This document shows, piece after piece, positions 1 to 64,000 of a DNA stretch of 64,000 nucleotides. The position numbers and the translations under genes are program-made. The notes under the pieces were generated by a model. It was not told the origin of the DNA and did no database searches. It saw nothing but the letters and a program-made list of their open reading frames with translations. Origin of the DNA: an uncultured Methylomirabilota bacterium (GTDB lineage Bacteria > Methylomirabilota > Methylomirabilia > Methylomirabilales > 2-02-FULL-66-22); contig OY970067.1 in NCBI GenBank assembly GCA_963705305.1, positions 960,001 to 1,024,000 on the forward strand. The letters are read 5' to 3'. How positions within the stretch are numbered: position 1 is the first letter of the stretch; every line of letters begins with the position of its first letter.

Positions 1-169
1 ACCCCTCCGCCTCCACTGTCCGCGCCCGCGGCATTGCCTGGCCCATGAGGAGCCCAGCGGCGGCCAGTACCACGACCGCAATCCCCGCCCCCCGCAACCT
101 CCGGTTCTGCCGCTCCACCTTCTCCAGGCGGGCCACCACTGCCGCCAGTGCCCCTTCATACGCGCTCAT
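1..169 (-). CDS. Hypothetical protein, N-terminal part only (coiled coil + TM/signal segment); runs off the window
   Basis: Read manually: ATG at 169, MSAYEGALAAVVARLEKVERQNRRLRGAGIAVVVLAAAGLLMGQAMP..., GAGGGG upstream, no stop before base 1. Confidence 0.7.
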   Translation of the reverse strand, partial: MSAYEGALAAVVARLEKVERQNRRLRGAGIAVVVLAAAGLLMGQAMPRARTVEAEG

Positions 170-183
170 GGCCGTGCCCCTCT

Positions 184-531
184 CTATTGAAAGATGAACA
201 GAAAGAGCGACACCACTAAGACGGTAAGGCACCCATAGATAATGATTTGCTGGGTCTCCTCGTCTAAGCTCCGCTGGCGCTGGCCGCCAAAGAAGAAGCC
301 GCCCGTTGCCGCAGAGAGTCCCACGACGAGAACGAGAACAAGCATCAGCACGAGGTAGGAAAGGAGCCAGGACCAGAGGAGAGCTCCGATCCCGTCAGTC
401 CAAGGCGTCTTCCCGTCGTGGCGAACCTCATACACGAAAGACATGACCAACGCGGTCCCAAACAGCAAGCAGTTCCGCTTCACCCGCCGGGAGAACTTCC
501 TTTTCGAGCCTGGCGCTTGCATGACGCTCAT
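184..531 (-). CDS. Small membrane protein (about 3 TM)
   Basis: Three hydrophobic stretches; ATG at 531 overlaps the stop of the upstream ORF (ATGA coupling). Confidence 0.6.
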   Translation of the reverse strand: MSVMQAPGSKRKFSRRVKRNCLLFGTALVMSFVYEVRHDGKTPWTDGIGALLWSWLLSYLVLMLVLVLVVGLSAATGGFFFGGQRQRSLDEETQQIIIYGCLTVLVVSLFLFIFQ

Positions 532-716
532 TGCTGCGCCGTCCCCCGTCGCAACCCCTGCACCCGTGCCAGCGTCCGCGTGAGGGCCTCCTCCACCTGG
601 GCAAGCTCCGCCGCCCGGCTTGCCTGCCAGGCGGCCTTGCGACACTTGGTCGAGCAGAACCGACCCCGGCTATTCTTCGGCTCAAAATCGGCCTCACAAC
701 GTTCGCACCTTGCCAA
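528..716 (-). CDS. Small Zn-finger protein (CxxC...FCSxxC), phage/mobile-element type
   Basis: CERC and FCSTKC followed by an amphipathic helix; TTG start; coupled to the next gene. Confidence 0.6.
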   Translation of the reverse strand: MARCERCEADFEPKNSRGRFCSTKCRKAAWQASRAAELAQVEEALTRTLARVQGLRRGTAQQ

Positions 717-1069
717 TGGCTACTCCCCTACTCCTTTTCCGTTCTGACGCAATCTCGGCCACAAAAAGGCCGCCAGGACGGCAAGGCAGGGGCATTCTGA
801 GACCGCCTCAGCCTGCACGATAGTCCGCCTTGCCGACCATTTTGTCCAGGGGCGATCTCCTCCCGGCGGTTGGGGGGGATGGGGGCCCTCAGTCGAGGAG
901 CGATTGAAGACAATGTCGGGCATTGCTACCCCCGTCGGCGGTCAGGCTGTCCAGGGGGTATCCCCAGTGCGGATGAATCGGGCTTGCTTGGCTGCCGACA
1001 TTTGCCCAAAGGGTCGCAGCAGCACGGAGGGTTCTGCAGTGAGATAAGGTGGGGGCCAGCAGGGCACTG

Positions 1070-1264
1070 TCAGGATGACCCCTGCCGGGGTCCCTGGACT
1101 TTCGCTGCCGTCTGCCACAGCCGCTTGATCTCCTGCAGCACCTCAGCCCGCCGGAGGACCCCGCGGCGTTCCAGGACGTTCAGCAGCGCCTCGAACTCGA
1201 ACGCCTGGGCCAGGACGACTTCTTCCAGGGGCACCGCACTCCCACGTTCCATTGGCGTGGCCAT
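1070..1264 (-). CDS. Small hypothetical protein
   Basis: MATPMERGSAVPLEEVVLAQAFEFEALLNVLERRGVLRRAEVLQEIKRL; GAGG RBS upstream; helical composition. Confidence 0.55.
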   Translation of the reverse strand: MATPMERGSAVPLEEVVLAQAFEFEALLNVLERRGVLRRAEVLQEIKRLWQTAAKVQGPRQGSS

Positions 1265-1468
1265 GGGCAACCTCTTCTCGTGATCCCGGCACGGGCGGGC
1301 TACGGCATCAGAAGCTAATGGGTCTTTAGTTCGAGTCCTGTATGGCTCCCCGGGCAGGGCGAATCTGATGCTATGAAAGCGCTGCGCCTCCTGAGCACTG
1401 CAGCGTATGCTGCGGTCGACCCGGGAGGGGGTGCGGGCGGGGTCCCCGCTGAGAGGAGGCGCGCTGCC

Positions 1469-2544
1469 ATGGAGTACATCGCGTTCGATGCCCACAAGCG
1501 GTACACCCAGGTCTCGGTGGAGACGGAGGACGGCCAGCGCCGGTACGAGGGCCGGATCGACCACGTCCGGGGCGCCCTGCAGCAATTCCTCGCGACCCGC
1601 GAGCGGGGTTCGCCGGTGGCGGTCGAGACCGTCGGCACCTGGGACTGGATCGTGGACGAGATCGAAGCGGCCGGCCAGGTCCCGCAGCTGGTCCACGCGC
1701 GCAAGGCGAAGCTCCTGCGCGGCCTGGGGACCAAGACCGACACGCTCGACGCGCGGGGGCGGACCCGGCTGCAGCGGGCCGGGACGCTCCCCACGGTGTG
1801 GATCCCGCCCGGCCCCCTCCGGGATCAGCGGGATCTCCCCCGCACCCGCATGGTCCTCACCCGGGAGCGCACCCGGCTCAAGAATCGGATCCACGCCACC
1901 CTGGCCAAGGACCGGCCTGCGCCTGGAGGGGACGAGCGATCTCTTCGGGCGCCGCGGGCGCCAGTGGCTCCTCACCACCGCCCTCCCCCTGCTGGCGCCG
2001 CACAGTCGGGACCGCCACGGAGCGCCTCCTGGAGCAGCTGGACGTCGTGTCGGCCCAGATCGAGGGCTTCGAGCCGCGCCGGCGCGCGGTCTTTGCGCCC
2101 ACCCCGGAGCTCCAGCTCCTCCGGACGCTCCCCGGGGTCGGGTGGGTGCTGGCCGTGGTCCTCCGCCTGGAGATCGGCGACATCCGCCGCTTCCCGCGCG
2201 CGGCGCAGCTCGCCGCCTATGCCGGCACCACGCCGCGCGTGCACGCCAGCGGGGGCCGCGTCCACTACGGCCAGCTCCGGGTGGACATCACTCGCTACCT
2301 CAAGTGGGCCTTCGTCGAGGCGGCGAGTCCCACCGACCGCACGCGCCCCGCCCGGCCGCACCGCCACGTCCGTTGCCTCTATACGCGCATCCAGCAGCGG
2401 AAGGGGCACGCGACGGCAATCGGCGCGGTCGCGCGCCACTTGGCGGAAGCCACCTATTGGATCCTGACCAAGCGGGAACCGGACCCGCGACCCGGCGGCC
2501 CGCCCGGCGTCGTCCACGGAGGGACCAGCGCGAAGTGCCCATGA
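1469..2544 (+). pseudogene. IS110 transposase (DEDD recombinase), frameshifted
   Basis: [35 protein letters not shown] motifs split over three frames (shifts near 1910 and 2003). Confidence 0.9.
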
Positions 2545-2630
2545 GCGGGAGACGCTCGGAATCTGATTGCGACGTCCCTCCGGGACACCATCATGCCGCG
2601 ATGACGGCGAAGATATGGTTCCGATGACAC
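2520..2630 (+). ncRNA. Putative bridge RNA/seekRNA of IS110 copy 1 (boundaries approximate)
   Basis: AGTGCCCAT 2534-2542 = revcomp of right flank 2800-2808; GAGCG/CGCTC hairpin; GAATCTGAT 2559-2567 = left flank+core 1361-1369. Confidence 0.75.
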
Positions 2631-2924
2631 CGGCACCCGAGGCCCGCAACCCGTAGGGAGGGAGACCGAACCACCCACAACCGCGCGCGGGATCGTCCGC
2701 CGGCCCTGCGCCCCACCTTCGGGCGCGCTGGGCCGAGAGGGGGTTGTGTATCTTCCGATCGGCACTTTATTTGTATTGCCCGGAGCAGCGCTTTCAGATA
2801 TGGGCACTGGGAGGATAGGATTTCGGTGGAGTGAAAGCTAGCCCCGCGATTCAGCCGCGCCGGTTTGCGTGGAGGTCATTGTAGGCTTTGGCTGCGAGTG
2901 CATGTGACGCAGTGTCCGGAGAGT

Positions 2925-3869
2925 TCACGTCGCCGGGTTCCTGCCGATGTACGCGGGTTTGGTTGGCTTCCTTGAGGAGGCGGTCAGCCGCAGCGTGCCA
3001 TACCCTCTCTTCAGAGATAGCTCGCAGTGTTGTCTCGATGCCAGCTTGGAGAATTTCCTCATCTTCTTTCGCCACGCCGGAGCCGCGTAGAGCTTCGCGC
3101 CGATGTAGTGGAATTCGCTCTGAGTCCTGAAAAAGAACCCCGGTTCTCCAGTTAGGCTTGCATAAGGCAGTGTGCTGACGTCGTCAAAGTCCAGCATGAG
3201 GAGATGTTGTTCGGCGTACTGGTTGACTTTGCTATTCAGGCCAAGGACGTAGTCTCTCGCTTCCGAAACGGAGAGGCGCTCACGCGTTTTGATAGCACCG
3301 CTAAGCATGTCGCGGAGGGTGATGTCGGTTATTCGCCCTTTGGGCACCCAGAATGTCAGGCGCGTGTGGTGGTAGTACGACTTTGGGCAGTACACATCAA
3401 AAGAGAAATCACGAATCCGCGGATTGTCCGCGACAAGAAGGTCGAGAATGTGGGCGGTCGAAACGGGGGGAATCTCTTTCCACGCTCTCTCGATGAACAT
3501 CCGAACAAAAGAGATGTGTCTTTGAACGTCCCGCAGGTACGTTGGAACGTACTCGCCATAGTCGGCCTTCTCGCGTTGCTTGTACAGCACACTGAGTAGG
3601 CGACCGTACCGGGGCGGGAAGCCTCGGCGCGTTATCCATTCCTTGCCAAATTGGCCCCTAATGGCGTCGTGGTTCTTTGCGCTGTTTCCGACCAAGCGCA
3701 GCATGGCCACGGCGACATGATGGACGGTGTAGTACAACCGGTTCACAGCTCCGAGACGGGTCTGGCCGCTCGGTGCAAGGGCCTCGGCTTCCGCCAGCGT
3801 GTCAAGCGCCTTCGCCATCCACCAGTGCGCGTGTTCCAGCGATTTGGAGTTGTAGGGCCGTCGCTTCAT
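2925..3869 (-). CDS. HEPN (UPF0332-like) domain fused to a C-terminal AEP/primase-like domain
   Basis: N-term AVNRLYY..H, KNH, REKADY; C-term HLLMLDFD, SEFHYIG, GYGTLRL; lower GC than surroundings. Confidence 0.75.
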   Translation of the reverse strand: MKRRPYNSKSLEHAHWWMAKALDTLAEAEALAPSGQTRLGAVNRLYYTVHHVAVAMLRLVGNSAKNHDAIRGQFGKEWITRRGFPPRYGRLLSVLYKQREKADYGEYVPTYLRDVQRHISFVRMFIERAWKEIPPVSTAHILDLLVADNPRIRDFSFDVYCPKSYYHHTRLTFWVPKGRITDITLRDMLSGAIKTRERLSVSEARDYVLGLNSKVNQYAEQHLLMLDFDDVSTLPYASLTGEPGFFFRTQSEFHYIGAKLYAAPAWRKKMRKFSKLASRQHCELSLKRGYGTLRLTASSRKPTKPAYIGRNPAT

Positions 3870-3958
3870 TTCGGCATCTCCGCGAGAGTCGGCCTTGCTC
3901 GTTATTAGTGCATAGGAGTCCCTGAGCCGCCGGAGGAGAAAGGAAGAAATACTGCGGG

Positions 3959-3987
3959 AGCGTATCGAGGGGGTCGCGGGGTGTCAA
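3959..3987 (-). promoter_or_regulatory. Sigma-70 promoter for the HEPN fusion gene
   Basis: TTGACA-N17-TACGCT on minus strand about 90 nt before the ATG. Confidence 0.6.
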
Positions 3988-4275
3988 TCACATCCGCCCC
4001 CGTTGCAGTAACACGGGGGGCTACGGATACAAGACCGGGGAGGGGGGAGGTCCGGTCCGAGAAAAGGCAGAGTCCCAAGCCAGGGGTGGATCATCGCATC
4101 TTCCCCATCCCTCTTCCCTCTGTACGAATCATAATCATTCAGAAGCACTGGAACCAGGCCGTGCTTCCTGCTATGCTACGCCGGCATTCAGACCATCCAA
4201 TCCACCTGGGCGGCGAGGCACCACGGGCTGCCATCCATCCCACACACCCCGTTGTTGGAGGGAGGAGACACATCC

Positions 4276-4545
4276 ATGCCAACGAATCTCACCGCCACCC
4301 TACGGAAAGCCCTGGCTGAACTGGTAACCGAACAGGCCCGCTTGGACCGGCAGATTGCAGGGATTCGGCAGATTCTCGCAGGAGATGAGCGAGGGCCAGT
4401 TCGGCGTGTCCCCCCCAAGCGGCGAGCCACGGGACGGAAGCCGATGAGTGCCAAGGCCCGGAAGGCGCTGAGCCGGCGGATGAAGGCGTACTGGGCGAAG
4501 CGGAGGGCGGCGGGGATGATGGGCAGCGAGAAGAAAGGCAGGTAG
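4276..4545 (+). CDS. Small basic protein (coiled coil + R/K-rich tail), possible nucleic-acid binder
   Basis: GGAGGAG RBS; MSAKARKALSRRMKAYWAKRR motif. Confidence 0.7.
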   Translation: MPTNLTATLRKALAELVTEQARLDRQIAGIRQILAGDERGPVRRVPPKRRATGRKPMSAKARKALSRRMKAYWAKRRAAGMMGSEKKGR

Positions 4546-4582
4546 CTCGAAACGTCGATTTACACTGGATTGGAGGATTGCC

Positions 4583-5080
4583 ATGAAGAAAGTGAACGAA
4601 TTTGACATCGCCCCACGGATCATGAAGCGCATCGAGGACGGAGCGTTTCTGACCGTCGCGGCTAAAGACCGGCTGAATGTGATGACCATCGGGTGGGGCC
4701 TCGTCGGGGTTCTCTGGCAGCGATCGGTCTTTATGGTCGCCGTGCGCAAGAACCGTCATACCTTCGGGCTGATGGAGGCTGCCGAGAGCTTTACGGTAAG
4801 CGTGCCGACGAAAGACATGCACAAGGAACTTGAATTTTGCGGCTCGATGTCCGGCCGGACGGTCGACAAGCTCAAGGAGTGCAAGCTCGCCACCCGGAAA
4901 GCCCAGAAGGTCAGTTCCCCGGTTTTGGCCATCCCGGGCTACCATTACGAGTGCCAACGTTTGTACAAGAGCGCCCTGGACCCAAAGATGCTGGACAAGG
5001 ATCTCGGTGAGCTCTATCCGAAAAAGGACTACCACACCCTCTATTTTGGGGAGATCGTTGCCTGCTACCAGACCGAATAA
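4583..5080 (+). CDS. Flavin reductase family protein (flavoredoxin-like)
   Basis: NVMTIGWG, AVRKNRHT, FCGSMSGR..DK, HTLYFGEI; GGAGG RBS. Confidence 0.9.
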   Translation: MKKVNEFDIAPRIMKRIEDGAFLTVAAKDRLNVMTIGWGLVGVLWQRSVFMVAVRKNRHTFGLMEAAESFTVSVPTKDMHKELEFCGSMSGRTVDKLKECKLATRKAQKVSSPVLAIPGYHYECQRLYKSALDPKMLDKDLGELYPKKDYHTLYFGEIVACYQTE

Positions 5081-5147
5081 CTCACCCTGCCATTCTCGTA
5101 TTTGGAAGAGTGAGGGGCCTGAGGGGCCACGGAGGAGAAGTGCGGCG

Positions 5148-5450
5148 GTGAAACACGAGGAACGGATCCGCCACGTGGTAATCACCCTCTCAGCCCTGGT
5201 GTTTATCGGGATGCTCCTCCCGGTCTGGAGCCTCGATTACCTGGCCCCCACACCGGGCACGAGCTACTGCGTCCTGTGCCTCGCGGAGACGTTCGGCATG
5301 GCCACGGCCGCGGGATACGTGGACATTGCCAGAGCCCTCCGGCGTGTCGGCACGTACCAGCCAGATCGATACGACACCTTTCAGGGCAAGTGCGTGACGC
5401 ATACCGGACCGAGGGGGGCCGGGACGTTCTGGGTGATTTGCGCACGGTAG
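5148..5450 (+). CDS. Hypothetical exported/membrane protein
   Basis: GGAGGAG RBS, GTG start, N-terminal hydrophobic segment, 4 Cys. Confidence 0.5.
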   Translation: MKHEERIRHVVITLSALVFIGMLLPVWSLDYLAPTPGTSYCVLCLAETFGMATAAGYVDIARALRRVGTYQPDRYDTFQGKCVTHTGPRGAGTFWVICAR

Positions 5451-5531
5451 CGGAGAGCGGAATCCCCAACAGCCCCGGAGTGCCTGTGCAGGATTGGATC
5501 GGTCGGGTGGAGCAGGTGTGAGGAGGCCATC

Positions 5532-5696
5532 ATGCCGACATACGATTTTCGCTGCCGTGCCTGCAAGAGAACGTTCTCTATGACGATGGGCATTACGGCG
5601 CGGGGGCGCAAGCGGATCAAATGCCCGAAGTGCGCGTCGCAGAAAGTCGAGCCGGTGTTCTCCCCGTTCTTTGCGAAGACCGCGCGCAAGGCGTAA
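5532..5696 (+). CDS. FmdB-family zinc-ribbon protein (absent from ORF track, 54 aa)
   Basis: AGGAGG RBS; MPTYDFRCRAC...CPKCAS...FFAKTARKA. Confidence 0.85.
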   Translation: MPTYDFRCRACKRTFSMTMGITARGRKRIKCPKCASQKVEPVFSPFFAKTARKA

Positions 5697-6424
5697 GGGC
5701 CGAGTGCCGTCGGGAACCTCGAGCCGCCCCGGCGGGTATTTCGGGTCCCCCGAGGCAGCGGGATCAGGGAGAGCACGAGAGCGCATCACACAGGCCGAAG
5801 GAGAAGTGCGGGCGGGCCGTGCGGGGGACCGCGCTCACCAGGCGGCCCGTGGTCCCCCGGTTCCTCCGCGCCGGCGCACCAGCGGATGCACCTCGACCCG
5901 AAACGCCTGAGCCGTCGCCCAGCGGGAATCTCTCCAGGCATCGGTCGTACGCCGCCAGCGCCCATTTTCCCGTACACGGCACCATCAGCGGTGAATGGTT
6001 CCCAGTAAGTACACCCTGTGTGCCGGGCCCCCGGCACCCCAACGGAGACATGGTTCTTCTCCTCAAGCCGTAGCGGGCTTTCCTCCAATCGAACCAGTCT
6101 GGTTGGGTCGACGATCGGCACAGCACCCCAAACGCCTCGCTCCTTCGGTGAGACCCCGTCCGACCGCATCTCGTTTCCATTCGGCACGCTCCTCAACTCG
6201 GCGGCCAGGGTTTCCTCAGGTATTTCTCAGGTGTTCTTGACAGGCCAAAGAGGCCGGGAGTACCCTTCGGACTGCTGTCCCCCCGTGACGACCGACGGGG
6301 GAGTCCCCATGGGATCAGCCAGGGACAGGGCGCTGGATCGAACTTGGCCAGGGTGACGTCGATTGTCGGGGATATCCACTGGATCGATGACTATGAGCTA
6401 TCGGGAACCAAAGGGAGGCGAGCC

Positions 6425-6787
6425 ATGAAGGTCGTAAAAATACACCAGGTCCCCGCCGAGCCCGGCAGCGGCACGCTGTTTACTGGACCCGTCACGCGCC
6501 AGCCGATCATCACCGGCGACATGAGCAAGCAGTTCATCGCGAGCCAGGTCAATTTCGGTAAAGGGGTCCGGAACAAGTTTCATGTCCACACCAGCGACCA
6601 GATACTCATTGTGACCTCAGGAAAGGGCATCTGTGCCACTGAAACGGAAGAGGTAACCGTCGGCCCGGGGGATATTATCCTGTTCCCGGCGGGGGAGAGG
6701 CACTGGCACGGAGCAACGACGGACTCCGTTTTTTCCCACATCTACGTGGCAGGCGTGGACAACAAGACGACCCAGGTTGAGAAGTAA
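6425..6787 (+). CDS. Cupin domain protein
   Basis: HVHTSDQILIV..G.G and GERHWHGA cupin motifs; GGGAGG RBS. Confidence 0.9.
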   Translation: MKVVKIHQVPAEPGSGTLFTGPVTRQPIITGDMSKQFIASQVNFGKGVRNKFHVHTSDQILIVTSGKGICATETEEVTVGPGDIILFPAGERHWHGATTDSVFSHIYVAGVDNKTTQVEK

Positions 6788-6958
6788 CGCCTCTCAAATC
6801 TTCCCTTGAGACGCGTATGTAAAGCGGGACGTTCGACTTCCCCGCCCGACTCGCGACGCTGCCGCGTGCTCGCCTGTCGCGAGGACGCCGGGAGTGTCCC
6901 GACGCGGCGTTCCGTACTCCGCAATCCAACCGAAGTGTGCCCCCTACCCAACGCATGT

Positions 6959-9571
6959 TCAGCGGTTCAACATTGCCTCGAGCTTCCGCTTCTCGGCGTT
7001 ATACTCCTGAACGTACCTCGCTCGCATCTTCTGGACTTCTCCGAGGTCCCTGGCGCGGTCCCCAAGCGAGTCGGCGATCTCGGCGTTTGTCTTGTAGATG
7101 TCGATATACTCGAAGCTCTTCATCTCGATTTTGATTGCCGAGAATGCCACTCCGGCGACCACCGACGATTTCGTTGCAACGTCCTCTGCATGAATCCATT
7201 CGGGGCTGTGTCCGATGCTCGGGCCGGGCCGCGGCGCAAACCCCTCTCCCTCCCGAACCCAATCCGGGCTGTTCGGCATCAAGTATTTTCGCACGGTGAT
7301 TGCGTCATCAGCGAGTTCTTGCGCAGTCTTGATCAAACGTTCCGGATCCGACGTGCCCTGCTTGGCTCTCTCGATTTCCTCGAGATACCCGCTCGCCAAT
7401 TCCTTGAGCTTTGCAAGATCCTCGACGGTCTCCAGGAAGTGCTCGGCGTTCCGCCGCTCTTGAGTCATCACCGGCGAATTTGCCCAATCGAGCTTGCGCA
7501 GATTCAGAAGCAGGGAAAAGGCGGTCTCTTTGGCTTCGTCGAGCAGCTCTTGTTTCTTCTGGTCGCTTTGGTCCTTCAGCCTGGTCAGTTCCTGCATAGC
7601 GCCCATCCGCTCTTTCGTTTGAGCGTTGATGATGCGGTCGTAATAACCGAGCATTTCCGCCTTTTGCCGGACCTTTTCAAGCTGGAGCAAGACTTCAACC
7701 GAGTCCGTCTTTTGCGAGAGCTCGCTTTGCCTCAGGCTCACGTATTGGAGCGCCTGCTGGCCTCCTCGGGCCGGGGCAACCCATCCCGGCAGATCGTGCA
7801 CCGGACTCGGCGGCTCGACGATCTTGAGGGTGCGGTACACCTCGCTCAGCTCGGCGTTGGGCTGTTTGAGCGACGGCACGGTCATGTTGACGACCGGTAC
7901 TTCTGGAAGGTCTCCCTTTCGCAGCGTCCACCAGTCTTCCACGCGCATATCGACGCCGCCCGCAGCGGTAATAATCGAGCCGACCGGCCCCGATTTGATC
8001 GCAATGGCCATGTGGATGACCCCCGGATACTCGACAGGAGGATTCCAAGACCCACGGCCTTCGGACGGAAACCGCAACGCGACGCCGCGCTTCTTGAGCC
8101 ACTCCGCAACGGCGATCGTCTTCATGGCTTCACGCATCTGCTGGAGGATCGGATATGCCCCTGCGATTTCATCATAGTGGGCGCTCAGCTCGTCGGCGTA
8201 TTCCTTCAGGAGCGGATCGGCGACGCTCCGACCACCTGAGTATTTTTCGAGATTGAACCTCATCTTGAAGGCGCTAAACCGCATCGCGTTGCCGTCCTGC
8301 GATTCAACGATTTCGATCGCGCCGGTAGAAATCCACGTGTGTCCTTGAGTCGCCGGAGCGCGGTCCTTGGTTCGCCGCCACTCGAAGTAGGTGCGATACT
8401 GCGGTACCGCCTTCTTCAGCTCGGGATTGTCGGGAAGTGATTTGCAGAAGACATCGGCCTCGAAGGCCGTGTGAGCCAAGAGGGACGTTGGGGGAAGCCC
8501 CGTGAACACGGGCCGGACCCGCGGCTCGACGCCGAGAATTTGCTTCATGATCGCCGGGGGAACATGGATTTCGGAGTACTTCCGGAAGAGCTCGTCGTAT
8601 GCGGTTTTGAGCCACGCCTTCTGGTTTGCCGGTGTCACGATCTGGGCGACTGCCTGGTTGAGGGCCTCATCGAAACCGTAGCCTCGTCCCCTCAACATTC
8701 GATATTGCTGAACATAGGCGTCCGCGTTCTGGCCGAACACCCCGGCCACGCCTCCGATGTAGAGCGGCATGGCCGTATCCATCAGTTGCGCCTGCGAGAT
8801 TTCACCCGCCCTATATCGCCGGGCAGCGTCCGCGATGGCATCGTAGATGCCCAGAACGCGCGTCAAATCCTCGAATTCCTGCCGGCCCGATTCCCCTCGA
8901 TTCAGAGCCTCGTCGCGTGCCCCGATCAACGCGATGGCCCGAGCTTCCTTCGTGCGGCCCAGGGCCGCGAAGACCTGGCTGTTGGCCTCGTAACGGGTCA
9001 TGCCCGCCCTGACCTGCGCCCCTCCCTGACTGAGCCACCATTCGCCGATGGGGGTCAGTCGTCCGTTCGAATCGAAGATATTCGCGAGCCTGTCAACCAA
9101 TTCGCTATCCGGCATCTGCAGGGCGCGATCTACCTGTCGCTCGGAGGCGGCTGTCCATTCCAGGCTGAATATCGGCGACTGGCTTTCCATGCCGGTTGCC
9201 AGATAATCGAGATAGGGAACCGGCAGGACGGCATTGCTGTTCTGCTTATGACCGAACAAGGAGACTGTGCCGGTCACGGGGTCAACCGTTGCCCCATCCA
9301 GCGAATCGAAATCAATGAGAGCTTGCAGGCTATAGACTCCCAATAACGGCTGCGTGATAGAGATGGTGGGGGTAGCCGCCCAGCCCGTCGCGGCGGGAGA
9401 AGGGCCGCTCTCCGGCCCCTGCGCAAATGGCCTCTTTTTCGCAAGTCGGCTTGGTCCAGCATCAAATGAACTCCCCGGACGCTTCATGGCCTGGCCGTCG
9501 AACTGCACACAGGCGCCCATGAAACCCACTGCCAGCAGCATGAGAGCCAATTGCATCGCAATCTTTCTCAT
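6959..9571 (-). CDS. Large putative lipoprotein, DUF1598-like core and C-terminal coiled coil
   Basis: 870-aa ORF; lipobox-like FMGA-C; GLPPTSLLAHTAFEADVFCKSL resembles DUF1598 (by eye); helical C-terminus. Confidence 0.7.
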   Translation of the reverse strand: MRKIAMQLALMLLAVGFMGACVQFDGQAMKRPGSSFDAGPSRLAKKRPFAQGPESGPSPAATGWAATPTISITQPLLGVYSLQALIDFDSLDGATVDPVTGTVSLFGHKQNSNAVLPVPYLDYLATGMESQSPIFSLEWTAASERQVDRALQMPDSELVDRLANIFDSNGRLTPIGEWWLSQGGAQVRAGMTRYEANSQVFAALGRTKEARAIALIGARDEALNRGESGRQEFEDLTRVLGIYDAIADAARRYRAGEISQAQLMDTAMPLYIGGVAGVFGQNADAYVQQYRMLRGRGYGFDEALNQAVAQIVTPANQKAWLKTAYDELFRKYSEIHVPPAIMKQILGVEPRVRPVFTGLPPTSLLAHTAFEADVFCKSLPDNPELKKAVPQYRTYFEWRRTKDRAPATQGHTWISTGAIEIVESQDGNAMRFSAFKMRFNLEKYSGGRSVADPLLKEYADELSAHYDEIAGAYPILQQMREAMKTIAVAEWLKKRGVALRFPSEGRGSWNPPVEYPGVIHMAIAIKSGPVGSIITAAGGVDMRVEDWWTLRKGDLPEVPVVNMTVPSLKQPNAELSEVYRTLKIVEPPSPVHDLPGWVAPARGGQQALQYVSLRQSELSQKTDSVEVLLQLEKVRQKAEMLGYYDRIINAQTKERMGAMQELTRLKDQSDQKKQELLDEAKETAFSLLLNLRKLDWANSPVMTQERRNAEHFLETVEDLAKLKELASGYLEEIERAKQGTSDPERLIKTAQELADDAITVRKYLMPNSPDWVREGEGFAPRPGPSIGHSPEWIHAEDVATKSSVVAGVAFSAIKIEMKSFEYIDIYKTNAEIADSLGDRARDLGEVQKMRARYVQEYNAEKRKLEAMLNR

Positions 9572-9802
9572 TTTCCCCTTCCTTGTTCGTCGCCGACTGG
9601 GGAACCGCTCTCGGAGCGGGCGCCTGGATGGAGCGCCAATGTTCAGCGTCCCAAGCGGGACGCCGGGTTCAACGGGGATGAATTGAAGTGAAAGCCTATC
9701 GAACTATATGGGAAAGTCAACACGCGGACAACCGGTGCCTCTAGTTTATGGCGCAGTTGCGCCACGTGTCCCCGCCCCCGCCCCGGTGCCCGCAGTCCTG
9801 GC

Positions 9803-10501
9803 TCACCGGCCTAGCGCGGCCCGGAGCTCCGCCTTCGCGGCGGCGAAGGGCTCCGCGAACGCCGGATCGTTCATCGCCAGCGCGGCCAGCACCGTTCCCG
9901 CGATGCGGCCCGCCTCGATGTCGCTTCGGTAGTGGACCCCGCAGACCAGCCGGCTCTCGGCGAATTCTTGCGTCCGCGCAAAGATCTCCGCCCGCTGCTC
10001 CGGGACCATGGCCGCCAGGATGATCCCCATGAGATACCCGACGGTCGCATGCCCGGACGGATAGGAGAGGTTGAATGCCCGGGGGCAGACGGGACGGAGA
10101 TCGGGCGCGAGGATGTAGGGCCGCGGGCGGCCGAAGCCCTGTTTCGCCGGAGCGATGACGCGGGCCGCCAGTACGTCCACCTGATGGAACAGCGCCGCCG
10201 TATGCGGGACCTGGGCTCCTGTCAGCGGCGTTGAGAACACCAGGGTGAGCCTGAAGACCGTCTCCTCGACATCCGCCTGAGCGACGGCCACCCGGGCGGG
10301 CAAGCGGCTCTGCTGGATCTGCCGCAGCTCGTCGAGCTCCCTCTGGGTCTGCGGGTCCTGCGGCCCGGGAGGAGGCGCCAGCAACTCGAGCAGATTCACC
10401 GTATCCTTCGCGAGGAGGTATGCCTCCGCGGCCTGCGCGGGCCCAGTCCCCGACAGAGCGACCACGGCTATGCCTATGACGATCCCGCGGAGCAGCTTCA
10501 T
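9803..10501 (-). CDS. Class A nonspecific acid phosphatase (PAP2 family), exported
   Basis: KxxxxRPRP, SYPSGH, SRxxxGVHYxSD; signal peptide ending AQA. Confidence 0.93.
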   Translation of the reverse strand: MKLLRGIVIGIAVVALSGTGPAQAAEAYLLAKDTVNLLELLAPPPGPQDPQTQRELDELRQIQQSRLPARVAVAQADVEETVFRLTLVFSTPLTGAQVPHTAALFHQVDVLAARVIAPAKQGFGRPRPYILAPDLRPVCPRAFNLSYPSGHATVGYLMGIILAAMVPEQRAEIFARTQEFAESRLVCGVHYRSDIEAGRIAGTVLAALAMNDPAFAEPFAAAKAELRAALGR

Positions 10502-11079
10502 GTGGTTCCCCTTCTCACGTCCAATCGGCCTCCCCGTCCCCGGGAAAGGCGCGGTCGTCCCCGACGGTCGCAGGTTGATATCGAGGTGGAGCGAACAGCG
10601 CCTGTCAGTTGCGCGGTTGCCACCCCGTTAGAATTTCATGGCGAGTTCCGAGGCGTGGTCTACTCTAGCTCTGATCGCGGGTGCGCTGCAAGACAGGGCC
10701 GCATAGCATCGGATCCCCATGCAGAGGAGGGCCTTGCGCCGTCTCCATCCCCCGCCAAACCTGCCTGGATCCTCCGCGAAGCCTCTCCCATGTCATGGTG
10801 CAGGGAATCGAGCATAACTCCCCGTTCCGCGACGACACAGACCAGCGGAGTCCGTCTGGCGCCTCGCAATGCTGTCACATGTCCTATTGCCGCGGGAGCG
10901 CCACGGGTATCCGGACGTAACGTCCTGTATTCAGGTAGATACCCTCTCTTCCGTTGCCTGAATGTCCCCTGCTGTGGCCCAGAGCAAGAAAAGCCGAAAG
11001 GAAAGCACGGTTCGCCTACCATCCCTGGAGAGGAAGGACTAGATTATGGGTGCCCAAGTCTCCGTCGCGGAGGAACGCC

Positions 11080-11880
11080 ATGGGAGAATCGATCCTTGTC
11101 GTGGATGACGACTCTGCGATCGGTGAGGCCATGGCCAGCGCCCTCGGCCGACAGTACCAGGTACGCCTCGCCTACACCGGGGCGGAGGCGATCGATGCGA
11201 TCTCGGAGACCACCTTTGACCTGATTTTCCTGGACTACCGCCTCCCGGATCTGCTCGGCACCGACCTCCTCAAGCTGATCAAACGCTTCTTCCCGGCCAC
11301 CCTGGTCGTCCTGATCACCGGCCAGGGGTCGGAAGAGGTGGCCGTCGCGGCGCTGCAGGCGGGGGCGCGCGACTACCTCCGGAAGCCGTTCAGCCTCCCG
11401 GAGCTCGAGGCGCGGGTGGCCTCGCTGCTCGCCCTCCGCCGTGAAGGCCGGGAGCGGCGGCAGGATCCCTACCTCCACTTCCCGGAGCCGGCCCCCGGGC
11501 GCCCCGACCCGGATGCCGATCGCTCACGCTCGGTCTTCCGCGCCATCCAGTTCGTCGAAGCCCACCTCGACGCCCGGCTCACCCTGGAGACCGTCGCCCG
11601 CATCGCCGGCATGAGCAAGTTCCACTTCTGCCGCCGCTTCAAGGCCGTCACGGGGCTCTCCTTCCAAGCGTTCCTCACCCAGAAGCGCATCGCCCGCGCC
11701 AAGGAGTTGCTCCGAGGGGATGGCGTGCGCATCGGCAACGTCGCCCGCGCGGTGGGCTTTGGGGACCTCACCCATTTCGGACGGGTCTTCCGGAAGCTCG
11801 AGCACGTCCTCCCGAGCGAGTTCCGGAAGAGCCCCGCAGCGCAGCCGTTCGAGGGCGAGGCTGGACGGACGACCCAATGA
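11080..11880 (+). CDS. Response regulator with AraC-type HTH output
   Basis: ILVVDDD, DLIFLDYRLPD, KPF receiver; MSKFHFCRRFK and VGFGDLTHFGRVFRK. Confidence 0.92.
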   Translation: MGESILVVDDDSAIGEAMASALGRQYQVRLAYTGAEAIDAISETTFDLIFLDYRLPDLLGTDLLKLIKRFFPATLVVLITGQGSEEVAVAALQAGARDYLRKPFSLPELEARVASLLALRREGRERRQDPYLHFPEPAPGRPDPDADRSRSVFRAIQFVEAHLDARLTLETVARIAGMSKFHFCRRFKAVTGLSFQAFLTQKRIARAKELLRGDGVRIGNVARAVGFGDLTHFGRVFRKLEHVLPSEFRKSPAAQPFEGEAGRTTQ

Positions 11881-12153
11881 CCGCAACGGACACCCACTGC
11901 GCAAGAGCCCTATCTCTGCCGGAAGTCGGCTGGATGGACGGGGGAAACGTCTCCAAACCGCACGGCACCTTTATGCGCAGCGGGGTGTAGACCGCGACAG
12001 CGATTCAGGTAAGCCCCTGTGGGGTCGCACAGGGTCCAAGGAGAACGGGGGGTTAGAAAGGGCTTTTATGACCATGCTCCGTGCTGTATCGCTTGCAGCA
12101 TAACGCCTCTCACCTCACCCATTACGAAGCGAGACCACCCGCAGGAGGGAACC

Positions 12154-12957
12154 ATGACAAAGCCCACCCGTTGGCTATTTGCGTTGGCTGTCTGCGTTTT
12201 CCTGACCAGTTGTAGCTTTTCGTCCATCGTCAGGGAACTGAAGGAGGACCCAGCCGTTGTTGCCACCACAGGATTCTACACATCCATTGGCTTCGACCCG
12301 TCGCCTTCAACCGGCATGGTGCCTCTGCCGAATATTAAGCTGGGCCATGGAACGGCCGTCAGGGTTGGCATCCATGATTGTATCTTTCTGAGCGATGCAA
12401 CTGGCGCCAGAGCATACATCAACACCCAGCCTCAAAACTTGGACGACAACACCCAGTCCCAAACCCAGGGGGATGCTACCCAAACCTCTGGGAATCCACC
12501 AAGCGCCGCGGCGGCGTCATCCGCCTCTCCACAAAGTTCGCCGCCAGCTCAAAGCGGGGCAGGATCACAACCAACCCCTCCCTCGAGTCCGTCAGCGACG
12601 GCTACTTCACCCGCGTCACCAGGAAACACTGCCAATAAGGCCACGGGCGTCCCATCGCAAGCTTCTCAATCGCCTTGTATCCCCCAAGCGGCCCAGATCA
12701 TGGGGCCTGCAGCTTCCGGGACGGGAGCGGGAGGTGAGTCGTATCTCACGATTTCCGCGAGCGGACTTGACGGATTAAAAGCCCGCTGGCAATCACAATC
12801 GAAATGTATCGATTATCTCCCGGAAATTCTAAAGGCCATCAAGGCAGGCAATCTGACCGTGGCCGATGCCACCACCCTCCTCAACTCGTTGAAGTGCGCG
12901 TCCGGTCCTCTACCGTCTGAGAGCGCTCCGCAGAGTGGACAGAAGCCGGGGAGCTAG
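12154..12957 (+). CDS. Lipoprotein with S/P/Q/A-rich linker
   Basis: AGGAGG RBS; FLTS-C lipobox; about 80-aa low-complexity segment. Confidence 0.7.
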   Translation: MTKPTRWLFALAVCVFLTSCSFSSIVRELKEDPAVVATTGFYTSIGFDPSPSTGMVPLPNIKLGHGTAVRVGIHDCIFLSDATGARAYINTQPQNLDDNTQSQTQGDATQTSGNPPSAAAASSASPQSSPPAQSGAGSQPTPPSSPSATATSPASPGNTANKATGVPSQASQSPCIPQAAQIMGPAASGTGAGGESYLTISASGLDGLKARWQSQSKCIDYLPEILKAIKAGNLTVADATTLLNSLKCASGPLPSESAPQSGQKPGS

Positions 12958-12964
12958 AAGCTCA

Positions 12965-13495
12965 ATGAGGCGGCTAACGACGGCGACCCAACGTCCGAGG
13001 TACCTGGCTGCACTGGCGACTTTCATGGTGCTCTGCAGCTTCGTGAACAGTTGCGCGCACCTCGAGGTGGTTCGGCTACCATCTCAGCCGTCCGCCGCCA
13101 GCAAACCGACGGACGGAACAATCCAGCTCCGCCTCACACAGCCCGCATGGGAGGTCGAGCTTGACGACGGTGCCCCGCTGGCGGACGTAAGGGTTCGCGC
13201 TCGTGCTGTGAACGTCGCAGATCCCGAACAGGTCTACACAGTCAGGCTCATCCCAGGGCTCCTTGACCACAACAGACTGAAGATTGTCGAGCCAAGCCCT
13301 TCCATTCCGGGTCTGAGGTGCGGGGCTAATAGAACAACGGCACCCCACCTCCTCACGTTGGTGATTTGCCCGGAACTCCTAGCAGAAGTGGCAGACTTCC
13401 CTACAGAGGAGGACATCCTGGCGCGCTTCCGGAATACCGGACAACGTGTGTTCATCTTCGTCCGACCCGAGAGATCCGCTTTGCCAAAGCCGTAG
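12965..13495 (+). CDS. Putative lipoprotein, unknown function
   Basis: Hydrophobic leader ending VNS-C; 7 bp after previous stop. Confidence 0.55.
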   Translation: MRRLTTATQRPRYLAALATFMVLCSFVNSCAHLEVVRLPSQPSAASKPTDGTIQLRLTQPAWEVELDDGAPLADVRVRARAVNVADPEQVYTVRLIPGLLDHNRLKIVEPSPSIPGLRCGANRTTAPHLLTLVICPELLAEVADFPTEEDILARFRNTGQRVFIFVRPERSALPKP

Positions 13496-13502
13496 GATTC
13501 AC

Positions 13503-14003
13503 ATGGATAGGAAGATCCCCCGAGACGACATCCCCTGGGCCAGCGTGTGGTTGCCTATTCTGCTTGCAGTCGAATTCATAGTTGGGTGCGCAGGACCACT
13601 TATCCGAGGCGGTGAAATTCACATCGGGCGGACCATCGCATTAACATTTACAACCGATGTAGAGCCCCTTGGCGATGCCATTCCCGCCAAACAGGCCCAC
13701 CTTTATCGTGGCGTTGTATATGTTGTCGTCGGCAATTGTGATGTCGACCCAGGACGAGTCGGCGCCGCTGCGTCGGACCGCGGAGCCTCCTGCCGTGTTC
13801 GTGTGGCCGATCTCGGAATCCTTGCCCTCGCATCTCCTGACCGGTTCTATAAGCTCGATTACCGGGGCTGGATTTTCTCGTCCGGCCTTTTGTCAGTCGA
13901 GTTTAACGACAATAGCACACTCCACTCGCTCAGGGTTACCGAAGAGCCGGCTGGCCCGGACCTTTACTTGAACTTCGGCCCTCTTGGCCCAGGTGTCCGA
14001 TGA
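13503..14003 (+). CDS. Putative lipoprotein, unknown function
   Basis: IVG-C lipobox-like; 7 bp after previous stop; AGGA RBS. Confidence 0.55.
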   Translation: MDRKIPRDDIPWASVWLPILLAVEFIVGCAGPLIRGGEIHIGRTIALTFTTDVEPLGDAIPAKQAHLYRGVVYVVVGNCDVDPGRVGAAASDRGASCRVRVADLGILALASPDRFYKLDYRGWIFSSGLLSVEFNDNSTLHSLRVTEEPAGPDLYLNFGPLGPGVR

Positions 14004-14195
14004 AAGAGCGTGCGAACTGCGACCCAGCACCTCCCCCATGGCCACACGTGGAGCAACCCGAAAATGACTTGATGCCACTCCCCGGTCGCGGGATGTTCGG
14101 GTGCGTTAACGCTCGCCTGGCCCGCGCTCCGAACCCGAAGGCACGCGGCCCCGGCTCAAAGCAACTGCCCCTCACCTCTTCCAAGGGAGAAGACG

Positions 14196-16490
14196 ATGAT
14201 GCCAGATCAATCGGAGGGCCCGTTTTGCTTTGAACACGTTCTCTCGGGAGAGCTGGACAATCTTCGCAAGCCCGGCGCGGGAAACGTCATTTCCCGCGCA
14301 CAGGCCGCTGGCCTCACTGGGCTGGCCTTCTCTGGCGGCGGCATCCGCAGCGCTACCTTCAATCTGGGTGTGTTTCAAGCTTTGCGCGAGCTAAGCCTTG
14401 ATCCTTGCTTCGACTACGTCTCGACCGTTTCGGGTGGCGGCTACATCGGCAGCTGTCTTTCGGCCTGGAAAAATCGGCCGAGTACGCCGCCGGTGGGTGA
14501 GGAGAAGGTTGTCGGCTGGCTGCGCAAGTACAGCAACTACCTCACGCCGCGCATCGGCCTGCTGACGGCGGACACGCTTTCATTTGTCATCTCGTACCTG
14601 CGCAACCTGCTGTTGAACCTGTTGCAGTTGACCTTCCTGTTCACGGCGGTTCTGCTCTTGCCCATTTTGTTCGAATACTTGAGCGAGGCGATCCCCGGCG
14701 TTCGACTGTGGCTTTGGGCAATTGCCGCGCTTCTGTTCGCGGTAGGGATGGGGTGGCTGAACGTGGCGCGTATCACCAAGCCGCCGTACCGATGGTGGGA
14801 ATGGCCGGTAGGGGTGTGCTGGCTGGTGGCGCTGCCGCTGGTTTTGTATTCGCTGCTGGCCACCTGGGCAGCGGAGCATTCCAGGCTACTGGGAACCGGG
14901 TTGCAGATGGTGCGTCTGACTCACGTGTTCGGGCCTCCCGCGTTTATCCTGGCGTTCTCGCTGTTCTTGATGCTCTGCATAGGGATGTTGGGCAACTGCT
15001 TCGCCGAGGAGAAGCGGGAATGGTGGGCGCGCGTGGGAGGGTATCTTGTCAATTTCATGGTGGCCTGGCTCCTAGTGAGCGGCCTGGCATTCTACGCTTC
15101 GCAGGGCCTGGACAAGTTGGCCTCGTTGCCATGGCTGAATCGCCTGCTGAGCGTCGGCTGGGTGGTATCCACAGTGAGTGGGGTCCTCGCTGGAAAGAGC
15201 TGTGCGACCGGGAAGCCAGGTAACAAGACTGCGCTCGAACTGGTCGCACGGGTGGGCCCAGTCGTATTCTGCGTGGGCCTGCTGGCGCTGCTCGCGGCGG
15301 GCATCCAAATACTGATTGAGTCGTTGCCGTCGGCGCACCACGTCTATTGGCCCCCGATCATCTGGTTGACCAGCGTGGTCCTCATGGTTCTGTGCGCCTA
15401 CCAGTTGGACATCAATCAATTCTCGATGCACCTGCTATATCACAAGCGCCTGGTGCGGTGTTATCTCGGAGCCTCGAACTCGTCGCGCAATCGCCATCCT
15501 TTTACTGGATACGACAGGAACGACGACGTGAAGCTCATGAATCTCGCCAACCAGCGGCCATACCACTTACTGAACGCCACGTTGAACTTGACCAAGAGCA
15601 AGGATCTAGCCTGGCAAGAGCGCAAAGCGGCAGCCTTCCTGTTCTCGCCACTCTACTCCGGCTACGGGCTGCCCGATGCTCCAGAAGGTTACCGGCCGAC
15701 TGCGCATTACGGCTATAGGGACGAAGGGCCATACCTGGGGACTGCCATGAGCATATCGGGCGCCGCGGTCAGTCCCAACATGGGTTACCACACGTCCGCG
15801 GCCGTGGCGTTCCTGATGACCGTGTTCAACGTGCGATTAGGGTGGTGGATGGGCAATCCGCGCCGCGCCACCTGGCAGAGTGACAGCCCGCCGTTAAATC
15901 TTCTCTACCTGCTGAGGGAACTATTTGGCGCCACGGACGAGGACTCCAATTACGTTTACCTCTCTGATGGAGGCCACTTTGAGAACTTGGCGCTGTATGA
16001 ACTGGTACGCCGTCGCTGCCGTCTGATCTTGGTCTGTGACGCCGAGGAGGATCCTGACTACAAGTTCGAGGGCCTGGCGAGCGCCATCCGGAAATGCAGG
16101 ACCGACTTCGGCATCAACATCGATATCGACGTGAAGAAGATCCGACCGACCGGTGATCCGCCGCGCAGCGAGCAACCCATCGCGGTGGGCACGATCGACT
16201 ACGGCGCGGGCGACCCATGCATCCTGATTTACCTCAAGGCTTCGCTCGTGGGCGACGAGCCGACGGACATACAGAACTACCACTCCGCCCACCCCGCGTT
16301 CCCGCACGAGCCCACGGCCGACCAGTGGTTCAGTGAATCGCAGTTCGAAAGCTATCGGCAGCTAGGATATCACATCACAAAGAGTGTGTTCTATCATGCG
16401 GGGAAGGCGGGCTCGAACGCAGGGACTCTGTATGCGGCGTTGCGGTCAACGTCGACGGGGGAGGGGCTGGAAGGACCACGTAGTGCTTGA
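14196..16490 (+). CDS. Membrane-embedded patatin/cPLA2-like phospholipase
   Basis: GLAFSGGGIRSA oxyanion loop, STVSGGG nucleophile, LSDGGHFENL catalytic Asp; multi-TM insert. Confidence 0.9.
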   Translation: MMPDQSEGPFCFEHVLSGELDNLRKPGAGNVISRAQAAGLTGLAFSGGGIRSATFNLGVFQALRELSLDPCFDYVSTVSGGGYIGSCLSAWKNRPSTPPVGEEKVVGWLRKYSNYLTPRIGLLTADTLSFVISYLRNLLLNLLQLTFLFTAVLLLPILFEYLSEAIPGVRLWLWAIAALLFAVGMGWLNVARITKPPYRWWEWPVGVCWLVALPLVLYSLLATWAAEHSRLLGTGLQMVRLTHVFGPPAFILAFSLFLMLCIGMLGNCFAEEKREWWARVGGYLVNFMVAWLLVSGLAFYASQGLDKLASLPWLNRLLSVGWVVSTVSGVLAGKSCATGKPGNKTALELVARVGPVVFCVGLLALLAAGIQILIESLPSAHHVYWPPIIWLTSVVLMVLCAYQLDINQFSMHLLYHKRLVRCYLGASNSSRNRHPFTGYDRNDDVKLMNLANQRPYHLLNATLNLTKSKDLAWQERKAAAFLFSPLYSGYGLPDAPEGYRPTAHYGYRDEGPYLGTAMSISGAAVSPNMGYHTSAAVAFLMTVFNVRLGWWMGNPRRATWQSDSPPLNLLYLLRELFGATDEDSNYVYLSDGGHFENLALYELVRRRCRLILVCDAEEDPDYKFEGLASAIRKCRTDFGINIDIDVKKIRPTGDPPRSEQPIAVGTIDYGAGDPCILIYLKASLVGDEPTDIQNYHSAHPAFPHEPTADQWFSESQFESYRQLGYHITKSVFYHAGKAGSNAGTLYAALRSTSTGEGLEGPRSA

Positions 16491-16863
16491 GGTGGCGCAA
16501 TCCTGAACACGCCCCGCAGGAATGACGCACCCAAGCACCAATTGTGGATCCATGAACAACTCGGCTGTTAACCTTAAGACCAGATCTTCACCGACGATGC
16601 CGTGGGCCGTGCCATCGGTGGTACCAAAAAGGGGTCGCGAGATACCGTTACGCGGTTTGCCCAATGGGGGTGCGGGGAGGATGGTCGCATCCTCATAGTT
16701 CACTGCTTGGACCCTCGCGCTGTGCGAAGGGTTGAACGACTTATCGGCTTGACCCTCCTTCTCCGGAATACGCCTTTGGTTCGGGACCTAAAGATTCAGT
16801 CGTCGTGTCTGCTTTCGCAATCCCTTCTTCGTTGTTTTTGTCAGGTCCTTGGGGACGTATTAA

Positions 16864-17135
16864 GGGACGTTGCCAACTACGTCAATGTGTACATACGGAA
16901 CATCGGCCCTGAATGAACGAGAGCGGTATTTCCCGTTACACTAGACTTCGCCCGTGCCTCACCCACTCACCCCTCAACCCCCCCAGGATCTTCCACCACG
17001 CGATGGTGCGAGGCGCTGAGCGCATCGCTGTCTTCCGGGATGACACGGACCCCGCGGACTTCGTCGCCCGTTTCGCAATGCTGCCGCATCCCCTGCTGTT
17101 GCGGGGGCGCCAGGAGTGTCCGGATGCAACGTCCC
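16864..17135 (+). mobile_element. Miniature remnant of a RAYT/IS200-like (Y1) transposase element
   Basis: 10-bp IR GGGACGTTGC 16864-16873 / GCAACGTCCC 17126-17135 enclosing FHHAMVRGAERIAVFRDDTDPADFVARF (RAYT N-terminus-like). Confidence 0.6.
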
Positions 17136-17773
17136 GTATTCCGGCGTCATTACCGCCCTCGCGGTAACGGGTAGTGTGGCCCCACGACGGACGTATGGAT
17201 CGCACACAGGAAGATCGACGAGCGAACACGCGCAGGATGGAATGAAAGGTCTTCAGAACGAGATGCGCTCCACGCGACGGTCACCGAGAGCGCATCAGCA
17301 TCGAAGCGCAAAGGCAACTCTTCTGCGCGCCAGCCCCGAGTTTCATTTCCACTCCCTAAAGATGATTCTACTCAAGGCGATTTCAGACCAAACGGAGAGG
17401 GAAAGTCAATGGCAAGTTATCTACTTTCAGTGTATTGGCCAGTGCTCTTTCTTTTCACTATTGCCTGCGGCGTATGGGCTCTGATGCTAGTGGGGGCGTG
17501 GGCTGGTACGCTTACGAATCCCTGGAGTATTGTCCGGCGGCTAGCACTGCGAAAGAACGTCGCTGACAAGATCATGCGCTCATTGGTACATGAGTTAATA
17601 ACATTAATCGGCGCAGCCGGCCTTCTTGGAGTCACGGTGATACAATCTGTTTCGCTGCAGCACACGTACGATGAACTCCAGAGCACATATGATAGACAGG
17701 CGGTTGTTCTCCTATCCCGTGTTCGCGGTGATGATACACCGACGGACGTCAGCTCCGCGGTTCAAGCCCTAGC

Positions 17774-19290
17774 TGGGCGCCGCCACAACATCGTAGACTG
17801 ATTTCAGTGGACCGCCATAACATCGTAGACCAGTCGGGGTCGTTCCCCATGGCACAGGAGAGCCCGCCGCAGCGAGCAGCACGCCCAACGGTGTGGTGCA
17901 GCGAGCGCGGCGGGCGGGCTCCTGGGACTCAGCACCGCCCCCGCGGGAGCGGGTAGAGGGGAAGGACGACCGGCTCGTGGATCGGACAGGAGAAGCGCTT
18001 GACCACTCGGCCGTCCAGTTTGACGACGATCTCGCGGCGATGCGTGTAGAGGGTGGCCACCACATACTGCCGGGCCAGGCGCCGCCCGACCCGGTAGGCG
18101 CCCCCGGGGAGCGCGATGGTGCCCGTGTCGCCGACCCGGCGGACGAAGGAGATCCGGCCGCGGGCCAGGGGCAGGTGGAGCGCCCCCCGGGCATCCCGGT
18201 AGCGGTCCAGGGCGAACCCCGGGGGCAGCGGCCGAAGCAGTGCCTGCGCGGCGGCCAGGACCTCGCCCGGGAACCGCGAGCCGTGGGTGGCGACGGTGAG
18301 GCGCCGATGCGGTTTGCGGGTGTGGTAGTACCGGAGGAAGCGCGCACTCGTGCGGCGCACGGCGGGGAGATCGGCGCACCGGTGCCGCCAGAGCACCCGC
18401 GCTTGCCAGAGGCCGTTGAAGCTCTCGATGTCCGGGTTCCGGCCGGGCTCGCCGGGGGGAATGAACCACCAGTGGACCCCGCAGAGCAGGCCCAGGCGCA
18501 CCACTTGCGAGAAGGTGAACCCGTACGGGTTGCCCCCGACGACGCCAAACTCGTTATCCAGTTGGCTGACGGCCGGGACCCCCAGGAGTGTCCACGCGTG
18601 CAGGAAGTGCGCACAGAAGGCTTCGGTCCCCTTGGCGCCATAGTAGCTGGCGGCCGCCGCTCGGCTGACGTACTCCAGAGTGTGGAAGGCGAAGAAGCGG
18701 GTAACCCCGCGGGGGCCGCGGACATGGCGCGGGCCGACGAGGTCCGTTTGCTGCACGGCCCCCACGGCTGCGGCCCGGGGCGCCGGACAGGGCTGGCCCC
18801 GCCCGCGCCGACGGCGCCGCTCGCGGCGGGTACAGCCGTGCGCTTGCAGGAGCCGCTCGATCGTCCGGAGGCTCGGCAGCCGGTGCACCCCGCGCTGCTC
18901 CAGCTCCCAGCGGATGGCCTCCGCGCCCCGACCCGCAAAGGCCGTCCGGCGCGTCCGGTGGGCCACCAGCTCCGCGCGAATCCGCAGCACCAGGCTGACC
19001 AAGTGAGGTGCGGTCCGGCGCCAGATCCGGTGCGCGGCCCGGCTCCGGTCGTGGAGTCCCACCCGCCCTTCCTGACGGCAGCGCCTCCACCACTTCGCCA
19101 GCCAGCTCTGGCTGCGGCCCACCGCCCGAGCCACCTCTGCGAACCGGACCCTCTGCCGCAGCAGTGCAATCGCCTTGCAGCGTCGCGCATAATTACCTGT
19201 CTCGTCCACTGCGTCTCCTCCCCGTGTAAGGTTTCGGGGAGTCTACGCAATGGCGAACTATTTCACTCCACGATGCTATGGCGGTAACCC
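17774..19290 (-). mobile_element. IS481-like insertion sequence
   Basis: Imperfect terminal IRs sharing CCGCCAnAnCATCGT; internal repeat copies 17780-17798/17812-17830 (18/19 identical); no target duplication seen. Confidence 0.8.
17929..19209 (-). CDS. DDE integrase-type transposase (HTH + rve core), IS481-like
   Basis: HTH..GLHDRSRA; QQTD, QLDN, GRNPDIESFNG catalytic triad; YHTRKPHRRL. Confidence 0.9.
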   Translation of the reverse strand: MDETGNYARRCKAIALLRQRVRFAEVARAVGRSQSWLAKWWRRCRQEGRVGLHDRSRAAHRIWRRTAPHLVSLVLRIRAELVAHRTRRTAFAGRGAEAIRWELEQRGVHRLPSLRTIERLLQAHGCTRRERRRRRGRGQPCPAPRAAAVGAVQQTDLVGPRHVRGPRGVTRFFAFHTLEYVSRAAAASYYGAKGTEAFCAHFLHAWTLLGVPAVSQLDNEFGVVGGNPYGFTFSQVVRLGLLCGVHWWFIPPGEPGRNPDIESFNGLWQARVLWRHRCADLPAVRRTSARFLRYYHTRKPHRRLTVATHGSRFPGEVLAAAQALLRPLPPGFALDRYRDARGALHLPLARGRISFVRRVGDTGTIALPGGAYRVGRRLARQYVVATLYTHRREIVVKLDGRVVKRFSCPIHEPVVLPLYPLPRGRC

Positions 19291-20183
19291 GATTTCAGAG
19301 GCAGCCGACATTCCGGGAGGGCTTCAGCCGACCCTAAAAGCGTATCAGGTTTACCTGTCAAGCCCAAACAATCCAGACATTGAACAGATTCAAGACCGAC
19401 TTGGAAATCAGAAGGAGACGTTGTTCACTGTTCGGCTGCTGGGATGGGCGTACCACGCGAAAGGAGTCGGATGCCGCAATCACGGAGATGTCAAGTGCAC
19501 CAACGAGAGCCTTGCGGCTGCCAAGACGTACTATGAGCGAGCCCTGAAGCTAGCAATCGAAAAGAACTTTCCAGGTGATCTACCTGTAGAGGCGAGAGCA
19601 TTTCTAACAAGGTCGGTAAGGAATCTTGCCGCCGCTATTGAGGTTGAAATTGCAATATCGGATTGGACGTTCAACAATGGCGTTCTAAGTCAAACCGCTA
19701 AAGATGTCCTCGGACAAGCAAAGCAGGTGTTCTTGGAACTTATTAGTGAGGCAGGTGACATCCCGGCCTCATATTACAATCTCATCGACTGTGACTCTTT
19801 GCTCGGCCAATACGAGGAAGCAATAAATGAAGTAAACCGAGTGCGCTCAGCTCCCTTGAAGGAGGCTGACCGCCTTATGATTAAGAAGTGGATGCTCGAC
19901 GTAGGTGGCAACCCAGAGATGAGCCCCCTCATAGCTTATGTCAAGCAGACGACAGGAAAGAGTTGGAAGGAGTTCCTCGACAAGCACTTTGGCTTTTGAG
20001 CAGGGCCGGGGCCTTGGGGAGCAATGAAAGACTGATAACGAGCATAGCATTATGCCCTGGAGGATGGTGTCAACTACGCCAATTTGTCTATTCTAGACCA
20101 TATGGAAAGACCGGCGCACCTATCGCAGAATAGCGTGGATCGTTCCATGGAGGAACGGAGCCACATGCGAAAGGAGGCGGGTC

Positions 20184-21291
20184 GTGAAACAGGATACCAT
20201 ATTGTGGCCCTCGACGACAGCAAGCGCACCCTGGTGATGGGATCCTCCGGCCCGGAGCGGACGCGCCGGAGACGCGCTCGATCCCGAACGAACCGCGGCA
20301 CCTCCGCCGCCTGGTGGAACGCCTCAAGCGCGAGGGCCCAGTGAGGGTCTGCTACGAGGCCGGACCGTCGGGGTACGATCTCTACCGCCAGCTCACCGCC
20401 CTCGGCGTCACCTGCTAGGTCATCGCCCCCGCCCTGACGCCCCGCAAACCGGGCGACCGGATCAAGACCGATCGGCGGGATGCCGCCAAGTTGGTCCGCC
20501 TCTTCCGGGCTGGCGAGCTCACGCCCATCCGCGTGCCGGATGAGGCGGGGGAGGCGGGGCGCGATCTCCTCCGGTGTCGGGAGGACGTGCGGGAGGATCT
20601 CCTCTGCTGGCGCCATCGCCTGGTGAAGTTCCTGGCCCGCCACGGTCGGGTGTACCGCGAGGGCCGGAACTGGACCCAGCGCCACTGGGCTTGGCTCCGC
20701 CGCCAGTCCTTCCCCCTCCCGGCGTTGGACCGCACGTTGGCGGAGTACCGCTGCACGGTCGAACAGCTGCTCGCCCGGGTCGCGGACCTGGACCGGGAGC
20801 TTGCCGGCCTGGCGGACACGGAGGCCTACCGCACGCCGGTGGGGTGGCTCCGCTGCTTCCGGGGGATCGACACCCCCGCGGCCATGACCCTGCTCACCGA
20901 GCTCGGGGACTTTCACCGTTTCCCGCACCCGCGGTAGCTCATGGCGTACCTCGGACTCGTCCCCAGTGAAGACTCGTACGGCGATCGAGAGCGGCGCGGC
21001 AGCACTACCAAGGCCGGCAACACCCACGCCCGGCGCATCCTGGTCGAGGCATGCTGGCACTACCGGCACCCGCCGCGGCTCGGGGCCGCCCTGGCCCGCC
21101 GGAGCCAGGGACAGCCCCCGGCCATTCGAGCCCACGCGTGGCGGGCCCAGCTCCGCCTCCATCGGCGGTATCGGCATCTCGTCGGCCATGGGAAACGCGC
21201 CCCGGTCGCCGTGGTGGCGTGCGCCCGCGAATTGGTCGGCTTCCTCTGGGCCGCGCTGACACACCCGGACCCGGTCGCCCTGGCGGCGTAG
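20184..21291 (+). pseudogene. IS110 transposase, frameshifted with nonsense mutations
   Basis: VALDDSK, VCYEAGPSGY, IKTDRRDA, AYLGLVPSE; shifts near 20203 and 20242; TAG at 20416 and 20935. Confidence 0.92.
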
Positions 21292-21364
21292 CTGGAACCT
21301 CGGAGGCGAGTGCATGTCATCCCATCCTGCGGCAGCCAGGGATCCGCGCGCGGTGCCGGCACGA

Positions 21365-21515
21365 TTGGAGAGCCCTCGCCGTCCCCTTGCGACACTCGGG
21401 CCTTGGCCCGGGCGACTCGCGCCTTTAGACGGAGGCCGCTCCCGACGGAGCACGGTCATGCGGCTCGGCCCGGCAGGGCAATCCGCGCATATCAGAGTGA
21501 TTCGTCGTCGAAGCC
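21365..21515 (+). ncRNA. Putative bridge RNA/seekRNA of IS110 copy 2 (boundaries approximate)
   Basis: CGTCCCCT 21380-21387 = revcomp of core+right flank; CATATCAGA 21488-21496 = predicted circle junction; GGTC 21454-21457 = revcomp of left end GACC. Confidence 0.75.
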
Positions 21516-22019
21516 GCCTCATCGGGCGCGGCCCCGGCTGCCGCAGGAACCCCGTCCCACGAACCGATGCCCGCTCCGTACGCTGCGTGCTCCGCGGGCG
21601 AGCCCGAACAACGGAGAGCGTTATCGCTGACACTTTACTCTTGACATTCGGCTTTCCATATCAGGGGACGTAGTAGAGATAATAGACTTATTTCCCTCAG
21701 GCTGGCTCCTCCATCCCCATTCTCCCAGTTCGCCGCGCGCGCTCCAGGACTGGTCGATCCTCCAGAATGACACGGGCCATGTGGACCTTGACGGGCGCCT
21801 CGCGTGGCCTCCGGCGTGCGCCGGAATGGCGCGGACGAAGTCCCGCCTGGCCCCACTACCACGGACTGGCCGCCTGGCGAGGCCAAGCCCACCGTTGTCA
21901 GCACAAGATGTCCGTGGTATGGTTCCGAAAGCCCTTCGGGCGATGTCCGCCCGCGGGGCCACTTCGCCACTTTTTTTCGGCGAGGCCCGAACACGGCCTC
22001 GCGGCGCCCGGCTGTGCCC

Positions 22020-22967
22020 ATGTGGATATTCGACCGACCGAATAGGCCATCCGCCGGCTCCGGGTCAATCGTCCGGGCGCTGGCCGTCTGCCTGGCCGCC
22101 CTGCTCCTCCTTTCCTCCTGCGCGCCGGATCAGAAGGCCCGGGGGCCGGAGCGCGAGGGGGATGTCCTCTTCCGTGCCGAATCCCCCGCCGCAACATCGG
22201 AGGGGGCCCAGGCCGTCCCGGGCCCGCCCCTGCATCGCCTGGGAATCCTGATCCCTGCCAAGGCGCCGGCCTGGCAGGCGGCATGGGTGGAAGGCAAGTC
22301 GAATGCCGGCGGCGGCCAAGGTGCCATGGCCGGTTTCGTTATGGGGATCGGCATGTTGCAGGCAGCCCCGGTGGCTTTGCTCTTCTGGCCGGCGGCTGTG
22401 GGGATGGTCGCGGGTGCCACCACCTTCGGGGCGCTGGGTGGCCAGATCGAAGAGACACCGCTGTCCCACGTGACACCGGCGGACCGCGCGGCAATGCTCG
22501 AAGCCGCCGGCACCCTCAAGCCCGACCAGCTGATGCGGGAGGCGGCGCGCGAGGCCCTGGACCGGCGTCTCCATCACCCGATGGAACTGGTGGAGGGTCC
22601 GGAGAACGCCAGCGAGCCGGGGCCGCAGTTTCTGGCGGCGGCCCACACCCGAGGCCTGGACGGCGTCCTGGATCTCACCCTGCAAGGCTTCGGCCTGGCG
22701 GCCGGGGAGGAGAAAAGAACCTACGCCGTCTTTCTGCAGCTTCGGGCTCGCATCCTGGGGGCACCGGACGGGCGGCTTCGATACCAGCGGATCTTCGAGT
22801 ACGGGCCCGGCCGGCCGCCGCTTCACGGTCCGAGGCCCGACTGGCACACGGTGGAGTTCTTGGCCATGGATCAGGCCCGGGTTTTCCGGATGGAGGTCCG
22901 GGAGGCGATCCTGAGGACGGCGCGGGCCTTGGCCAGGGATCCGGCACTTCCGGTGGCGGCGCCCTGA
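22020..22967 (+). CDS. Putative lipoprotein, unknown function
   Basis: LLLLSS-C lipobox; Gly-rich hydrophobic hairpin; start uncertain. Confidence 0.65.
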   Translation: MWIFDRPNRPSAGSGSIVRALAVCLAALLLLSSCAPDQKARGPEREGDVLFRAESPAATSEGAQAVPGPPLHRLGILIPAKAPAWQAAWVEGKSNAGGGQGAMAGFVMGIGMLQAAPVALLFWPAAVGMVAGATTFGALGGQIEETPLSHVTPADRAAMLEAAGTLKPDQLMREAAREALDRRLHHPMELVEGPENASEPGPQFLAAAHTRGLDGVLDLTLQGFGLAAGEEKRTYAVFLQLRARILGAPDGRLRYQRIFEYGPGRPPLHGPRPDWHTVEFLAMDQARVFRMEVREAILRTARALARDPALPVAAP

Positions 22968-23285
22968 TTACTCGGCGGCTCTCCCGCCACGCAGCCGGAC
23001 GACCGTGGCGCCCCACCCGCCGCGCTCGGGAGGCGCGTCATTGAACTCGTCGACGAGGGCATGGCCTGTCAGGATCTTCCGCACGATGGCCCGCTGCGTT
23101 CCTGTCCCGCGGCCGTGAATGAGGCGCACCTCCCGGAATCCTCGATGGGCGCAGGCCTCCAGGTACTCCTCCACGACGCCGGGGATGTCACGGGGCGCGA
23201 AGGTGTGGAGATCCAGCGCGTCCTCGATAGGCACTACGACCTCGCCCTCGTCATCTTGCCCGGGAATGGTGTTGGGCGTCGTCAT
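22968..23285 (-). CDS. Smr/MutS2 C-terminal domain protein
   Basis: LDLH, IHGRGTG, GGWGAT motifs. Confidence 0.92.
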   Translation of the reverse strand: MTTPNTIPGQDDEGEVVVPIEDALDLHTFAPRDIPGVVEEYLEACAHRGFREVRLIHGRGTGTQRAIVRKILTGHALVDEFNDAPPERGGWGATVVRLRGGRAAE

Positions 23286-23390
23286 GGGGTGACCCCGTCG
23301 AAATCCGAACGTCCAATCAATGGGCTCGGCGGATGCCGTCCTGGTACCTTTCCGGTCGCCGGTTTTCCAGTTTCAGTTGCAGGAGCAGCC

Positions 23391-24809
23391 TCACCCCTCC
23401 AGTGGCGGGCGGCGATTCCGCAGGGGGCTCGCCGTCTCGTACGCGCGGCCGAGGCGCAAGAGCGTGCCCTCATCGAAAAGCCGCCCGATCAGTTGAAGGC
23501 CGATGGGCAAGCCGGCCGTCGTGAGCCCGCACGGCACGGAGAGGGCGGGGTGTCCGGTCACGTTGAAGGGCCGGGTGCAGCGGGTTAGCCACCCGCGGAC
23601 ATCCTGGCGCACCCCCTCCAACGTCACCGTCTCCTCCTCCACCCGGGGGGCCGGGAGGGGGGTGGTGGGCGTCAGCAGCGCGTCCACCCGATGCAGCACG
23701 GCCTCCACCTCGGCCTGGATCACGCGGCGCGCCCGCTGGGCCTTGAGGTACTGCGTGGCCAGCACGAACTGGCCGGTGCCAAGACGCGCGCGGACATCCG
23801 GCCCATACTCTGCAGCGCGGGTTTTGAGGTAGCGCTCGTGATAGGCCGTGGCCTCCGAGGCGATGATGGCGAACGAGGCGGCCCCCGCATGCTGAATCCG
23901 CGGCAGCCGGATCTCTTCCAGCGAGACCCCGAGCGCCTCGAGGGCGTGCGCGGCCCCCTCGACGGCCGAGCGGACCTCGGGGTCCAGCCGCTCGAAGAAC
24001 AGATCCCGGACGATCCCCAGGCGGATGCCCCGGGCATCGCGTTCCATCTCCCGGATATAGTCGGGAACGGGCCGGTCCACTGTGGACGGGTCCCGCGGGT
24101 CCCGGCCCGCCAGAACCTGCAAGAGCAGGCCTGCGTCCATCACCGTCCGGGTCATGGGACCCACGTGGTCCAGCGACCACGCCAGGGGGATGACGCCGGC
24201 CCGGCTCACCCGGCCGTAGGTGGGCTTGAGCCCCACGATGCCGCACAGCGAGGCCGGAATCCGGACCGAGCCGCCAGTATCCGTGCCCAGGGCGCCGGCA
24301 CAGAGATCGGCCGCCACCGCCGCCCCCGAGCCGCTGCTCGATCCGCCCGGCATATGCCCGCGCTTCCACGGGTTTGCCGCCGTGCCGTAATGGGGGTTCA
24401 CGCCGGTGGGGCCATACGCGAACTCGTGCATGTTCAGCTTGCCCAGCAGGATCGCCCCGGCCTGGGCCAGGCGGGCCGCAACGGTGGCATCGGCCTCCGG
24501 CACCCACTCCCGCAGGATGCGAGAGCCGCAGGTCGTCCGGATCCCCCGGGTCATGACCAGGTCCTTCAGCGCCACGGGGATGCCGTGCAGCGGGCCCCGG
24601 TACCGTCCCTGGCCGATCTCCCGCTCGGCCGCCTCGGCCGCGGCGGTCGCCTCCGTCTGGAGGACGGTGAGGTAGCAGTGGAGCGAGCCGTCCAGGCGAT
24701 GGATCCGATCCAGGTAGGCCCGGGTCAGCTCCACCGGAGACAGGGCGCGGCGGCGGATCTGCTCGGCAGCCTCCGCCAGGCTGAGCCGGGTCAACGCATC
24801 AGGCGCCAT
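23391..24809 (-). CDS. Amidase signature family protein (GatA/AtzE-like)
   Basis: GPLHGIPVALKD, GGSSSGS, GTDTGGSVRIPA. Confidence 0.93.
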   Translation of the reverse strand: MAPDALTRLSLAEAAEQIRRRALSPVELTRAYLDRIHRLDGSLHCYLTVLQTEATAAAEAAEREIGQGRYRGPLHGIPVALKDLVMTRGIRTTCGSRILREWVPEADATVAARLAQAGAILLGKLNMHEFAYGPTGVNPHYGTAANPWKRGHMPGGSSSGSGAAVAADLCAGALGTDTGGSVRIPASLCGIVGLKPTYGRVSRAGVIPLAWSLDHVGPMTRTVMDAGLLLQVLAGRDPRDPSTVDRPVPDYIREMERDARGIRLGIVRDLFFERLDPEVRSAVEGAAHALEALGVSLEEIRLPRIQHAGAASFAIIASEATAYHERYLKTRAAEYGPDVRARLGTGQFVLATQYLKAQRARRVIQAEVEAVLHRVDALLTPTTPLPAPRVEEETVTLEGVRQDVRGWLTRCTRPFNVTGHPALSVPCGLTTAGLPIGLQLIGRLFDEGTLLRLGRAYETASPLRNRRPPLEG

Positions 24810-25002
24810 GGGTTTCCTCCGCCGGAGGCAGCAGGACGGTGGCGGGCTCTACGTCGAGCAGGTCCAGCTCGTCCAGCCGGTCCAGCCCGTCGAGCTGGGC
24901 GCCCAGCTGCGCCACGGCGACCGGCAGATCCTGCGGTTCCACCGGAACCCGCGAGAGCTTCTGGCTGATGGTCTTCAAGAGGTGAGCGGTGATGGCCGGC
25001 AT
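24799..25002 (-). CDS. Small amidase partner subunit (GatC/AtzG-like)
   Basis: 67 aa, AGGAGG RBS, overlaps amidase start, C-terminal LDLLDVEPA. Confidence 0.65.
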   Translation of the reverse strand: MPAITAHLLKTISQKLSRVPVEPQDLPVAVAQLGAQLDGLDRLDELDLLDVEPATVLLPPAEETHGA

Positions 25003-25199
25003 GATCTCCTCCTGGAAAGTGGGGATGAACGGGTCGTACTCTAGCAAGCGCGGAGGCGATCTGTCCACCCCAAAGCCGAGGGGGAAAGCGGCAGGAACGG
25101 GAGTTTTTATGCGGGAGTTTTAGGCTGGGGGTCCTGCTGCACAACCAGGCGATGAGATGACTGCACGAGGGTGTTCCGGCGGGCGGGCGGAAGCGAGCG

Positions 25200-25397
25200 G
25201 ACAAAGAAAAAGGCCTCGAAGCATTCACGGCGTGCTGGCCGCCCCGGTGGACAAGGCCGGGAACTTCGAGGCCCGGCGATTGCTGGGATTCCGCAGACGA
25301 AACCCCGGGCGTTCGCCTGAGCGGGGAATCGCCTACGTTACAATCACCTCAGCTGTCCAGTTTAATATGCCCACTGGATCACCTCCTTTCTGCTGTA
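25200..25397 (-). ncRNA. Candidate structured small RNA / micropeptide mRNA with 18-nt complement to the 16S rRNA 3' end
   Basis: AGAAAGGAGGTGATCCAG (25391-25374); 13-aa ORF 25374-25333; stems 25275-25281/25327-25333 and 25212-25221/25264-25273 followed by U-tract. Confidence 0.6.
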
Positions 25398-25402
25398 GCG
25401 CC

Positions 25403-25431
25403 ACCCTACAAAGAACTTTCACCGGACGCAA
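25403..25431 (-). promoter_or_regulatory. Sigma-70 promoter of the candidate small RNA
   Basis: TTGCGT-N17-TAGGGT, T-tract upstream. Confidence 0.55.
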
Positions 25432-25530
25432 GAAAAAAATGCGCGCCAAACGCGTCGATAACGATTTTTTGCGCCCGAGGGGCGCCGAGAGCCTTGAGCT
25501 CTGTCGTGCCACCGGGCAGGAGGGAGAGCC

Positions 25531-25890
25531 ATGGTTGACTGGCCGGAGCTGACCCGACGGAAGAAGCGCCTCAACGCCGAGATCCTGAAAAGCCGCATGC
25601 AGGTCTACTCGCGATTTCAGGAGGCGGGGAAGCAGGTCTTCGCCGACGGCGCCATCAGCAAGAAGCACAAGGAGCTCATGGCCCTGGCGGTGGCCATCTC
25701 CCAGAATTGCTTTGACTGAATCGAGCACCGTGTCGAGGAGGTCCTCGACCTGGGAGGAACCGACGCCGAGCTGGCCGAGGCGTTGGATGTGGGCTTGCTG
25801 ATGGGCGGCACCCTGGCTGTCAAGTCCGTGCGGTATGCCTTCGAGGTCCTGGGAGAGATTCGGAAAGCCAAGGGTTCCGGACGGCCCTGA
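25531..25890 (+). CDS. AhpD-like / carboxymuconolactone decarboxylase family selenoprotein (CxxU)
   Basis: KELMALAVAISQNCFD-TGA(25717)-IEHRVEE...ELAEAL...MGG continues in frame; hairpin GTCGAGG-AGGT-CCTCGAC 25732-25749. Confidence 0.85.
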
Positions 25891-26081
25891 CGCCGGAGAG
25901 GGGGGTTACCAAGAAGTACGCGGCCAGGCCCACCTTGATGGCCACCGGATTTCCGCCCCAGAGGATGGCGAAAGCCCGGCGCCTTCCCCATCTTAGCGGA
26001 CGAGGCGCGTCTCCGGGCTCCGCGCAGAAGCGCAGCCGCTGAAGGTCTCGGGCCGGGTAGAGCGCAGCGATCGGCAAGCGG

Positions 26082-26618
26082 TCAGCCGCCCTCGGGAGTC
26101 CGCGCGTGCTTTCCGGGCTCGGGTGGAATATTCAGGACCTCGCGGGGGAAGTGCTCCACGATGTATTCAACGATGTCCTTCACCGACAGGATGCCTAGGA
26201 TGCGTCGTTCGGCATCTACCAGCGGGACATGCCGGAACCCGCCCACGCTCATCAGTTGCAGGGCGAAGGCGATGGGATCCTCCGGCGAAAGAGTCTCCGG
26301 ATTCCGGGTCATGACCCCGTCCACGCTCACCGCCGCCGGATCATACCCGGTACCCACGAGCTTGGTCAGGATGTCCCGCTCGGTGAAGATCCCGACCAGC
26401 CGCCCGGCCTCCTCCACCAGGACACAGCCGATGCGGTTCTGCTTCATCACGCGAGCAGCGTCCCCGATCGTCGTTCCCAAGGGAATGGAGATGTGGCGGG
26501 CGCGCAGGTGCAACGTGCTGATCGGATTGCCGAACAGCTCCCGACCAAGGACCTTTCCCGCTCCGGACTCGTCCTCGTATCGCAGATCTTCGTCGTAAAT
26601 CGTCTCCCCGGTTTCCAT
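26082..26618 (-). CDS. CBS domain pair protein
   Basis: LVGIFTERDI, VMTRNPET, FRHVPLVD, GILSVKDI. Confidence 0.9.
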   Translation of the reverse strand: METGETIYDEDLRYEDESGAGKVLGRELFGNPISTLHLRARHISIPLGTTIGDAARVMKQNRIGCVLVEEAGRLVGIFTERDILTKLVGTGYDPAAVSVDGVMTRNPETLSPEDPIAFALQLMSVGGFRHVPLVDAERRILGILSVKDIVEYIVEHFPREVLNIPPEPGKHARTPEGG

Positions 26619-26754
26619 GGATAATCCTCCCCCGACCCGTTGCTCCTCTCCGCACAGCGGCCGCACCGGCCGTGCGTGATGATAGGTCGCTGGCCGCCGA
26701 AGCGTCAACCGAAAGATGCCCCACCCGAGACGGATCAGGGAACCTCGCGAAAAA

Positions 26755-26919
26755 TCAGCTCTTTCGAGAGGTTTTGGCGAAGAAGCCGGTCATGAGGGGC
26801 TCGAGTTCGGTGGAGCCGCAGGAAGGGCAGACAGGCTTCTTTTCCTCCCGCTCCCGGATTGTCATGGTGACCGTGAATTCCTTTTGGCACTTGGTGCAGC
26901 TGAATTCGTAGGTCGGCAT
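26755..26919 (-). CDS. FmdB-family zinc-ribbon protein
   Basis: MPTYEFSCTKC...CPSCGS...FFAKTSRKS. Confidence 0.85.
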   Translation of the reverse strand: MPTYEFSCTKCQKEFTVTMTIREREEKKPVCPSCGSTELEPLMTGFFAKTSRKS

Positions 26920-27088
26920 GGCCATCTCTCCTTCCTGCCGCATGTTCGGCCAGGGCAGGACCTGCACTCGCATACAGTGTAGGGCCGAGCACCCGACATT
27001 TCCAGCTTCCAAACTCCTTGACTTCCCCCCCTGCACGCCTACAATCCGCAGGGATGATTTGGTTGACTCGTTGAAACAGGAGGAACCT

Positions 27089-27892
27089 ATGCCAACGCAA
27101 TCGCTTGCCGGTCTCCTTGGGGGCCGCACGGTATTCGACCTCGGCATGGAACTATACCCCGGCATGCCGCATGTTCCCCTCCACTCGCCCTTCATGTATC
27201 AGATGGTCCGGACGCACGGCGACCTGATGTACGGTGAAGGCGTGAGCGCGGCCGTCGACATCTTCAACATGAGCTGCCACACGGGCACCCACCTGGACGG
27301 GCTGGGGCATTTTGCCAAGAATCTCTGCCTGCACGGCGGGATCCCGGCGGATCAGGGACAGAGCAAGCTGGAGGGCATCAAGACCTGCGGCATCCAGACT
27401 GTGCCTCCCATGTGGCAGCGCGGTGTCCTCCTGGATGTGGCAGCCACGCAGGGTGTCCCCATCCTCGAGCCCACACAGGTCATTGGACCCAAGGACCTCG
27501 AGGCGGCGGCCAAGGCGGCGAACGTTCAGATCCGTCCCGGGGACGTCGTCCTCATCCGGACGGGCTGGATTCGCCTCTGGCCGGATCAGCGGAAGTACTA
27601 CAGCGTCCAGACGGGACAGCCCGGGGTCAACGCCGAGGCGGCCCGCTGGGTCACCGGGCAGGGGGCGGTGTGTCTCGGCAGCGACAACTTCGCTGTGGAG
27701 GTCACGCCCACGCCCAACAACACCCATCCCGTCCACATCCATTGCCTGGTGAAGAAGGGGGTGCACCTGCTGGAGGTGGCCAACCTGGAAGAGCTTAGCC
27801 GGACGAAGACGTTCGAGTTCCTGCTGGTCCTGGTGCCCATGAAGATCCGGGGAGGAACCGCCAGTCCCATTCGCCCACTGGCGGTGGTCTAG
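27089..27892 (+). CDS. Cyclase family protein (kynurenine formamidase-like metal hydrolase)
   Basis: HTGTHLDG, GDVVLIRTGW, GGTASPIRP; AGGAGG RBS. Confidence 0.92.
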   Translation: MPTQSLAGLLGGRTVFDLGMELYPGMPHVPLHSPFMYQMVRTHGDLMYGEGVSAAVDIFNMSCHTGTHLDGLGHFAKNLCLHGGIPADQGQSKLEGIKTCGIQTVPPMWQRGVLLDVAATQGVPILEPTQVIGPKDLEAAAKAANVQIRPGDVVLIRTGWIRLWPDQRKYYSVQTGQPGVNAEAARWVTGQGAVCLGSDNFAVEVTPTPNNTHPVHIHCLVKKGVHLLEVANLEELSRTKTFEFLLVLVPMKIRGGTASPIRPLAVV

Positions 27893-27919
27893 CCGACGCC
27901 CCGTCCCGAGGATGCGCTC

Positions 27920-28858
27920 ATGCCGTTCAGTCTTTGCCAGGAGATCATCGACAATATCGCCCGGGTTATCGTGGGCAAGCGGGACGCCATCGAGCTGCTG
28001 CTGGCGGCCCTGCTGGCCGACGGCCACGTGCTGCTGGAAGACCTGCCCGGCCTGGGGAAGACGCTGATCGCCAAGTCGCTGGCCCGTAGTATCGGCGTGG
28101 ACTTCAAGAGGGTGCAGTTCACCCCCGACCTGCTGCCCGCCGACATCACCGGCTTCAACGTCTACAGCCAGCCGACGGGGCAGTTCGTCTTTCATCCCGG
28201 ACCCGTCATGACCCATGTGCTCCTGGCCGACGAGATCAACCGCACCATCCCACGAACCCAGTCCAGCCTTCTGGAGAGCATGGAGGAGCGCCAGGTCACC
28301 GTCGACGGCAAGACCTATCCCCTGCCTCGACCGTTCTTCGTCCTGGCGACCCAGAATCCCATCGAGCTGGAGGGGACGTTCCCGCTCCCCGAAGCGCAGC
28401 TGGACAGGTTTCTGCTGCGCGCCCGCCTGGGCTATCCCGGGAGGGAGGAGGAGATCGCCATCCTGGAGCGGTTTCAGGACCGGGATCCGCTGCGTGAGCT
28501 GGAGCCGGTCGCAACCCCGGACGAGGTATCCGCGCTCCAGGACGCCCGCAGGAAGATCCTCGTCTCCCCGCCGGTTCGGGACTACATCACGACCATCGTG
28601 CGGGCCACGCGCACGAGCCCTGCGCTGCGGCTGGGTGCCAGCCCCCGAGGGTCCCTGGCCCTGATGCGCGCGGCCCAGGCCATGGCCGGCCTGCGGGGCC
28701 GGTCGTACGTGCTGCCCGACGATGTGAAGGGCCTAGTCGTCCCCGTCCTCGCCCACCGCCTGATCCTCCGGGAAGAAGAGCGGCTGCGGGGAGAAACCCA
28801 TGAGCACATCCTGGAGGAGATCCTGGGCCGCCTCCCCGTCCCCGCCCCCGCGCGGTGA
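27920..28858 (+). CDS. moxR: MoxR-family AAA+ ATPase
   Basis: LLEDLPGLGKT, RVQFTPDLLPAD, LADEINR, ATQNPIE, PEAQLDRF. Confidence 0.95.
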   Translation: MPFSLCQEIIDNIARVIVGKRDAIELLLAALLADGHVLLEDLPGLGKTLIAKSLARSIGVDFKRVQFTPDLLPADITGFNVYSQPTGQFVFHPGPVMTHVLLADEINRTIPRTQSSLLESMEERQVTVDGKTYPLPRPFFVLATQNPIELEGTFPLPEAQLDRFLLRARLGYPGREEEIAILERFQDRDPLRELEPVATPDEVSALQDARRKILVSPPVRDYITTIVRATRTSPALRLGASPRGSLALMRAAQAMAGLRGRSYVLPDDVKGLVVPVLAHRLILREEERLRGETHEHILEEILGRLPVPAPAR

Positions 28859-30057
28859 GGGGCCCCGTGAAGGAACAGCCCCCCGCCGCCCCCAGCCTCA
28901 TCGTCGTCCCGCCGAGCCTGGTCCTGGCGGGAGGTGTCCTCTTCTTTGCCCTGCTGTATCATCGCCACGACCTCATCATCCTGTCGCTGCTGGTCCTCGG
29001 CGCGGCGGCGGCCGCCAAGGCGTGGGCGCGAGCGAGTTTTGCCGGACTCGTGTGCCGGTTGTCCGTTGACCGGCGGAAGGCCTTTCCCGGGGAAGCCCTT
29101 CGCCTCAGGCTGGAGGCGGAGAACAGACGGCTCCTGCCGGTGCTCCTCCGGGTGACCGTGCCGGCCGGCGGGCTCCTCGACGACGCGCGCCGGGCGCTCA
29201 CCGGGGAAGGGGGCCTGCTCTGGTACCAGAAGGCGGATTTTGGCTGGGATCTGACGGCCTCCCGCCGGGGGGTGCATCTCCTCGGCCCCCATCACCTCGC
29301 GACCGGCGATCTCTTCGGCTTCTTTTCCACCGAGGGAACGGGGACGGAGGTCCTGCAGATCGTCGTCTTTCCCAGGATCGTTCCGCTCAGACACCTCCCC
29401 CTGCCCCGGCGGGATTTCTTCGGCATTCCCGGCGCCGAAAGCCCCGTCAAGGACCCGGTGTATATCCTCGGCACCAGAGAGTACCAGCACGGCCGGCCGG
29501 CCAGATACATTCACTGGAAGGCCAGCGCCCGCCACCAGCGCCTGCAGGAGAAGCTGTTCGAGCCCACCGAGCAGGAAAAGGTCCTCCTGGCCGTGGACGT
29601 GGAAGCGTTCGCGGATCAGGAGGCCGCCGAGGATTTCGAGCGGATGCTCGAAGCCGCGGCCTCCCTGGCCGTGCACCTGGACCGGGATGGATACGCCGTG
29701 GGGCTGGTCGTGAACGGAACGGTTACGGGGGGGAAGGCGCCGGCGGTGCCCATCGGCAGGGGGCCGGATCAGCTGCCGTCCATCCTGGAGGTCCTGGCCC
29801 GGCTCGACAGGCAGCCCGCGGCGGCGCTTTTGGATGTCATGCGCCGCGGGGTCCCGCTCCCCTGGGGGGTGAGCTGTGTCGGCTTCGCCCGCGACGCGCA
29901 GGGCGGCGTCCTTCCGGCCGTCGAGTCTCTCCTCGCCCGCCGGATACCGGTGATTCTCTTCGTCTCGAAGCCGGCGGGCGGGGCCGCGGCGAGGGGTCGT
30001 GGGCCGGTGGATATCCGCCCGCTGGATGCGCTGCTGCTGGAGGGTACCCCCGAATGA
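28855..30057 (+). CDS. DUF58 domain protein
   Basis: GDLFGFF, REYQHG..RYIHWKASAR; follows MoxR. Confidence 0.88.
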   Translation: MRGPVKEQPPAAPSLIVVPPSLVLAGGVLFFALLYHRHDLIILSLLVLGAAAAAKAWARASFAGLVCRLSVDRRKAFPGEALRLRLEAENRRLLPVLLRVTVPAGGLLDDARRALTGEGGLLWYQKADFGWDLTASRRGVHLLGPHHLATGDLFGFFSTEGTGTEVLQIVVFPRIVPLRHLPLPRRDFFGIPGAESPVKDPVYILGTREYQHGRPARYIHWKASARHQRLQEKLFEPTEQEKVLLAVDVEAFADQEAAEDFERMLEAAASLAVHLDRDGYAVGLVVNGTVTGGKAPAVPIGRGPDQLPSILEVLARLDRQPAAALLDVMRRGVPLPWGVSCVGFARDAQGGVLPAVESLLARRIPVILFVSKPAGGAAARGRGPVDIRPLDALLLEGTPE

Positions 30058-31445
30058 GCGGAGGGGCGTTGTTGCTGTTTCGAGTGCTGACCCACTGCAT
30101 GGAGCTCAGCTGGCTCTGCGCCTGGGCCTCGTTTGCGACGATCGCCACCATGCACCGCCCCTTCCCGCTTTTCGAGGCGACGCTGGCGTTTGTGGGAGCC
30201 TTCATCCTCACCCGCCTTTCCACGGGCAAGGGGTGGCTCGTCCTGGGCATCCTGGGGGCGCAGGCCGCGGGGCTGCTCTGCGCCACCGCCGGCATCCTCC
30301 ACGCCACCTATTTTCCGGCCATCCCCCTCCTGGATCGCTCCTGGATCCCGGCGCTCTTCCACGCGGCCAGGACCCCCGTCGACTGGATGACTCTTTTCCT
30401 GAACCTGGTCTGGGCGATCCTCTTCTGGGGGGGCGGCGTGGCTCTTGCCAGGCGGCCGGTCGAGCATGCGGTCGTCTGCTCGCGCTTCGACGCCGGCGCC
30501 GCTGCCCTGCTCATCCTCTTCCTGGTCCGGTGGCTGGCGGCCGCCAACGGCGGGGCGGTGGACGATTCCGTGTCTCACCTGTTCGTCTATCCCTTTTTCG
30601 TGGCCGGTCTGGTGGCCATCGGCATGGCCCATTTGGGAGGAGACAGCGAGCGGCACTTCCTCCCCGGCGCCCGGGGGGTCGGCGTCTTCCTGACGTTTGC
30701 CGCGGCAATCCTGCTCTTCGCTTCCACCCTCAGCCTCTTCTTCCTGCCGTACCTCACGCTGGCGGCCCGGGCGGGTCTGTTCGTGATGAAAGGGACGGCC
30801 GTGGCGCTGAGCCCATTTCTGCTCGCGGTCCTCCGGTTCCTCTTTGCGCCGCGCTCCCTCCGGCCCGAGCCCGAGACAGCAGCTCACCCTTCGACCCTCC
30901 CGCATCCCGTCGACCTCCAGCAGCACGAGGCGTGGTGGATGGTCCTGATCGAGAAGATCCTGGCCTGGGGAGTGGGCGGCCTCCTGATCCTGGCGGGGAT
31001 CGTCGTCCTCGCCGTGGCAGCCTTCTGCCTGGTCCGATACCTCCTGTCCCGGGCGGCCGGCGGACCCGGCCGCCGGGAACACCGGAGCATCCGGTCCGCT
31101 GTTGGCTGGCTTCACAGGCTCTGGGCCTTGCTGTCGGGAATCCCCAAGCGCAAGCAAGGTGCCCCGCGCGCCTGCGATTTCTACCGGGCACTCCTGAGCT
31201 GGGCACGCCGGAGCGGACACCCCCACCTGCCCACCGAGACCCCTTCGGAATTCGGCGCCCGCATGCGCGGCCGCTTCTCCCGGCTAGGACCGGAGATCGC
31301 CCTGATCGTGCATGCCTTCAACCGCGAGTCATATGGAGCGATGCGCCTGGACGCCGTGGAGATAGCGGATTTGTGGACCGCCTGGCGGCGGGTGCGCAGT
31401 CCGCGCTACTGGCCCGCCAGAGTCAAGCAGTGGTGGTCCCGGTAA
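30054..31445 (+). CDS. Multi-TM protein with C-terminal DUF4129-like domain
   Basis: About 10 TM segments; ETPSEF..R and YG motif; third gene of the MoxR operon. Confidence 0.75.
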   Translation: MSGGALLLFRVLTHCMELSWLCAWASFATIATMHRPFPLFEATLAFVGAFILTRLSTGKGWLVLGILGAQAAGLLCATAGILHATYFPAIPLLDRSWIPALFHAARTPVDWMTLFLNLVWAILFWGGGVALARRPVEHAVVCSRFDAGAAALLILFLVRWLAAANGGAVDDSVSHLFVYPFFVAGLVAIGMAHLGGDSERHFLPGARGVGVFLTFAAAILLFASTLSLFFLPYLTLAARAGLFVMKGTAVALSPFLLAVLRFLFAPRSLRPEPETAAHPSTLPHPVDLQQHEAWWMVLIEKILAWGVGGLLILAGIVVLAVAAFCLVRYLLSRAAGGPGRREHRSIRSAVGWLHRLWALLSGIPKRKQGAPRACDFYRALLSWARRSGHPHLPTETPSEFGARMRGRFSRLGPEIALIVHAFNRESYGAMRLDAVEIADLWTAWRRVRSPRYWPARVKQWWSR

Positions 31446-31575
31446 CCGGGAGGGGAGCGGCGCCGCGGGCCCATGGCCCACCCGGGAGCGCGCCCGCCGG
31501 GGCAGGGAGGCGCCGGGATCCCCGGGCGTCGCCGTGGAAGGGCCGCACGACGATGCCCTCTCCCCCGCCCACACT

Positions 31576-31861
31576 TCAGGCGGGGAGCGGGTGCTCCACC
31601 ACGATCTCCCGCGCCACGCCGCGCACGTCCATCTCGTAGTCCAGTCCGACCACCGGCGGGCGGGCGAAGTGCCACGTCAGGCCGGCCGATGGCGGCCAGG
31701 TGCGTCTCCACAGCGCGGAATCCCTCTTCCAGGGGGATCGTGCGCAGGAAGCGGGCGCGCTCGGTCTCGTAGCCCGGCTCGGCCGCCACAGCCGCCGAGT
31801 ACTGGAACACGCCCTTCAGGTAGCGGTAGCCGTCGTCCGGAAACGCGACAAGGTCGCCCAT
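31576..31861 (-). pseudogene. Internally deleted CnbZ-like (2-aminomuconate deaminase-like) gene
   Basis: N-term GYRYLKGVFQYSAAVAAEPGY...AIGRP joined out of frame to C-term LTWHFARPPVVGLDYEMDVRGV. Confidence 0.6.
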
Positions 31862-31936
31862 CCTCAGTCTCCTCGTCCGCTGCAAGGATGCATGTGCCGC
31901 GTGTGCGTATCTTTGGCCGCGCGGAGGGATCCGGCC

Positions 31937-33310
31937 TCAGCGGGAGCTGCGGTCCAGGAAGGCCAGGTAGTCTGCGAAGGGAGCATCTCGCGGGACGAGA
32001 CCGTCCAGGACCGCCTGCTCGAGCCGCCCTTTCAGCTCGCCGATCTGCGGCCCGGCAGGAATGCCGCAATGCTCCATGATAGCCTGCCCGATGCCTTTGG
32101 GCAGGAGGGGACCCCGGCCGTCCTTCTCGGCGAGCTCGGCGGCCCGGTGTTCCAACTCGGCCAGCCGTTTCAGCACACCCTCGCGCACCCCGGGCCGGTG
32201 CGAGGTGACATCGGCCCGGCTGAGGTCGAGGAGATCCCCGAAGGCCTCCCCCGCGTCCCGCATCAGCCGCCGGACCGCGCCGTCCGTCCAGTCCCCTTCG
32301 TACAGGGCCGGCCGTTGATGCAGCGCCACCAGCGTCCGCACCCGCTGGTGCAGCGCCCGGTCGAATCGAAAGCGGCCGGCCGCATCGTCGACGATCCCGA
32401 CCCCCACCATCTCGTGGCCATAGAAGTGGACGTCGCCGGCCGCATCCACCGATCGCGTCGTGACCTTCCCGGCGTCGTGCAGCAGGGCCGCCCAGCGCAC
32501 AGGAAGCCGCGCCGGCGATTGCGCCACCACCGCCACCGTGTGCGGCCAGAGCGCCTTATGGTGAAAGCGCCCCTGATCCGCCTTGAATTCCACCGCCCCG
32601 TGCACTGCCGGCAGGAGATGGGCCAGCAGGCCGCTCCCCGCCAGGAAATCCAGGGCACGATCCACTGCCTGCCCCACCAGGAGCTTGTTCATCTCCACCA
32701 GCCAGCGCTCGCGGCTGACGCTGAGGATCTCGACCGCCAGGTCGCGCACACCCTCCACCAGCTCTGGTTCGGGCTGCATGCCGAGGGTGGCGATGAACCG
32801 GGCGGCGCGCAGCGTGCGCAGCGGGTCCTCCCGGAAGATCACCTGCGGCTCGCCCACCGTCCGCAGAACCCGCCGTCCCAGATCCCGCCCGCCCCCGAAG
32901 GGGTCGATGAACTGCCGGTCCACGGTCATGGCGATGGCGTTGATCGAGAAGTCCCTCCGGGCCAGGTCCGCCTCCAGGTCCGTGCCGAACGTCACGCGGG
33001 GCCTGCGGCTGCCGTTGACGTACACCTCACCGCGGAAGGTCGTGACCTGCACCTCCCGCCTGATTCCCTTCTCCTCCAGGATCGTTCCAACCGTTCCGAA
33101 GCGGCTGCCCACCGTGAACACCGGCAGCCCGCCGCTGCGCAAGACACGGGCACTGTCTTCCGGCAGGGCGCTGGTCGCAAAGTCCAGATCCCTCAGCTCA
33201 TCCAGCGGCGTGCCGCTCAGATGGTCGCGCACGGCCCCGCCCACGAGGTACAGCTCGTATCCCGAGCGGGCGAAGAGATCGAACAGCCTGTGCATCAGAG
33301 ACGTGGACAT
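31937..33310 (-). CDS. CCA-adding enzyme / poly(A) polymerase family nucleotidyltransferase with HD domain
   Basis: LVGGAVRD, DLDFAT, DLARRDFSINA, EDPLRTLRAARF, LLHDAGK. Confidence 0.92.
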   Translation of the reverse strand: MSTSLMHRLFDLFARSGYELYLVGGAVRDHLSGTPLDELRDLDFATSALPEDSARVLRSGGLPVFTVGSRFGTVGTILEEKGIRREVQVTTFRGEVYVNGSRRPRVTFGTDLEADLARRDFSINAIAMTVDRQFIDPFGGGRDLGRRVLRTVGEPQVIFREDPLRTLRAARFIATLGMQPEPELVEGVRDLAVEILSVSRERWLVEMNKLLVGQAVDRALDFLAGSGLLAHLLPAVHGAVEFKADQGRFHHKALWPHTVAVVAQSPARLPVRWAALLHDAGKVTTRSVDAAGDVHFYGHEMVGVGIVDDAAGRFRFDRALHQRVRTLVALHQRPALYEGDWTDGAVRRLMRDAGEAFGDLLDLSRADVTSHRPGVREGVLKRLAELEHRAAELAEKDGRGPLLPKGIGQAIMEHCGIPAGPQIGELKGRLEQAVLDGLVPRDAPFADYLAFLDRSSR

Positions 33311-33355
33311 AGTGCGGGCGCCTCGACCCACGGCAGCCGCCGGGGGCCTGGAGAC

Positions 33356-33388
33356 AAAAAGCCCTAAGACCCGGAGGCCTTAGGGCTT
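33356..33388 (-). terminator. Intrinsic terminator in the 5' leader of the nucleotidyltransferase gene
   Basis: AAGCCCTAAG-N10-CTTAGGGCTT-TTT. Confidence 0.75.
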
Positions 33389-33419
33389 CAAGAAATTGCA
33401 ACAGACGGCCCGATGATGC

Positions 33420-33542
33420 CTAAGGCTCCCTTCCGGCACGGGACGGACCGGGTGCAAAGACCGATGGGAAGCAGGCGAATTGCGCTCCTCCCACACCGAC
33501 CTGCCGGTCCCGCCCAGCGCGTTTGTGGCGATCGTGCCGCAC
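33420..33542 (-). CDS. Putative 40-aa leader peptide (uORF)
   Basis: GGGAGAG then GTG; MRHDRHKRAGRDRQ...AGREP; stop lies in GCCTTAGG, complementary to the terminator 5' arm. Confidence 0.4.
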   Translation of the reverse strand: MRHDRHKRAGRDRQVGVGGAQFACFPSVFAPGPSRAGREP

Positions 33543-33575
33543 GTTCAGGCTCTCCCTGGGTCAAAAAGCGGCTTG

Positions 33576-33604
33576 ACTATCCTTCAGCACCAATGCCGTG
33601 TCAA
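33576..33604 (-). promoter_or_regulatory. Sigma-70 promoter
   Basis: TTGACA-N17-GATAGT. Confidence 0.6.
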
Positions 33605-33635
33605 GGAGAAACGGTCGCCGGCCGGGACCGGGGGC

Positions 33636-34205
33636 TCAGGGTGCCGCCAGCAGGTCCTCCAGGAGCTGGCGCATGGCTTCGTAGCTGGTCGAACCAACCT
33701 GGGATTTCACGATGCGCCCATCCTTGGTCGCCAGGAAGAAGGTGGGAACTCCCTCCAGACGGTAGGCATCGGCGATGCTTTGGTTTCCCACGAGGTAGGG
33801 CCACGGATGCTTTTCCAGCCGGGCAAAGGACTGGATGCGAGCCACATCCCGGTGGAACCCCACGGTCAGGAACTGGATGCGCTTCCCATACTCCGCATAC
33901 AGTCGCAGGAGGATGGGCGCCATGTCCTGGCAGTGGGGGCAGTCGGGGGACATGAATTCCAGGAGGAGTGGCTTCCGGCCCAGGAACTCCTCCAGGGTGT
34001 GGGCATGCCCATCTATGTCCCACGTGGCGAAGGGCTGGACGGAGGTCAGCGGGGTCTCGGCTGCGAGTGCCGACCCCGAACCGGGCAGAAATCCGGTGAG
34101 GCCAATTGCCACCCCAACCACCACGGCCAGCCGCACAAGACGTCGGACCGCGCGCGACCGGAGCACGCCCGGTTCGAGAGACCTTTCGATTCGATGGTCA
34201 CGCAT
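33636..34205 (-). CDS. TlpA/ResA-like exported thioredoxin
   Basis: CPHC, GVPTFF cis-Pro loop, N-terminal anchor. Confidence 0.88.
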   Translation of the reverse strand: MRDHRIERSLEPGVLRSRAVRRLVRLAVVVGVAIGLTGFLPGSGSALAAETPLTSVQPFATWDIDGHAHTLEEFLGRKPLLLEFMSPDCPHCQDMAPILLRLYAEYGKRIQFLTVGFHRDVARIQSFARLEKHPWPYLVGNQSIADAYRLEGVPTFFLATKDGRIVKSQVGSTSYEAMRQLLEDLLAAP

Positions 34206-34749
34206 GATTCGTCTCGATTTCCCCCGTTGCCGACGCCGCTCGCCAGGCCAGCACCGCCGCTACGAAGGCGCCAGCCAGCAAGGCCAGGGCCGTCAGGCAG
34301 TACGGACAGGCCGCACCGATCACGAACACTTCTATCCAGGTCATCCCGAGCTCATAGGCCAATCCGCAGCCCGCCGTCAGCGCGAGGATGCCCGGCAGCC
34401 GGTGGAGGCTTCGCCCCCCGCCGGCCAGCCGCCAGGCCGCCAGGCCGAACAAGAACGCGAAGCCCAGCAGGCCGATCAGGGCCACCGGGATTCCGGCAAT
34501 CTCCGCGTACGGGCTGGCCAGCACCTTATCGCACGAGATGGTCTCCGTAAAGCTGCACAACCCCCTCTTGGGGTTGCCCGCGATCACCAGGTGCAGGTGC
34601 AGCAGGTACGCGGCGACCCCCGCCCCCGCCAGCGTGAAGAGCAGGACGAACACGAGGCTCCGTCGCTCTCGGGTCGTTACTCCGCCTCCGCCAGGAGGGC
34701 CAGAAGCCGGCTCGAATCCCCCTTCCGTCTTCATGCGGTCGTGCGGCAT
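34198..34749 (-). CDS. Vitamin K epoxide reductase (VKOR) family protein
   Basis: CSFTETISCDKVLASPYA, GIPVALIG, CPYC. Confidence 0.92.
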   Translation of the reverse strand: MPHDRMKTEGGFEPASGPPGGGGVTTRERRSLVFVLLFTLAGAGVAAYLLHLHLVIAGNPKRGLCSFTETISCDKVLASPYAEIAGIPVALIGLLGFAFLFGLAAWRLAGGGRSLHRLPGILALTAGCGLAYELGMTWIEVFVIGAACPYCLTALALLAGAFVAAVLAWRAASATGEIETNHA

Positions 34750-35047
34750 GGAATCTTCTCCCGGATATGGTCGCCCATCTTTATACCGCATGGACGGACT
34801 CATCGCAACAGTGCGGGCTCAGGACGGCGCATAGGCGCGCCGAACCGCACATGTCTCTCTCGGGCCGGCGGCCCGCCCTCGAGACGCTGCATCATGCGGA
34901 TTTCTCTCCCCCATGGGAGAAGGCCCGCCTATCGTGAAGAACCTGGGATGTGAGGGGGCAGCCCGGAGGGTCGGAGAAGACGGGGCTCACGCTGCCGGAT
35001 AACGACGCAACCGAGATCACGGCGATGTCTCAGCCCATCCTCGCCGC

Positions 35048-35518
35048 CTACGCCGTCCGGAGCGAGGCGACCAGGCGCTTGGGGCGAAGCAGAAGATCCA
35101 AGGCATCCTCGACGGAGGTCACCACGAGGTCCGCCGCCAGCAGGGATCGGACCGCTGCCCCTTCCCGCCCGACGACAACGATACCCAGCGCCGCCTCGCG
35201 GAGCATCGCCTCGTCATTCATGCCGTTGCCGATGGCGACCGTGTTTGCCCTTCCCAGGGCCTCGACGGCCGCCGCCTTGGCCCGGACCTGATCCTCCCGC
35301 CCGAGACGCACGACGCGGGCCCCGAGCCCTTCCAGGCCGGCGGCGGTCCCGAACGTGTCCGCCGTCAGGATCTGCACCTGAAGGGAGGCGGCCAGGGACC
35401 TCACCCGCTCCATTACGTCGGGAGGCACCTGTCCGTCCGTCGCCAGGGTCCCGTTCAAGTCGAGGACCAGGTGCTCCACTTCCAGGGGATCGCGCCCCGG
35501 CACTTCCACGCGAATCAT
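35048..35518 (-). CDS. HAD-family hydrolase (soluble P-type ATPase-like)
   Basis: LDLNGTLATDG, LTADTFG, IGNGMND. Confidence 0.88.
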   Translation of the reverse strand: MIRVEVPGRDPLEVEHLVLDLNGTLATDGQVPPDVMERVRSLAASLQVQILTADTFGTAAGLEGLGARVVRLGREDQVRAKAAAVEALGRANTVAIGNGMNDEAMLREAALGIVVVGREGAAVRSLLAADLVVTSVEDALDLLLRPKRLVASLRTA

Positions 35519-35560
35519 CTCCTCACCTCTCGAATTCCACTCGGCTACCCGCCCTCCGGC

Positions 35561-36247
35561 TCAGCGGGGCCGTGAAGACTCCGCCGCCACAGAGGGCGTC
35601 AGGGTTGCCGCCTGCGCCAGCGCATCCCCCAGCGGGACCGGGGCCTGGAGCTCCCGCGCGGGCCACGGGAACAGGAGGCTCCACCAGCGAAGGCGCCGCA
35701 AGCGATCCCCCGCCCCCTGGCGCACCACGCGTTTCAGGCGGGGAAGCGAGAAGTCCCGCGCGTGCCCCAGCAAGGCCTGGTGCGACTGCGGTCCCCACCG
35801 GCGCGAGACGCCACCGACGCTCCACCGGTTGAGGACGATCAGGAGGATGCCCCGGCGCACCACCCGGACGACCTCGGCCAGGACCTGCCCGGGGTCCTCC
35901 AGGAACTCGAGCGCCGTCACGAAGATCGCCAGGTCCAGCGACCCGTCGCGAAAAGGGAGATGGTGGGCATCCCCGAGCACCATGGGCGGTCCGGGCTCGT
36001 GTCCGCGACCCTCCGAAAGCATGGCCGGCGAGCGGTCGAGGCCCACAACCCTCCACCCCTCGTCCCGCAGCCACCGCGTGAAATGGCCAGTGCCGCAGCC
36101 GACCTCCAGGATACTTTGCGCCCCGGGAAACTCCCGCAGCAGCCGGACCAGCGCGGCGCGCTCGGCCCGATCCACCCGCGCCCCCCACCGCGAGGCATAC
36201 CAGCTCTCGTACTTGGCCGCCTCCCGCTCGAACGGCGTCCAGGGCAC
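35561..36247 (-). CDS. Class I SAM-dependent methyltransferase
   Basis: ILEVGCGTG, GDAHHLPF. Confidence 0.9.
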   Translation of the reverse strand: MPWTPFEREAAKYESWYASRWGARVDRAERAALVRLLREFPGAQSILEVGCGTGHFTRWLRDEGWRVVGLDRSPAMLSEGRGHEPGPPMVLGDAHHLPFRDGSLDLAIFVTALEFLEDPGQVLAEVVRVVRRGILLIVLNRWSVGGVSRRWGPQSHQALLGHARDFSLPRLKRVVRQGAGDRLRRLRWWSLLFPWPARELQAPVPLGDALAQAATLTPSVAAESSRPR

Positions 36248-36259
36248 AGCCGTTGCCTC

Positions 36260-36502
36260 TCAGATCGGGCAGGCGTTCGAGACCGTCAAGGTCATGACGA
36301 CATGGCCGGTCTCGGCCGCCTGCGAGAAGCCGTCCCGCAGAGCAGCAAAGAGGGTGTCCCCCTCACCCGTGATGATCGTACTCATCGGGCCGATGGTTGT
36401 CGCCAGCCCCGAGGCTTTGAGCGTGTCGGTGAAAGCTCGGATGCCCGGGGCCAACGACTCCTGCCGCAAGGAATACAGGCTGACCTGCACGCTTATCACC
36501 AT
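36260..36502 (-). CDS. YkoF/thiamine-binding family small protein
   Basis: QVSLYSL, GPMSTIITGE, SNACP. Confidence 0.8.
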   Translation of the reverse strand: MVISVQVSLYSLRQESLAPGIRAFTDTLKASGLATTIGPMSTIITGEGDTLFAALRDGFSQAAETGHVVMTLTVSNACPI

Positions 36503-36823
36503 GGCTCACATCCTCCCGGGAAGGGCCAGGACCGGACACCCGTGCCCCGAATCGCCGCGCCCAGGCCAGGCCGCAGCGGACGGCAATTCGCGACACCTCG
36601 CTCATATCGGTGGGGCAGAGGATGCGACGGGGCGGAATGTGCGTCATCGCCTGGATCCTTTCGCATGAAAGTCCTGCGGGCTCTCTTTGGTTCGATCCAG
36701 GGACGGGGTCAATGATTCAGAAAAGGCCTCGCCGCTACCGGGGTGTCGCGACACCCGACCGACGCCGCCTTGGGGAAGCGGGCGACCAGGCCTGGAAGGC
36801 CTTTCTGGGAGCCCTGAGGCTTC

Positions 36824-37051
36824 TTATCCGGCGGCCTCCAACCGGCTTCGCCCTGACGGGGTGAGGGCGTACGCTCCGTCTCGCTCCTCTGCCAGTTCGG
36901 CCTGGACCAGCTCTCGCAGCCCACTCCGAATCCGGTAGAGCGGCATGAGCACCTGCTGGGCGACCTCTTCCGGCTTCCGCGGGGATCGCAGCACGTGGAG
37001 GATCGCTCGCGCCACGGGCTCCATCGTCCCGTCAGCATTGAAGCAGGGCAT
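36824..37051 (-). CDS. Small winged-helix protein
   Basis: MPC..DG, PLYRIRSGLRELVQA, YALTPSG; follows peroxiredoxin. Confidence 0.7.
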   Translation of the reverse strand: MPCFNADGTMEPVARAILHVLRSPRKPEEVAQQVLMPLYRIRSGLRELVQAELAEERDGAYALTPSGRSRLEAAG

Positions 37052-37062
37052 CGCGTCTCCCC

Positions 37063-37755
37063 CTACTTCGGCAGGTCACGCTTGCAGAAGTACCAGTCGG
37101 CGCACTCGAAGCCGGCCTTGACCCGTTCCTCGGCCGCCTCGGCTGTTTTCGGCGGAGGCACGATGACCTTCTCGCCGGGCTTCCAGTTGGCCGGTGTCGC
37201 CACGCCGTGCTTGTCCGTGGTCTGCAAGGCATCGATTAGGCGGAGGATCTCCGCCATATTCCGTCCCGTCGTCAGCGGGTAGTAGATCATGGCCCGCAGG
37301 ACGCCGGTGGGGTCGATCACGAAAACACAGCGGCTGGTCTCCGTCTTGCTCTCCCCGGGCATGATCATGCCGTACAGCGACGCAACTTCTTTGTTGAGAT
37401 CGGCGATGATGGGGAACGGGATCTTGACCTTGAAGTGCTGCTCGATGTTGCGCATCCAGGCGATATGCGAATAGGTGCTGTCGATGCTGAGACCCATCAG
37501 CTCGACGTTCCGCTTCTTCAGCTCCGGGGCGATCTCGGCGAAGGCGATGAACTCGGTGGTACAGACCGGTGTGAAGTCCGCGGGATGCGAGAACAGGATC
37601 AACCAGCTCCCCTTGAAGTCTTCCAGGCGGATCGTCCCGTGGGTGGTCTCGGCCTGGAAGGCGGGGGCCGGCGCCCCCAGGCGCGGCATGGCGGGCGGTG
37701 CCTTCTGCTCGATGGTCGGTTCCACAGAACCCTCCTTTCGGATTCCTTCCTGCAT
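37063..37755 (-). CDS. Peroxiredoxin (Prx6/archaeal-type AhpC)
   Basis: FSHPADFTPVCTTE, GRNMAEILR, CADWYFC. Confidence 0.95.
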   Translation of the reverse strand: MQEGIRKEGSVEPTIEQKAPPAMPRLGAPAPAFQAETTHGTIRLEDFKGSWLILFSHPADFTPVCTTEFIAFAEIAPELKKRNVELMGLSIDSTYSHIAWMRNIEQHFKVKIPFPIIADLNKEVASLYGMIMPGESKTETSRCVFVIDPTGVLRAMIYYPLTTGRNMAEILRLIDALQTTDKHGVATPANWKPGEKVIVPPPKTAEAAEERVKAGFECADWYFCKRDLPK

Positions 37756-37958
37756 TGTCCGCCCTCCCGGGGGTCCGGGTCCTGAAGCCACCCACACCCC
37801 CAGGAGGAGCAGTTCTCCTGCGCGAAGGGTTGTATTTTGTCAGGGTACCGGAGAGAAGGCAAGCCGCAAGTGGCTCGATACGGCCCCTTTGGCTGGCTGT
37901 GGATCTCGCTCTTAACGTCGAGTGCCCCACGCCGGTGGTGGCGGGCTATCAACGACCT

Positions 37959-38624
37959 TCACGCGCCGGCCTGGGCTCCTGGGCTCTTGACAGCCGTGAG
38001 AATCCGGCTCGCGCCCGGGGGCACTACCTCCTTGCTTACCTCAGGAAACACCGCCCCCAGCTCTTGCCCCTCTCCGCCCAGGAAGGCGCGGGCCCCTTCC
38101 GCTCCGATGATTGCCAGCCGGAGAGACAGCAAGAGGCGCAGCAGGGGCCGCGTCGGGATCTCGTGCTCCATGACCAGGAACCGACCAGCGAGGGAGAGGA
38201 TCCGTTCCACCTCTCGCATCATGCGCCTGCGCCCATCGCCCTTCAGCTCGTACAGGGCGTAGGCGCACGTCACCGCGTCAAACGCCCCCGCCCCGAACGG
38301 GAGGGCCGACGCATCGGCCAGAATCCACCGGATCGAGGTCAGGCCTTTCCGGTGCGCCGCCTGCGCCGCTCGCGCCAGCATCCCCCCCGAGAAATCCAGG
38401 CCCACGATCAGGCATTCACTCCCGAACCGCTCTGCCAGGGCGCAGGTCACGGCGCCGGTCCCGCAGCACAGATCCAGGATGCGTCCCTGCGGACGTGGGG
38501 CCACGCGCTCGGCCAGCGCGCGGCGCATCGGCCCCGTCGGATCGCCCGCGTGCCACGCAACGAAGCGGTCATACACCCGGGCGAACAGGTCGTAGTACCG
38601 CCGTCGCAAGCGGCGCCTGTCCAC
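37959..38624 (-). CDS. UbiE-like SAM-dependent methyltransferase
   Basis: ILDLCCGTG, GLDFSGGML, ADASALPF. Confidence 0.88.
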   Translation of the reverse strand: MDRRRLRRRYYDLFARVYDRFVAWHAGDPTGPMRRALAERVAPRPQGRILDLCCGTGAVTCALAERFGSECLIVGLDFSGGMLARAAQAAHRKGLTSIRWILADASALPFGAGAFDAVTCAYALYELKGDGRRRMMREVERILSLAGRFLVMEHEIPTRPLLRLLLSLRLAIIGAEGARAFLGGEGQELGAVFPEVSKEVVPPGASRILTAVKSPGAQAGA

Positions 38625-38634
38625 CAGCCTGGCC

Positions 38635-38838
38635 TCAAAGCCGCGCCAGGATGCCGCCCAGCCGCCGGAAGACGATCGCCCCCTCGATGATCAGCCAGGC
38701 CAGCTCGACCAGGAGAGGCTCCTGCTTCCCTTTGCTCTGTTTCGCCGGCAGCCGGTGCTCAGGCGGCGACACCTCCGCCGGGACCTCCGCGGGCCCGGGA
38801 TTGGCAAGCGCTCGGCCCTGCTCGCTCATGGCTCTCAT
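38635..38838 (-). CDS. Small hypothetical protein
   Basis: GAGGAGGG RBS; fills the gap in a co-directional operon. Confidence 0.45.
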   Translation of the reverse strand: MRAMSEQGRALANPGPAEVPAEVSPPEHRLPAKQSKGKQEPLLVELAWLIIEGAIVFRRLGGILARL

Positions 38839-38872
38839 CCCTCCTCGTGCCCGGCAGCCGGCCGAGCCCCCC

Positions 38873-39259
38873 TCAGTGCGCGAGTTCCGGACGCTCTGTC
38901 AGCCGACCCTCCACAAAAGCTTGTATCGCTTCACGAATGTCGGACAGTTCCGTCAGGACCGGACGGATTCCAAGCTCGCGAAGATTCATCAGCATCCCCT
39001 GACCCATACCACCAGCCAAGACCACCTGACAGTCACCGATGCTCGCCAGCATCTGCGCGTGGCGGCCCCGGCTGGCGGGATCGAAGCCGTGGGTCCCCGC
39101 GACAGGCTCGTGCGGCGCGAACGTATGGTGGCCCGCTTTGTCTCGAAGCTCCTGCCCCGTGATCTTCCCATCCTCCACGGTGCAAACGAGATAGTGCTCG
39201 GCTCGCCCGAAGTGCCGGGAGAGCGTCTTGCCATCATCCGTGATCGCGGCGATCTTCAC
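38873..39259 (-). CDS. NifB/NifX (MTH1175/orange-protein-like) family protein
   Basis: SRHFGRA, VLAGGMG; AGGAGG RBS, GTG start. Confidence 0.88.
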   Translation of the reverse strand: MKIAAITDDGKTLSRHFGRAEHYLVCTVEDGKITGQELRDKAGHHTFAPHEPVAGTHGFDPASRGRHAQMLASIGDCQVVLAGGMGQGMLMNLRELGIRPVLTELSDIREAIQAFVEGRLTERPELAH

Positions 39260-39368
39260 TGTTCTCCTCCTTTGCGTCCCATGTATTTCCTTCGCCGCCC
39301 ACACCGGCGGCCAGTTTTCCCTCGACCCCTGTCGCAGTTCCAAATCCATGTCCACACGGAAGCTTAGA

Positions 39369-39383
39369 GCATTCCCGATGCCA
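39369..39383 (-). promoter_or_regulatory. Sigma-54 -24/-12 promoter
   Basis: TGGCATCGGGAATGC (GG-N10-GC). Confidence 0.7.
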
Positions 39384-39512
39384 CAGCCATAGAAAGTCAC
39401 ATCAGGCCCGTAACACATTGGAACAGTGGAATTCATGGGATATTCCCGACGCCCTTGAAATTTCTCTCAGGCTTTTATGATTCGCATTTGCAACCATGAG
39501 TCAAGAATGCAA

Positions 39513-39526
39513 TTGCAATTCTGCAA
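39513..39526. promoter_or_regulatory. Putative enhancer (UAS) palindrome
   Basis: TTGCA-ATTC-TGCAA about 130 bp upstream of the sigma-54 site; same motif at 50111-50124. Confidence 0.6.
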
Positions 39527-39570
39527 CCACAGCATTGACAACGACGATCCACCTTCGATCCTTTTGCATC

Positions 39571-40848
39571 TCACCGCATGAGCAGCGAGGGGAGCCAGAG
39601 GCTGACGGCGGGCACGAAGGTCGCCAGCAGGAGAACGATCAAGTTGCCCACCAGGTACGGTAGGGCACCCCTGAAGATAGTTCCAATCCTAAGCCGTGTG
39701 ATCGAGGAGGCGACGAAAAGGCACATGCCTACCGGTGGAGTGACCAGCCCGATGGCCAGGCCGACGATCAGGATGGCCCCGAACTGAATCGGCGGGACGC
39801 CGAGCGCCTTCATGGCCGGCATGAAGACGGGCGTCAGGAGGATGATGGAAGGGGCCACGTCGACGAAACAGCCGACCAGGAGGATGATCAGGTCGAGGCA
39901 GAGCAGAATGAGGCAGAGCGGCAGGTTCAGACCGAGCAGGAACGAGGCCATCTTTTGTGGGATGTTCTCGAGCGCCAAGATCCAGGTGTAGAGGCCGCTG
40001 AAAGCCGTCACGATCATGACGGTGGCACTGTTCATGATGGAGCTTCGCAGCATCGGTGGAATGTCGCGCAGGGTCAGTCCCCGGAAGACGAGGACCCCCA
40101 CGATGAAGGCGTACAGCACCCCCACACCGGCGGCCTCGGTCGCGGTGGTCAGGCCGATGACGACGGAGCCGACGACGAATACCGGCATCAAGAGCGGAAA
40201 GAATCCATGGCGGAGCCGGACCAGAACATCCGTAGGGGTGAGCCGGACCTCCTCCACGGGATACTTCCGCCGGCTCGAGATCACGGCGGTGATCCCGAAC
40301 TGCAGGAGGCCGATGAGGATCCCCGGGATGGCGCCCGCCAGGAACAGTCGCCCCACGGATTCGGAGGCCACGAAGGCGTAGATCACCATGGGAATGCTGG
40401 GCGGGATGATCATCCCCATGGTCGAGGCGGCCACGGTGATCCCACTGGCAAACTCCCGCGAATAGCCGCGCCGCTCCATCTCGGGAATCAGGACCGCCCC
40501 CACCGAGGCCATGTCCGACACCGACGATCCCGAGATTCCGCCGAAGATCATGCTGGCCAGGACGGTGACCATGCCCAGGCCGCCGCGCAGCCGCCCCACG
40601 AAGAGCATGCTGAAATCGATGAGCCGCGAGGTGAGCCTGCCGGCGTTCATCATCAGGCCCATGAGGACGAACAGGGGGAGGGCGATCATGACCTCGGCGT
40701 CCATGCCCGAGAACACCCGCTGGGGGAGGATCAGCATCAACTCCGGCCGCACGCCGAGGAAGTAGAGGAAGGACGAAAGGCCCAGCGCGTACGCGACGGG
40801 GATGCCGGCCAGCAGGAACACCCCCAGGCTTCCCAGCAGAATGGTCAT
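39571..40848 (-). CDS. dctM: TRAP transporter large permease
   Basis: FGGISGSSVSD, IIPPSIPMVIY, GLVTPPVG. Confidence 0.95.
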   Translation of the reverse strand: MTILLGSLGVFLLAGIPVAYALGLSSFLYFLGVRPELMLILPQRVFSGMDAEVMIALPLFVLMGLMMNAGRLTSRLIDFSMLFVGRLRGGLGMVTVLASMIFGGISGSSVSDMASVGAVLIPEMERRGYSREFASGITVAASTMGMIIPPSIPMVIYAFVASESVGRLFLAGAIPGILIGLLQFGITAVISSRRKYPVEEVRLTPTDVLVRLRHGFFPLLMPVFVVGSVVIGLTTATEAAGVGVLYAFIVGVLVFRGLTLRDIPPMLRSSIMNSATVMIVTAFSGLYTWILALENIPQKMASFLLGLNLPLCLILLCLDLIILLVGCFVDVAPSIILLTPVFMPAMKALGVPPIQFGAILIVGLAIGLVTPPVGMCLFVASSITRLRIGTIFRGALPYLVGNLIVLLLATFVPAVSLWLPSLLMR

Positions 40849-41333
40849 GCCGGCTCCCTTCGCGCACTCTCGTCCCGGCAGGAAATCCCCAGCATGCGAA
40901 AAATCGCATACACGCACACCAGGCCGCAGCCGATGGGCAAGCTGACGAGGACCAGTCCCTGCGGGACGCGGAGGACGGGGGACGGGAAATACCCGACGGA
41001 CTGAATCCACGGAATGCTCAGAGCAACCAGCGCCCCGTTGAGGAAAGCCACGAGCAGGTGGCCGGCCCGCTCCACCCACCGCCGGAGGCGACCCGGCCAG
41101 AGATCCAGGAGAACCCGAATGGTGATCTGCTCGTCCTTGGCGAGGGCCACGGCGGCGCCGATGGCCGTCGTATAGATGAAACAGAACGAGATGAACTCCT
41201 GACCGCCGATGATGGTCGTCCCGAAAAAATAGCGGAGGATGACCAGGAGGATGACCAGCGCGGCGATTAGCAGGAACAGCCAGGAGATCGCCGCCTCGAT
41301 GGTCTCCGTGATGCGCGGAATCAATGATCGCAT
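40845..41333 (-). CDS. dctQ: TRAP transporter small permease
   Basis: 4 TM, VILRYFF; between dctP and dctM. Confidence 0.88.
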   Translation of the reverse strand: MRSLIPRITETIEAAISWLFLLIAALVILLVILRYFFGTTIIGGQEFISFCFIYTTAIGAAVALAKDEQITIRVLLDLWPGRLRRWVERAGHLLVAFLNGALVALSIPWIQSVGYFPSPVLRVPQGLVLVSLPIGCGLVCVYAIFRMLGISCRDESARREPA

Positions 41334-41411
41334 GTTTTCTCGTCCGGAGGAGGCGGCGCCGCGACCGAAGGGTGCCGACCGCAGCGCCGCCTGGAGGTCA
41401 CGGGAGGGATG

Positions 41412-42431
41412 TTACTTTTTTATGATTTCCAGGGCCTCGTTGACCTCGGACCGGGAGAAATAGCCGTCCGTGATGTAATGCTCCCACACGGGCTTCACCT
41501 TCTCAACGAAAAGCTTGTGGTTCTCCGGCGATATGGAATTGGTCTGGAGCTTCTGGCTCAGGAACTTGAAATAATCCTTTTCGGAATCCAGCCAGATCTG
41601 GTCGCTGTACGCCATGGCCGCCTTGGCGGTCTCGGTGAAGACCGCCTTGAGATCGTTGGGCAGGCTCTCGAACCAGGCCAGGCTGACGAACATCGGATCG
41701 GGGTGGATCTGGTAGTTCACCTCCGTGAGGTACTTCTGCACTTCGTAGAATTTCATCTCCGCGATGTTCGAGCAGGGATTCTCCTCGCCGTCCACGACAT
41801 TCGTCTTCAAGGCCATGTAGGTCTCGGTATAGGGCACCTGCTGGGGGCTGGCTCCGAGTGCGGTCATGGTCCGGATGATGGAGTCGATGGGTGGGGTCCG
41901 CATCTTCAGGCCCTTCATGTCTTCCGGCGAGGTGACGGGACGGACATTGTTGGTGAATTGGCGGAATCCGCCAGCCACTCCTGTGGCCGGAACATAGAAT
42001 CCGTTGGCCCGGGCGCCGGCATTGATCTGGTCCCCGAAGCTGCTCCGGATAAGCTTCTTGGCCTGCTCAACATTGGAAAAGAGGAACGGCAGGGTGTAGA
42101 GCAGGAACTTCTTGTTCGCCCGCTCGAAGAGGGCGCCGCGAGTGCCCTGGAGAGTCCCCACTTTCACCATGTCCATCAATTCGGACTCTTTTCCCAGGAC
42201 TCCACCCGCGTATAACTCAACCTTGATCTGCCCGTGGGAGGCCGCCTCCAGCTTTTCCTTGAAGAATTCCATCGACTTTTGTCGAGGGTGGGTCGCCGGT
42301 TGCGCATGGGCGAACTTGAAAGTGAACGTCGCCGCCGACACGGGCGTCTCGAGAGGGGTCCAGCCGATCAGCCCGACGGCGACGGCCAGAACGAACAGGA
42401 TTGCCGGCCGAAATCCCCTTTTCACTCTCAT
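41412..42431 (-). CDS. dctP: TRAP transporter substrate-binding protein
   Basis: Signal peptide, DMKGLKMR, VVDGEENP, FYEVQKY. Confidence 0.95.
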   Translation of the reverse strand: MRVKRGFRPAILFVLAVAVGLIGWTPLETPVSAATFTFKFAHAQPATHPRQKSMEFFKEKLEAASHGQIKVELYAGGVLGKESELMDMVKVGTLQGTRGALFERANKKFLLYTLPFLFSNVEQAKKLIRSSFGDQINAGARANGFYVPATGVAGGFRQFTNNVRPVTSPEDMKGLKMRTPPIDSIIRTMTALGASPQQVPYTETYMALKTNVVDGEENPCSNIAEMKFYEVQKYLTEVNYQIHPDPMFVSLAWFESLPNDLKAVFTETAKAAMAYSDQIWLDSEKDYFKFLSQKLQTNSISPENHKLFVEKVKPVWEHYITDGYFSRSEVNEALEIIKK

Positions 42432-42525
42432 TGCGGTTCCCCCTTTCCTTGACTGTCACTCATTGCAGAATTGCGCTCCGAACGAGATAGGCCAACGAGA
42501 CGGCGAGGTCGCCTCCCGGCGCGAC

Positions 42526-42972
42526 TCAATCGTAGGCCAGCCGCGTAGCCTCGTCGCACAGCGTGGGCTCGAGGAGCGGCTGCCACTCCGCCGCGCTCCA
42601 CGTCTTCAGCTCCATGTGGGTCCGGTAATATTTCTGCGGAATGGGGTGCGTCCCCACCACCACGGGCAGGCCGTATTTCGATTCGATGAATGCCTTGAAG
42701 CTCGGAAGATACGGGCATGGCGGATAGCCCACGACGAGGCCCGTGGCCAGATGGATGACCGTGGCCCCGTTCTTTACCATCTCTTCGGGCGCGTACTCAA
42801 TATTGCCGCCGGGGCACCCGGCGCAAGTGGTGTACCCTACCAGCTGGACGTCGCGCCCCCGGTAGCGGCCGAACGCCCCCTCCCGGTTGTGCAGCGCCCG
42901 GAGGCACTTTCCTCCCGCACAGGTGCGATAGCGGTCGCAGATGACAATTCCGATCCGGACTGGCTCCTGCAT
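42526..42972 (-). CDS. CGGC domain protein
   Basis: CAGGKC, TTCAGCPG, HLATG, PPCP, VVGTH. Confidence 0.9.
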   Translation of the reverse strand: MQEPVRIGIVICDRYRTCAGGKCLRALHNREGAFGRYRGRDVQLVGYTTCAGCPGGNIEYAPEEMVKNGATVIHLATGLVVGYPPCPYLPSFKAFIESKYGLPVVVGTHPIPQKYYRTHMELKTWSAAEWQPLLEPTLCDEATRLAYD

Positions 42973-43162
42973 GGCGTCCCTTTCATCGGCGGCGGGACCT
43001 CCGCCGTCCCACCAGATTCATTGACACCGCCACACCTGTCGGTGGTCCGCTAGCAACAAGGCATCACCACGAGTCTGGCATGGCCGCGGGCGCGGCTGGG
43101 GCGTTCATGAACAATCAGACTCCGCGAACGGGCACCTCGAGGCGGCCGGTTCCGGCCGACGC

Positions 43163-44059
43163 TTACCCCGTGACCCCCAGCAACGTTCGAATGCGCCCCC
43201 AAACTTCGCGAATCGCGCGCGCCGCCTCACCACCGCCATTCAACTCCACCACGCTCCGCCGCTGCTCCTGGGCATCCAGGAATTCCGGGGCGTAGGGGAT
43301 CCGCCCCACGAACGGGACACCGCGCTCCCGGCACCAGTCCTCGATCGCCCTCCCCACTTCCTCGTTGAGGTCCGCCTTGTTGAGGCAGACCGCCAGGGGA
43401 ACCGTAAAATGCGCAGCCAGAGCGGCCAGGCGTTTGAGATCCTCCCGGCCGGCGCAGGTCGGCTCCGTCACGGCCAGGGCCAGGTCCGCTCCCCCCAGCG
43501 AGGCGATGACCGGACAGCCGACGCCTGGAGGGCCGTCCAGCAATACCAGTGGAAACTCCCGCGCTGCTGCCACGTTCCTGGCCTCGTTCCGGACCAGCGT
43601 CACCAGCTTCCCCGAGTTCTCGCCGCCGGGCGCGAGCCGGGCATGCACCATGGGCCCGTGGCGTGTCTCGGACAGGTACCACTCGCCGCTCCGAACCGGC
43701 TCGATCTCGATCGCCTGCTGCGGACAGACGTGGCGGCAGACCCCGCAGCCTTCGCAGGCCAGGGGATCCACCCGGTACACCCGCCTCTTCGGCGCCCTCT
43801 CGCTGCAACGGATGGCGTCGAACCGGCACGCCTCGGCGCAGATCCCGCAGGCCATGCATCGATCCGGGAGGATCCGCGCCTTGTGCCCTCCCCAGAACTC
43901 CTCCCGGCGGATACCCTTCGGCTCCACCACCAGAGGGAGATTTGACGCGTCCACATCCCCATCGGCCAGGGCTGTCTCGCCGGCCAGCGCCGCCAGGGCG
44001 GCCACCAGGCTGGTTTTCCCGGTCCCGCCCTTTCCGCTCAGCACGACCAGTTCCTTCAT
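43163..44059 (-). CDS. MinD-superfamily P-loop ATPase with inserted 2x[4Fe-4S] domain
   Basis: SGKGGTGKT, CMACGICAEAC, CEGCGVC, DGPPGVGCP. Confidence 0.92.
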   Translation of the reverse strand: MKELVVLSGKGGTGKTSLVAALAALAGETALADGDVDASNLPLVVEPKGIRREEFWGGHKARILPDRCMACGICAEACRFDAIRCSERAPKRRVYRVDPLACEGCGVCRHVCPQQAIEIEPVRSGEWYLSETRHGPMVHARLAPGGENSGKLVTLVRNEARNVAAAREFPLVLLDGPPGVGCPVIASLGGADLALAVTEPTCAGREDLKRLAALAAHFTVPLAVCLNKADLNEEVGRAIEDWCRERGVPFVGRIPYAPEFLDAQEQRRSVVELNGGGEAARAIREVWGRIRTLLGVTG

Positions 44060-44904
44060 GCCGGGACCCAGCAATCAATCGCGGCCAGGAGCTGCCGCAT
44101 CCGGGCGGCGTATTCGGGAAGCGACCGCATGGCCAGCTCACCCCGGGAATAGGCCTCCGCAACGCGTCGGTCCTCGGGAATCTCCAGCGCGATCGAAATC
44201 CCCTGCTCTCGACAGTAGCGGCGCACGGCATTTCCACCCCGCCCCGTCCGGTTGAGGACGACGGCATGCCGGAGGCCCATATCACGGATGGCCTCCACGG
44301 CCAGCGTGAGATCGTGCAGGCCAAAGGGGGTCGGCTCGGTCACCAGGAGGACCAGATCGGCGTCCCGGACCGCCTCCACCATGGGGCAGGCAGTCCCCGG
44401 CGGCGCATCGAGGATGGCCAGTCCCGTATCTGGCATCCGGGCCTTCACCGCCTGGATCACGGGCGGGGCGCTGGGTTGGCCCACCCGCAGCCGCCCCTGG
44501 ACGAAGTGGACCCTGCCTGCCTGCCCTTCCTCGACCTCGCCGATCTCTTGGGGGATCTCCCCGATGGCCTTCTCGGGGCACACCAGCCGGCACCCCCCGC
44601 ACCCATGGCACAACTCGGGAAAGGTGAGCACGGCCTTCCCCAGGCAGACGATCGCATGGAACTGGCAGAACTCGCCGCAGCGCCCGCAGTGCGTGCACCG
44701 ACTCTCGTCCACAACGGGGCGGCTGACCGTCACCGCGTCCCGGCGACTGATGGCGGGGTGCAGGAACAGGTGCGCGTTCGGTGCCTCCACATCACAGTCG
44801 AGACACGTCACCGCCTGCCCAGACTCGGCGGCGGTGATGGCCAGATTGGTGGCGACGATGGTCTTGCCCGTCCCGCCCTTGCCGCTGGCCACGGCGATCC
44901 GCAT
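44056..44904 (-). CDS. MinD-superfamily P-loop ATPase with inserted 2x[4Fe-4S] domain
   Basis: ASGKGGTGKT, CTHCGRCGEFC, CHGCGGC, EPTPFGLHDL. Confidence 0.92.
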   Translation of the reverse strand: MRIAVASGKGGTGKTIVATNLAITAAESGQAVTCLDCDVEAPNAHLFLHPAISRRDAVTVSRPVVDESRCTHCGRCGEFCQFHAIVCLGKAVLTFPELCHGCGGCRLVCPEKAIGEIPQEIGEVEEGQAGRVHFVQGRLRVGQPSAPPVIQAVKARMPDTGLAILDAPPGTACPMVEAVRDADLVLLVTEPTPFGLHDLTLAVEAIRDMGLRHAVVLNRTGRGGNAVRRYCREQGISIALEIPEDRRVAEAYSRGELAMRSLPEYAARMRQLLAAIDCWVPA

Positions 44905-45017
44905 GACTCCGTTCCGCTCGCGCACCCTGGATGCCTTTCGGACCGTGCTCCGCTTCCTGGCCCTGCCTGGCTCCGACGAGAGTCGTCCCGGCCCGGCGCC
45001 GCTTGCATCGTCGCAGG

Positions 45018-45734
45018 CTACTGCTCCATGGACGGCTTCCAGACCTTCCACACGTTGCCGACCAGATCCGGACCGGGCGTCAAGGTCGGCTGCCCAGGCA
45101 CCCAGCCGGCCGGCGTGGCCTCCTTGCCGGCCGACGCCCGCACACGCTGGTAGGCCTGGACCTGTCGAACCGTCTCGGCGAACTTCCGGCCCACGGGTGG
45201 CGTCAAAAGCTCCATGGCCTGGATGACGCCGTCCGGATCGATGATGAATCGGCCCCTGAGCTCGATCCCCTGGGCCTCGTCATAGACCCCGTACGCCCGT
45301 CCCACATTGCCGGCCTGATCCGAGGCCATGTGGAAGGGAATGCCGCCCTCCACCATCTTCACGAGCTCGTGATCGTTCCACATCTTGTGGACGAAGTGGC
45401 TGTCCACGCTGACGGAGATCACCTCCACGCCCAGTTTTTGCAGCTCGGCGTACTTGTCGGCGACCGCCGACACTTCCGTCGCTCAGACGAAGGTGAAGTC
45501 CCCAGGGTAGAAGCACACCAGAACCCACTTGCCCAGATAATCGGAGAGCTTGACAGCTGTGAAGCCGCCTCGGTAGTACGCCGGGGCGGTGAACTCGGGG
45601 GCTTTCTGTCCGACGCGCGCGGCCACGGTTGCCTCCTTCTTCTCGCTGTGGGTTTCAGTAGGATGCGCGTCCCCGGCCTCCTGGCCGGCGATCGTTCCGG
45701 TCACACGGGCACAGCCTTGCGGTTGTTCCGCCAT
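45018..45734 (-). CDS. prxU: Selenocysteine-containing peroxiredoxin
   Basis: [11 protein letters not shown](45485-45483)-ATEVSAV in frame at the peroxidatic position; downstream hairpin TGTCGGC-GGTC-GCCGACA. Confidence 0.9.
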
Positions 45735-45770
45735 ACGACCTCCTTTCCGGAGCGGATGCTCCGCGCCGCC

Positions 45771-47123
45771 CTATGGCCGATCAGCCGGCGAGCCGGCACT
45801 CGCCTGGATGTTCGGCTCGGTCTCCGTCGCCCCTGTCCTCCGCGGCTCCTCGCTCTCGCCGAGCCGGGCGATGATCGTGCGCATGATGACCGCCGTCGGG
45901 GAATCAGCGTAAGAGGCGACGAACGCCCGTCCTTCGTCGCAGGCCTCGGCGATCCTCGGGTCCATGGGAATGGAACCGAGAAACGGGACCTGCATATCCA
46001 GGGCGATTTGCTGCCCGCCGCCGGACCGTAACACGGGCGTGACCTCGCCGCAGCGCGGGCAGGTGAATCCGCTCATATTCTCCACAACGCCCAGCACCGG
46101 GACCCCGACCTGCCGGCAGAAGGAGATGGCCTTCCGCACGTCCACGGCCGCTACCCGCTGTGGGGTGGTGACCACCACCGCGCCGTCCACCCTGCCCAGC
46201 AGTTGGCAGACGGACAGCGGCTCGTCGCCGGTGCCCGGCGGGGAGTCGACCACCAGGTCGTCGAGATCTCCCCAGGCCACGTCCTGGAGGAACTGCTTGA
46301 TGGCCTTCATCTTCATGGGTCCCCGCCAGATCACGGCTTCGTCGGGGTTGCGCAGGAAGAAGCCGAGCGAGAACACCTTCAGCCCTCCCGCCTCCACGGG
46401 CAGGAGCTCCTCCCCCACCGCCTGGACGCTGGCCCCCTCCAAACCGAGCATGGTGGGCACGCTGGGTCCGTGGATGTCCACGTCCAGCAAGCCGACTTTT
46501 CTGCCGGACAGCATCAGGGCCACGGCCAGGTTGACCGCCACCGTGCTCTTGCCGACGCCTCCTTTACCCGAGAGCACCAGGATCTTTCGGTGGATTCGGC
46601 AGAGTCGCGCCTGAAGCCGCCGGCGCTCCTCGAACTCTTCCCTGCTTTCGTTGGCCAGCCGCTGGTGTGCCGGGCACGCCGCATCGCTGCAGGTGTCGCA
46701 AGCCTGCCGGCCTTCAGAAGCTCCCATCTGCTCCCCTTTCGTCGCGCGCCGGACGAAATCCTCGCAGGCAGCCTTCAACGTATTGGCCGCCAGCAGGGCG
46801 CAATGCTCGACGTCCGGCGGAAGCCCGCCGAGGGCGTCCAGGATTTCGGGCTGGCCGATTGCAGCCACGCGATCAACGCTCTGGCCCTCTGCCAGACAGG
46901 TGGCCATGCTGCCGCATGCGTGCGACGGCCCGCAGCCGTCGGTCACAAACGCAGCCTTCTCAACCTTCCCTCCGCGGACCACCAGCCAGAACTCCATCGT
47001 ATCCCCGCAGGGTCCGGTGATCCTGGCATGGCCGTCAAACGCGGCCAGCGGGCTATTGTTTCGCGGGTACTGTGCATGCTCGATCAGCGCCGGCGAGATA
47101 GCCGGCGCACCCTGACCCTCCAA
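45771..47123 (-). CDS. NifU/IscU-like scaffold fused to Mrp/NBP35 Fe-S carrier ATPase
   Basis: GPCGD, DGCG, EHCA then SGKGGVGKST, DSPPGTGD, ENMSGFTCPRC; TTG start with GGAGGA. Confidence 0.88.
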   Translation of the reverse strand: MEGQGAPAISPALIEHAQYPRNNSPLAAFDGHARITGPCGDTMEFWLVVRGGKVEKAAFVTDGCGPSHACGSMATCLAEGQSVDRVAAIGQPEILDALGGLPPDVEHCALLAANTLKAACEDFVRRATKGEQMGASEGRQACDTCSDAACPAHQRLANESREEFEERRRLQARLCRIHRKILVLSGKGGVGKSTVAVNLAVALMLSGRKVGLLDVDIHGPSVPTMLGLEGASVQAVGEELLPVEAGGLKVFSLGFFLRNPDEAVIWRGPMKMKAIKQFLQDVAWGDLDDLVVDSPPGTGDEPLSVCQLLGRVDGAVVVTTPQRVAAVDVRKAISFCRQVGVPVLGVVENMSGFTCPRCGEVTPVLRSGGGQQIALDMQVPFLGSIPMDPRIAEACDEGRAFVASYADSPTAVIMRTIIARLGESEEPRRTGATETEPNIQASAGSPADRP

Positions 47124-47173
47124 GGCTGTCCTCCATTCCCCCCTGTTCTTACCGATGAATCCCGGGCCCGGCG

Positions 47174-48121
47174 TTATGTCTTCACCGCCTCGTAGAAGAC
47201 GGCCCCCTCTTTCCGCAAAGGGGCCACTTTCCCCTGCCTGCTGAGCGCATCCAGTCGCTTGGCGACCTCTCCGATGTGGAGCCCGAGCCCCTCCGAAACG
47301 CCCCAGGCCGTGCAGGGCCGGCGCTGCAGGAGCGCCAGGATGTCGAGGTCCGTCGCGGCTCCGGAGGGTGCGATTTCTGAGGCCCCGGCTCGTTCCTCGC
47401 CGATGACCTCTGCACGTCCGGTGAACAGTCTCGTGAAGGCCGCCATCCGCTCCGGGGGAACCGCGGCGGCGAACGCCTCGCAGGGCGGACGCGTGACCGT
47501 GTTGAGCTGCAGCCGGTCGGGGTGGATCCGCGCGGCGATAGCAGCGATCTTCTCGACCTCGGGCTGGATCCCCGTGATGCCAGCCAGTAGCATGACCTCC
47601 AGCCATATCGGCTTGGCGAAACGGCTGCGGAATGCGGTCAAGCCCTCCACCACCCGGTCGAACCCGATCTCCTCGTGGGGGCGGTTGACCAACCGGAACA
47701 GCGCCGCATCGCCGGCGTCCAGCGAGGGAAGGACCAGGTCGGCCTCCAGCAGCGCGTCCTGGACGTCGCTCATCCAGAGGAGCGCGCCGTTGGTCAGGAC
47801 CGCCACCGGGGCGCGCGTCAGGGACTTGATCCCTGCGATCAGGTCGCCTATCCGGGCGTTGAGGGTCGGCTCTCCCGATCCTGCCAGGCTCACGTAGTCC
47901 GGCAGCGGCCCCGTTCGCAGCCTGGATGCCAGCTGGCCCAGAATGTCGTCCACGGGCACGTACTCGCGCCGCTGGATCGTCTTGTTGGTGGTCCGGCCCA
48001 GCTGGCAGTAGACGCAGTCGTAGGTGCACGTTTTGAATGGCACCAGATCCACGCCCAGCGAGCGGCCCAAGCGCTTGGAGGGAACCGGCCCATAGACGTA
48101 CTGGCGCTCACCGCCGGTCAA
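47174..48121 (-). CDS. Radical SAM protein (Tyw1-like, uncharacterised)
   Basis: YGPVPSKRLGRSLG, CTYDCVYC, GSGEPTL. Confidence 0.9.
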   Translation of the reverse strand: MTGGERQYVYGPVPSKRLGRSLGVDLVPFKTCTYDCVYCQLGRTTNKTIQRREYVPVDDILGQLASRLRTGPLPDYVSLAGSGEPTLNARIGDLIAGIKSLTRAPVAVLTNGALLWMSDVQDALLEADLVLPSLDAGDAALFRLVNRPHEEIGFDRVVEGLTAFRSRFAKPIWLEVMLLAGITGIQPEVEKIAAIAARIHPDRLQLNTVTRPPCEAFAAAVPPERMAAFTRLFTGRAEVIGEERAGASEIAPSGAATDLDILALLQRRPCTAWGVSEGLGLHIGEVAKRLDALSRQGKVAPLRKEGAVFYEAVKT

Positions 48122-48384
48122 GGCTCCTCCCCGCACGGCGGCCGGTGGCACCGCTCCTGGCGCCCGCAGCAGGTCACGCCTTCCCGCTCCCTGGCACAGC
48201 CACCCCCGCGCGGCCCTCCCCCGCCCCGGCCGGCCTCCTTGAGAATGAATCCGGCCCCGCCGCTGAGCAGGCGCTGCACCTCGCCGTGGCAGTCCGGACA
48301 CTCTGCAAGCGGGGCCACCGTGATGGCCTGCCGGCGCTCGAACCGGCGGCCGCAGGCCGTGCACTCGTACTCGTACGTCGGCAT
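48118..48384 (-). CDS. FmdB-family zinc-ribbon protein with extra Cys-rich tail
   Basis: MPTYEYECTAC...CPDC; C-terminal TCCG..C..PC. Confidence 0.85.
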   Translation of the reverse strand: MPTYEYECTACGRRFERRQAITVAPLAECPDCHGEVQRLLSGGAGFILKEAGRGGGGPRGGGCAREREGVTCCGRQERCHRPPCGEEP

Positions 48385-48428
48385 ATCTCGCCTCCGGCCC
48401 GCTCGCCTCTCCTCCATGGCATCCTGGA

Positions 48429-48650
48429 TCAGCGCTGGCGGGTCATGGTCGCCCCGCAGGCGGGGCAAGTCATCTGCAGGCAGGGAACCCCCTGCTGGTG
48501 GGGTGCAGTCTTCCCGCACTTGGGACAGACGCACCCACCGCCCGGTCCGGACGCGAAGCCGCCCTGTCGCCCGCGGCCGCCGCCGCGTCCCTTTCCTCGA
48601 CCCGTTCCCTGGCCTTGTCCCGTGGGTCCGGTTCCGTCTCCGCGTGGCAT
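48429..48650 (-). CDS. Small Gly/Arg-rich protein with Cys cluster (DUF5320-like N-terminus)
   Basis: MPRGDGTGP; CVCPKCG..GVPC..CPACG. Confidence 0.8.
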   Translation of the reverse strand: MPRGDGTGPTGQGQGTGRGKGRGGGRGRQGGFASGPGGGCVCPKCGKTAPHQQGVPCLQMTCPACGATMTRQR

Positions 48651-48743
48651 GTCTCTTTCCTCCTCTAACCGTTGGAGCGGTCGAGGCTTCTTCGACCGGA
48701 ACCGGAGGAGGCTCTGTGCCTCCCCCGGCCTGCCTCGATCCGG

Positions 48744-49127
48744 CTACTCTCTCTTGCTTTCGCCTTCCAGCTCCTGGATATGCTGCCGCAGCTCGTCCAG
48801 GGACTGCTGCAGGGCGGCCGCTTGGGCTTTCATTTCAGCCAGCTGCCCCTCTCTTGCGGCGCCGGCAGGCGCCGGAGCGGCACAGGGAGACGCGGGAGCT
48901 CCCCAGGCGGACTGCCCCCAGCCTGCCCGCATCCAGCCCGGCAGGCCCGTGGCATAGAACCAATGCCGCCACCCCCGGCCTCCGCCTCCCCATGCACCTC
49001 GCCCCCAGGCACCCCAGCTGCCCATCCGGTTCATGAATCCCGGCGCGCCGAATCCGGCGCAGAGGCCCGCCCCGCGCCCCGTCATGGGGCCCCAACCCAT
49101 CGGTCCAGTGCGATCTCCGCGTGGCAT
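48744..49127 (-). CDS. DUF5320 family protein
   Basis: MPRGDRTGPMGWGPMTGRGAGLCAG, ATGLPGWMR, C-terminal coiled coil. Confidence 0.88.
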   Translation of the reverse strand: MPRGDRTGPMGWGPMTGRGAGLCAGFGAPGFMNRMGSWGAWGRGAWGGGGRGWRHWFYATGLPGWMRAGWGQSAWGAPASPCAAPAPAGAAREGQLAEMKAQAAALQQSLDELRQHIQELEGESKRE

Positions 49128-49215
49128 GTTCCTTCCCTCCTCTATGGTTCGGCGGTGTATGAGCGGAGGCCGTCCCGGCCTGTCGCACCCACCGGCAAGG
49201 TGAGCATCGACGCGC

Positions 49216-49578
49216 TCACCAGTGACCCTGAACGTCCGCCGTCTGGGCCTCGTGGAGGCTCCCCGCTTGAAACTGCCTCACCGCATCTCGAGCCGTCCCA
49301 CCGGTCAAGCCGGTGCACACCCGGATGCCGGCTGCCTGGAGGGCGCGGAAAGCGTTGGGGCCACAATGCCCGGTCAGGAGGACTTGAGCACCCCGATCCG
49401 CGATCCGTTTCGCCGCCTGAATGCCGGCGCCCTGGGGGGCATCAACCCCCGACGCATTGTCCAGGTACTCCGAGTCGTTGCTTTCGGTGTCCACGATCAG
49501 GAACCCGGGGGCACGACCAAAGCGCATCTCCACCGCGGCGTCGAGCTCCTCCCCTCGCACTGTCACTGCGACTTTCAC
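49216..49578 (-). CDS. NifB/NifX family (orange-protein-like)
   Basis: RFGRA, GAGIQAA, TGHCGPNAF. Confidence 0.9.
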   Translation of the reverse strand: MKVAVTVRGEELDAAVEMRFGRAPGFLIVDTESNDSEYLDNASGVDAPQGAGIQAAKRIADRGAQVLLTGHCGPNAFRALQAAGIRVCTGLTGGTARDAVRQFQAGSLHEAQTADVQGHW

Positions 49579-49997
49579 TGCACTCCTCCTCGGGGCCCCC
49601 TTCCCATCGGCCCGCGGGGTCCTCGCCGCCGCCGCCCGCCCTGCTGCGACCCCGGGGGCCCGCCCGCGCATCCGGGCATCAGCCAGCGCGGATCCGGCAG
49701 CCGCCCACCCAGGTAGGCGGTCAGAACTTCCTCGACCGACCCCGCCGTCCACGGGACCAGCCGGATTCCCGCGGCGGCCAGCATGGATGCCAGAGGGCGG
49801 GAGATTCCTCCGCAAATGAGGACGCTGACACCCAGTTCCTCCAATCGTCGCACTCGCCAGGCGGGGAAGCTTCCGGATAGCTCCTCCGACCGGCGACTAC
49901 GCTCGCCCCCCTGTTCGATGTCTACCACCAGCAGTTGTCCGGCGGTGTCGAACACGGGCGAGACCCGGCCGTTCCAGACTGGGATCGCAAGCCGCAT
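49575..49997 (-). CDS. NifB/NifX family protein
   Basis: RVSPVFD, LICGGIS, MPGC. Confidence 0.85.
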   Translation of the reverse strand: MRLAIPVWNGRVSPVFDTAGQLLVVDIEQGGERSRRSEELSGSFPAWRVRRLEELGVSVLICGGISRPLASMLAAAGIRLVPWTAGSVEEVLTAYLGGRLPDPRWLMPGCAGGPPGSQQGGRRRRGPRGPMGRGPRGGVQ

Positions 49998-50021
49998 CCT
50001 CACCCTCCAACCGACAGCAAG

Positions 50022-50036
50022 GCACGAAGCATGCCA
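50022..50036 (-). promoter_or_regulatory. Sigma-54 -24/-12 promoter of the orp-like operon
   Basis: TGGCATGCTTCGTGC (GG-N10-GC); AT-rich IHF-like tract near 50059-50078. Confidence 0.7.
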
Positions 50037-50108
50037 CAGTGGTCAGTTCATCTCCATGCTTTTTTTATCGATAGTTAGCCAGCCGCGTGCCTCAGCGATT
50101 CCCCACGA

Positions 50109-50126
50109 GATTGCAGATATGCAATC
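50109..50126. promoter_or_regulatory. Enhancer (UAS) palindrome
   Basis: GATTGCA-GATA-TGCAATC, perfect 7-bp arms. Confidence 0.65.
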
Positions 50127-50287
50127 ACAATCGACTGCTGACGATGCAGACTTGAACCCAGAGATTTCACCGCTAAGGGAGGACGAACCGGGGGATTAGG
50201 AGCTTCCAAAAGCTGGGCCGCCCTCAGGGCTCTCGCGGCGGCGGAGGCCGCATAGAGCCCGAGGGCGGGCTGAGGGGGACAGCGGAT

Positions 50288-50725
50288 TTAGACGAGCTCG
50301 ATCGAGACCGGAGTCATCTTTTGAAGGTTATCGGAGACCGGGCAGCGCCGGTCGATCTCTTCGAGAAACTGCTGCTTCTCCTCCCGCGAGAGATCGGCGT
50401 CGATGTCGACCTTCACTGTGATGCCCGTGAAGCCGGCTCGATTCTCCTGCGCCTTGCCCATCAGCGTGTTCGCATCCAGCGCCCCGGAGACAGTCACGCG
50501 CATTCCACGCAGGGCGATTCGCTTCTGGTTGGCCACGATCCTGCCGATGCTGCCCACGCATCCTCCCAGGGAGAGAAAGAGGTACTCCAGGGGGGTCGGT
50601 CCCGCGTCCTGCCCTCCCGCGGCGGCAGGCTGATCCACGAACAGCTTGTGTCCGCGGATCTGGCTCTCGATCGTGAAGCGTTCACCCAACTTGGCTTCGA
50701 CTTCCACTGTCTTCATGGCTGGCAT
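50288..50725 (-). CDS. OsmC family protein
   Basis: DQP..GG.DAGPTPLE, LGGC, RCPVSDN. Confidence 0.9.
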   Translation of the reverse strand: MPAMKTVEVEAKLGERFTIESQIRGHKLFVDQPAAAGGQDAGPTPLEYLFLSLGGCVGSIGRIVANQKRIALRGMRVTVSGALDANTLMGKAQENRAGFTGITVKVDIDADLSREEKQQFLEEIDRRCPVSDNLQKMTPVSIELV

Positions 50726-51029
50726 GGAGATCCTCCTTGTGAATTTTTGTGCATGACCGCGCACATAAAAACCTCGGAGGGAGACTCCCCCCCGAGGCTG
50801 CACGTATTTTACCCGACTCAGCCGCCCGCAGCACGCACGGAAGTCAGATTGTCTGTAGTTTCGCCCCTCTCGGACCGAAGGCTGCCGGCGCTCGCCGCCC
50901 GACTCGCAGCGGCCGGACGCTAGGCGATGGCGCCGCTCGTGGGGTCAACCACGAGCCTGACGCTCCTGAGGGGATCTTTAAGGCGCGGACGGGGAACCTA
51001 CCGGTCCTCCACTGACAAGAATGAGGAAT

Positions 51030-51294
51030 AGGGGACGTTGCATTATCTGTCGAATCTCCTCGATCAGACCCACACGTGATCGCACGGAGCGGTGAGCTGA
51101 CTGTTAGCAAACCCTGCGATGGAGTGGGCGGTGGGAAGAGAGGCAATCCCCCTAGCAGGATGCGTTCGGCCTCCAGCGAGAGGGTTCGTCTTGACATCCA
51201 GGAACGGCCAAGTCCCGCGTTCAGGGATGTGGAGTCCTCCGGATCGGTAATGCTGAGCGGTTCGCGTTAGTCAACCTAGTCAAAGACGTCCCCT
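51030..51294. repeat. MITE-like segment bounded by AGGGGACGT / ACGTCCCCT
   Basis: 9-bp IR 51030-51038 / 51286-51294; GGGACGTTGCAT identical to revcomp of 17124-17135. Confidence 0.45.
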
Positions 51295-51309
51295 CCTACG
51301 GCTCGTCGG

Positions 51310-52656
51310 TCAGCCCCGGGGGATGTCGAGGCCGAACTGCTTGATCTTTCGCCACAAGGTGGTCTTGTGCATCCTCAGCTCGCGGGCAGTGTCGGCCCGG
51401 TTCCAGCCGTGGCGGCGCAGGGCCTCGTACAGGAATCGAGCCTCCAGGTCGCGCAGCGTCGAGGTGCTCTGGATGGCGGGCGCCGCCTCGGGCGGCCGCA
51501 GACCCGCGGGGAGGTGGGCGGCCTGGATGGGCCCGCCCGCACACAGGATGAAGGCATGCTCGAGGATGTTCTCCAGCTCCCGGACGTTCCCCGGGTAATC
51601 GTGAGCCATGAGGATCTGGAGGGTCTCGGGCGAGACGCCGCTGATGTCCTTCCCCTTCAGACGATTGAACCGGCTGACGAAGTGGTCGATGAGGAGGGGG
51701 ATGTCCTCCCGCCGGTCGCGGAGCGGCGGGAGGACGAGTGTGACCACGTTGATCCGATAATACAGGTCCTGGCGGAACGTGCCGGCCTTCACCAGGTCTG
51801 CCAGGCGGCGGTTCGAGGCGGTCACCACCCTGACGTTGGCCTTGACCGACTCGGTGCCGCCCAGCGGCTCGTACATGCGCTGCTCGAGGACGCGGAGCAG
51901 GCGGACCTGGAGCGCGGGCGACACGTCGCCGATCTCGTCCAGGAAGATCGTCCCGCCCTCCGCCAGCGCGAATCGGCCCGCCTTGTCCTTGCGGGCGTCC
52001 GTGAAGGCCCCCGCCTTGTAGCCGAACAGCTCGGATTCGAGCAGGGTGTCCGGGAGAGCCCCGCAGTTCACCGCGATCAGCGGCCGCTCCCGGCGGGGGC
52101 TCAAGGTGTGCAAAGCTCGGGCGATCAGCTCTTTCCCCGTCCCGCTCTCTCCCTCGATCAAGACGGTGCTGTCGCTCTCCGCCACGGCCGGAAGGATGGC
52201 GAAGAGTCGCTGCATGGCGGCGCTCTTGCTCACGATATCCGCGAAGGTATAGCGGCGGGTCACCTCGGCCCGGAGCTGCTCCACCAGCCGAAGGTCGCGG
52301 AAGGTCTCCACGCCGCCCAGCAGCCGCCCCTGCCTGTCCCGAAGGACGGCTGTGCTGATGCTGATCGGCACGCGCTCGCCGTCGGCCCGCACGATGAAGA
52401 CGGGCCGGTTGACCACCGGCCGCCCCGTCTGAAGGGTCTCACGAAGGGCGCAGCGGGCCTCGCAGATGGAGGCGCGGAATACCTCGCAGCACGGACGGCC
52501 CAGGGATTCCTCCCGCGAGACCCCCGTGATCTCCTCGGCGGCGTGGTTGAATGAGGTGATGCGAAACTCCTCGTCCACGGTGAACACACCGTCCGCCACC
52601 GAGTCCAGGACGACCCCGACCTCTTCGGGGGTGAGCGCTGCGGTCTTTTCCCCCAT
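51310..52656 (-). CDS. PAS-domain sigma-54 enhancer-binding protein, OrpR-like
   Basis: GESGTGKE, GAFTDA, PGNVRELEN, Fis HTH; PAS with CCEVFRASICEARC. Confidence 0.92.
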   Translation of the reverse strand: MGEKTAALTPEEVGVVLDSVADGVFTVDEEFRITSFNHAAEEITGVSREESLGRPCCEVFRASICEARCALRETLQTGRPVVNRPVFIVRADGERVPISISTAVLRDRQGRLLGGVETFRDLRLVEQLRAEVTRRYTFADIVSKSAAMQRLFAILPAVAESDSTVLIEGESGTGKELIARALHTLSPRRERPLIAVNCGALPDTLLESELFGYKAGAFTDARKDKAGRFALAEGGTIFLDEIGDVSPALQVRLLRVLEQRMYEPLGGTESVKANVRVVTASNRRLADLVKAGTFRQDLYYRINVVTLVLPPLRDRREDIPLLIDHFVSRFNRLKGKDISGVSPETLQILMAHDYPGNVRELENILEHAFILCAGGPIQAAHLPAGLRPPEAAPAIQSTSTLRDLEARFLYEALRRHGWNRADTARELRMHKTTLWRKIKQFGLDIPRG

Positions 52657-52800
52657 GATCCCTTTCCTGTTTACGATATCTCTTATTCTCTCACAGACGG
52701 TGGACGCTCGCCAAGAGCAACCGCGACAGGAGCGCTCCGAAAAAGAAATCCCCCGCCGAGAGCCGACGGGGGAGCGGTGAAGGCGTGATGGGCGAGCCGC

Positions 52801-53779
52801 CTACTTGTAGACCTCCGGATTCACGACTCCTTCGGGGCGGCGGCCCTCCAGGACGTCCACGATGGCCTGCGCGGCGTGGGTCGCCATCCGGATGACGCAC
52901 TCGACCGTGAGACCCGCCGAGTGGGGGCTCAGCACCACATTGGGCAGCCCGAAAAGCGGATTGTCGGCCACCGGAGGCTCCGGATCGAAGACATCCAGTC
53001 CGGCCCCGGCGATGACCCCCTCTTTGAGCGCCTTGACCAGCGCAGGCTCGTCCACGACCGGACCGCGCGCGCAGTTGATCAGGAAGGCGGACCGCTTCAT
53101 CATGCGAAGCTGCGCCGCTCCGATCAGCCCCTTGGTCTCGGGCATCGAGGGCATGTGCAGCGTGACAAAGTCTGCGGCCTTGAGCAGCTCCGGGATGGCA
53201 GTCACCACCTTCCCGCCCGCCTTCTCCATGGCCTCGCGCGGGACCAGCGGATCGTAGACCAGCACCTCCATGTTGAAGGCAGCCCGGGCCTTCTGGCAGA
53301 CGAGCGTGCCGATGCGCCCCATCCCGAGGATGCCCAGGACCTTTCCATCCAGGTCGAACGCCGCGTAGCTGTTCCGGATCTCCCACTCATTCTTCCGCGT
53401 CGCGATATCGTACGGCACGATCCGCTTTGCCAGGACCAGCATCAAGGTCAGGACGTGCTCGGCCACCGACAGCGCGTTGGCCCGGGGCGTGATGCATACC
53501 GGAATCTTCCGGCGGGTGGCTGCGGCCACGTCGATGTTGTCGTAGCCGACGCCGTGCCGGGCGATGACCTTCAGGCCGGCCCCCGCCTCGATGACGGAGG
53601 CCGGGATCGGCGCCGTCCGGACCAGCAGACCCGCGCAGTCGCGGATCTCCCGGACCAGCGTGGCCTCGGTGAAATCGGGCGCCACCCGGGCCTCCATCCC
53701 CTTGTCGGTGAGGAGGCGGATTCCCGCCTCGTGAATGGGCTGCGAGAATCAACACCTTCCGCTTTGTGGCTGCCACCAT
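52801..53779 (-). pseudogene. D-isomer 2-hydroxyacid dehydrogenase (SerA-like) with +1 frameshift near the 5' end (or sequencing error)
   Basis: RHGVGYDNID, GMGRIG, INCARG, SPHSAG; MVAATKRKVLI is one frame off from QPIHEAG near 53744. Confidence 0.75.
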
Positions 53780-54051
53780 CAGCGTCTCTCCTTTCCGCAA
53801 GCCGTTCCGGCCGCGGAGTTCGTCCGTGTCGACCTTCCGCATCCCGCGGACCCAAGCCCGCCACCTGCACCCCGGCCGGGGTGCATTGTGGCCGGGTTAC
53901 ATGGCGGGGTCAAGGCGGGCGCAGGCACCGTGCCGGCCTCGTGCGGCCTCCCGTACATTGCGGCGCCGACCCGCGGGCATGCGGGTACTCGGCCGAAGGC
54001 TCGGCACCCATCAGATGGGCACCCGGCAGATGGGCCTTTTTCAACAGCCTG

Positions 54052-55524
54052 TTAATTTTGTGGTCCGTAGCGCTTCTTATAGAACTCCTGCATCTTCTGG
54101 AGCTGCTCTTTGGTCATCCCCTGCTTCAGCCACTGATTCCCCGGCTGAGAGTAGACGTACTTGTTCATCAGCTGGGTGGCCAGCGGCTCTCCCGCCACCG
54201 CCCGGACCTCGGGAAGGAACTCCGTGTAGAAGTTCTTGGCCACGTCGTAGATTCCGTGCCACCAGGCGTAGTCCGGACCCGACATGGCGGCGCCGTGGCG
54301 GGCGCGCCGCCCCTCATGGTGCCAGAGCTCGAAGTAGGTCCACTCCAGCTTTTCGTCCATGGGGGCCGGCGTCAGCTTCTTGGCCTTGTACAGCTCATCC
54401 ATGATCGCCGTGGCCGGTTTGGCGAATTTCTCGTTGTACAGATCGACCAGATCGTCGAACTGCTTGTAGAAACCGCCGATCTGCTCGGACGCATGGCACT
54501 GGTCGCAGACATCCCGCATCGACTGCCGCCGCTGTTCCCACGTGACGACCTTGGCCACCTTCCGTAGCGTGCCGTCCTTGGTCTTGATGTTCTCCCCAAC
54601 CTTGGGGAGGGGGGCGCCCTCCGCCAGATCCTCTTTCCAATGGTCCTCGAACACCACCATGCTGATCCGCGTAGAGACCGCCGGCCGCAGCGTCCAGCTG
54701 ATGCGCTCGCCCACATCGTGCGTCACACCCTGGGAGGGGGTCGCGCTCATGTGGCAGCTGGCGCAGGTCGGGGCCGCGGTGTAATCCACGCCCGCCACCC
54801 ACGTGCGGCGGTCCAGGTTCATCCGCCCCTGGAAGGCCTCGAACAGGATCCCGTGCTTCGATTCCTGGTAGACCTCGATCTGGGGGTGATCCGGGCCGAG
54901 GTGACACTTCCCGCAGGCCTCGGGCCGGCGGGCCTGCGCGACCGAGAAGGCGTGGCGGGTATGGCAGGCGGTGCAGCTCCCCCAGCTTCCGTCGGGATTG
55001 ATGCGCCCGATGCCGGAATTCGGCCAGGTGGTCGGATCGAACTTTCCCCCCGGCAGCACCTTGACCTGCGAGCCGTGACACTGCACGCATCCGACCGCGA
55101 CCGCCGGCGGGCCGCCCACCACCTCGCCCAGGTAGTTATCCAGCGAGGCCAGGATCTGGCCGGCCTTGGCGTGGTGGCTGCCCTGCTGCTCGACCACTTG
55201 CTGCGGGTGGCAGCGGCCACATTTCTTGGGCGACACGATCACGGAGATCAGGAAGCCGTTGTGCTCGAAGGCGTCCGGATCTCCCTTCTGAGCCCGGTGG
55301 CAGTCGTAGCAGTTGACCCCCGCCTGTCCCATGCGCGACAGGCGCCAGTCATACACCAGGGCGGCATTCTGCTGGCTGTGGCAGCCGATGCAGACCGACC
55401 CTTCCTTCGAGCCGTAAAAGGCGGGCAGGGGACTCTGCTGGGCGTGGCCGACTCCCCACGCCAGCAGGACGCACAGGCTCGACACGAGGAGTGCGCACAG
55501 GGCGAGCAGGTAGCGTCGTTTCAT
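54052..55524 (-). CDS. Octaheme cytochrome c, hydroxylamine oxidoreductase (HAO) family
   Basis: Signal peptide; 8 CxxCH; CGKCHLGPDHPQIE; PDYAWWHG. Confidence 0.92.
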   Translation of the reverse strand: MKRRYLLALCALLVSSLCVLLAWGVGHAQQSPLPAFYGSKEGSVCIGCHSQQNAALVYDWRLSRMGQAGVNCYDCHRAQKGDPDAFEHNGFLISVIVSPKKCGRCHPQQVVEQQGSHHAKAGQILASLDNYLGEVVGGPPAVAVGCVQCHGSQVKVLPGGKFDPTTWPNSGIGRINPDGSWGSCTACHTRHAFSVAQARRPEACGKCHLGPDHPQIEVYQESKHGILFEAFQGRMNLDRRTWVAGVDYTAAPTCASCHMSATPSQGVTHDVGERISWTLRPAVSTRISMVVFEDHWKEDLAEGAPLPKVGENIKTKDGTLRKVAKVVTWEQRRQSMRDVCDQCHASEQIGGFYKQFDDLVDLYNEKFAKPATAIMDELYKAKKLTPAPMDEKLEWTYFELWHHEGRRARHGAAMSGPDYAWWHGIYDVAKNFYTEFLPEVRAVAGEPLATQLMNKYVYSQPGNQWLKQGMTKEQLQKMQEFYKKRYGPQN

Positions 55525-55777
55525 GGCATCCCTCCAGTCTTACGGCAAGCGACTATGATGTGCTGGCGGAGAGTCGCCTCCCCGGCCAGCCTTCCGCATC
55601 GTCGTACAAACTTCGAGGCATCCGCCCATGCCCACAGTCCGCGGATGCATCGCCGCAGACGGCGCGTGGTCTCACGCCCCATTCTTCAGAGTGCCGCCTT
55701 TTGGTCAAGATGGAGAGGAACGATCGGGAGGGATTCGTCCGGGTTCCCGGACATCCGGCTGGACGCCTGCGGCCTGT

Positions 55778-58651
55778 TCAGGGCCGGGTCGCGTGCTCGA
55801 GCAGGTACAGGTAGGATCGGTAGATCCGGCCGGTCGCCCGTGTCATCCCGATCTCGCAGGTGCGGCTGCTGGAGAAGTGGCCGTCGTGGGGCGCCGCCAG
55901 CGCCGCGGCGGCCTCGCGGCGGGTGGCCGCGGCCGTCAGCTCCGGGAAGAGGAATCCCCGGTCGCCGGCAAAGCCGCAGCAGCCGGCCTCGGCGGGGACG
56001 GTGACCGAGTCGCTGCAGGCCCGCGCGATCGCCTCCAGCTTGGGAGTGAGGTTGAGCTTGACCAGCGAGCAAACCGGGTGCAGGACCACCGACCCCGCCC
56101 GGTGCCGGATGGTCAGGCGGGGCAGCAGGCGGTCGTGGACGAAGGCAGTGCTGTCCAGGATCTGCAGCCGGTCGAACCGCTCTCGGTTCTCCGGCGTCAG
56201 ATGCTCGCGGCAGGTGAGCAGCCCGTACGTGCACGGGCTGGTATCGACCACCACCGGCAGCCTGCCCTCGCCCGACCACGCCCAGAACCGTTCGATCGCC
56301 CGGTTGGCCGCCACCGCATGGGCCTGGTCGTATCCCTTGGACGAGAACGGCACCCCGCAGCAGGTTCCCTCCACGTTCCCCGGAATCCAGACCGGCACCC
56401 CCGCCCGCTGCGCCACGGCCACCAGGGCGTCCTGCACGGTCAGCTCTTCGGGCTCGCCCGGCAGATGGCCCAGCACCCGGGAGATGCAGGCGGGGAAGTA
56501 GACAGCCTGCGCCGCCGCGCCTGCCGGCGCCGGCGGCCGGGCGCACGCCGGACGTGGCATCTCCCGGCTCCACTGGGGGAAGGGACGGCGGGTGACGGCG
56601 CGAAGCACCCGGGTGATCCCGGCCATCGTCCCGGCGCCCAGGAGGGACTGGACGAGATGCCCGAGGCGCAGCCCGAGGCGCGCCATCGGCTCGAGCAGGG
56701 CAAAGTGCTCGGCCGCACAGCGCGCGGCACGGTGCGCCCAGGCTGGGTGCTGCAGCCGGCGAAGGCGCTTGGTCAGCTGGCCGGTGTCGATGCCGACCGG
56801 GCAGGCCGTGGCGCACAGGCCGTCCGCGGCGCAGGTGTCCAGCGCCATGTACGGGAAATCGGCCTCCAGCGCCCCCAGGACGCTGCGGTCACCTGTTTGC
56901 TCCTTCCGCCGCGCCATCTCCCGGCGCACCACGATGCGCTGGCGGGGGGAGAGGGTCAAGTCCAGGCTCGGGCATTTCGACTCGCAGTAGCCGCACTCGA
57001 TGCACTTGTCCACCTCCTCCTCGACCCCGGGAAGGGATTTGAGGTCGGCGAGGTGGGCCTTGGGATCGGGGTTGAGGATCACGCCGGGGTTCAGCAGTCC
57101 CTCGGGGTCCGCCAGCGCCTTGAGCCGCCGCATGATGGCGTGCGCCTCGGGACCCCACTCGGTCTCGACGAAGGGGGCGATGTTGCGTCCGGTGCCGTGC
57201 TCGCCCTTGAGCGCCCCGTCGTACCGCTCCACCACCAGGCGGACCATGTCGTCCATGAACCGGGCATATCGGTCCACCTCGGCCTGGATATTGTACGACT
57301 GGGTGATCGTCAGGTGGAGGTTGCCGTCCTTGGCATGGCCGAAGAGGATCGCCTCCTCATAGCCGTGGCGGCCGGCCGTCTGGATCAGCTCCACCGTGGC
57401 GTCGGCCAGGCTCGGGATCGGGAAGACCACGTCCTCGATGATCACCGTGGTGCCCCGCTTTCGCACGGCCCCCACGGACGGGTACAATCCCTGGCGGATC
57501 TTCCAGAGGAGCGCCTGCTCCCCCGCCTCGTGCGTGAAGCGCCCGGGCTCGAGCAGCCGGAGGCCGCCCACGGCCTCGCGGGCCAGCGACTCCAAAGTGG
57601 CGCGATCCTTCTCCTCTGCGCTCTGGAACTCGACCAGGAGTCCGGCGGCCTCCGGAGGGAGGCCTGTGATGGTGGGGGGAATGCCGGGCTGGTTTTCCAC
57701 CGACCGGAGGGACGCCCGATCCATCAGCTCCAGGGCCTTGGCGTCGGCGGCGCGGAGCGGGGCGATGGCGGCGCAGGCGGCATGGATGCTGGGGAAGAGC
57801 AGCAGGCCGGTGTACTTCACCGGGAGGTCCGGCACCGTGTCGAGGACCGCCTCGGCGATGAACGCCAGGGTCCCCTCCGAGCCGATCAGCAGGTTGCGCA
57901 TGACGTCCACCGGCCGATGGAAGTCAAGGAAGGCGTTGAGGGAGTAGCCGGTGGTGTTCTTCATCCGGTACTTGGCCCGGATCCGATCGGCAAGACGCGG
58001 ATTCGCCTCGATCTCGCGCTTGATCTCCAGGAGCCCGCCGGCCAGGCGGGGCTCTTTTTGACGGAAGATCTCGTCGGCATCCGGATCGGCGGTGTCGATG
58101 ACCGTGCCCGAGGGCAGCACGAAGGTCAGGGAATGCAGCGTGTGGTAGGCGTTCTGGGCGACCCCGCAGCACATCCCGCTGGAGTTGTTGGCCAGGATCC
58201 CCCCCATCATGCAGGCGTTGATGGAGGCGGGGTCCGGCCCCATCTTGGCCCCGAACGGCCTGAGCGCCGCGTTGACATTGCCGCCGATGACCCCAGGCTG
58301 GACGCGGACCTTCCGGCCGCCGTCCTCGACCAGCACCCGCCGCCAGTGCTTGGCCACCTCCACCAGAATGCCATCCGTCACGGCCTGCCCGGACAGGCTG
58401 GTTCCGCCGGCCCGGAACGTCAGCGGGACGCGCTGGTCGCGGCTCAGGCGGAAGATGGTCCGGATCTCCTCCACGCCCTTCGCCAGGACCACCGCCCGGG
58501 GAATCAGGCGGTAGAAGCTGGCGTCCGAGGCGTAGGCGATCCGATCGATCGGGCGCGTGAGGACCCGCTTCGCGTCGATGAGCTGTCCCAGCAGGGCCTC
58601 CAGCACGGGCGGCGCAGCGGACTCACCGGGCGCGCGGGAAGGGATGGACAT
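55778..58651 (-). CDS. FAD- and Fe-S-dependent D-lactate dehydrogenase (Dld-II type)
   Basis: FRAGGTSLSGQ, NNSSGMCCG, KGEHGTGRN, CIECGYCE, CCG domains. Confidence 0.92.
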   Translation of the reverse strand: MSIPSRAPGESAAPPVLEALLGQLIDAKRVLTRPIDRIAYASDASFYRLIPRAVVLAKGVEEIRTIFRLSRDQRVPLTFRAGGTSLSGQAVTDGILVEVAKHWRRVLVEDGGRKVRVQPGVIGGNVNAALRPFGAKMGPDPASINACMMGGILANNSSGMCCGVAQNAYHTLHSLTFVLPSGTVIDTADPDADEIFRQKEPRLAGGLLEIKREIEANPRLADRIRAKYRMKNTTGYSLNAFLDFHRPVDVMRNLLIGSEGTLAFIAEAVLDTVPDLPVKYTGLLLFPSIHAACAAIAPLRAADAKALELMDRASLRSVENQPGIPPTITGLPPEAAGLLVEFQSAEEKDRATLESLAREAVGGLRLLEPGRFTHEAGEQALLWKIRQGLYPSVGAVRKRGTTVIIEDVVFPIPSLADATVELIQTAGRHGYEEAILFGHAKDGNLHLTITQSYNIQAEVDRYARFMDDMVRLVVERYDGALKGEHGTGRNIAPFVETEWGPEAHAIMRRLKALADPEGLLNPGVILNPDPKAHLADLKSLPGVEEEVDKCIECGYCESKCPSLDLTLSPRQRIVVRREMARRKEQTGDRSVLGALEADFPYMALDTCAADGLCATACPVGIDTGQLTKRLRRLQHPAWAHRAARCAAEHFALLEPMARLGLRLGHLVQSLLGAGTMAGITRVLRAVTRRPFPQWSREMPRPACARPPAPAGAAAQAVYFPACISRVLGHLPGEPEELTVQDALVAVAQRAGVPVWIPGNVEGTCCGVPFSSKGYDQAHAVAANRAIERFWAWSGEGRLPVVVDTSPCTYGLLTCREHLTPENRERFDRLQILDSTAFVHDRLLPRLTIRHRAGSVVLHPVCSLVKLNLTPKLEAIARACSDSVTVPAEAGCCGFAGDRGFLFPELTAAATRREAAAALAAPHDGHFSSSRTCEIGMTRATGRIYRSYLYLLEHATRP

Positions 58652-58981
58652 GCGAATGCCTCCGATGGAATGGGGGACAGCGCGAGGAGAGACGGCACGG
58701 CAGGATGTCGATCATTGAATCTTGCATGAGGAGTGTGATCGACCGATTGGGACTCGGCCGGAGCGCCCTCTCGACGCCTGGCGCCTCGTCGAGAACCGCC
58801 CGGCCTTGCTCCGGCGCCGCCGCCCCAGAGGGCGCGTCGCGCCGCGGGACGTTATTCCATACACCATGCGGTTCCCAGGAGCCCGCGGCGACCGAACCCG
58901 GCCGGGCCGCGGGCGCGGCGCTCGAGGGCACCCCGGCCGAGTCCCACCACAATCTCAAGTGGCCCATTACTTATGCAATAA

Positions 58982-59650
58982 TCAATAGGATTCCGTCATC
59001 ACCCAGGCGTACAGGCTTTTCGGGCCGTGCACGCCGAGGGTCAGCGTCAGCTCGATATCGCTGGTCCGGCTGGGCCCCGTCACGAGAACACAATACCCCG
59101 CGTCCTTCGCCTCCGCAAGCGCCTGGTGGAAATCCGGCCGCAGGGCGGCGGGCGTCAGGATTGCCAGGTGAACGCGCGGCAAGAGAGAGACGATCCGCGG
59201 CCGCTCCGGCGAAGAGCGGAGCAGGAGCGACCCGGTCTCCGGCAGGGCTGCATCCACGCCTGTCACCCCCAGCTCGCACTCGGCGACGCGGCGCTTGCCC
59301 GCCTCGGGCGGGACGATCTCGACGCCGAGCGCCTCGAGCGTCGTTGCCGCCTCCCATGCCGCGAGGTCCGGCGTGGACCAGAGGGTGGCCTTCTTGACCT
59401 CCTCGGTCTTCACCAGCTCGACCAATGCGGCGCGGAGCGCCTCCCTGCCTGTCAGGCGGCGGGTGACGCCGCTCAGCTTCTCGATCTCCGTCAAGAGCTG
59501 CGACAGCTCGGCCTCGGGATCCCCGGGCCGGCGGGGGCCCACGCGGGCCGTGGGGGGCAGCGGGGACGGGGCGCCCGCGGGCTGGGCGCCGGCAGGCCTC
59601 CCCAGCGATTCCCGCACTCTGGCCAGAATTTCTTCGCGCGCCGATTGCAC
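58982..59650 (-). CDS. lutC: Lactate utilization protein C (LUD domain)
   Basis: ETGS, SLLPRVH, TGPSRTSDIE...GVHGP. Confidence 0.9.
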   Translation of the reverse strand: MQSAREEILARVRESLGRPAGAQPAGAPSPLPPTARVGPRRPGDPEAELSQLLTEIEKLSGVTRRLTGREALRAALVELVKTEEVKKATLWSTPDLAAWEAATTLEALGVEIVPPEAGKRRVAECELGVTGVDAALPETGSLLLRSSPERPRIVSLLPRVHLAILTPAALRPDFHQALAEAKDAGYCVLVTGPSRTSDIELTLTLGVHGPKSLYAWVMTESY

Positions 59651-59679
59651 GTTTCCCTCGCTCCTTGGCGACACCGTTG

Positions 59680-61122
59680 CTACTGCTGTCCCCTGGCACC
59701 CCGCGGGCGGCGGCGCCACCAGCGCCGGAAATCCGACGCGAAGGCCGGGAACGGCCGGGACGTCGTCCAGCGGTTGAGAGGAGGTGGAAGCCTGTCCAGC
59801 CACCCCTCCTTCTCGAGCGGCGCTTGTAGCCACTTCAGCGCCCAGGCCCCCACGCGGTAGAGCCAGGGTGTGCGGAGGGCCACCGAGCCGGCCCGCGCGG
59901 CGGCCCGCAGCGCGGCCGGCGCCGCCGCCCCCTCCATCTCGTCTCCCTCGGCCACCCGGTGGCGCAGGTGGAGCAGGATGTCCGTGATGGGAATCTTCAC
60001 GGGGCAGATGTCATTGCAGGCGCCGCACAGCGTGGAGGCGAAGGGCAGCCCCCCCGCCGCCTTGGTTCCCAGGATCTGGCTGGCGAAGAGCGTCCCCGTG
60101 GGCCCGGAAATCGGATACCCGTAGGCGTACCCCCCCACGGTGTTGAACACGGGACAGATGTTCAGGCAGGCCCCGCACCGGATGCACAGCAGGGTCTCCC
60201 GGCATTCGGGTGTTCGCAGGATGCGGGACCGCCCGTTATCCAGCAGGACGAGGTGAAACTCGCTCGGTCCGGCCTCAGCCGCCGTGCGGGGCGGACCGGT
60301 GATGAAGGAGGTGTAGCAGGTGATCTTCTGTCCGGTGGCGCTCCTCGCCAAGAGCTTCAAAAGGACGGTGAGGCACTCCCAATCCGGTACGATCTTGTCG
60401 ATACCGACGACGGCCACGTGCACGGGGGAGACGGTCGTGCACATGCGCCCGTTCCCCTCGTTGGTCACCATGACCAGGGTCCCGGTCTCCGCCACCAGGA
60501 AGTTTCCCCCCGAGATGCCCATGTCCGCGGCCAGGAATTCCTCCCGGAGCTTCATGCGCGCGACCTGGGTCAGCCCCTGCGCATCAGAAGGGGCCTCCAC
60601 GCCCAACTTCCGATGGAACACGTCGGCGATCTCCTCCTTGGAGAGATGGAATGCCGGCACGACGATGTGAGCCGGTCCCATGCCGAGGAGCTGGACGATG
60701 TACTCGCCCAGGTCGGTCTCCAGCACCTGGATTCCGGCCGCCTCCAGGGCGTGGTTCAGGCCGATCTCCTCCGAGGCCATGCTCTTCGACTTCACCGCCT
60801 TCTTGACCTGGCGCTGTCGCGCGATCTCGAGGACGATCCGATTGGCCTCCTCCGCGTCCCGCGCCCAGTGCACGTGCCCGCCCGCGGCGGTCACTGCCCG
60901 CTCTGCCTGCTCGAGATAGTCGTCGAGGTGCGTGATGGCGTGGAGGCGCAGGTCGTGGCCGGCCTGGCGGAGCGCCTGCCACAGCTCCTGCCCCAGCAGC
61001 TCCACCAGCGTCGCGCGGGTGCCCAGGAACTTTCCGGTGGCCTTCTGCACCGCCGCCGGCATCGTGGGGGGTACCCGCCGGCTGTTGGCCCGAAAGTCGA
61101 TGGAGGGAGGCGCCTGACTCAT
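59680..61122 (-). CDS. lutB: L-lactate oxidation Fe-S protein LutB/LldF
   Basis: KSKSMASEEI, ETDLGEYI, NEGNG, CIRCGACLNICP. Confidence 0.93.
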   Translation of the reverse strand: MSQAPPSIDFRANSRRVPPTMPAAVQKATGKFLGTRATLVELLGQELWQALRQAGHDLRLHAITHLDDYLEQAERAVTAAGGHVHWARDAEEANRIVLEIARQRQVKKAVKSKSMASEEIGLNHALEAAGIQVLETDLGEYIVQLLGMGPAHIVVPAFHLSKEEIADVFHRKLGVEAPSDAQGLTQVARMKLREEFLAADMGISGGNFLVAETGTLVMVTNEGNGRMCTTVSPVHVAVVGIDKIVPDWECLTVLLKLLARSATGQKITCYTSFITGPPRTAAEAGPSEFHLVLLDNGRSRILRTPECRETLLCIRCGACLNICPVFNTVGGYAYGYPISGPTGTLFASQILGTKAAGGLPFASTLCGACNDICPVKIPITDILLHLRHRVAEGDEMEGAAAPAALRAAARAGSVALRTPWLYRVGAWALKWLQAPLEKEGWLDRLPPPLNRWTTSRPFPAFASDFRRWWRRRPRGARGQQ

Positions 61123-61859
61123 CGGCTTTCTCCTTCCGCCGCCAGGATATCGATCAGGTGCATGGCGCGGATGGGTGAGCCCGCCTTGCGCAGTCCGCCC
61201 GCGATATTCATCAGGCACCCGGCGTCGCAGGCGACGACGACCTCGGCCCCGCTGGCCTGGATGGAGCGGACCTTGGCCTCCATCATGGCCCGGCTGACCT
61301 CGGGGTAGACGACGCTGAAGACGCCGCCGAATCCGCAGCAGGTCTCCTCGGTGGACAGCGGCAGGAGGGTGAGGCCGCGCACCTGACGTAAGAGCGCCTT
61401 GGGCTCTTCCCGGCACTCCAGGCCGCGCAGGAGGTGGCAGGAGGCGTGGTAGGTCACCCTGTGGGGGAAGGTGGCGCCGACATCGGTGACCCCGAGGACA
61501 TTCACCAGGAACTGGGTGAATTCGAGCGTCCGCTCCGCGGCATCCCGGGCCTGCCGGTGCTCGGGGGTGCCCGGAGGGAAGAGCTCCGGATAGTGGTGGC
61601 GGACCATGTCCACGCAGGAGCCCGACGGCGACACGATATACCCGTCGGTCCCGCCGAAGGTGCGCAGCCACTGCCGCGCCAGGTCCCGCGCCTCTTTCCG
61701 GAAGCCGCTGTTGAAGAAGGGCTGGCCGCAGCAGGTCTGGTCCCGGGGGAAGGCCGTCTCTACCCCCAGCCGCTCCAGGAGACCCACCATCCGGTGGAGG
61801 ACGCCGGGGAAGAATTGCTCGCCCAGGCAGGTGATGAAGAGCTGCGCCTTGATCGCCAC
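61119..61859 (-). CDS. lutA: L-lactate oxidation Fe-S protein LutA/LldE
   Basis: LFITC, QTCCGQP, YHASCH, CCGFGG, GCLMNI. Confidence 0.93.
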   Translation of the reverse strand: MAIKAQLFITCLGEQFFPGVLHRMVGLLERLGVETAFPRDQTCCGQPFFNSGFRKEARDLARQWLRTFGGTDGYIVSPSGSCVDMVRHHYPELFPPGTPEHRQARDAAERTLEFTQFLVNVLGVTDVGATFPHRVTYHASCHLLRGLECREEPKALLRQVRGLTLLPLSTEETCCGFGGVFSVVYPEVSRAMMEAKVRSIQASGAEVVVACDAGCLMNIAGGLRKAGSPIRAMHLIDILAAEGESR

Positions 61860-61961
61860 GCCGATCCTTTCCGTTCGAGGCCGACCCCCTCCGGATCTTC
61901 TCCCTTCAGGAAAGATCGCAATAGCCGACGAGAGGCGAGCGCCCGGCCGCGCCGCACTTTC

Positions 61962-63239
61962 CTAGGCGCGGCCGGCCGAGGCCCGGTCCAGAAGCTGGCT
62001 CACGTGCTGGACCTGAACGGCCAACCCCTTCTTCCGGACCCCGTAGGACAGATGCATCATGCAGGCGGGGCACTCGGTGGCCAGGATCGTGGCGCCGGTC
62101 TTCTCCACGTTCCCCATCTTCCGGTCCAGGACCCCGGCGGCCTCGGTGTGGTGCAGGAACGTGTAGCTTCCCGCGGCGCCGCAGCACCAGTCCGATTCGG
62201 GCAGCTCCTTGTAGGTCAAGCCGGGGATGGACTTGAGGAGCTGGCGCGGCTGCGCCGTGATCTTGGAGTACCTGTTCGAAAGATGACATGGATCGTGATA
62301 GGTGACCACGCCCTCCAGCGCTGCCAGTGGACCGTTCACGCCCAGCGCTATCAGAAATTCGCTGAAGCTCTTGATCTTCCCGGACAGGGCCTCGGCCCGC
62401 TCCGCGTACGCCGGATCCCCCTTGAGCAGGCTGCCGTATTCTTTGAGATGGCTGCTGCAGCTCCCGCACTCGGACAGGATGGCGTCAAAGCCCATGGCCG
62501 GGGCGAGGCGCTCCACATTCCGCCGCGCGATGTCCCGCGCCGCATCCAGGTCGCCGTACGCATGCGCCGGCCGGCCGCAGCAGGTGTTGTTGAGGATGGT
62601 GATCGAGCAGCCCGCCCGCGCCAGCACGCGCAGCGTCGCCTCGACCACATCGGGATACTGGAAGCTCAGGCCGCAGGAGACGAAGTAGCCGATCCTGGCC
62701 TTGGACTTGGCCGGCTCGGCCCCCAGGCTCCGCTCGCCGCGTCGGAAGGGCTGCGCCGGCAGGCTGGGCACGATGTCGGCCGTCCCGTGCAGGCGCCCGT
62801 CCACCAGCTTCATGGCCCCGCTCTTCTCGGCCAGGCTGGCCAGGCCCGTCCGCTTGGCCCACACGGCCATGCGCCCGGCCCACTCCAGCTTCGTGCTGTC
62901 GGCCAGGACCGACCGGAACAAGATCCGCTGCCACATCGGCTGGCCCTGCCGGTTGAGGTAGGCATGCCGGATCGCGGTGACGATCTCGTCGGTCTTCAGG
63001 GCCGGGAAGCAGTGGGCGGTGCAGCCGCGGCAGAGGAGGCAGTCCTCCAGGGCGTGCATGACGTCCGGCGTCAGATCCAGATCGCCCAGCATCAGGCCCC
63101 GGGCAATGGCCAGGCGGCCGCGCGACAGCGAATGCTCCTCGCCCGTCACCCGGAACACCGGGCAGCCGGCCTGGCAGAAGCCGCAGTGATTGCACTTCGC
63201 GATCAGCTCGTGCAGGGGCAGCAGCTCTGGGATGGCCAT
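61962..63239 (-). CDS. GlcF-like Fe-S subunit of glycolate/lactate oxidase
   Basis: CNHCGFCQAGCP, CLLCRGC, YHDPCH, CCGAAG. Confidence 0.88.
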   Translation of the reverse strand: MAIPELLPLHELIAKCNHCGFCQAGCPVFRVTGEEHSLSRGRLAIARGLMLGDLDLTPDVMHALEDCLLCRGCTAHCFPALKTDEIVTAIRHAYLNRQGQPMWQRILFRSVLADSTKLEWAGRMAVWAKRTGLASLAEKSGAMKLVDGRLHGTADIVPSLPAQPFRRGERSLGAEPAKSKARIGYFVSCGLSFQYPDVVEATLRVLARAGCSITILNNTCCGRPAHAYGDLDAARDIARRNVERLAPAMGFDAILSECGSCSSHLKEYGSLLKGDPAYAERAEALSGKIKSFSEFLIALGVNGPLAALEGVVTYHDPCHLSNRYSKITAQPRQLLKSIPGLTYKELPESDWCCGAAGSYTFLHHTEAAGVLDRKMGNVEKTGATILATECPACMMHLSYGVRKKGLAVQVQHVSQLLDRASAGRA

Positions 63240-63260
63240 TAAACTCTCCTGAGCGAATGC

Positions 63261-63349
63261 AAAACCGACAACCGACAAGTGATAACCGGTCAACGAAGAG
63301 CCGATCGGCCGGTGACTTTTCAGTTGTTCGGTTGTCGGTTGTCGGTTTT
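63261..63349. repeat. Intergenic inverted repeat built from ACCGACA heptamers
   Basis: Perfect 18-bp IR 63261-63278 / 63332-63349. Confidence 0.75.
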
Positions 63350-63366
63350 TCCTTTCGCCTTCCCTG

Positions 63367-64000
63367 TCAGATTCCCCCGACGAAGCGTCCCGGGCTCAGG
63401 ATGCCGGCCGGGTCGAACTCCGCCTTCAGGCGCCGCATGACGGCCAGCGCCTCCCCCGGTTTTCCCCAGGCCTCGAGGTGGCGCTTGACGGCCAGGGGGG
63501 CCGCTTCCACGACCAGGCTCCCTTCGGCCGCTTCGGCCTCGCGTCGCAAGGCCTCGATCCCATCCCGCACCAATTCCGGCGGGGTTCCGGCCGTGAGGCC
63601 GCAGGCCGCCCGGACGACCCCGCTCCCCGCATGGGCCGCGATCGCGCCGCGCCACCCGTGGCGGCGCAGCAGATCCTCCGCCCTGGCGACGAACGCAAGG
63701 GTCTGGCTGATGGGCACGCCGATCTTCAGGCTGAGCCGCTCTGCCGCTCCGACCGCCCGATCCAGAACATCGCGGATCTCGCCCCAGGCGGCCGGGCTCT
63801 GCTCCGCGGCCAGGGTCGAGGTCTTCACGGCCCGCCCCTCCACGAACACCTGGGCGAAATCGCGGACCTGCCGCGCCACGGTGGCGGGGGTGCCGGCCAG
63901 CGAGACGGCCACCCCATACCCACGCGATCCGGTCAATCCCAGACTGGCAACCCCCGCCAAGGCCGGCGCGTCCAGCAGCTCCATAGCCTCGGGCAGGAGA
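63367..64000 (-). CDS. GlcE-like FAD-binding oxidoreductase, C-terminal part
   Basis: AHAGSG, MRRLKAEFDPAGILSPGRF; upstream of GlcF-like gene; 5' end outside window. Confidence 0.85.
   Translation of the reverse strand, partial: LLPEAMELLDAPALAGVASLGLTGSRGYGVAVSLAGTPATVARQVRDFAQVFVEGRAVKTSTLAAEQSPAAWGEIRDVLDRAVGAAERLSLKIGVPISQTLAFVARAEDLLRRHGWRGAIAAHAGSGVVRAACGLTAGTPPELVRDGIEALRREAEAAEGSLVVEAAPLAVKRHLEAWGKPGEALAVMRRLKAEFDPAGILSPGRFVGGI

Follow-up and report, generated by a model that had tools for sequence, protein, structure and literature searches.

An IS1111-group insertion sequence of an uncultured Methylomirabilota bacterium with a putative bridge RNA/seekRNA reading its own target and joined ends

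Described IS110-family guide RNAs and the element compared with them

The closest described counterparts of the locus analyzed here are the seekRNAs of four IS1111-group elements, ISEc11, ISPa11, ISKpn4 and ISPst6 (Siddiquee et al. 2024, PMC11187229), presented there as lying downstream of the gene, with the part matching the top strand of the target placed 5' of the part matching the bottom strand. Bridge RNAs have been predicted for 93% of IS1111 elements, in the right end, by Durrant et al. (2024, PMC11208160), who also note donor-binding bases in multi-loop structures, and “handshake guides”, i.e., bases following the core that match the partner DNA, have been described for IS621 by Hiraizumi et al. 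(2024, PMC11208158). Another IS110-family element comparable with the present one, ISPpu9 of Pseudomonas putida, is reported to reside in repetitive extragenic sequences and to have a small-RNA gene (Ssr9) downstream of its transposase gene, such RNA modules being found without the transposase gene as well (PMC12288879).

The window, that is, the whole 64,000-nt stretch of DNA that was analyzed, contains, at a probability estimated to be roughly 90%, an IS1111-group element (1368-2802) with a bridge RNA/seekRNA (2505-2634) that reads the element's own target as well as its joined ends. Going by the description in PMC11187229, the element shares with ISEc11, ISPa11, ISKpn4 and ISPst6 an RNA located in the non-coding part that follows a DEDD transposase gene, subterminal inverted repeats within the 11-13 bp range, a target within a repeated sequence, and the order of the guides (the top-strand complement being 5' of the bottom-strand complement), and differs from them in that the first 40 nt or so of its RNA still belong to the coding sequence and its two target matches have no more than the 2-nt core in common. 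Outside the inverted repeats, the terminal extensions, classically 7 (or 6) nt on the left and 3 nt on the right in the IS1111 group (PMC11187229), comprise 6 nt on the left here and, on the right, 4 nt plus the 2-nt core, although this count depends on the side to which the core is assigned. The same four elements are described as forming a promoter at the circle junction (PMC11187229), and a junction promoter can be predicted for the window element too (TTGCCC, 17 nt, then TATGAT spanning the junction), a promoter and terminator scan of the integrated element having found nothing, no promoter-like site included.

As IS621 is described (PMC11208160, PMC11208158), the element has in common with it the target and donor loops and the reading of both strands around a 2-nt core (CT in IS621, TG here), as well as core-adjacent bases matching the partner DNA after strand exchange (PMC11208158), whereas the RNA of IS621 precedes the gene, in the left end, and has its guides in the opposite order, the inverted repeats of IS621 measure just 2-3 bp as opposed to 12 bp, and, unlike in IS621, the right half of the window element's donor is read by few bases (PMC11208160, PMC11208158). 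The long inverted repeats may carry part of the end recognition. The mechanism had already been described in 2024, and the element is an ordinary new example of it; what it offers is a well-resolved natural IS1111-type bridge RNA (putative) from uncultured soil/sediment bacteria, with a 13-bp target, a TG core established from empty sites that actually exist, a donor loop that can be read and bases resembling handshake guides, accompanied by about 60 non-redundant natural guide-target pairs that could help set the base-pairing rules of the IS1111 type, worked out less well than those of IS621.

The genome, a single 5.65-Mb contig, holds three copies of the element at different loci, and over the first 1366 nt the only differences between them are one substitution and one 1-nt indel. 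All three are preceded by GAATCTG and followed by GGCACTGG (two copies) or GTACACT (one copy), insertion at one specific sequence in a single orientation, as is typical of the IS1111 group, being seen for all three. Further features of that group are present as well, namely, subterminal inverted repeats of about 11-13 bp (a perfect 12/12 here) and a longer non-coding region downstream of the gene (258 nt after the stop, 2545-2802, against 101 nt before the start codon, 1368-1468). Close copies of the element are absent from 20 other genomes of the genus, which gave only short matches to other IS110-family genes. For the biology of the host genome the element is ordinary: three dead IS copies in an intergenic repeat.

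Table 1. Features of the element, its guide RNA and its flanks (positions within the 64,000-nt window; LT and RT, left and right target halves)
Feature	Position	Strand	Basis
LT, GAATC	1361..1365	+	identical to RNA 2559-2563; part of the genus-wide intergenic repeat
Core TG, left copy	1366..1367	+	empty sites GAATC-TG-GGCACT; same rule in a second family member
IS1111-group insertion sequence, IS110 family	1368..2802	+	1435 bp including the right core copy; ends set from empty sites
Left subterminal inverted repeat, TGAAAGCGCTGC	1374..1385	+	perfect 12-bp inverse of 2785-2796; kept in relatives
DEDD recombinase pseudogene, three frames (1469-1909, 1914-2009, 2014-2544)	1469..2544	+	Pfam; tblastn of intact relatives; alignment
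Bridge RNA/seekRNA (putative)	2505..2634	+	closing stem 2509-2514 with 2623-2628, target arm, donor arm
Target-binding arm	2518..2581	+	stem 2518-2525 with 2574-2581, invariant CGCG/UGCG stem, internal loop, hairpin 2543-2557
Target loop 5' strand, AAGUGCC+CA	2533..2541	+	pairs with top strand of core and RT (TG GGCACT); 8/9 nt match 2801-2808
Target loop 3' strand, GAAUC+UG, then AU	2559..2567	+	equals LT, core and the element's first 2 nt; identical to 1361-1369
Donor loop 5' strand, ACACCAUCA	2585..2593	+	reverse complement of TG+ATGGT; element start TG+ATGCT
Donor arm distal hairpin, GCCG...CGGC	2595..2608	+	helix 6, 95.4% paired; both-side changes in all 4 pairs
Donor loop 3' strand, AGAUA+UG, then G	2611..2618	+	equals right end, core and first flank base; matches 2796-2803
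Right subterminal inverted repeat, GCAGCGCTTTCA	2785..2796	+	12/12 perfect against 1374-1385; kept in relatives
Core TG, right copy	2801..2802	+	empty sites of the window element and of a second family member
RT, GGCACT	2803..2808	+	complementary to RNA 2534-2539; continues the left flank's repeat

Decay of the recombinase gene and the mobility of its copies

The broken gene of the element matches the N-terminal DEDD (RuvC-like) domain PF01548 (E 6.2e-12, 46 bits against a cut-off of 29, window 1469-1912) and the C-terminal Tnp domain PF02371 (E 8.3e-20), and its translation contains the G-x-x-P-x-x-x-x-S/T-G motif, the residue after G being T where the IS1111 logo has L. The annotated relatives of the protein are only distant ones, the best among plasmids showing about 37% identity over the N-terminal domain and bearing no more specific name than “IS110 family transposase”. 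Common to all three genome copies are two frameshifts, at GACC 1910-1913 and GACC 2010-2013, which are identical in kind, a conserved Tyr codon TAC having become GAC plus an extra C, whereas intact relatives, which encode about 355-365 residues without a change of frame and with which tblastn shows the three frames of the window copy, carry a normal Tyr codon at either site. Of the metagenomic relatives close to the window copy (87-92% identity at the DNA level), L135 and L136 have neither break, and L134 and L138 carry the one at site 2, site 1 of L138 being GAC without the extra C. That site 2 might be a long-read artefact was considered and rejected, as contigs of sequencing run X1 (possibly the source sample), although leaving 1863-1984 uncovered, are identical over 1985-2349; contigs from other runs carry TAC after 1909.

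It might be argued that the copies are, in fact, still autonomous, the two GACC sites being programmed +1 frameshift sites that allow full-length recombinase to be made, given that the local sequence, GGACCG(G/C)C, is common to the two frameshifts, each of which requires +1, that site 2 recurs in metagenomic relatives about 90% identical (L134 and L138), and that the three genome copies are broken yet near-identical. This seems very improbable: in the C-terminal part, dN/dS amounts to 0.61-0.76 for pairs of frameshift carriers versus 0.23-0.24 for pairs with an intact copy, with 0.71-0.95 in a wrong-frame control, which argues for decay and not programmed frameshifting, and selection on the recombinase gene looks relaxed; besides, re-pairing of GAC in the +1 frame would appear to be impossible, and what the intact relatives have at both sites is, as stated, a plain Tyr codon.

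With the gene decayed, the three copies, twice-frameshifted as they are, could now move only via a helper enzyme. It is conceivable, if rather unlikely, that a recombinase-dead carrier of the guide RNA was still being multiplied: both frameshifts being common to near-identical copies at different loci, at least one copy would have arisen after the gene had been broken, moved in trans by a helper recombinase no longer seen in the genome. As the RNA carries the addresses of donor and target alike in cis, elements of this kind might, were this true, survive as RNA-only parasites of related recombinases; the identical double change of TAC to GAC plus an extra C would, under such a scenario, need an explanation of its own. 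An RNA-library run (X15) yielded two contigs of a relative, which cover 1391-1909 only, i.e., a part outside the guide-RNA region.

The core dinucleotide and the fold of the guide RNA

The last ~40 nt of the left flank are part of an intergenic repeat found at many sites in sister genomes, and in a paralogue of this repeat in the bacterium's own genome the left and the right flank run as one uninterrupted sequence. A search for CGAATCTG and GCACTGGGAGG separated by 0-14 nt in 21 genomes of the genus resulted in 14 matches, with CGAATCTGGGCACTGGGAGG in 12, from 7 sister genomes, the empty site thus being GAATC-TG-GGCACT and the target the 13-mer GAATCTGGGCACT. Because these uninterrupted repeat copies read GAATC-TG-GGCACT, and TG is present at both junctions of the insertion, the core is TG and the element spans 1368-2802. 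The original prediction had reconstructed the empty site as GAATCT-GAT-ATGGGCACT with GAT as the core, which is contradicted by the 12 uninterrupted repeat copies; GAATCTGATATGGGCACT was the earlier form of the target, and the 18-mer of the reconstruction is absent from the genome, with one match at 3 mismatches. That GAT stands at either end of the window copy is, judged by the relatives, a coincidence, since their right ends vary (GAG, TAG, TAC or TAT before A-TG), whereas the left side always keeps TG-AT. A distant family member (L042) has five empty sites, GGGG-TG-ACGTGTC, in its genome, within the repeat flanking the occupied copy; no such sites were found in three other genomes searched.

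In the bacterium's own genome, the exact 13-mer target has 0 matches; one mismatch gives 4 matches, and up to two mismatches give 88, which is near chance expectation; several of these near-matches are diverged copies of the repeat. The left flank, which contains GTTCGAGTCC, was also considered as the 3' end of a tRNA gene, a candidate that was rejected, ARAGORN having found no tRNA in 7 loci and Rfam nothing in 6 loci at E values up to 0.1.

The stop codon of the gene (TGA, 2542-2544) lies within the putative RNA, whose first guide, just as had been predicted, overlaps the last codons of the twice-frameshifted ORF. Both stems noticed beforehand were likewise found to be in place, the GAGCG/CGCTC hairpin at 2543-2557 (GAGCG-GGAGA-CGCTC) and the second nested stem, ACCAT-CAT-GCCG...CGGC-GAAGAT-ATGGT, at 2587-2619. 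The stretch that had been suggested for folding (2500-2800, 301 nt) is not unusually stable (z -0.96), as opposed to the 130-nt RNA, which folds at -59.7 kcal/mol (z -3.25), with 2 of 200 shuffles being as stable.

Relatives, found with the C-terminal piece of the protein at 78 loci in many uncultured lineages, possess a scaffold that overlaps the gene end and the sequence downstream and consists of AGCGCG, a variable part, a hairpin, another variable part, UGAUUGCGA and a second arm (...UCAUGCC...GGCGAAGAUAUG...). RNAalifold, run on 47 distinct sequences, returned 20 pairs, 14 of which show compensatory changes. A covariance model built on a hand-made structure, with 46 of the matched loci as the seed, recovers 63 of the 78 loci of relatives (17 lie outside the seed), gives one match in the window (2503-2643, 121 bits) and, in the bacterium's own genome, picks out the three copies only. 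Across 61 distinct aligned rows, 85.9% of the cells are paired versus 70.2% after shuffling (reached in 0 of 500 shuffles), both-side changes occur in 23 of the 29 pairs of the model alignment, and the covariation score is 0.399 versus 0.140 shuffled (0 of 500 shuffles) and at most 0.096 with the partners slid, all of this in an alignment that was fitted to the covariance model and hence favours the structure, with which the independent RNAalifold result agrees. In the target arm, every pair of helix 2 (8 pairs) and of helix 4 (4 pairs) shows both-side changes, and the three-pair helix joining the donor arm to the junction, at 56.7% paired, is poorly supported. Rfam has no matching family for window positions 1200-3000, where only two chance-level matches were returned. 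A conserved structured RNA in the non-coding end of the element, as is characteristic of bridge RNAs/seekRNAs, can thus be recognized.

Covariation of stems and guides alone cannot separate an RNA from single-stranded DNA of the same strand, and the guide segments might, in principle, work as single-stranded DNA of the element, similarly to end recognition in IS200/IS605. The helices, however, contain an invariant G-U pair (58 of 58 sequences; it fits the + strand, which is that of the gene) along with many other G-U pairs, the recombinase belongs to the DEDD plus Ser type and not to the HUH type, and the downstream RNAs of four IS1111 members are reported to co-purify with the transposase and to be needed for transposition (PMC11187229), which leaves the single-stranded DNA explanation with very little credibility.

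Loop guides against flanks and element ends

By analogy with the described systems, the molecule would be an RNA bound by the recombinase and directing recombination. With a length of about 130 nt, it starts in the last ~40 nt of the gene and folds into a closing stem bearing two arms, the internal loop of each holding two guides: a 5' strand that would pair with the top strand of the core and the right half-site, and a 3' strand that has the sequence of the left half-site and the core and would, consequently, pair with the bottom strand. The first arm reads the target, GAATC-TG-GGCACT, and the second the joined ends, ...CAGATA-TG-ATGCT..., with the 3' strands extending 1-2 nt past the core into the right half of the partner (by AU for the target loop and by G for the donor loop), and thus apparently matching the product junction after strand exchange in the manner of handshake guides.

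The two 9-mers that had first drawn attention to the target loop are where they were said to be, AGTGCCCAT (2534-2542) being the reverse complement of 2800-2808 and GAATCTGAT (2559-2567) being identical to 1361-1369. The claim that both guides match the actual insertion site at 9/9 holds as far as the matches go, yet these extend into the ends of the element itself, by 2 nt and 1 nt, because the guide strands also match the AU of the element start and the A of the element end; the target contacts proper are GAAUC+UG and, in reverse complement, UG+GGCACU, together a 13-bp site. In the 64-kb window, each of the 9-mers occurs at its two places only (expected counts, 0.29 and 0.41), and at least two matches turn up in 3 and 5 of 100 shuffles, respectively, so a single such pair is weak evidence alone, and the case rests on comparative evidence.

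For that comparison, the ends of the relatives were anchored on the inverted repeats, and the variable loop strands were then compared with the flanks. The genome set comprised 54 parsed RNA records, 40 of which were distinct by guide pair (several mis-parsed rows were kept, lowering the cognate score), and an independent metagenome set, subjected to the same fixed tests, comprised 80 loci found via the N-terminal piece, with 60 scaffold matches, 53 of them distinct. The 5' strand agreed with the right flank at 163 of 224 positions in the genome set (n=32; expected, 101.8 +/- 5.4) and at 145 of 196 in the metagenome set (n=28; 91.4 +/- 5.9), and the 3' strand agreed with the left flank at 107 of 140 (n=28; 37.7 +/- 6.1) and 95 of 125 (n=25; 39.9 +/- 6.0), respectively, the cognate score being reached by 0 of 20,000 permutations in each of the four tests, although such counts, as the relatives share ancestry, overstate the significance and are not true probabilities. 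Among close relatives, the guides differ and the scaffold does not, and the UGA in the 3' strand of the target loop is invariant across the family. The loop thus has strands that complement the top and the bottom strand of the target and covary with it, as is characteristic of bridge RNAs/seekRNAs. Although a 9-mer pair is not very rare in 64 kb, as the 3 to 5 of 100 shuffles with two matches illustrate, the notion that the matches are due to chance, or are target-duplication leftovers devoid of guide function, can hardly be entertained when both sit in the two strands of one conserved internal loop and when, in each of two independent sets of loci, these two positions follow the flanks of relatives whose targets are quite unlike one another.

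The original prediction of a natural bridge RNA with a defined target is, then, supported by the covariation of the fold, that of guides and flanks in both sets, and the IS1111 order of the guides; insertion of homologous elements at unrelated sites and the lack of a conserved two-loop fold, which would have spoken against it, were both looked for, and neither was encountered.

As for the second loop, it is complementary to the joined ends, the strand reading the left donor being strong and the one reading the right donor weak. With the core being TG, the predicted circle junction should read TTTCAGATA-TG-ATGCTATG (in longer forms, ...GCGCTTTCAGATA-TG-ATGCTATGAAAGCGC... and TTTCAGATATGATGCTATG), and not tcAGATG as proposed earlier. 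The AGAT and CAT pointed out in this loop on the basis of that junction do belong to guides: the former is a part of AGATA+TG, the full guide covering 7 nt of right end plus core, and the latter a part of the right-donor guide ACCAUCA, which faces the element start, TG-ATGCT, with one mismatch and is weak family-wide (85 of 190 positions against an expected 72.2 +/- 4.7, a score reached by 101 of 20,000 permutations, with some rows mis-anchored). Direct pairing between the two strands of the donor loop (A/C-U-C with G-A-U/G) was also considered and rejected, the apparent covariation being confined to few sequences and failing in the TAC and TTCA groups.

The 3' strand of the donor loop was tested on 33 distinct element/RNA pairs (of 38; three rows were re-registered by hand), in which it takes the form A-NNN-A-UG. 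The NNN agrees with the right end at 94 of 99 positions (expected, 62.5 +/- 4.3), and the A and T before the final G match in 66 of 66 cases, the rare ACG and GTG variants included; in the metagenome set, NNN is invariant and, therefore, uninformative. The two RNA bases past the donor core agree with the first two bases of the right flank in 41 of 66 cases (expected, 24.2 +/- 3.6), and the strand thus resembles a handshake guide; in the metagenome set, flank bases 1-2 agree with the donor strand in 19 of 34 cases (expected, 10.7 +/- 2.4), as many as are reached by 8 of 20,000 permutations.

Target repeat and the occupied sites

The target of the guide RNA sits within an intergenic repeat that is found genus-wide (...GTTCGAGTCC..GGCTCCCC..GCAGGGCGAATCTGGGCACTGGGAGGAGAGG..GCTGG...) and is present in several copies in each genome, for which neither a tRNA (ARAGORN, seven loci) nor an Rfam family (E-values up to 0.1, six loci) could be found. 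The third copy of the element in the source genome occupies a site outside this repeat that only half-matches the guide, as its left half and core agree at all seven positions (GAATCTG), whereas its right half reads GTACACT instead of the expected GGCACT.

Coordinates of the target repeat, the third element copy and the differing tails (G000:C1, the single contig of the source genome)
Feature	Window	Elsewhere
Target repeat	1328-1367 and 2803-2850	loci L097-L110
Third element copy		G000:C1:354720-356190
Differing tail regions	2736-2784	G000:C1:2106679-2106767 and 354720-354808

Divergent tails and a predicted circle-junction promoter

Despite the three copies being near-identical over their first 1366 nt (one substitution and one 1-nt indel among them), the window copy ends in 67 nt that are strongly unlike the tail of 89 nt carried by both other copies. 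The latter tail appears as a loose end at 2735 in X1 (a public sequencing run, possibly of the source sample), and these observations suggest that two related elements have undergone recombination or gene conversion. The tail of the window copy is of the type usual in close relatives (L135, L186 and L138), and the initial 62 nt of its counterpart in the other two copies had no match among the sequences compared.

Joining of the window copy's ends (2776-2802 and 1368-1369) would give TTGCCC, a 17-nt spacer and TATGAT, a predicted sigma-70-like promoter that would be present in the circle only; many relatives carry TTGACA or TTGACG at the position equivalent to TTGCCC.

Frameshifts in the recombinase pseudogene

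Both frameshifts (1910-1913 and 2010-2013) represent an identical complex change with respect to intact relatives, GTACG to GGACCG, by which a Tyr codon TAC becomes GAC and one additional C is gained. Three further GTAC Tyr codons of the gene are unchanged. The second frameshift is shared by the related loci L134 and L138, the latter having GAC without the additional C at the first site.

Related elements

Another IS110-family gene in the window (about 20239-21138, + strand), distant at about 27% identity to relatives of the element's recombinase, showed no match to the covariance model of the relatives' guide RNAs. The related locus L082 carries its guide RNA in two tandem copies (251-388 and 543-680), each followed by a right end of its own (AAAGCGCTTTCAGAG-ATG...). 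The left guide ACCGU is common to a cluster of relatives (L013, L020, L024, L028, L069 and several metagenome loci) inserted in a palindromic repeat, GGGTTCGAATCCCGT-TG-GGGAATCGAACCC, and their right guides vary from element to element.

Follow-up and report, generated by a model that had tools for sequence, protein, structure and literature searches.

A HEPN domain fused to an archaeo-eukaryotic primase-fold domain in one polypeptide: a conserved family and a candidate one-gene defence module

The gene described here joins a HEPN domain and a domain of the archaeo-eukaryotic primase (AEP) fold in one polypeptide, and this architecture, proposed in a first-pass annotation from sequence motifs, is confirmed by Pfam and by structural comparison. 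The protein is not a singleton, since about 140 distinct relatives from several phyla (27–68% identical) make up a conserved family. We lean, with modest confidence, towards reading it as a one-gene defence or abortive-infection module, that is, a self-contained, HEPN-dimerised two-domain protein whose family usually resides in anti-phage defence islands. The features of the gene within the window (the whole 64,000-nt stretch of DNA analysed) are collected in Table 1.

Table 1. Features of the HEPN-AEP fusion gene and its flank, in window coordinates
Feature	Position	Strand	Remarks and basis
HEPN-AEP fusion gene	2925–3869	(-)	314 aa; stop codon 2925–2927; ORF list and translation
HEPN domain, residues 8–135, AF0298/UPF0332 type	3465–3848	(-)	Pfam PF05168 and structure
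AEP (primase)-fold domain, residues 136–314, PF24387 lineage	2928–3464	(-)	Structure and weak PF24387 match
R99-E-K-A-D103-Y104, the AF0298-type variant (RxxxDY) of the HEPN Rx4-6H position	3558–3575	(-)	Conservation
H67, "second conserved His", proposed alternative HEPN active-site residue	3669–3671	(-)	Conservation
AEP motif I, D227-F-D229	3183–3191	(-)	C-domain alignment
AEP motif II histidine, H254	3108–3110	(-)	C-domain alignment
S278, where the wider family has its third catalytic Asp (motif III)	3036–3038	(-)	C-domain alignment
IS110-family transposase, split over two frames; flank, outside the fusion gene	1373–2544	(+)	Pfam

The start of the fusion gene was set by N-terminal alignment to 34 relatives; the end at 3987 given in the first-pass annotation takes in the gene plus 118 nt of upstream DNA. 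All motifs quoted there are present in the translation, namely NRLYY (43–47), KNH (65–67), REKADY (99–104), LMLDFD (224–229), SEFHYIG (251–257), ASRQH (277–281), and GYGTLRL (289–295). The AlphaFold2 model of the protein (pLDDT 91.3, pTM 0.82) places the domain boundary at 135/136, in agreement with the earlier guess of about residue 135.

The N-terminal domain matches PF05168 over residues 15–128 with an E value of 2e-10 (41.3 bits against a cut-off of 22). Its four-helix HEPN fold aligns with that of AF0298 (2hsb; Z 18.0, 124 residues aligned, rmsd 2.1), with further structural matches to 1ufb (Z 14.8) and the HEPN domain of sacsin (Z 13.8). The complete family signature (N43, R44, Y46, Y47, H67, R99, D103, and Y104) is found in the protein; among 97 stand-alone HEPN relatives, N43 is conserved at 0.70 and the other seven residues at 0.91–0.98. 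Conservation in the two fusion clades reaches 0.97 and 0.96 for R99, 0.97 and 0.94 for Y104, and 0.97 and 0.94 for H67, the last being conserved at 0.98 in the stand-alone relatives. The arginine of the Rx4-6H slot is kept and its histidine is absent, with a second conserved histidine lying upstream; the definition of the AF0298-type signature and the alternative active-site role of this histidine are those outlined by Anantharaman et al., 2013 (PMC3710099).

The AEP fold suggested for the C-terminal half was borne out by its match to the primase RepB' (3h20; Z 11.6, 151 residues aligned, rmsd 3.1; Foldseek probability 0.99, TM 0.53), followed by the cyanophage S-2L PrimPol (6zp9, Z 10.8), PriS (1v33, Z 7.9), 1zt2 (Z 7.7), and human PRIM1 (Z 7.7). 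With the Pfam model PF24387 ("AEP-like") the protein itself scores 17.9 bits against a cut-off of 27, a threshold passed by homologues that match its C-terminal half at E values from 1e-7 to 1e-27 (P0169, 59.5 bits; P0218, 57.7; P0112, 39.9; P0097, 37.1; P0102, 35.3). A profile of the C-terminal domain gave no significant match among PDB sequences (best E 0.22), so the AEP link rests on structure and Pfam. A fold search of BFVD returned weak rows (E 2e-3 or worse), some of them RepB-type and AE_Prim_S-like primases.

In an alignment of 169 distinct C-terminal domains, D227 and D229 are each present in 153/154 ungapped rows and H254 in 147/149. Column 278 is occupied by aspartate (75 rows), serine (71), cysteine (2), or proline (1). 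As the first-pass annotation had noted of the ASRQH stretch, the third acidic residue is missing: in the tree, Ser278 is restricted to a single clade of 70 rows, the protein's own, and every other branch has aspartate. The spacing of S278 to the DxD motif and to R288 appears to parallel that of D78, D134, and R145 in RepB', whose D134A variant is described as dead for primer synthesis (PMC8567376). Given the serine in motif III, the domain is filed here as an AEP-fold homologue and not as an active primase, and this copy may bind nucleotide or DNA without polymerising. Since the DxD motif and the conserved His, Arg, and Lys are invariant in the same clade that has lost the third aspartate, metal-nucleotide or DNA binding, or a reduced chemistry, would be likelier than primer making, as judged from residue conservation. 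Columns 242 and 278 covary perfectly (glutamate with serine in 71 rows, a non-acidic residue with aspartate in 75). The candidacy of E242 as a migrated catalytic carboxylate was withdrawn: all rows with the serine–glutamate pair fall in one clade, and the covariation thus amounts to a single event. Judged by the RRM-like topology of the strands, E242 would moreover be expected across the sheet, at the end remote from the DxD motif.

Searches for relatives yielded 496 matches in the representative library and 66 metagenome loci. Among 77 matches, those designated P0003–P0057 (55 clusters, 297–343 aa) are 50–68% identical, and no Pfam family beyond the fusion's own was found in these 55 full-length close relatives. 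Elsewhere the AEP domain is stand-alone or fused to DnaE polymerases, its closest C-domain relatives being fusions with C-family DNA polymerases. A word-index search retrieved no longer fused forms of the C-terminal domain, a negative that is weak evidence because the representative-library search did find the DnaE fusions. The C-terminal domain occurs in 0/60 related genomes, and a protein search with it across 251 genomes of the phylum found it in the present genome only; the PF24387 model gave no match anywhere in the phylum and is silent even for this genome because the protein scores under the threshold. With this sporadic distribution, we propose that the family is horizontally scattered. 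A single-protein search of genome contigs retrieved a lone locus, in which a Verrucomicrobia MAG carries a truncated copy.

The neighbourhoods of the relatives were compared in 25 non-redundant metagenome loci, with crude ORF calls and with defence genes recognised by Pfam or PADLOC. A recognised defence gene is directly adjacent to the fusion gene in 12/25 loci and lies within two ORFs in 15/25, both being raw counts, uncorrected for background. The neighbours include the OLD nuclease Old (L014, L046, L052, and L066), an Old/AriA-like gene (L063), PDC-S06 (L020, L030, L042, and L065), and LmuB-like genes together with PIN (L017 and L057). The fusion gene lies inside a type I restriction–modification (RM) operon in L026 and has a type IIG RM gene as neighbour in L054; AbiU, PDC-S19, PDC-S14, PDC-S37/Hhe, and DrmD-like genes with RmuC are further neighbours. 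ABC-type ATPases of the OLD/PDC-S06 kind adjoin the fusion gene in 11/25 loci. No partner gene is conserved across the 25 loci, and the fusion therefore looks like a single-gene module. From this genomic context we infer support for a one-gene anti-phage system, as had been suggested from the sequence; the support comes from the placement of the family in defence islands, although no such island surrounds the present copy.

In this genome the fusion gene is solitary and adjoins the split IS110 transposase, of which DEDD_Tnp_IS110 is found in the ORF at 1373–2467 and Transposase_20 in the ORF at 1798–2544. At about 0.57, its GC content is lower than that of the flanks (about 0.64). The Pfam matches of the neighbouring ORFs are housekeeping-like, and PADLOC found nothing meaningful in 34 of them, the sole match being a receiver domain (E 2.6e-6). 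Synteny with five genomes of the same genus gave no collinear block and hence no insertion boundaries, a repeat search for island borders gave nothing convincing, and Rfam gave nothing in 2400–4700. Among the sequencing runs listed, those that contain this DNA are DNA runs with a small share of it, and none is an RNA run. The promoter of its own that the gene had been credited with did not emerge from a sigma-70 consensus scan of 2500–4600 (0 sites), other promoter types being possible. The solitary position beside an insertion sequence, the atypical GC content, the occurrence as sole copy in the phylum, and the lack of a promoter-like site in that scan would suit a functionless passenger, an IS-associated relic of recent transfer that happens to be intact and does nothing for the host. 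We regard this as very unlikely, as the 314-codon frame is intact and all family-invariant residues are present.

The same insertion sequence would also fit a true primase belonging to a mobile element not yet recognised, in which the HEPN bundle would act as a helper "helix-bundle domain" for the first dinucleotide. The primases RepB' and pRN1 are reported to need a helical bundle for dinucleotide formation (PMC8567376, PMC2965215), the nearest C-domain relatives are polymerase fusions, and stand-alone clusters bearing PF24387 occur partly in viruses (ESM Atlas). Neither 72,556 plasmids nor 50,697 phages gave a tblastn match to the protein, tblastn with the stand-alone homologue P0169 found none in the phages, and two family patterns found none in IMG/VR. 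The DnaE-AEP protein P0102 did retrieve six IMG/VR loci, but these matched the polymerase part only, up to residue 832. The fusion protein has no match in NCBIfam, PADLOC v2 (PADLOC-DB v2.0.0, 0 families at E up to 10), or PHROGs, and in eight further AEP-like relatives compared with PHROGs the AEP part was without a match. Moreover, the 25 loci show no recurring replicative helicase, integrase, or origin-like partner, family members lie within RM operons, the HEPN domain retains its complete toxin-type signature, and the third catalytic aspartate is lost in the protein's clade. A primase of this kind is thus quite unlikely.

A HEPN-mediated homodimer is predicted for the fusion protein, with an ipSAE of 0.55 against 0.00 for the best of three controls; a value of 0.55 is reached by 20/30 solved one-chain pairs and by 1/23 single chains. 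At least 92% of contacts agree between the dimer runs, and the pLDDT of the partner is at least 82. As HEPN dimers have already been solved, this pass may reflect likeness to known HEPN dimers. Residues 102–112 lie at the predicted interface, and in the dimer model residues neighbouring the AEP metal site (230–233 and 250–251) contact loop 34–39 of the partner chain's HEPN domain.

These modelled contacts bear on an antitoxin-like role of the AEP domain. The first-pass annotation held that this HEPN class normally pairs with a minimal nucleotidyltransferase (MNT), and in related genomes an NTP_transf_2 gene indeed ends at the HEPN start in 4/9 loci with stand-alone HEPNs of the class. The absence of an adjacent MNT gene was likewise corroborated: the flanking ORFs have no NTP_transf_2 match, and none of the 25 family loci has an MNT gene next to the fusion. 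Separately, L068 carries an MNT and HepT pair about 3 kb from its fusion gene. The AEP domain could then stand in for the MNT antitoxin, nucleotidylating the HEPN domain (e.g., at Tyr104 in RxxxDY), either within one chain or between the chains of the dimer, and thereby silencing a toxic RNase, as a single-chain counterpart of type VII toxin–antitoxin (TA) systems. The conservation of Y104 in both fusion clades and the modelled contact of the metal-site rim with the other chain would agree with this, and loss of the third aspartate could suit transfer of a single nucleotide over polymerisation. However, Y104 and D103 are equally conserved in the 97 stand-alone HEPNs and are thus a trait of the family and not of the fusion, and the modelled contact in trans reaches loop 34–39, not Y104. 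The stand-alone and DnaE-fused architectures of the AEP domain, for their part, point towards the priming of DNA and away from protein modification, and we know of no AEP that nucleotidylates proteins. We consider this arrangement unlikely, and the replacement of MNT by the AEP domain as nucleotidylating antitoxin, as originally put forward, is unproven and gains no support from the results obtained here.

In the defence module that we favour, the primase-fold domain would handle nucleotide or single-stranded DNA, either as a sensor or as a small-product synthetase, and the AF0298-type HEPN domain with its full conserved site (R44, Y46, H67, R99, D103, and Y104) would be an RNA-directed effector or a regulated partner. 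Such a combination of handler and effector would be analogous to AbiA, with its polymerase and HEPN domains, and to MNT-HEPN pairs. A more specific version, possible but doubtful, is a primase fold turned infection sensor. In a homodimer held together by HEPN, its C-terminal domain, lacking the third aspartate and keeping the residues that bind metal, nucleotide, and DNA, would read phage replication intermediates (single-stranded DNA, primer-template, or the dNTP state); the contact in trans from the active-site rim to the partner's HEPN loop would then switch on the HEPN RNase, giving single-gene abortive infection. To our knowledge, RNase activity is not known for any AF0298-type HEPN. Against a defence role stand the position of the gene's own locus outside any defence island, the lack of a PADLOC v2, PHROGs, or NCBIfam match, the missing motif III aspartate of its clade, and the HEPN domain of AbiA, which is described as enzymatically inactive (PMC11077055).

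If the family protects against phages, a primase-fold member would join the growing number of defence systems based on enzymes of nucleic-acid synthesis (AbiA/AbiK, DRTs, and PrimPol-RT), and the AF0298-type HEPNs, whose biochemistry is obscure, would become more accessible. The split between aspartate and serine in the two clades provides a natural test of whether the function requires synthesis or binding suffices. Should the sensor version be true, it would represent a new sensing principle and, MNT pairs apart, the first activity to be assigned to this large HEPN class. The related DnaE-AEP fusions, in turn, hint at a self-priming C-family polymerase.

Both halves of the protein are known building blocks; their union was not found described in the literature on HEPN domains with primases or PrimPol and on defence islands, and no publication on PF24387 was found. 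HEPN domains of the AF0298/UPF0332 class (PF05168; termed "HEPN-T" by Anantharaman et al., 2013) are usually encoded by the second gene in an MNT-HEPN pair. The N-terminal domain agrees with this class in fold and in signature (NRxYY, the conserved H67, and RxxxDY, the Rx4-6H slot being without its histidine), but it has no MNT partner and is covalently joined to a primase-fold domain. With PF24387 ("AEP-like / Archaeo-eukaryotic primase 1D-like"), RepB' of RSF1010, and the S-2L PrimPol, the C-terminal domain shares the fold, the DxD motif, and the histidine, and its arginine lies 10 residues past the motif III position, resembling D134–R145 of RepB'. It differs from them by its score under the Pfam cut-off and by the motif III serine of its clade, it has no helix-bundle domain of the RepB' type, and the family has a motif of its own ahead of the AEP core (DxYCPxxYxHxxR) that the RepB'/S-2L PrimPol type does not have. 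AEP domains have been recruited into anti-phage proteins, as reported for the PrimPol-RT "PPRT"/DRT7-UG10 (PMC12439943); these and AEP-TOTE represent other AEP families with other partners (reverse transcriptase or SF2 helicase) and have no HEPN.

A HEPN domain is likewise coupled to a nucleotidyltransferase in the HepT-MNT (type VII) TA systems, such as SO_3166/SO_3165 and the Aphanizomenon HEPN-MNT pair, and type VII HEPNs are among the structural matches (5yep, Z 10.0; 8xdj, Z 9.7; 7ae2, Z 9.2). Their transferase is a separate protein of the Pol-beta fold and their HEPN is of the DUF86 type with RX4HXY, whereas here an AEP fold is placed in cis with a PF05168-type HEPN. AbiA of Lactococcus, reported as a single-gene anti-phage system in which HEPN mediates dimerisation (PMC11077055), likewise combines a polymerase-type domain with HEPN in one polypeptide (Abi/UG reverse-transcriptase-like polymerase, helical domain, and HEPN), and its HEPN domain matches that of the fusion protein structurally (8oz7, Z 8.5). 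The resemblance is architectural only, with no sequence relationship: the polymerase of AbiA is reverse-transcriptase-like, whereas the fusion protein carries an AEP domain and no reverse transcriptase family in Pfam, and the HEPN domain of AbiA is C-terminal and devoid of catalytic residues, whereas that of the fusion protein is N-terminal and keeps the family site.

The best-supported reading of the HEPN-AEP fusion protein is that of a predicted dimeric, single-gene enzyme of defence islands. All eight sequence strings quoted for it in the first-pass annotation were found in the translation at the residues assigned to them. Pfam recognizes HEPN (PF05168) at residues 15-128 (E 2e-10; 41.3 bits, cut-off 22), and residues 206-301 give a sub-threshold match (17.9 bits, cut-off 27) to PF24387, "AEP-like, Archaeo-eukaryotic primase 1D-like". 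The protein has no match in NCBIfam, PADLOC, or PHROGs, and a PDB sequence search retrieved HEPN proteins only (9xbd, E 3e-4; 2hsb, weak). Since several relatives pass the PF24387 cut-off (59.5, 57.7, 39.9, 37.1, and 35.3 bits), the C-terminal domain is assigned, by transitive sequence homology, to the PF24387 lineage.

The AEP fold proposed for this domain is borne out by structural comparison, and the possibility of a different fold falls away. A 35-sequence alignment served as input for the AlphaFold2 model (pLDDT 91.3, pTM 0.82), which has five helices up to residue 132 and an alpha/beta domain after them. Foldseek matched it in the PDB to 2hsb (AF0298 HEPN; TM on target 0.84) and to the RepB' primase catalytic domain 3h25 (prob 0.99, TM 0.53). 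VIA-align, an independent structure search of 48,161 chains with each domain taken separately, matched residues 8-135 to 2hsb (Z 18.0) and 1ufb (Z 14.8), and residues 136-314 to RepB' (Z 11.6; 151 aligned, rmsd 3.1), the S-2L PrimPol AEP domain (Z 10.8), Pyrococcus PriS (Z 7.9), and human PRIM1 and Sulfolobus PriS (both Z 7.7). A BFVD fold search gave weak rows only, several of them primases.

The fusion is not a singleton. A word-index search returned 77 proteins, including 55 clusters (P0003-P0057, 297-343 aa) with 50-68% identity over 86-99% of the query; their source organisms, where given, are Bacteroidota, Chloroflexi, Polyangia MAGs, and Leptospira levettii. An exhaustive search of representatives yielded 496 matches at E <=0.001 (14 at E <=1e-30), comprising this close clade, a second full-length HEPN-AEP set (27-34% identity), stand-alone HEPNs of ~130 aa, and some proteins matching residues ~140-308 only. 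The latter are either stand-alone proteins of about 190-210 aa or the C-termini of DnaE-type polymerases of 900-1070 aa (Pfam order PHP, DNA_pol3_alpha, finger, HHH_6, AEP-like). These DnaE-AEP fusions, possibly self-priming C-family polymerases, form ten clusters, metagenomic without exception (P0095, P0100, P0102, P0104, P0225-P0230). Database names of family members are merely "HEPN domain-containing protein" or "UPF0332 family", and no description of the HEPN-AEP fusion was found in the literature searched.

The AF0298-type HEPN-T family is described as keeping the Arg of Rx4-6H and lacking its His, with a second conserved His lying more N-terminally (family description in Anantharaman et al., 2013, PMC3710099). 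Across 97 stand-alone HEPN relatives, column conservation is 0.70 at N43, 0.91 at R44, 0.97 at Y46, Y47, and Y104, and 0.98 at H67, R99, and D103. The query carries all eight residues, and Y46, H67, R99, and Y104 are kept at 0.93-0.97 in both fusion clades. The pairing of this HEPN class with MNT, the Pol-beta-type minimal nucleotidyltransferase that is its usual antitoxin partner, was confirmed: an NTP_transf_2 ORF ends at the HEPN match start in 4/9 loci of the query's relatives (L005, L007, L010, and L011, in related genomes), a count based on 20 of 43 called ORFs, crude ORF calls leaving the other five loci uninformative. The first-pass annotation took the AEP domain for a built-in MNT, which we consider unlikely. 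AF0298-type MNT-HEPN pairs are common in the host's relatives, with at most three HEPN matches per genome.

Two query copies co-folded with the family alignment gave an ipSAE of 0.55 (best of three controls, 0.00), the mark applied being reached by 20/30 solved one-chain pairs and 1/23 single chains; contact agreement between runs was at least 92% and pLDDT at least 82. The modelled interface is HEPN-HEPN (residues 20-44 and 102-112, including the RxxxDY loop), and HEPN loop 34-39 of one chain contacts residues 230-233 and 250-251 of its partner, beside DxD and H254. The query is thus predicted, by modelling rather than measurement, to homodimerize via HEPN, a result that may reflect likeness to HEPN dimers already solved.

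Conservation of the primase half was assessed on 169 distinct C-domains, ungapped rows only. The AEP motif DxD (D227 and D229, 153/154 each), H254 and R288 (147/149 each), W266 (150/150), R294 (149/149), and K301 (148/149) are near-invariant, and an N-terminal motif, D158-x-Y-C-P-x-x-Y-x-H167-x-x-R170, is conserved to the same degree. Column 278 is split between Asp (75 rows) and Ser (71 rows); the query has S278, in agreement with the earlier remark that a third acidic residue is not obvious at ASRQH. The catalytic residues reported for RepB' are D77, D78, D134, and R145, and its D134A substitution abolishes primer synthesis (PMC8567376). Because the D78-D134-R145 spacing (56, 11) is close to that of the Asp-bearing clade (55, 10), which has six extra residues ahead of column 278, we infer that this column is motif III. 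In a quick maximum-likelihood tree, all Ser rows fall within one clade of 70 (SH-aLRT 100, on a stem of length 1.18) and the DnaE-fused forms within another (7 rows, support 100), while HEPN fusions with Asp are spread over an unresolved backbone. The grouping of the Ser rows points to a single loss of the canonical third carboxylate in the query's clade, where the remaining active-site residues are all 0.97-1.00 conserved; there the primase domain would probably bind more than polymerise. E242, at 1.00 in this clade and nowhere acidic outside it, was not counted as compensation for the lost Asp, since its appearance is one event only and the strand topology probably places it at a distance from DxD.

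Family members occur in 66 metagenome loci. The 29 longest were ORF-called and four near-duplicates removed, leaving 25 loci with 150 ORFs scanned with Pfam, 42 of these also with PADLOC. As raw counts without background control, a recognised defence gene directly adjoins the family member in 12/25 loci (L001, L014, L017, L020, L026, L042, L046, L052, L057, L063, L065, L066) and lies within two ORFs in 15/25 (adding L018, L030, and L054). Three further loci (L049, L068, L069) have toxin-antitoxin modules or WYL regulators close by, and seven (L022, L025, L029, L034, L043, L061, L079) have no defence-type gene nearby. An ABC-type ATPase adjoins in 11/25 loci: Old or Old-like nucleases in five (L014, L046, L052, L063, L066), PDC-S06 (AAA_13) in four (L020, L030, L042, L065), and LmuB-like with PIN in two (L017, L057). 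This adjacency could be plain island co-residence or functional pairing; no single partner gene recurs across the 25 loci. In L026 the fusion gene lies inside a type I RM operon, between HsdS/Schlafen genes and HsdR. The L001 copy (8001-8684, Verrucomicrobia MAG), which covers residues 84-311 only and is probably truncated, has an AbiU/AIPR gene on one side and a deoxynucleoside kinase on the other and adjoins JetC/JetD-like Wadjet genes.

A true primase of a mobile element, with HEPN as a helper bundle, is distinctly unlikely as an alternative. Within the plasmid, phage, and IMG/VR collections searched, the family has no match, and to that extent the fusion is not a replicon gene. Stand-alone PF24387 clusters of the ESM Atlas are partly viral (scores 0.96-0.97), a lead on the domain's ancestry, not on the HEPN-AEP fusion.

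Features around the HEPN-AEP fusion gene (window coordinates)
Feature	Position	Strand	Remark
IS110-family transposase, two overlapping frames	1373-2544	plus	downstream neighbour of fusion gene
DEDD_Tnp_IS110 N-part (ORF)	1373-2467	plus	IS110 transposase
Transposase_20 C-part (ORF)	1798-2544	plus	IS110 transposase
15-nt inverted repeat	1374-1388 / 2782-2796		
HEPN-AEP fusion ORF	2925-3869	minus	intact, 314 codons
Dispersed intergenic repeat, 60-100 nt	~3950-4065		immediately upstream of fusion gene
Very basic small ORF, 97 aa	4252-4545	plus	no Pfam family
870-aa ORF	6959-9571	minus	signal-like N-terminal stretch; no Pfam or PADLOC family

In this genome, the fusion gene has a GC content of ~0.57 vs. 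~0.64 in its surroundings. The 15-nt inverted repeat may represent the IS110 ends; the upstream neighbours of the fusion gene are a small basic ORF and genes for a flavin reductase, a zinc ribbon protein, and a cupin, and PADLOC gave no meaningful match on 34 neighbouring ORFs. Matches in related genomes (23/60) all end by profile position 136 and hence are HEPN only, and the C-domain query matched the source genome alone among 251 genomes of the phylum. That the gene is a functionless passenger in this genome, a further alternative, is considered very unlikely. The dispersed repeat has at least nine other copies in the genome (74-97% identity), with copies also in a same-genus genome, and no Rfam match. 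Within 4085-4545, the region upstream of the 97-aa ORF has three other genomic copies (72-80% identity) and the 3' part of the ORF (4443-4525) has many copies in a related genome, so that this ORF looks like a member of a multi-copy small gene family.

The nearest architectural analogue of the predicted defence enzyme is AbiA, which likewise combines a polymerase with HEPN; the AbiA HEPN is described as mediating a dimer and being needed for polymerase activity while itself inactive (account of AbiA in PMC11077055). Unlike it, the query HEPN retains the family's full conserved site, and an RNA-directed effector role for it is therefore still likely.

Follow-up and report, generated by a model that had tools for sequence, protein, structure and literature searches.

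A Methylomirabilota copy of the Ms_IGR-5 RNA family carries an 18-nucleotide complement of the 16S rRNA tail and may be an rre-type small mRNA

The minus strand of the window (the whole stretch of 64,000 nucleotides that was analysed) holds the host's single copy of the Rfam family RF02471, Ms_IGR-5, an RNA first reported in Mycobacterium smegmatis. With slightly better than even confidence, and by analogy with the rre genes of Alphaproteobacteria, we read this copy as an rre-type small mRNA in which the docking of the ribosome and the act of translation are selected, not the peptide. A complement of the 16S rRNA tail that runs into a GTG start codon, a short reading frame that is kept while its peptide drifts, and a covarying fold that ties this frame to the 3' domain of the RNA carry the argument.

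Family membership and distribution

The Rfam search placed RF02471 at 25205-25396 (-), where it scores 53.4 bits (cut-off 45, E 1.9e-10). The match is full length (model positions 1-184 of 184, not truncated) and is the only one that a search of the whole host genome returned. The sequence-only reading had taken the element for an unnamed family and an undescribed system, had proposed an Rfam search as a check and had named a match to an existing family as grounds for giving the claim up; that match was found, and the rre type was described in 2016. RF02471 and the host copy share the 5' ACAC, the long Shine-Dalgarno sequence (SD), the GGAC and GUGAGGUG boxes, the position of the stop codon, a CAGYCACC box and a terminator with a GUCC loop. 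The family is entered as 'Actinobacteria sRNA Ms_IGR-5', whereas the host is no actinobacterium.

Related copies are found within the host's phylum and also in Actinomycetota and Acidobacteriota; those of the host's own relatives resemble the ones in records titled Candidatus Methylomirabilis. RF02471 scores 85-179 bits in all five actinobacterial genomes tested. Its cut-off is passed by 24 of 41 relatives, by two of the four acidobacterial look-alike records tested and by 27 of the 151 genomes in a sample of the host's phylum (40 of 151, including genome G170, have a match at E ≤ 0.001). No RF02471 match at E ≤ 0.001 came from the Terriglobales and Pyrinomonadaceae records, and a record titled Methylomirabilia reached 27.1 bits. 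The search pattern alone is estimated to occur in ~4100 stretches of a species-level genome collection.

Ribosome footprints on MS_IGR-5 homologues are reported for M. abscessus and M. smegmatis in the accessible part of PMC4974804. The accessible text of the publications that name Ms_IGR-5 describes no function, ORF or 16S complement, and a search of the open literature (subscription journals lay outside its scope) returned no paper in which Ms_IGR-5 is connected with rre genes or given a function.

Transcription signals

We infer for this copy an autonomous small transcript of ~194 nt (25203-25396, -) with its own promoter and a terminator-like 3' end; the putative 5' end is the A of ACAG at 25396 and the putative 3' end lies in the U-tract. 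A T-run (25439-25433) and a -35-like TTGCGT (25431-25426), which together span 25426-25439, are separated by a 17-nt spacer from a -10-like TAGGGT (25408-25403), all read from the minus-strand sequence. This is the promoter that the sequence-only reading had proposed. The corresponding pattern (T-run, TTGCRY, exactly 17 nt, TAnnnW, 6 nt, ACA(C/G)) fits 21 of 26 relatives, and the ACA at the 5' end is invariant in alignment A1. Another three of the 26 fit by eye except for the spacing of the T-run. A generic promoter/terminator scan, under its own criteria, listed neither the promoter nor the terminator of the RNA (it lists other sites, at 25067-25038 and 25454-25442); the promoter call draws its support from relatives.

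Contigs from RNA libraries (four runs from four studies) lie on 25207-25439 and none on 24900-25196. They are assembled sequences of relatives that are 88-99% alike, with ends and strand that cannot be read from them; RNA libraries can also contain DNA, and the uncovered parts of the stretch are no evidence of silence. One contig, X17, extends into the promoter region, up to 25439. Among sequencing runs, a single DNA run, which may be the source sample, holds most of the stretch, and the small shares found elsewhere correspond to the conserved RNA part. According to the accessible parts of the two reports, the family forms an sRNA transcription unit of its own in S. avermitilis (PMC8780764) and has been validated by RNA-seq in S. 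lividans (PMC8079986). Three long ORFs over the element (25157-25552 +, 24791-25228 - and 25333-25728 -) are taken as spurious, since the genome is G+C-rich and none of them matches a Pfam family at E ≤ 0.1.

An extended Shine-Dalgarno sequence

Positions 25374-25391 of the plus strand, CTGGATCACCTCCTTTCT, are identical to 18 nt of the 3' tail of the host's only 16S gene (...GCGGCTGGATCACCTCCTTTCTAAGG); all 18 of 18 nt are common to both, and the flanks differ. The Rfam SSU match covers 16 of these 18 nt and the last two lie just beyond its end, the mature 3' end being putative. On the RNA the segment forms an extended SD, AGAAAGGAGGUGAUCCAG (25374-25391, -), which complements the 16S 3' tail and starts 5 nt after the putative 5' end. 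Its last G is base 1 of the start codon: on the minus strand, the final G of AGAAAGGAGGTGATCCAG begins GTG (25374-25372). CTGGATCACCTCCTTTCT is the sole match in the window with up to three mismatches, where 0.05 would be expected from shuffles. The 13-nt core GGATCACCTCCTT occurs three times in the host genome, in the single 16S gene, in this element and before one protein gene. The complement of the 16S terminus seen by the sequence-only reading is real and conserved. Among the checks that it had proposed, the comparison with the host tail takes in all 18 nt, more than a normal SD, and the search for the core gives two sites outside the 16S gene of the host genome. Rfam gives no rRNA match here, in line with its remark that no other rRNA lies nearby.

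The computed duplex with the 16S tail has -38.2 kcal/mol, versus -11.6 kcal/mol for an 8-nt SD. All 136 distinct relatives have an uninterrupted complement of 14-18 nt when G-U pairs are counted, 12 nt of it being forced by the search pattern. The five actinobacterial genomes all have the same 16S tail. The host complement is perfect over 18 nt and runs into GUG at a spacing of 7, whereas most actinobacterial copies have G-U pairs in the complement and start 10-12 nt after AGGAGG, outside it. Because most actinobacterial starts lie outside the complement, the masking of the start codon may be a peculiarity of the host's lineage.

A reading frame that is kept and a peptide that drifts

The start codon opens a small ORF, GTG...TAG (25333-25374, -), of 13 codons plus stop, encoding MGILNWTAEVIVT; its start overlaps the SD at a spacing of 7. 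The frame had been read correctly from the letters. A start codon and at least 10 open codons are found in frame 0 in 136/136 distinct relatives (the other two frames give 5 and 0) and the stop is at a fixed place in 135/136, counts that come from a set found by a pattern fixing 23 bases and that are inflated by the non-independence of the relatives. Among the 136 copies the starts are TTG (56), ATG (41) and GTG (39) and the stops TAG (114), TGA (12) and TAA (10). Frames of 12 codons at SD-to-start spacings of 10, 11 and 12 nt account for 43, 34 and 27 copies, respectively, and within the host's order the length changes stay in frame (+6 and +9 nt).

That every one of the 136 distinct copies retains start, frame and stop, and that each of the three stop codons occurs among them, is what a micropeptide gene with a very strong ribosome-binding site and a functional 13-residue product would show. 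The C-terminal half of the peptide is at first sight conserved, x(R/W)T(R/C/G)EV, and Hahn et al. class RreB and RreR as conserved small proteins (PMC5711450, accessible part). The codons argue against it. The pattern is NGG at codon -8 (R in 81 copies, W in 40, G in 7), AYN at codon -7 (T in 108, M in 14, I in 5) and NGT at codon -6 (R in 82, C in 23, G in 19, S in 8), so that R/W/G, T/M/I and R/C/G/S occur at the conserved codons, the reverse of protein selection. The fixed bases are those that pair in hairpin H1 and in the pseudoknot (see below), where they covary with their RNA partners, and residues 2-4 are free. Since position 1 of codons -8 to -6 is free and positions 2 and 3 are fixed, the pattern points to a constraint on the RNA, not on the peptide. 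As far as the accessible text of PMC5711450 goes, moreover, rreB is translated less because of its long SD and GTG start, and its peptide, when synthesized, was unstructured, as was that of rreR. We therefore consider a functional micropeptide improbable, and the 'highly translated micropeptide' offered by the sequence-only reading is supported neither by the comparison with rreB nor by the codon pattern. A second ORF starting from the internal SD-like box was also considered and rejected; no start codon is suitably spaced, either here or in the actinobacterial consensus.

Fold and covariation

The minimum-energy fold has -91 kcal/mol (z -4.49) and none of 200 shuffles was as good. Covariation, a check that the sequence-only reading had suggested, supports five elements: hairpin H1, the long-range helix P1, the stop stem P2, the terminator, and a pseudoknot that joins the ORF to a loop inside the terminator stem. 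H1, P1, the terminator and the pseudoknot are backed by A1 columns, P2 and the pseudoknot by permutation tests.

H1 (25355-25379, -) pairs AUCCAG (25379-25374, the 3' part of the SD) with CUGGAC (25360-25355, codons 5-7) and holds the start codon in its loop. It is present in the minimum-energy fold, as expected from the earlier proposal of a hairpin over the start codon, and corresponds to A1 columns 23-28 with 49-54. Pair 23-54 is GC 59 and AU 17, and pairs 27-50 and 28-49 are formed by three to four pair types. The host copy has an A-C mismatch at the closing pair of H1.

The second SD-like box that had been noticed inside the ORF is confirmed at 25350-25343 (-) as GAGGUGAU (DNA GAGGTGAT). 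It lies 6 nt before the last sense codon, and its computed duplex with the 16S tail has -15.2 kcal/mol. GGUGAUUG (25348-25341, -) forms the 5' strand of P1, and the 3' strand is an anti-SD-like box, CAAUCGCC (25275-25282, -), immediately before the terminator. When no filter is applied, the ungapped segment that fits the internal box best is complementary to it at 8/8 positions in 124 of 142 relatives. On A1, pair 69-200 is CG 81 and UA 17, and pair 68-201 is GU 43, AU 32 and GC 28; the A1 set had been chosen for a fully paired P1 and at least 8/9 terminator pairs, and percentages paired are circular for these two helices. RNAalifold predicts P1 unaided and adds pair 72-197 (CG 53, UG 35, UA 13).

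Stem P2 (25292-25337, -) pairs CGUAGGCGA (25337-25329) with UCGUCUGCG (25300-25292), holds the stop codon and encloses one hairpin. The 7-bp-closed multibranch stem that had been placed after the stop thus stands as a stem; it starts 2 nt ahead of the stop codon, the minimum-energy fold gives it 9 bp, and it is not multibranched. MAFFT shifts the register of P2 between lineages in A1, and P2 was judged by a permutation test: the strands of 92 distinct relatives pair over a mean of 6.26 nt versus 5.16 +/- 0.12 nt when permuted (reached by 0/200 permutations). In 41 of the 92 the stop codon lies fully within the longest P2 run.

The terminator-like element (25203-25273, -) consists of an outer stem (25273-25264 with 25221-25212; GGCCUCGAAG/CUUCGAGGCC), two inner hairpins and a U-tract (25211-25203, UUUUUCUUU), which bears out the 10-bp stem with insert and U-tract described from the letters. 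Nine of its ten outer pairs have changes on both sides, in a set selected in part on terminator pairing, and RNAalifold also finds the stem. The loop of the first hairpin inside this stem, UUGUCCA (25248-25254, -), is the proposed pseudoknot partner of UGGACAG in the ORF (25359-25353). The permutation test gave 6.03 nt versus 5.53 +/- 0.075 nt (0/200 permutations reach this), and on A1 pair 54-250 is CG 74 and UA 15 and pair 58-249 is AU 28, UA 23 and GC 21; the pseudoknot columns had no part in choosing or aligning the A1 sequences.

Between P2 and P1 lies an unpaired junction, GAAUCCCAG (25283-25291, -), with several positions at least 90% conserved in A1. This strong conservation without a partner inside the RNA is what a trans-acting regulatory RNA might show, one that pairs with other RNAs or binds a protein through the junction or the loops and keeps its ORF and SD only for stability or localization; the family was found and catalogued as an sRNA, and its fold is well supported. 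The junction was searched against the host 16S, spacer and 23S start, and its best duplex there (-21.5 kcal/mol) is no better than those of shuffles (mean -23.4 +/- 2.1 kcal/mol). Such a role also leaves the start, fixed frame and stop in 136/136 copies and the 14-18-nt 16S match unexplained, and we rate it as poorly as the micropeptide.

Comparison with rre RNAs and CC2171

The genes rreB and rreR encode small mRNAs of Alphaproteobacteria (Hahn et al., 2016; RNA Biol 14:1353, PMC5711450); what follows on them is taken from the accessible text of that paper. The complement in rreB has 17 nt and includes the G of GTG, its 5' extension is required for ribosome localization, and the RNA binds 30S subunits tightly, co-sediments with them and is mainly found with them. 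Translation is weak and is lowered by the long SD and the GTG start. Mutation of GUG to UAG lengthens the half-life from 10 to 37 min.

The host copy resembles these RNAs closely in design. Both are stand-alone small mRNAs (165 nt versus ~194 nt) with a perfect complement to the 16S 3' end (16-17 nt versus 18 nt) whose last base is the G of GTG, and in both most of the complement lies in a hairpin while a 5' seed is free. The sORF has 14-18 codons in the rre RNAs and 13 here, one shorter than in rreB, and neither genomic context is conserved outside close kin. Measured against the features that define the rre type, an uninterrupted complement of at least 16 nt to the organism's own 16S 3' end and a last complement base that is the first base of a GTG sORF, the host copy has 18/18 nt and ...CCAG-TG with 13 codons and TAG. 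Homology of rreB and Ms_IGR-5 is not demonstrable and the likeness rests on their common design. Binding to 30S, weak translation and start-codon-dependent decay are shown for rreB and would apply to the host copy by analogy. The pseudoknot and the helix of SD-like and anti-SD-like boxes belong to the host copy and have no description for rre RNAs in the accessible text of PMC5711450. A 30S-binding or ribosome-protected RNA, one of the suggestions of the sequence-only reading, would fit both the published MS_IGR-5 footprints and the co-sedimentation of rreB with 30S.

Its suggestion of ribosome sequestering fares less well. A sponge that removes or parks 30S subunits, for instance in slow growth, could draw on the computed duplex of -38.2 kcal/mol and on the location of rreB mainly with 30S. 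As the main job this is disfavoured for rreB, where ribosomes far outnumber the RNA and a 20-fold overproduction of the ribosome-binding form left growth unchanged (PMC5711450, accessible text). The RNA also has a single gene copy here, and a sponge would leave its conserved ORF and 3' domain unexplained; we regard this role as decidedly improbable.

The consensus of RF01867 (CC2171, a Caulobacter sRNA) begins GAAAGGAGGUGAUCCAGUG and is identical to the host RNA over SD and start, and as in the host RNA an ORF-proximal strand pairs with a strand just before the terminator. Membership of the element in RF01867 was rejected, since a 3-kb search gave a score of 21.3 bits (E 0.11) where the cut-off is 75. 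A CC2171 search of the whole host genome gave no match at E ≤ 0.001, and the control Caulobacter genome was positive. The accessible part of a preprint reports Northern validation of CC2171 in Methylorubrum (bioRxiv 10.1101/2022.01.24.477521).

Genomic neighbourhood

The element is autonomous from its neighbouring genes: their Pfam families differ in every lineage examined and the next downstream gene is often on the opposite strand. Together with the conserved promoter, this supports the autonomous small transcript of the sequence-only reading. It also bears on a leader-peptide attenuator that, through terminator read-through, would control the amidase genes lying downstream (24799-25003 and 23391-24809, minus strand). 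The arrangement recalls such a leader, with a short ORF and alternative pairings ahead of a terminator and of genes on the same strand, and a same-strand Amidase-family gene follows both here and in three relatives (L005, L023 and L025). Elsewhere, however, the neighbours are aminotransferase/THAP4-like, FHIPEP, M42 peptidase/metallo-beta-lactamase, PAS/SIS, NrtR/MFS, CspA/DEAD helicase or GHMP kinase/secretin genes; several downstream genes are on the opposite strand, and in L025 the RNA is separated from the amidase by one such gene. The separate transcription unit in S. avermitilis (PMC8780764, accessible part) also speaks against read-through. With trpL-type attenuators the RNA shares the short ORF, alternative pairings, the terminator and a fold that translation is expected to remodel; unlike them, it has neither a conserved downstream operon nor runs of regulatory codons. 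To our knowledge its SD is far longer than in any known leader, and we judge attenuation very unlikely.

A chance match or stray rRNA-operon fragment can practically be dismissed: SD-like strings are many in high G+C genomes and one ordinary host gene has a 15-nt SD, but only 0.05 matches are expected in the window, the 18 nt are all that is in common with the 16S gene, the flanks are unlike it, the Rfam search gives no rRNA match, and the element is conserved across three phyla with covariation.

A model for the host RNA

If the host RF02471 copy is an rre-type small mRNA, the free 5' half of its long SD would serve as a seed and lead to a very stable capture of the 30S subunit. Capture would open H1, the hairpin that masks the SD's 3' half and has the start codon in its loop, and the over-long SD together with the GUG start would make initiation and clearance slow. 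A ribosome that crosses the short translatable frame would then unzip three structures, namely the pseudoknot (GGAC of the ORF with the loop inside the terminator stem), P1 (GGUGAUUG with CAAUCGCC) and P2, which holds the stop. With the stop codon in the A site, the internal SD-like box would lie 6 nt from the P-site codon, an initiation-like distance. Through this unzipping during translation, the ribosome would set the fold of the RNA and probably its lifetime. For this copy, we infer both the order of events and their purpose.

We further speculate, and hold it possible though unlikely, that Ms_IGR-5 and the alphaproteobacterial rre RNAs belong to a single widespread class of RNA switches that sense the ribosome. 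In that case the long SD would report the availability of 30S subunits with a free, mature 16S tail. Capture of the SD would free GGAC from H1 to pair with the GUCC loop in the terminator hairpin as the pseudoknot. The helix of SD-like and anti-SD-like boxes would be an in-cis copy of the SD/anti-SD duplex, which the translating ribosome would swap for its own tail at the stop; the output might be the lifetime of the RNA or the exposure of the conserved junction. Three positions covary together (R in the SD, Y in the ORF and R in the loop), and the internal box is fixed 6 nt from the last sense codon with the stop offset fixed in 135/136 copies. Both observations are compatible with a switch and do not prove it.

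Biological implications

For the window, the annotation becomes one ncRNA/sORF gene of family RF02471. The rre type has so far been described only for Alphaproteobacteria, and Ms_IGR-5 is catalogued without an explanation. The same design, a complement to the entire free 16S tail, a tiny translatable frame with a drifting peptide and an ORF bound into a pseudoknotted 3' domain, is kept, common fold included, across Actinomycetota, Acidobacteria and the host's own phylum, and the family is amenable to study in model actinomycetes. Since this conserved RNA holds on to the place where mRNAs dock on the small subunit, it offers a plausible way into the question of how idle ribosomes are monitored or used by bacteria. 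If the switch reading were true, at least four phyla would have some process coupled to their supply of idle small subunits.

Family membership and distribution

The small RNA (minus strand 25203-25396, both ends inferred) is a real, conserved RNA gene of a known family, RF02471 (Ms_IGR-5). An Rfam scan of 24000-27000 gave a full-length match at 25205-25396 on the minus strand, scoring 53.4 bits where the cut-off is 45 (E 1.9e-10); the sequence-only reading had not recognized a named family here, and on this point it has to be corrected. Novelty is limited to membership outside the Actinomycetota and to details of the fold. The host genome has one copy. The family scores above cut-off in 24 of 41 relatives; at E ≤ 0.001 it is present in 17 of the 20 other genomes of the genus and in 5/5 of a sister genus, and no match was found in three other genera among the 41 relatives. 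In a phylum sample of 151 genomes, 27 match above cut-off and 40 at E ≤ 0.001, the unpublished genome G170 among them.

A search pattern joining the SD to the internal SD-like box (AGGAGGTGRTCC, 12-40 nt, TGAGGTGRYTG) recovered at least 120 loci in 2 of the 64 parts of a species-level genome collection, with ~4100 stretches estimated overall. Among the 120 matches listed, 110 are from Actinomycetota, 8 from Acidobacteriota and 2 from Methylomirabilota (taxa read from record titles). RF02471 scores 85-179 bits in five of five actinobacterial genomes and lies above cut-off in two of four acidobacterial records; copies in the host's order are similar to that in a record titled Candidatus Methylomirabilis, which hints at the host's phylum. 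Relative G013 has two near-identical copies, on C39 and on C40, and one copy sits 45 nt from the end of its contig; this may reflect duplication or an assembly split. Membership of the alphaproteobacterial CC2171 family was rejected (21.3 bits versus a cut-off of 75), though the first 19 nt are common to both; across the whole host genome CC2171 gave no match, with a positive Caulobacter control.

Complementarity to the 16S tail

From 25374 to 25391 the sequence of the plus strand is CTGGATCACCTCCTTTCT. The sequence-only reading had seen in it the 3′ end of 16S rRNA and proposed comparison with the host's own tail. This identification was borne out: all 18 nt are those of the host tail, since the host 16S gene ends ...GCGGCTGGATCACCTCCTTTCTAAGG. 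The Rfam SSU match takes in 16 of these nt and stops just short of the other 2, and the flanks of the stretch differ between the two loci. It is the sole site in the 64-kb window at ≤ 3 mismatches, where shuffles expect 0.05. Genome-wide (5.65 Mb), three sites hold the 13-nt core: the single 16S gene, the small-RNA locus and a position upstream of one protein gene. At the last of these (G000:C1:517970-517982), 15 nt perfectly complementary to the 16S tail, GAAAGGAGGTGATCC, are followed by GAC and ATG. The gene, on the minus strand, looks ordinary, and Pfam gave no match for its first 65 residues. Very long SDs are thus uncommon in this genome without being confined to the small RNA. The computed duplex with the 16S tail is -38.2 kcal/mol for the extended SD (minus strand 25374-25391) versus -11.6 kcal/mol for an 8-nt SD; the internal SD-like box gives -15.2 kcal/mol.

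Reading frame and peptide

The ORF stands in the same register in all 143 loci that carry the search pattern, which constrains E-V and some of the following codon and leaves start, frame and stop free. Counts were taken on 136 distinct 5′ parts. A start 7-14 nt after AGGAGG with at least 10 open codons is found in frame 0 in 136/136, and in the other frames in 5 and 0. Starts are TTG (56), ATG (41) and GTG (39), and stops TAG (114), TGA (12) and TAA (10). In 135 of the 136 the stop follows the T of TGAGGTG at a distance of 16 nt. The ORF has 12 codons at SD-to-start spacings of 10, 11 or 12 nt (43, 34 and 27 copies); the start register follows the frame, not the SD. ORFs in the host's order are 13, 15 or 16 codons long, owing to insertions of 6 and 9 nt that keep the frame. 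The two covariance-model matches among the relatives that lie outside the search pattern (L019 and L028) also have an intact ORF, as judged by eye.

A micropeptide gene would account for so constant a frame. The conserved codons are free at the first position and fixed at the later ones: NGG at codon -8 (R 81, W 40, G 7), AYN at codon -7 (T 108, M 14, I 5) and NGT at codon -6 (R 82, C 23, G 19, S 8). The bases held constant are the same ones that form pairs within the RNA, and judged from these sequences, conservation of the peptide is unlike that of a protein.

Fold of the RNA

The small RNA folds to -91 kcal/mol (z -4.49). Covariation was read from 103 distinct copies aligned with MAFFT, preselected to have full complementarity between the internal box and its partner and no fewer than 8 of the 9 terminator-arm pairs. 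The percentages paired in P1 and the terminator are circular because copies were chosen on those pairings; the kinds of change are not. P1 joins the internal box GGUGRYUG to CARYCRCC immediately upstream of the terminator, with CG 81 and UA 17 at alignment columns 69-200 and GU 43, AU 32 and GC 28 at 68-201. Without the filter, the best partner of the internal box is complementary at 8/8 positions in 124 of 142 copies, mostly at the CARYCRCC motif, and RNAalifold recovers P1 and the terminator unaided. The outer terminator stem has double changes in 9 of 10 pairs.

H1, the hairpin over the start codon, pairs the 3′ part of the SD with GGAY of the ORF (columns 23-54: GC 59, AU 17, other 26, the A-C of the host lineage among the last). 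A pseudoknot pairs GGAYN of the ORF with N′RUCC in the loop of the first hairpin within the terminator stem (54-250: CG 74, UA 15; 58-249: AU 28, UA 23, GC 21). H1 and the pseudoknot are mutually alternative because they use the same ORF bases. The pseudoknot columns played no role in sequence choice or alignment; pairing between matched partners extends over 6.03 nt, versus 5.53 ± 0.075 for permuted ones, and none of 200 permutations reached the matched value. P2, the stem containing the stop codon, gives 6.26 against 5.16 ± 0.12, again reached by 0/200. When partners were slid by 1-3 columns as a control, pairing fell from 93-95% to 33-46%.

The other features listed in the sequence-only reading are present in the sequence, except for two details of the stem near the stop: placed there after the stop codon, it starts 2 nt before it and contains it, and it encloses a single hairpin instead of a multibranch loop. 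In the minimum-energy fold, the 3′ U-tract (25203-25211, minus strand) is paired to GAAAGG at the 5′ end of the long SD (25386-25391, minus strand), and the SD seed could thereby be hidden by the terminator tail; this is no family feature, because actinobacterial copies lack the U-tract.

Genomic neighbourhood and expression

The Pfam families adjoining the small RNA change with each lineage examined; in several lineages the downstream gene is on the opposite strand, and an Amidase-family gene lies downstream only in the host's close kin. In the window, the downstream region (23391-25003, minus strand) holds a 68-residue ORF (24799-25005), for which no Pfam family was found, and the overlapping Amidase-family gene on the same strand; some close relatives (L005, L023 and L025) have this pair 3′ of their RNA as well. 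A faint likeness to the Rfam rpfG RNA within the amidase gene (24184-24287, minus strand; 19.1 bits versus a cut-off of 75.9, E 0.53) is probably chance. In relative G020, a reverse-transcriptase (RVT_1) ORF immediately upstream of the RNA (L025, 1828-3192, minus strand) looks like a retroelement insertion.

At 25531-25890, the plus strand has a carboxymuconolactone decarboxylase (AhpD-like) family ORF with an in-frame TGA (25717-25719) in the motif NCFD-TGA-IEH. The Pfam CMD match (49.2 bits, residues 25-101) spans this TGA at residue 63, the site of the second Cys of CxxC in relatives. A hairpin, GTCGAGGAGGTCCTCGAC, was seen by eye shortly 3′, and the TGA is a candidate selenocysteine codon.

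The promoter-like arrangement (T-run, TTGCRY, exactly 17 nt, TAnnnW, 6 nt, ACA(C/G)) is kept in 21 of 26 relatives. Metatranscriptome contigs from four runs of four studies cover 25207-25439, and none covers 24900-25196. One contig of 166 nt corresponds in its entirety to 25215-25380 and another extends into the promoter region. They stem from relatives 88-99% alike and show neither ends nor strand, and are a weak hint of expression.

Likeness to rre mRNAs and proposed working

In S. lividans, Ms_IGR-5 was recovered via Rfam and RNA-seq confirmed it (PMC8079986). Two sRNA transcription units of S. avermitilis match Rfam, and Ms_IGR-5 is one of them (PMC8780764); its homologues in M. abscessus and M. 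smegmatis carry significant ribosome-protected reads (PMC4974804). The passages of these papers that name the family mention no function, ORF or 16S complement. An RNA of this design is rreB of Bradyrhizobium (Hahn et al., PMC5711450), described there as a 165-nt mRNA with a 14-codon sORF and 17 nt perfectly complementary to the 16S 3′ end, the G of its GTG start included. It co-sediments with 30S, for which the 5′ extension of the SD is required, and is weakly translated because of the long SD and GTG. A GUG to UAG change stabilized it (half-life from 10 to 37 min), and overproduction left growth unaffected; rre genes were reported there only in four alphaproteobacterial orders (PMC5711450). 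The small RNA fits the rre type by design; a likeness in working would be by analogy.

Following rreB, control by the ribosome is the most likely working of this copy. Its rivals are, besides a micropeptide gene, a trans-acting sRNA; a ribosome sponge, to be set beside the normal growth of rreB overproducers; a cis attenuator, to be set beside the changing neighbours; and, last, chance, to be set beside the family match. Under control by the ribosome, the free 5′ half of the SD would act as the seed of a highly stable duplex with the 16S tail, which would open H1, and initiation and clearance would be slow. A ribosome translating the 13 codons would have to undo the pseudoknot, P1 and P2, and at the stop would meet the internal SD-like box 6 nt before the P-site codon. 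The fold of the RNA, and probably also its decay, would then be set by the ribosome.
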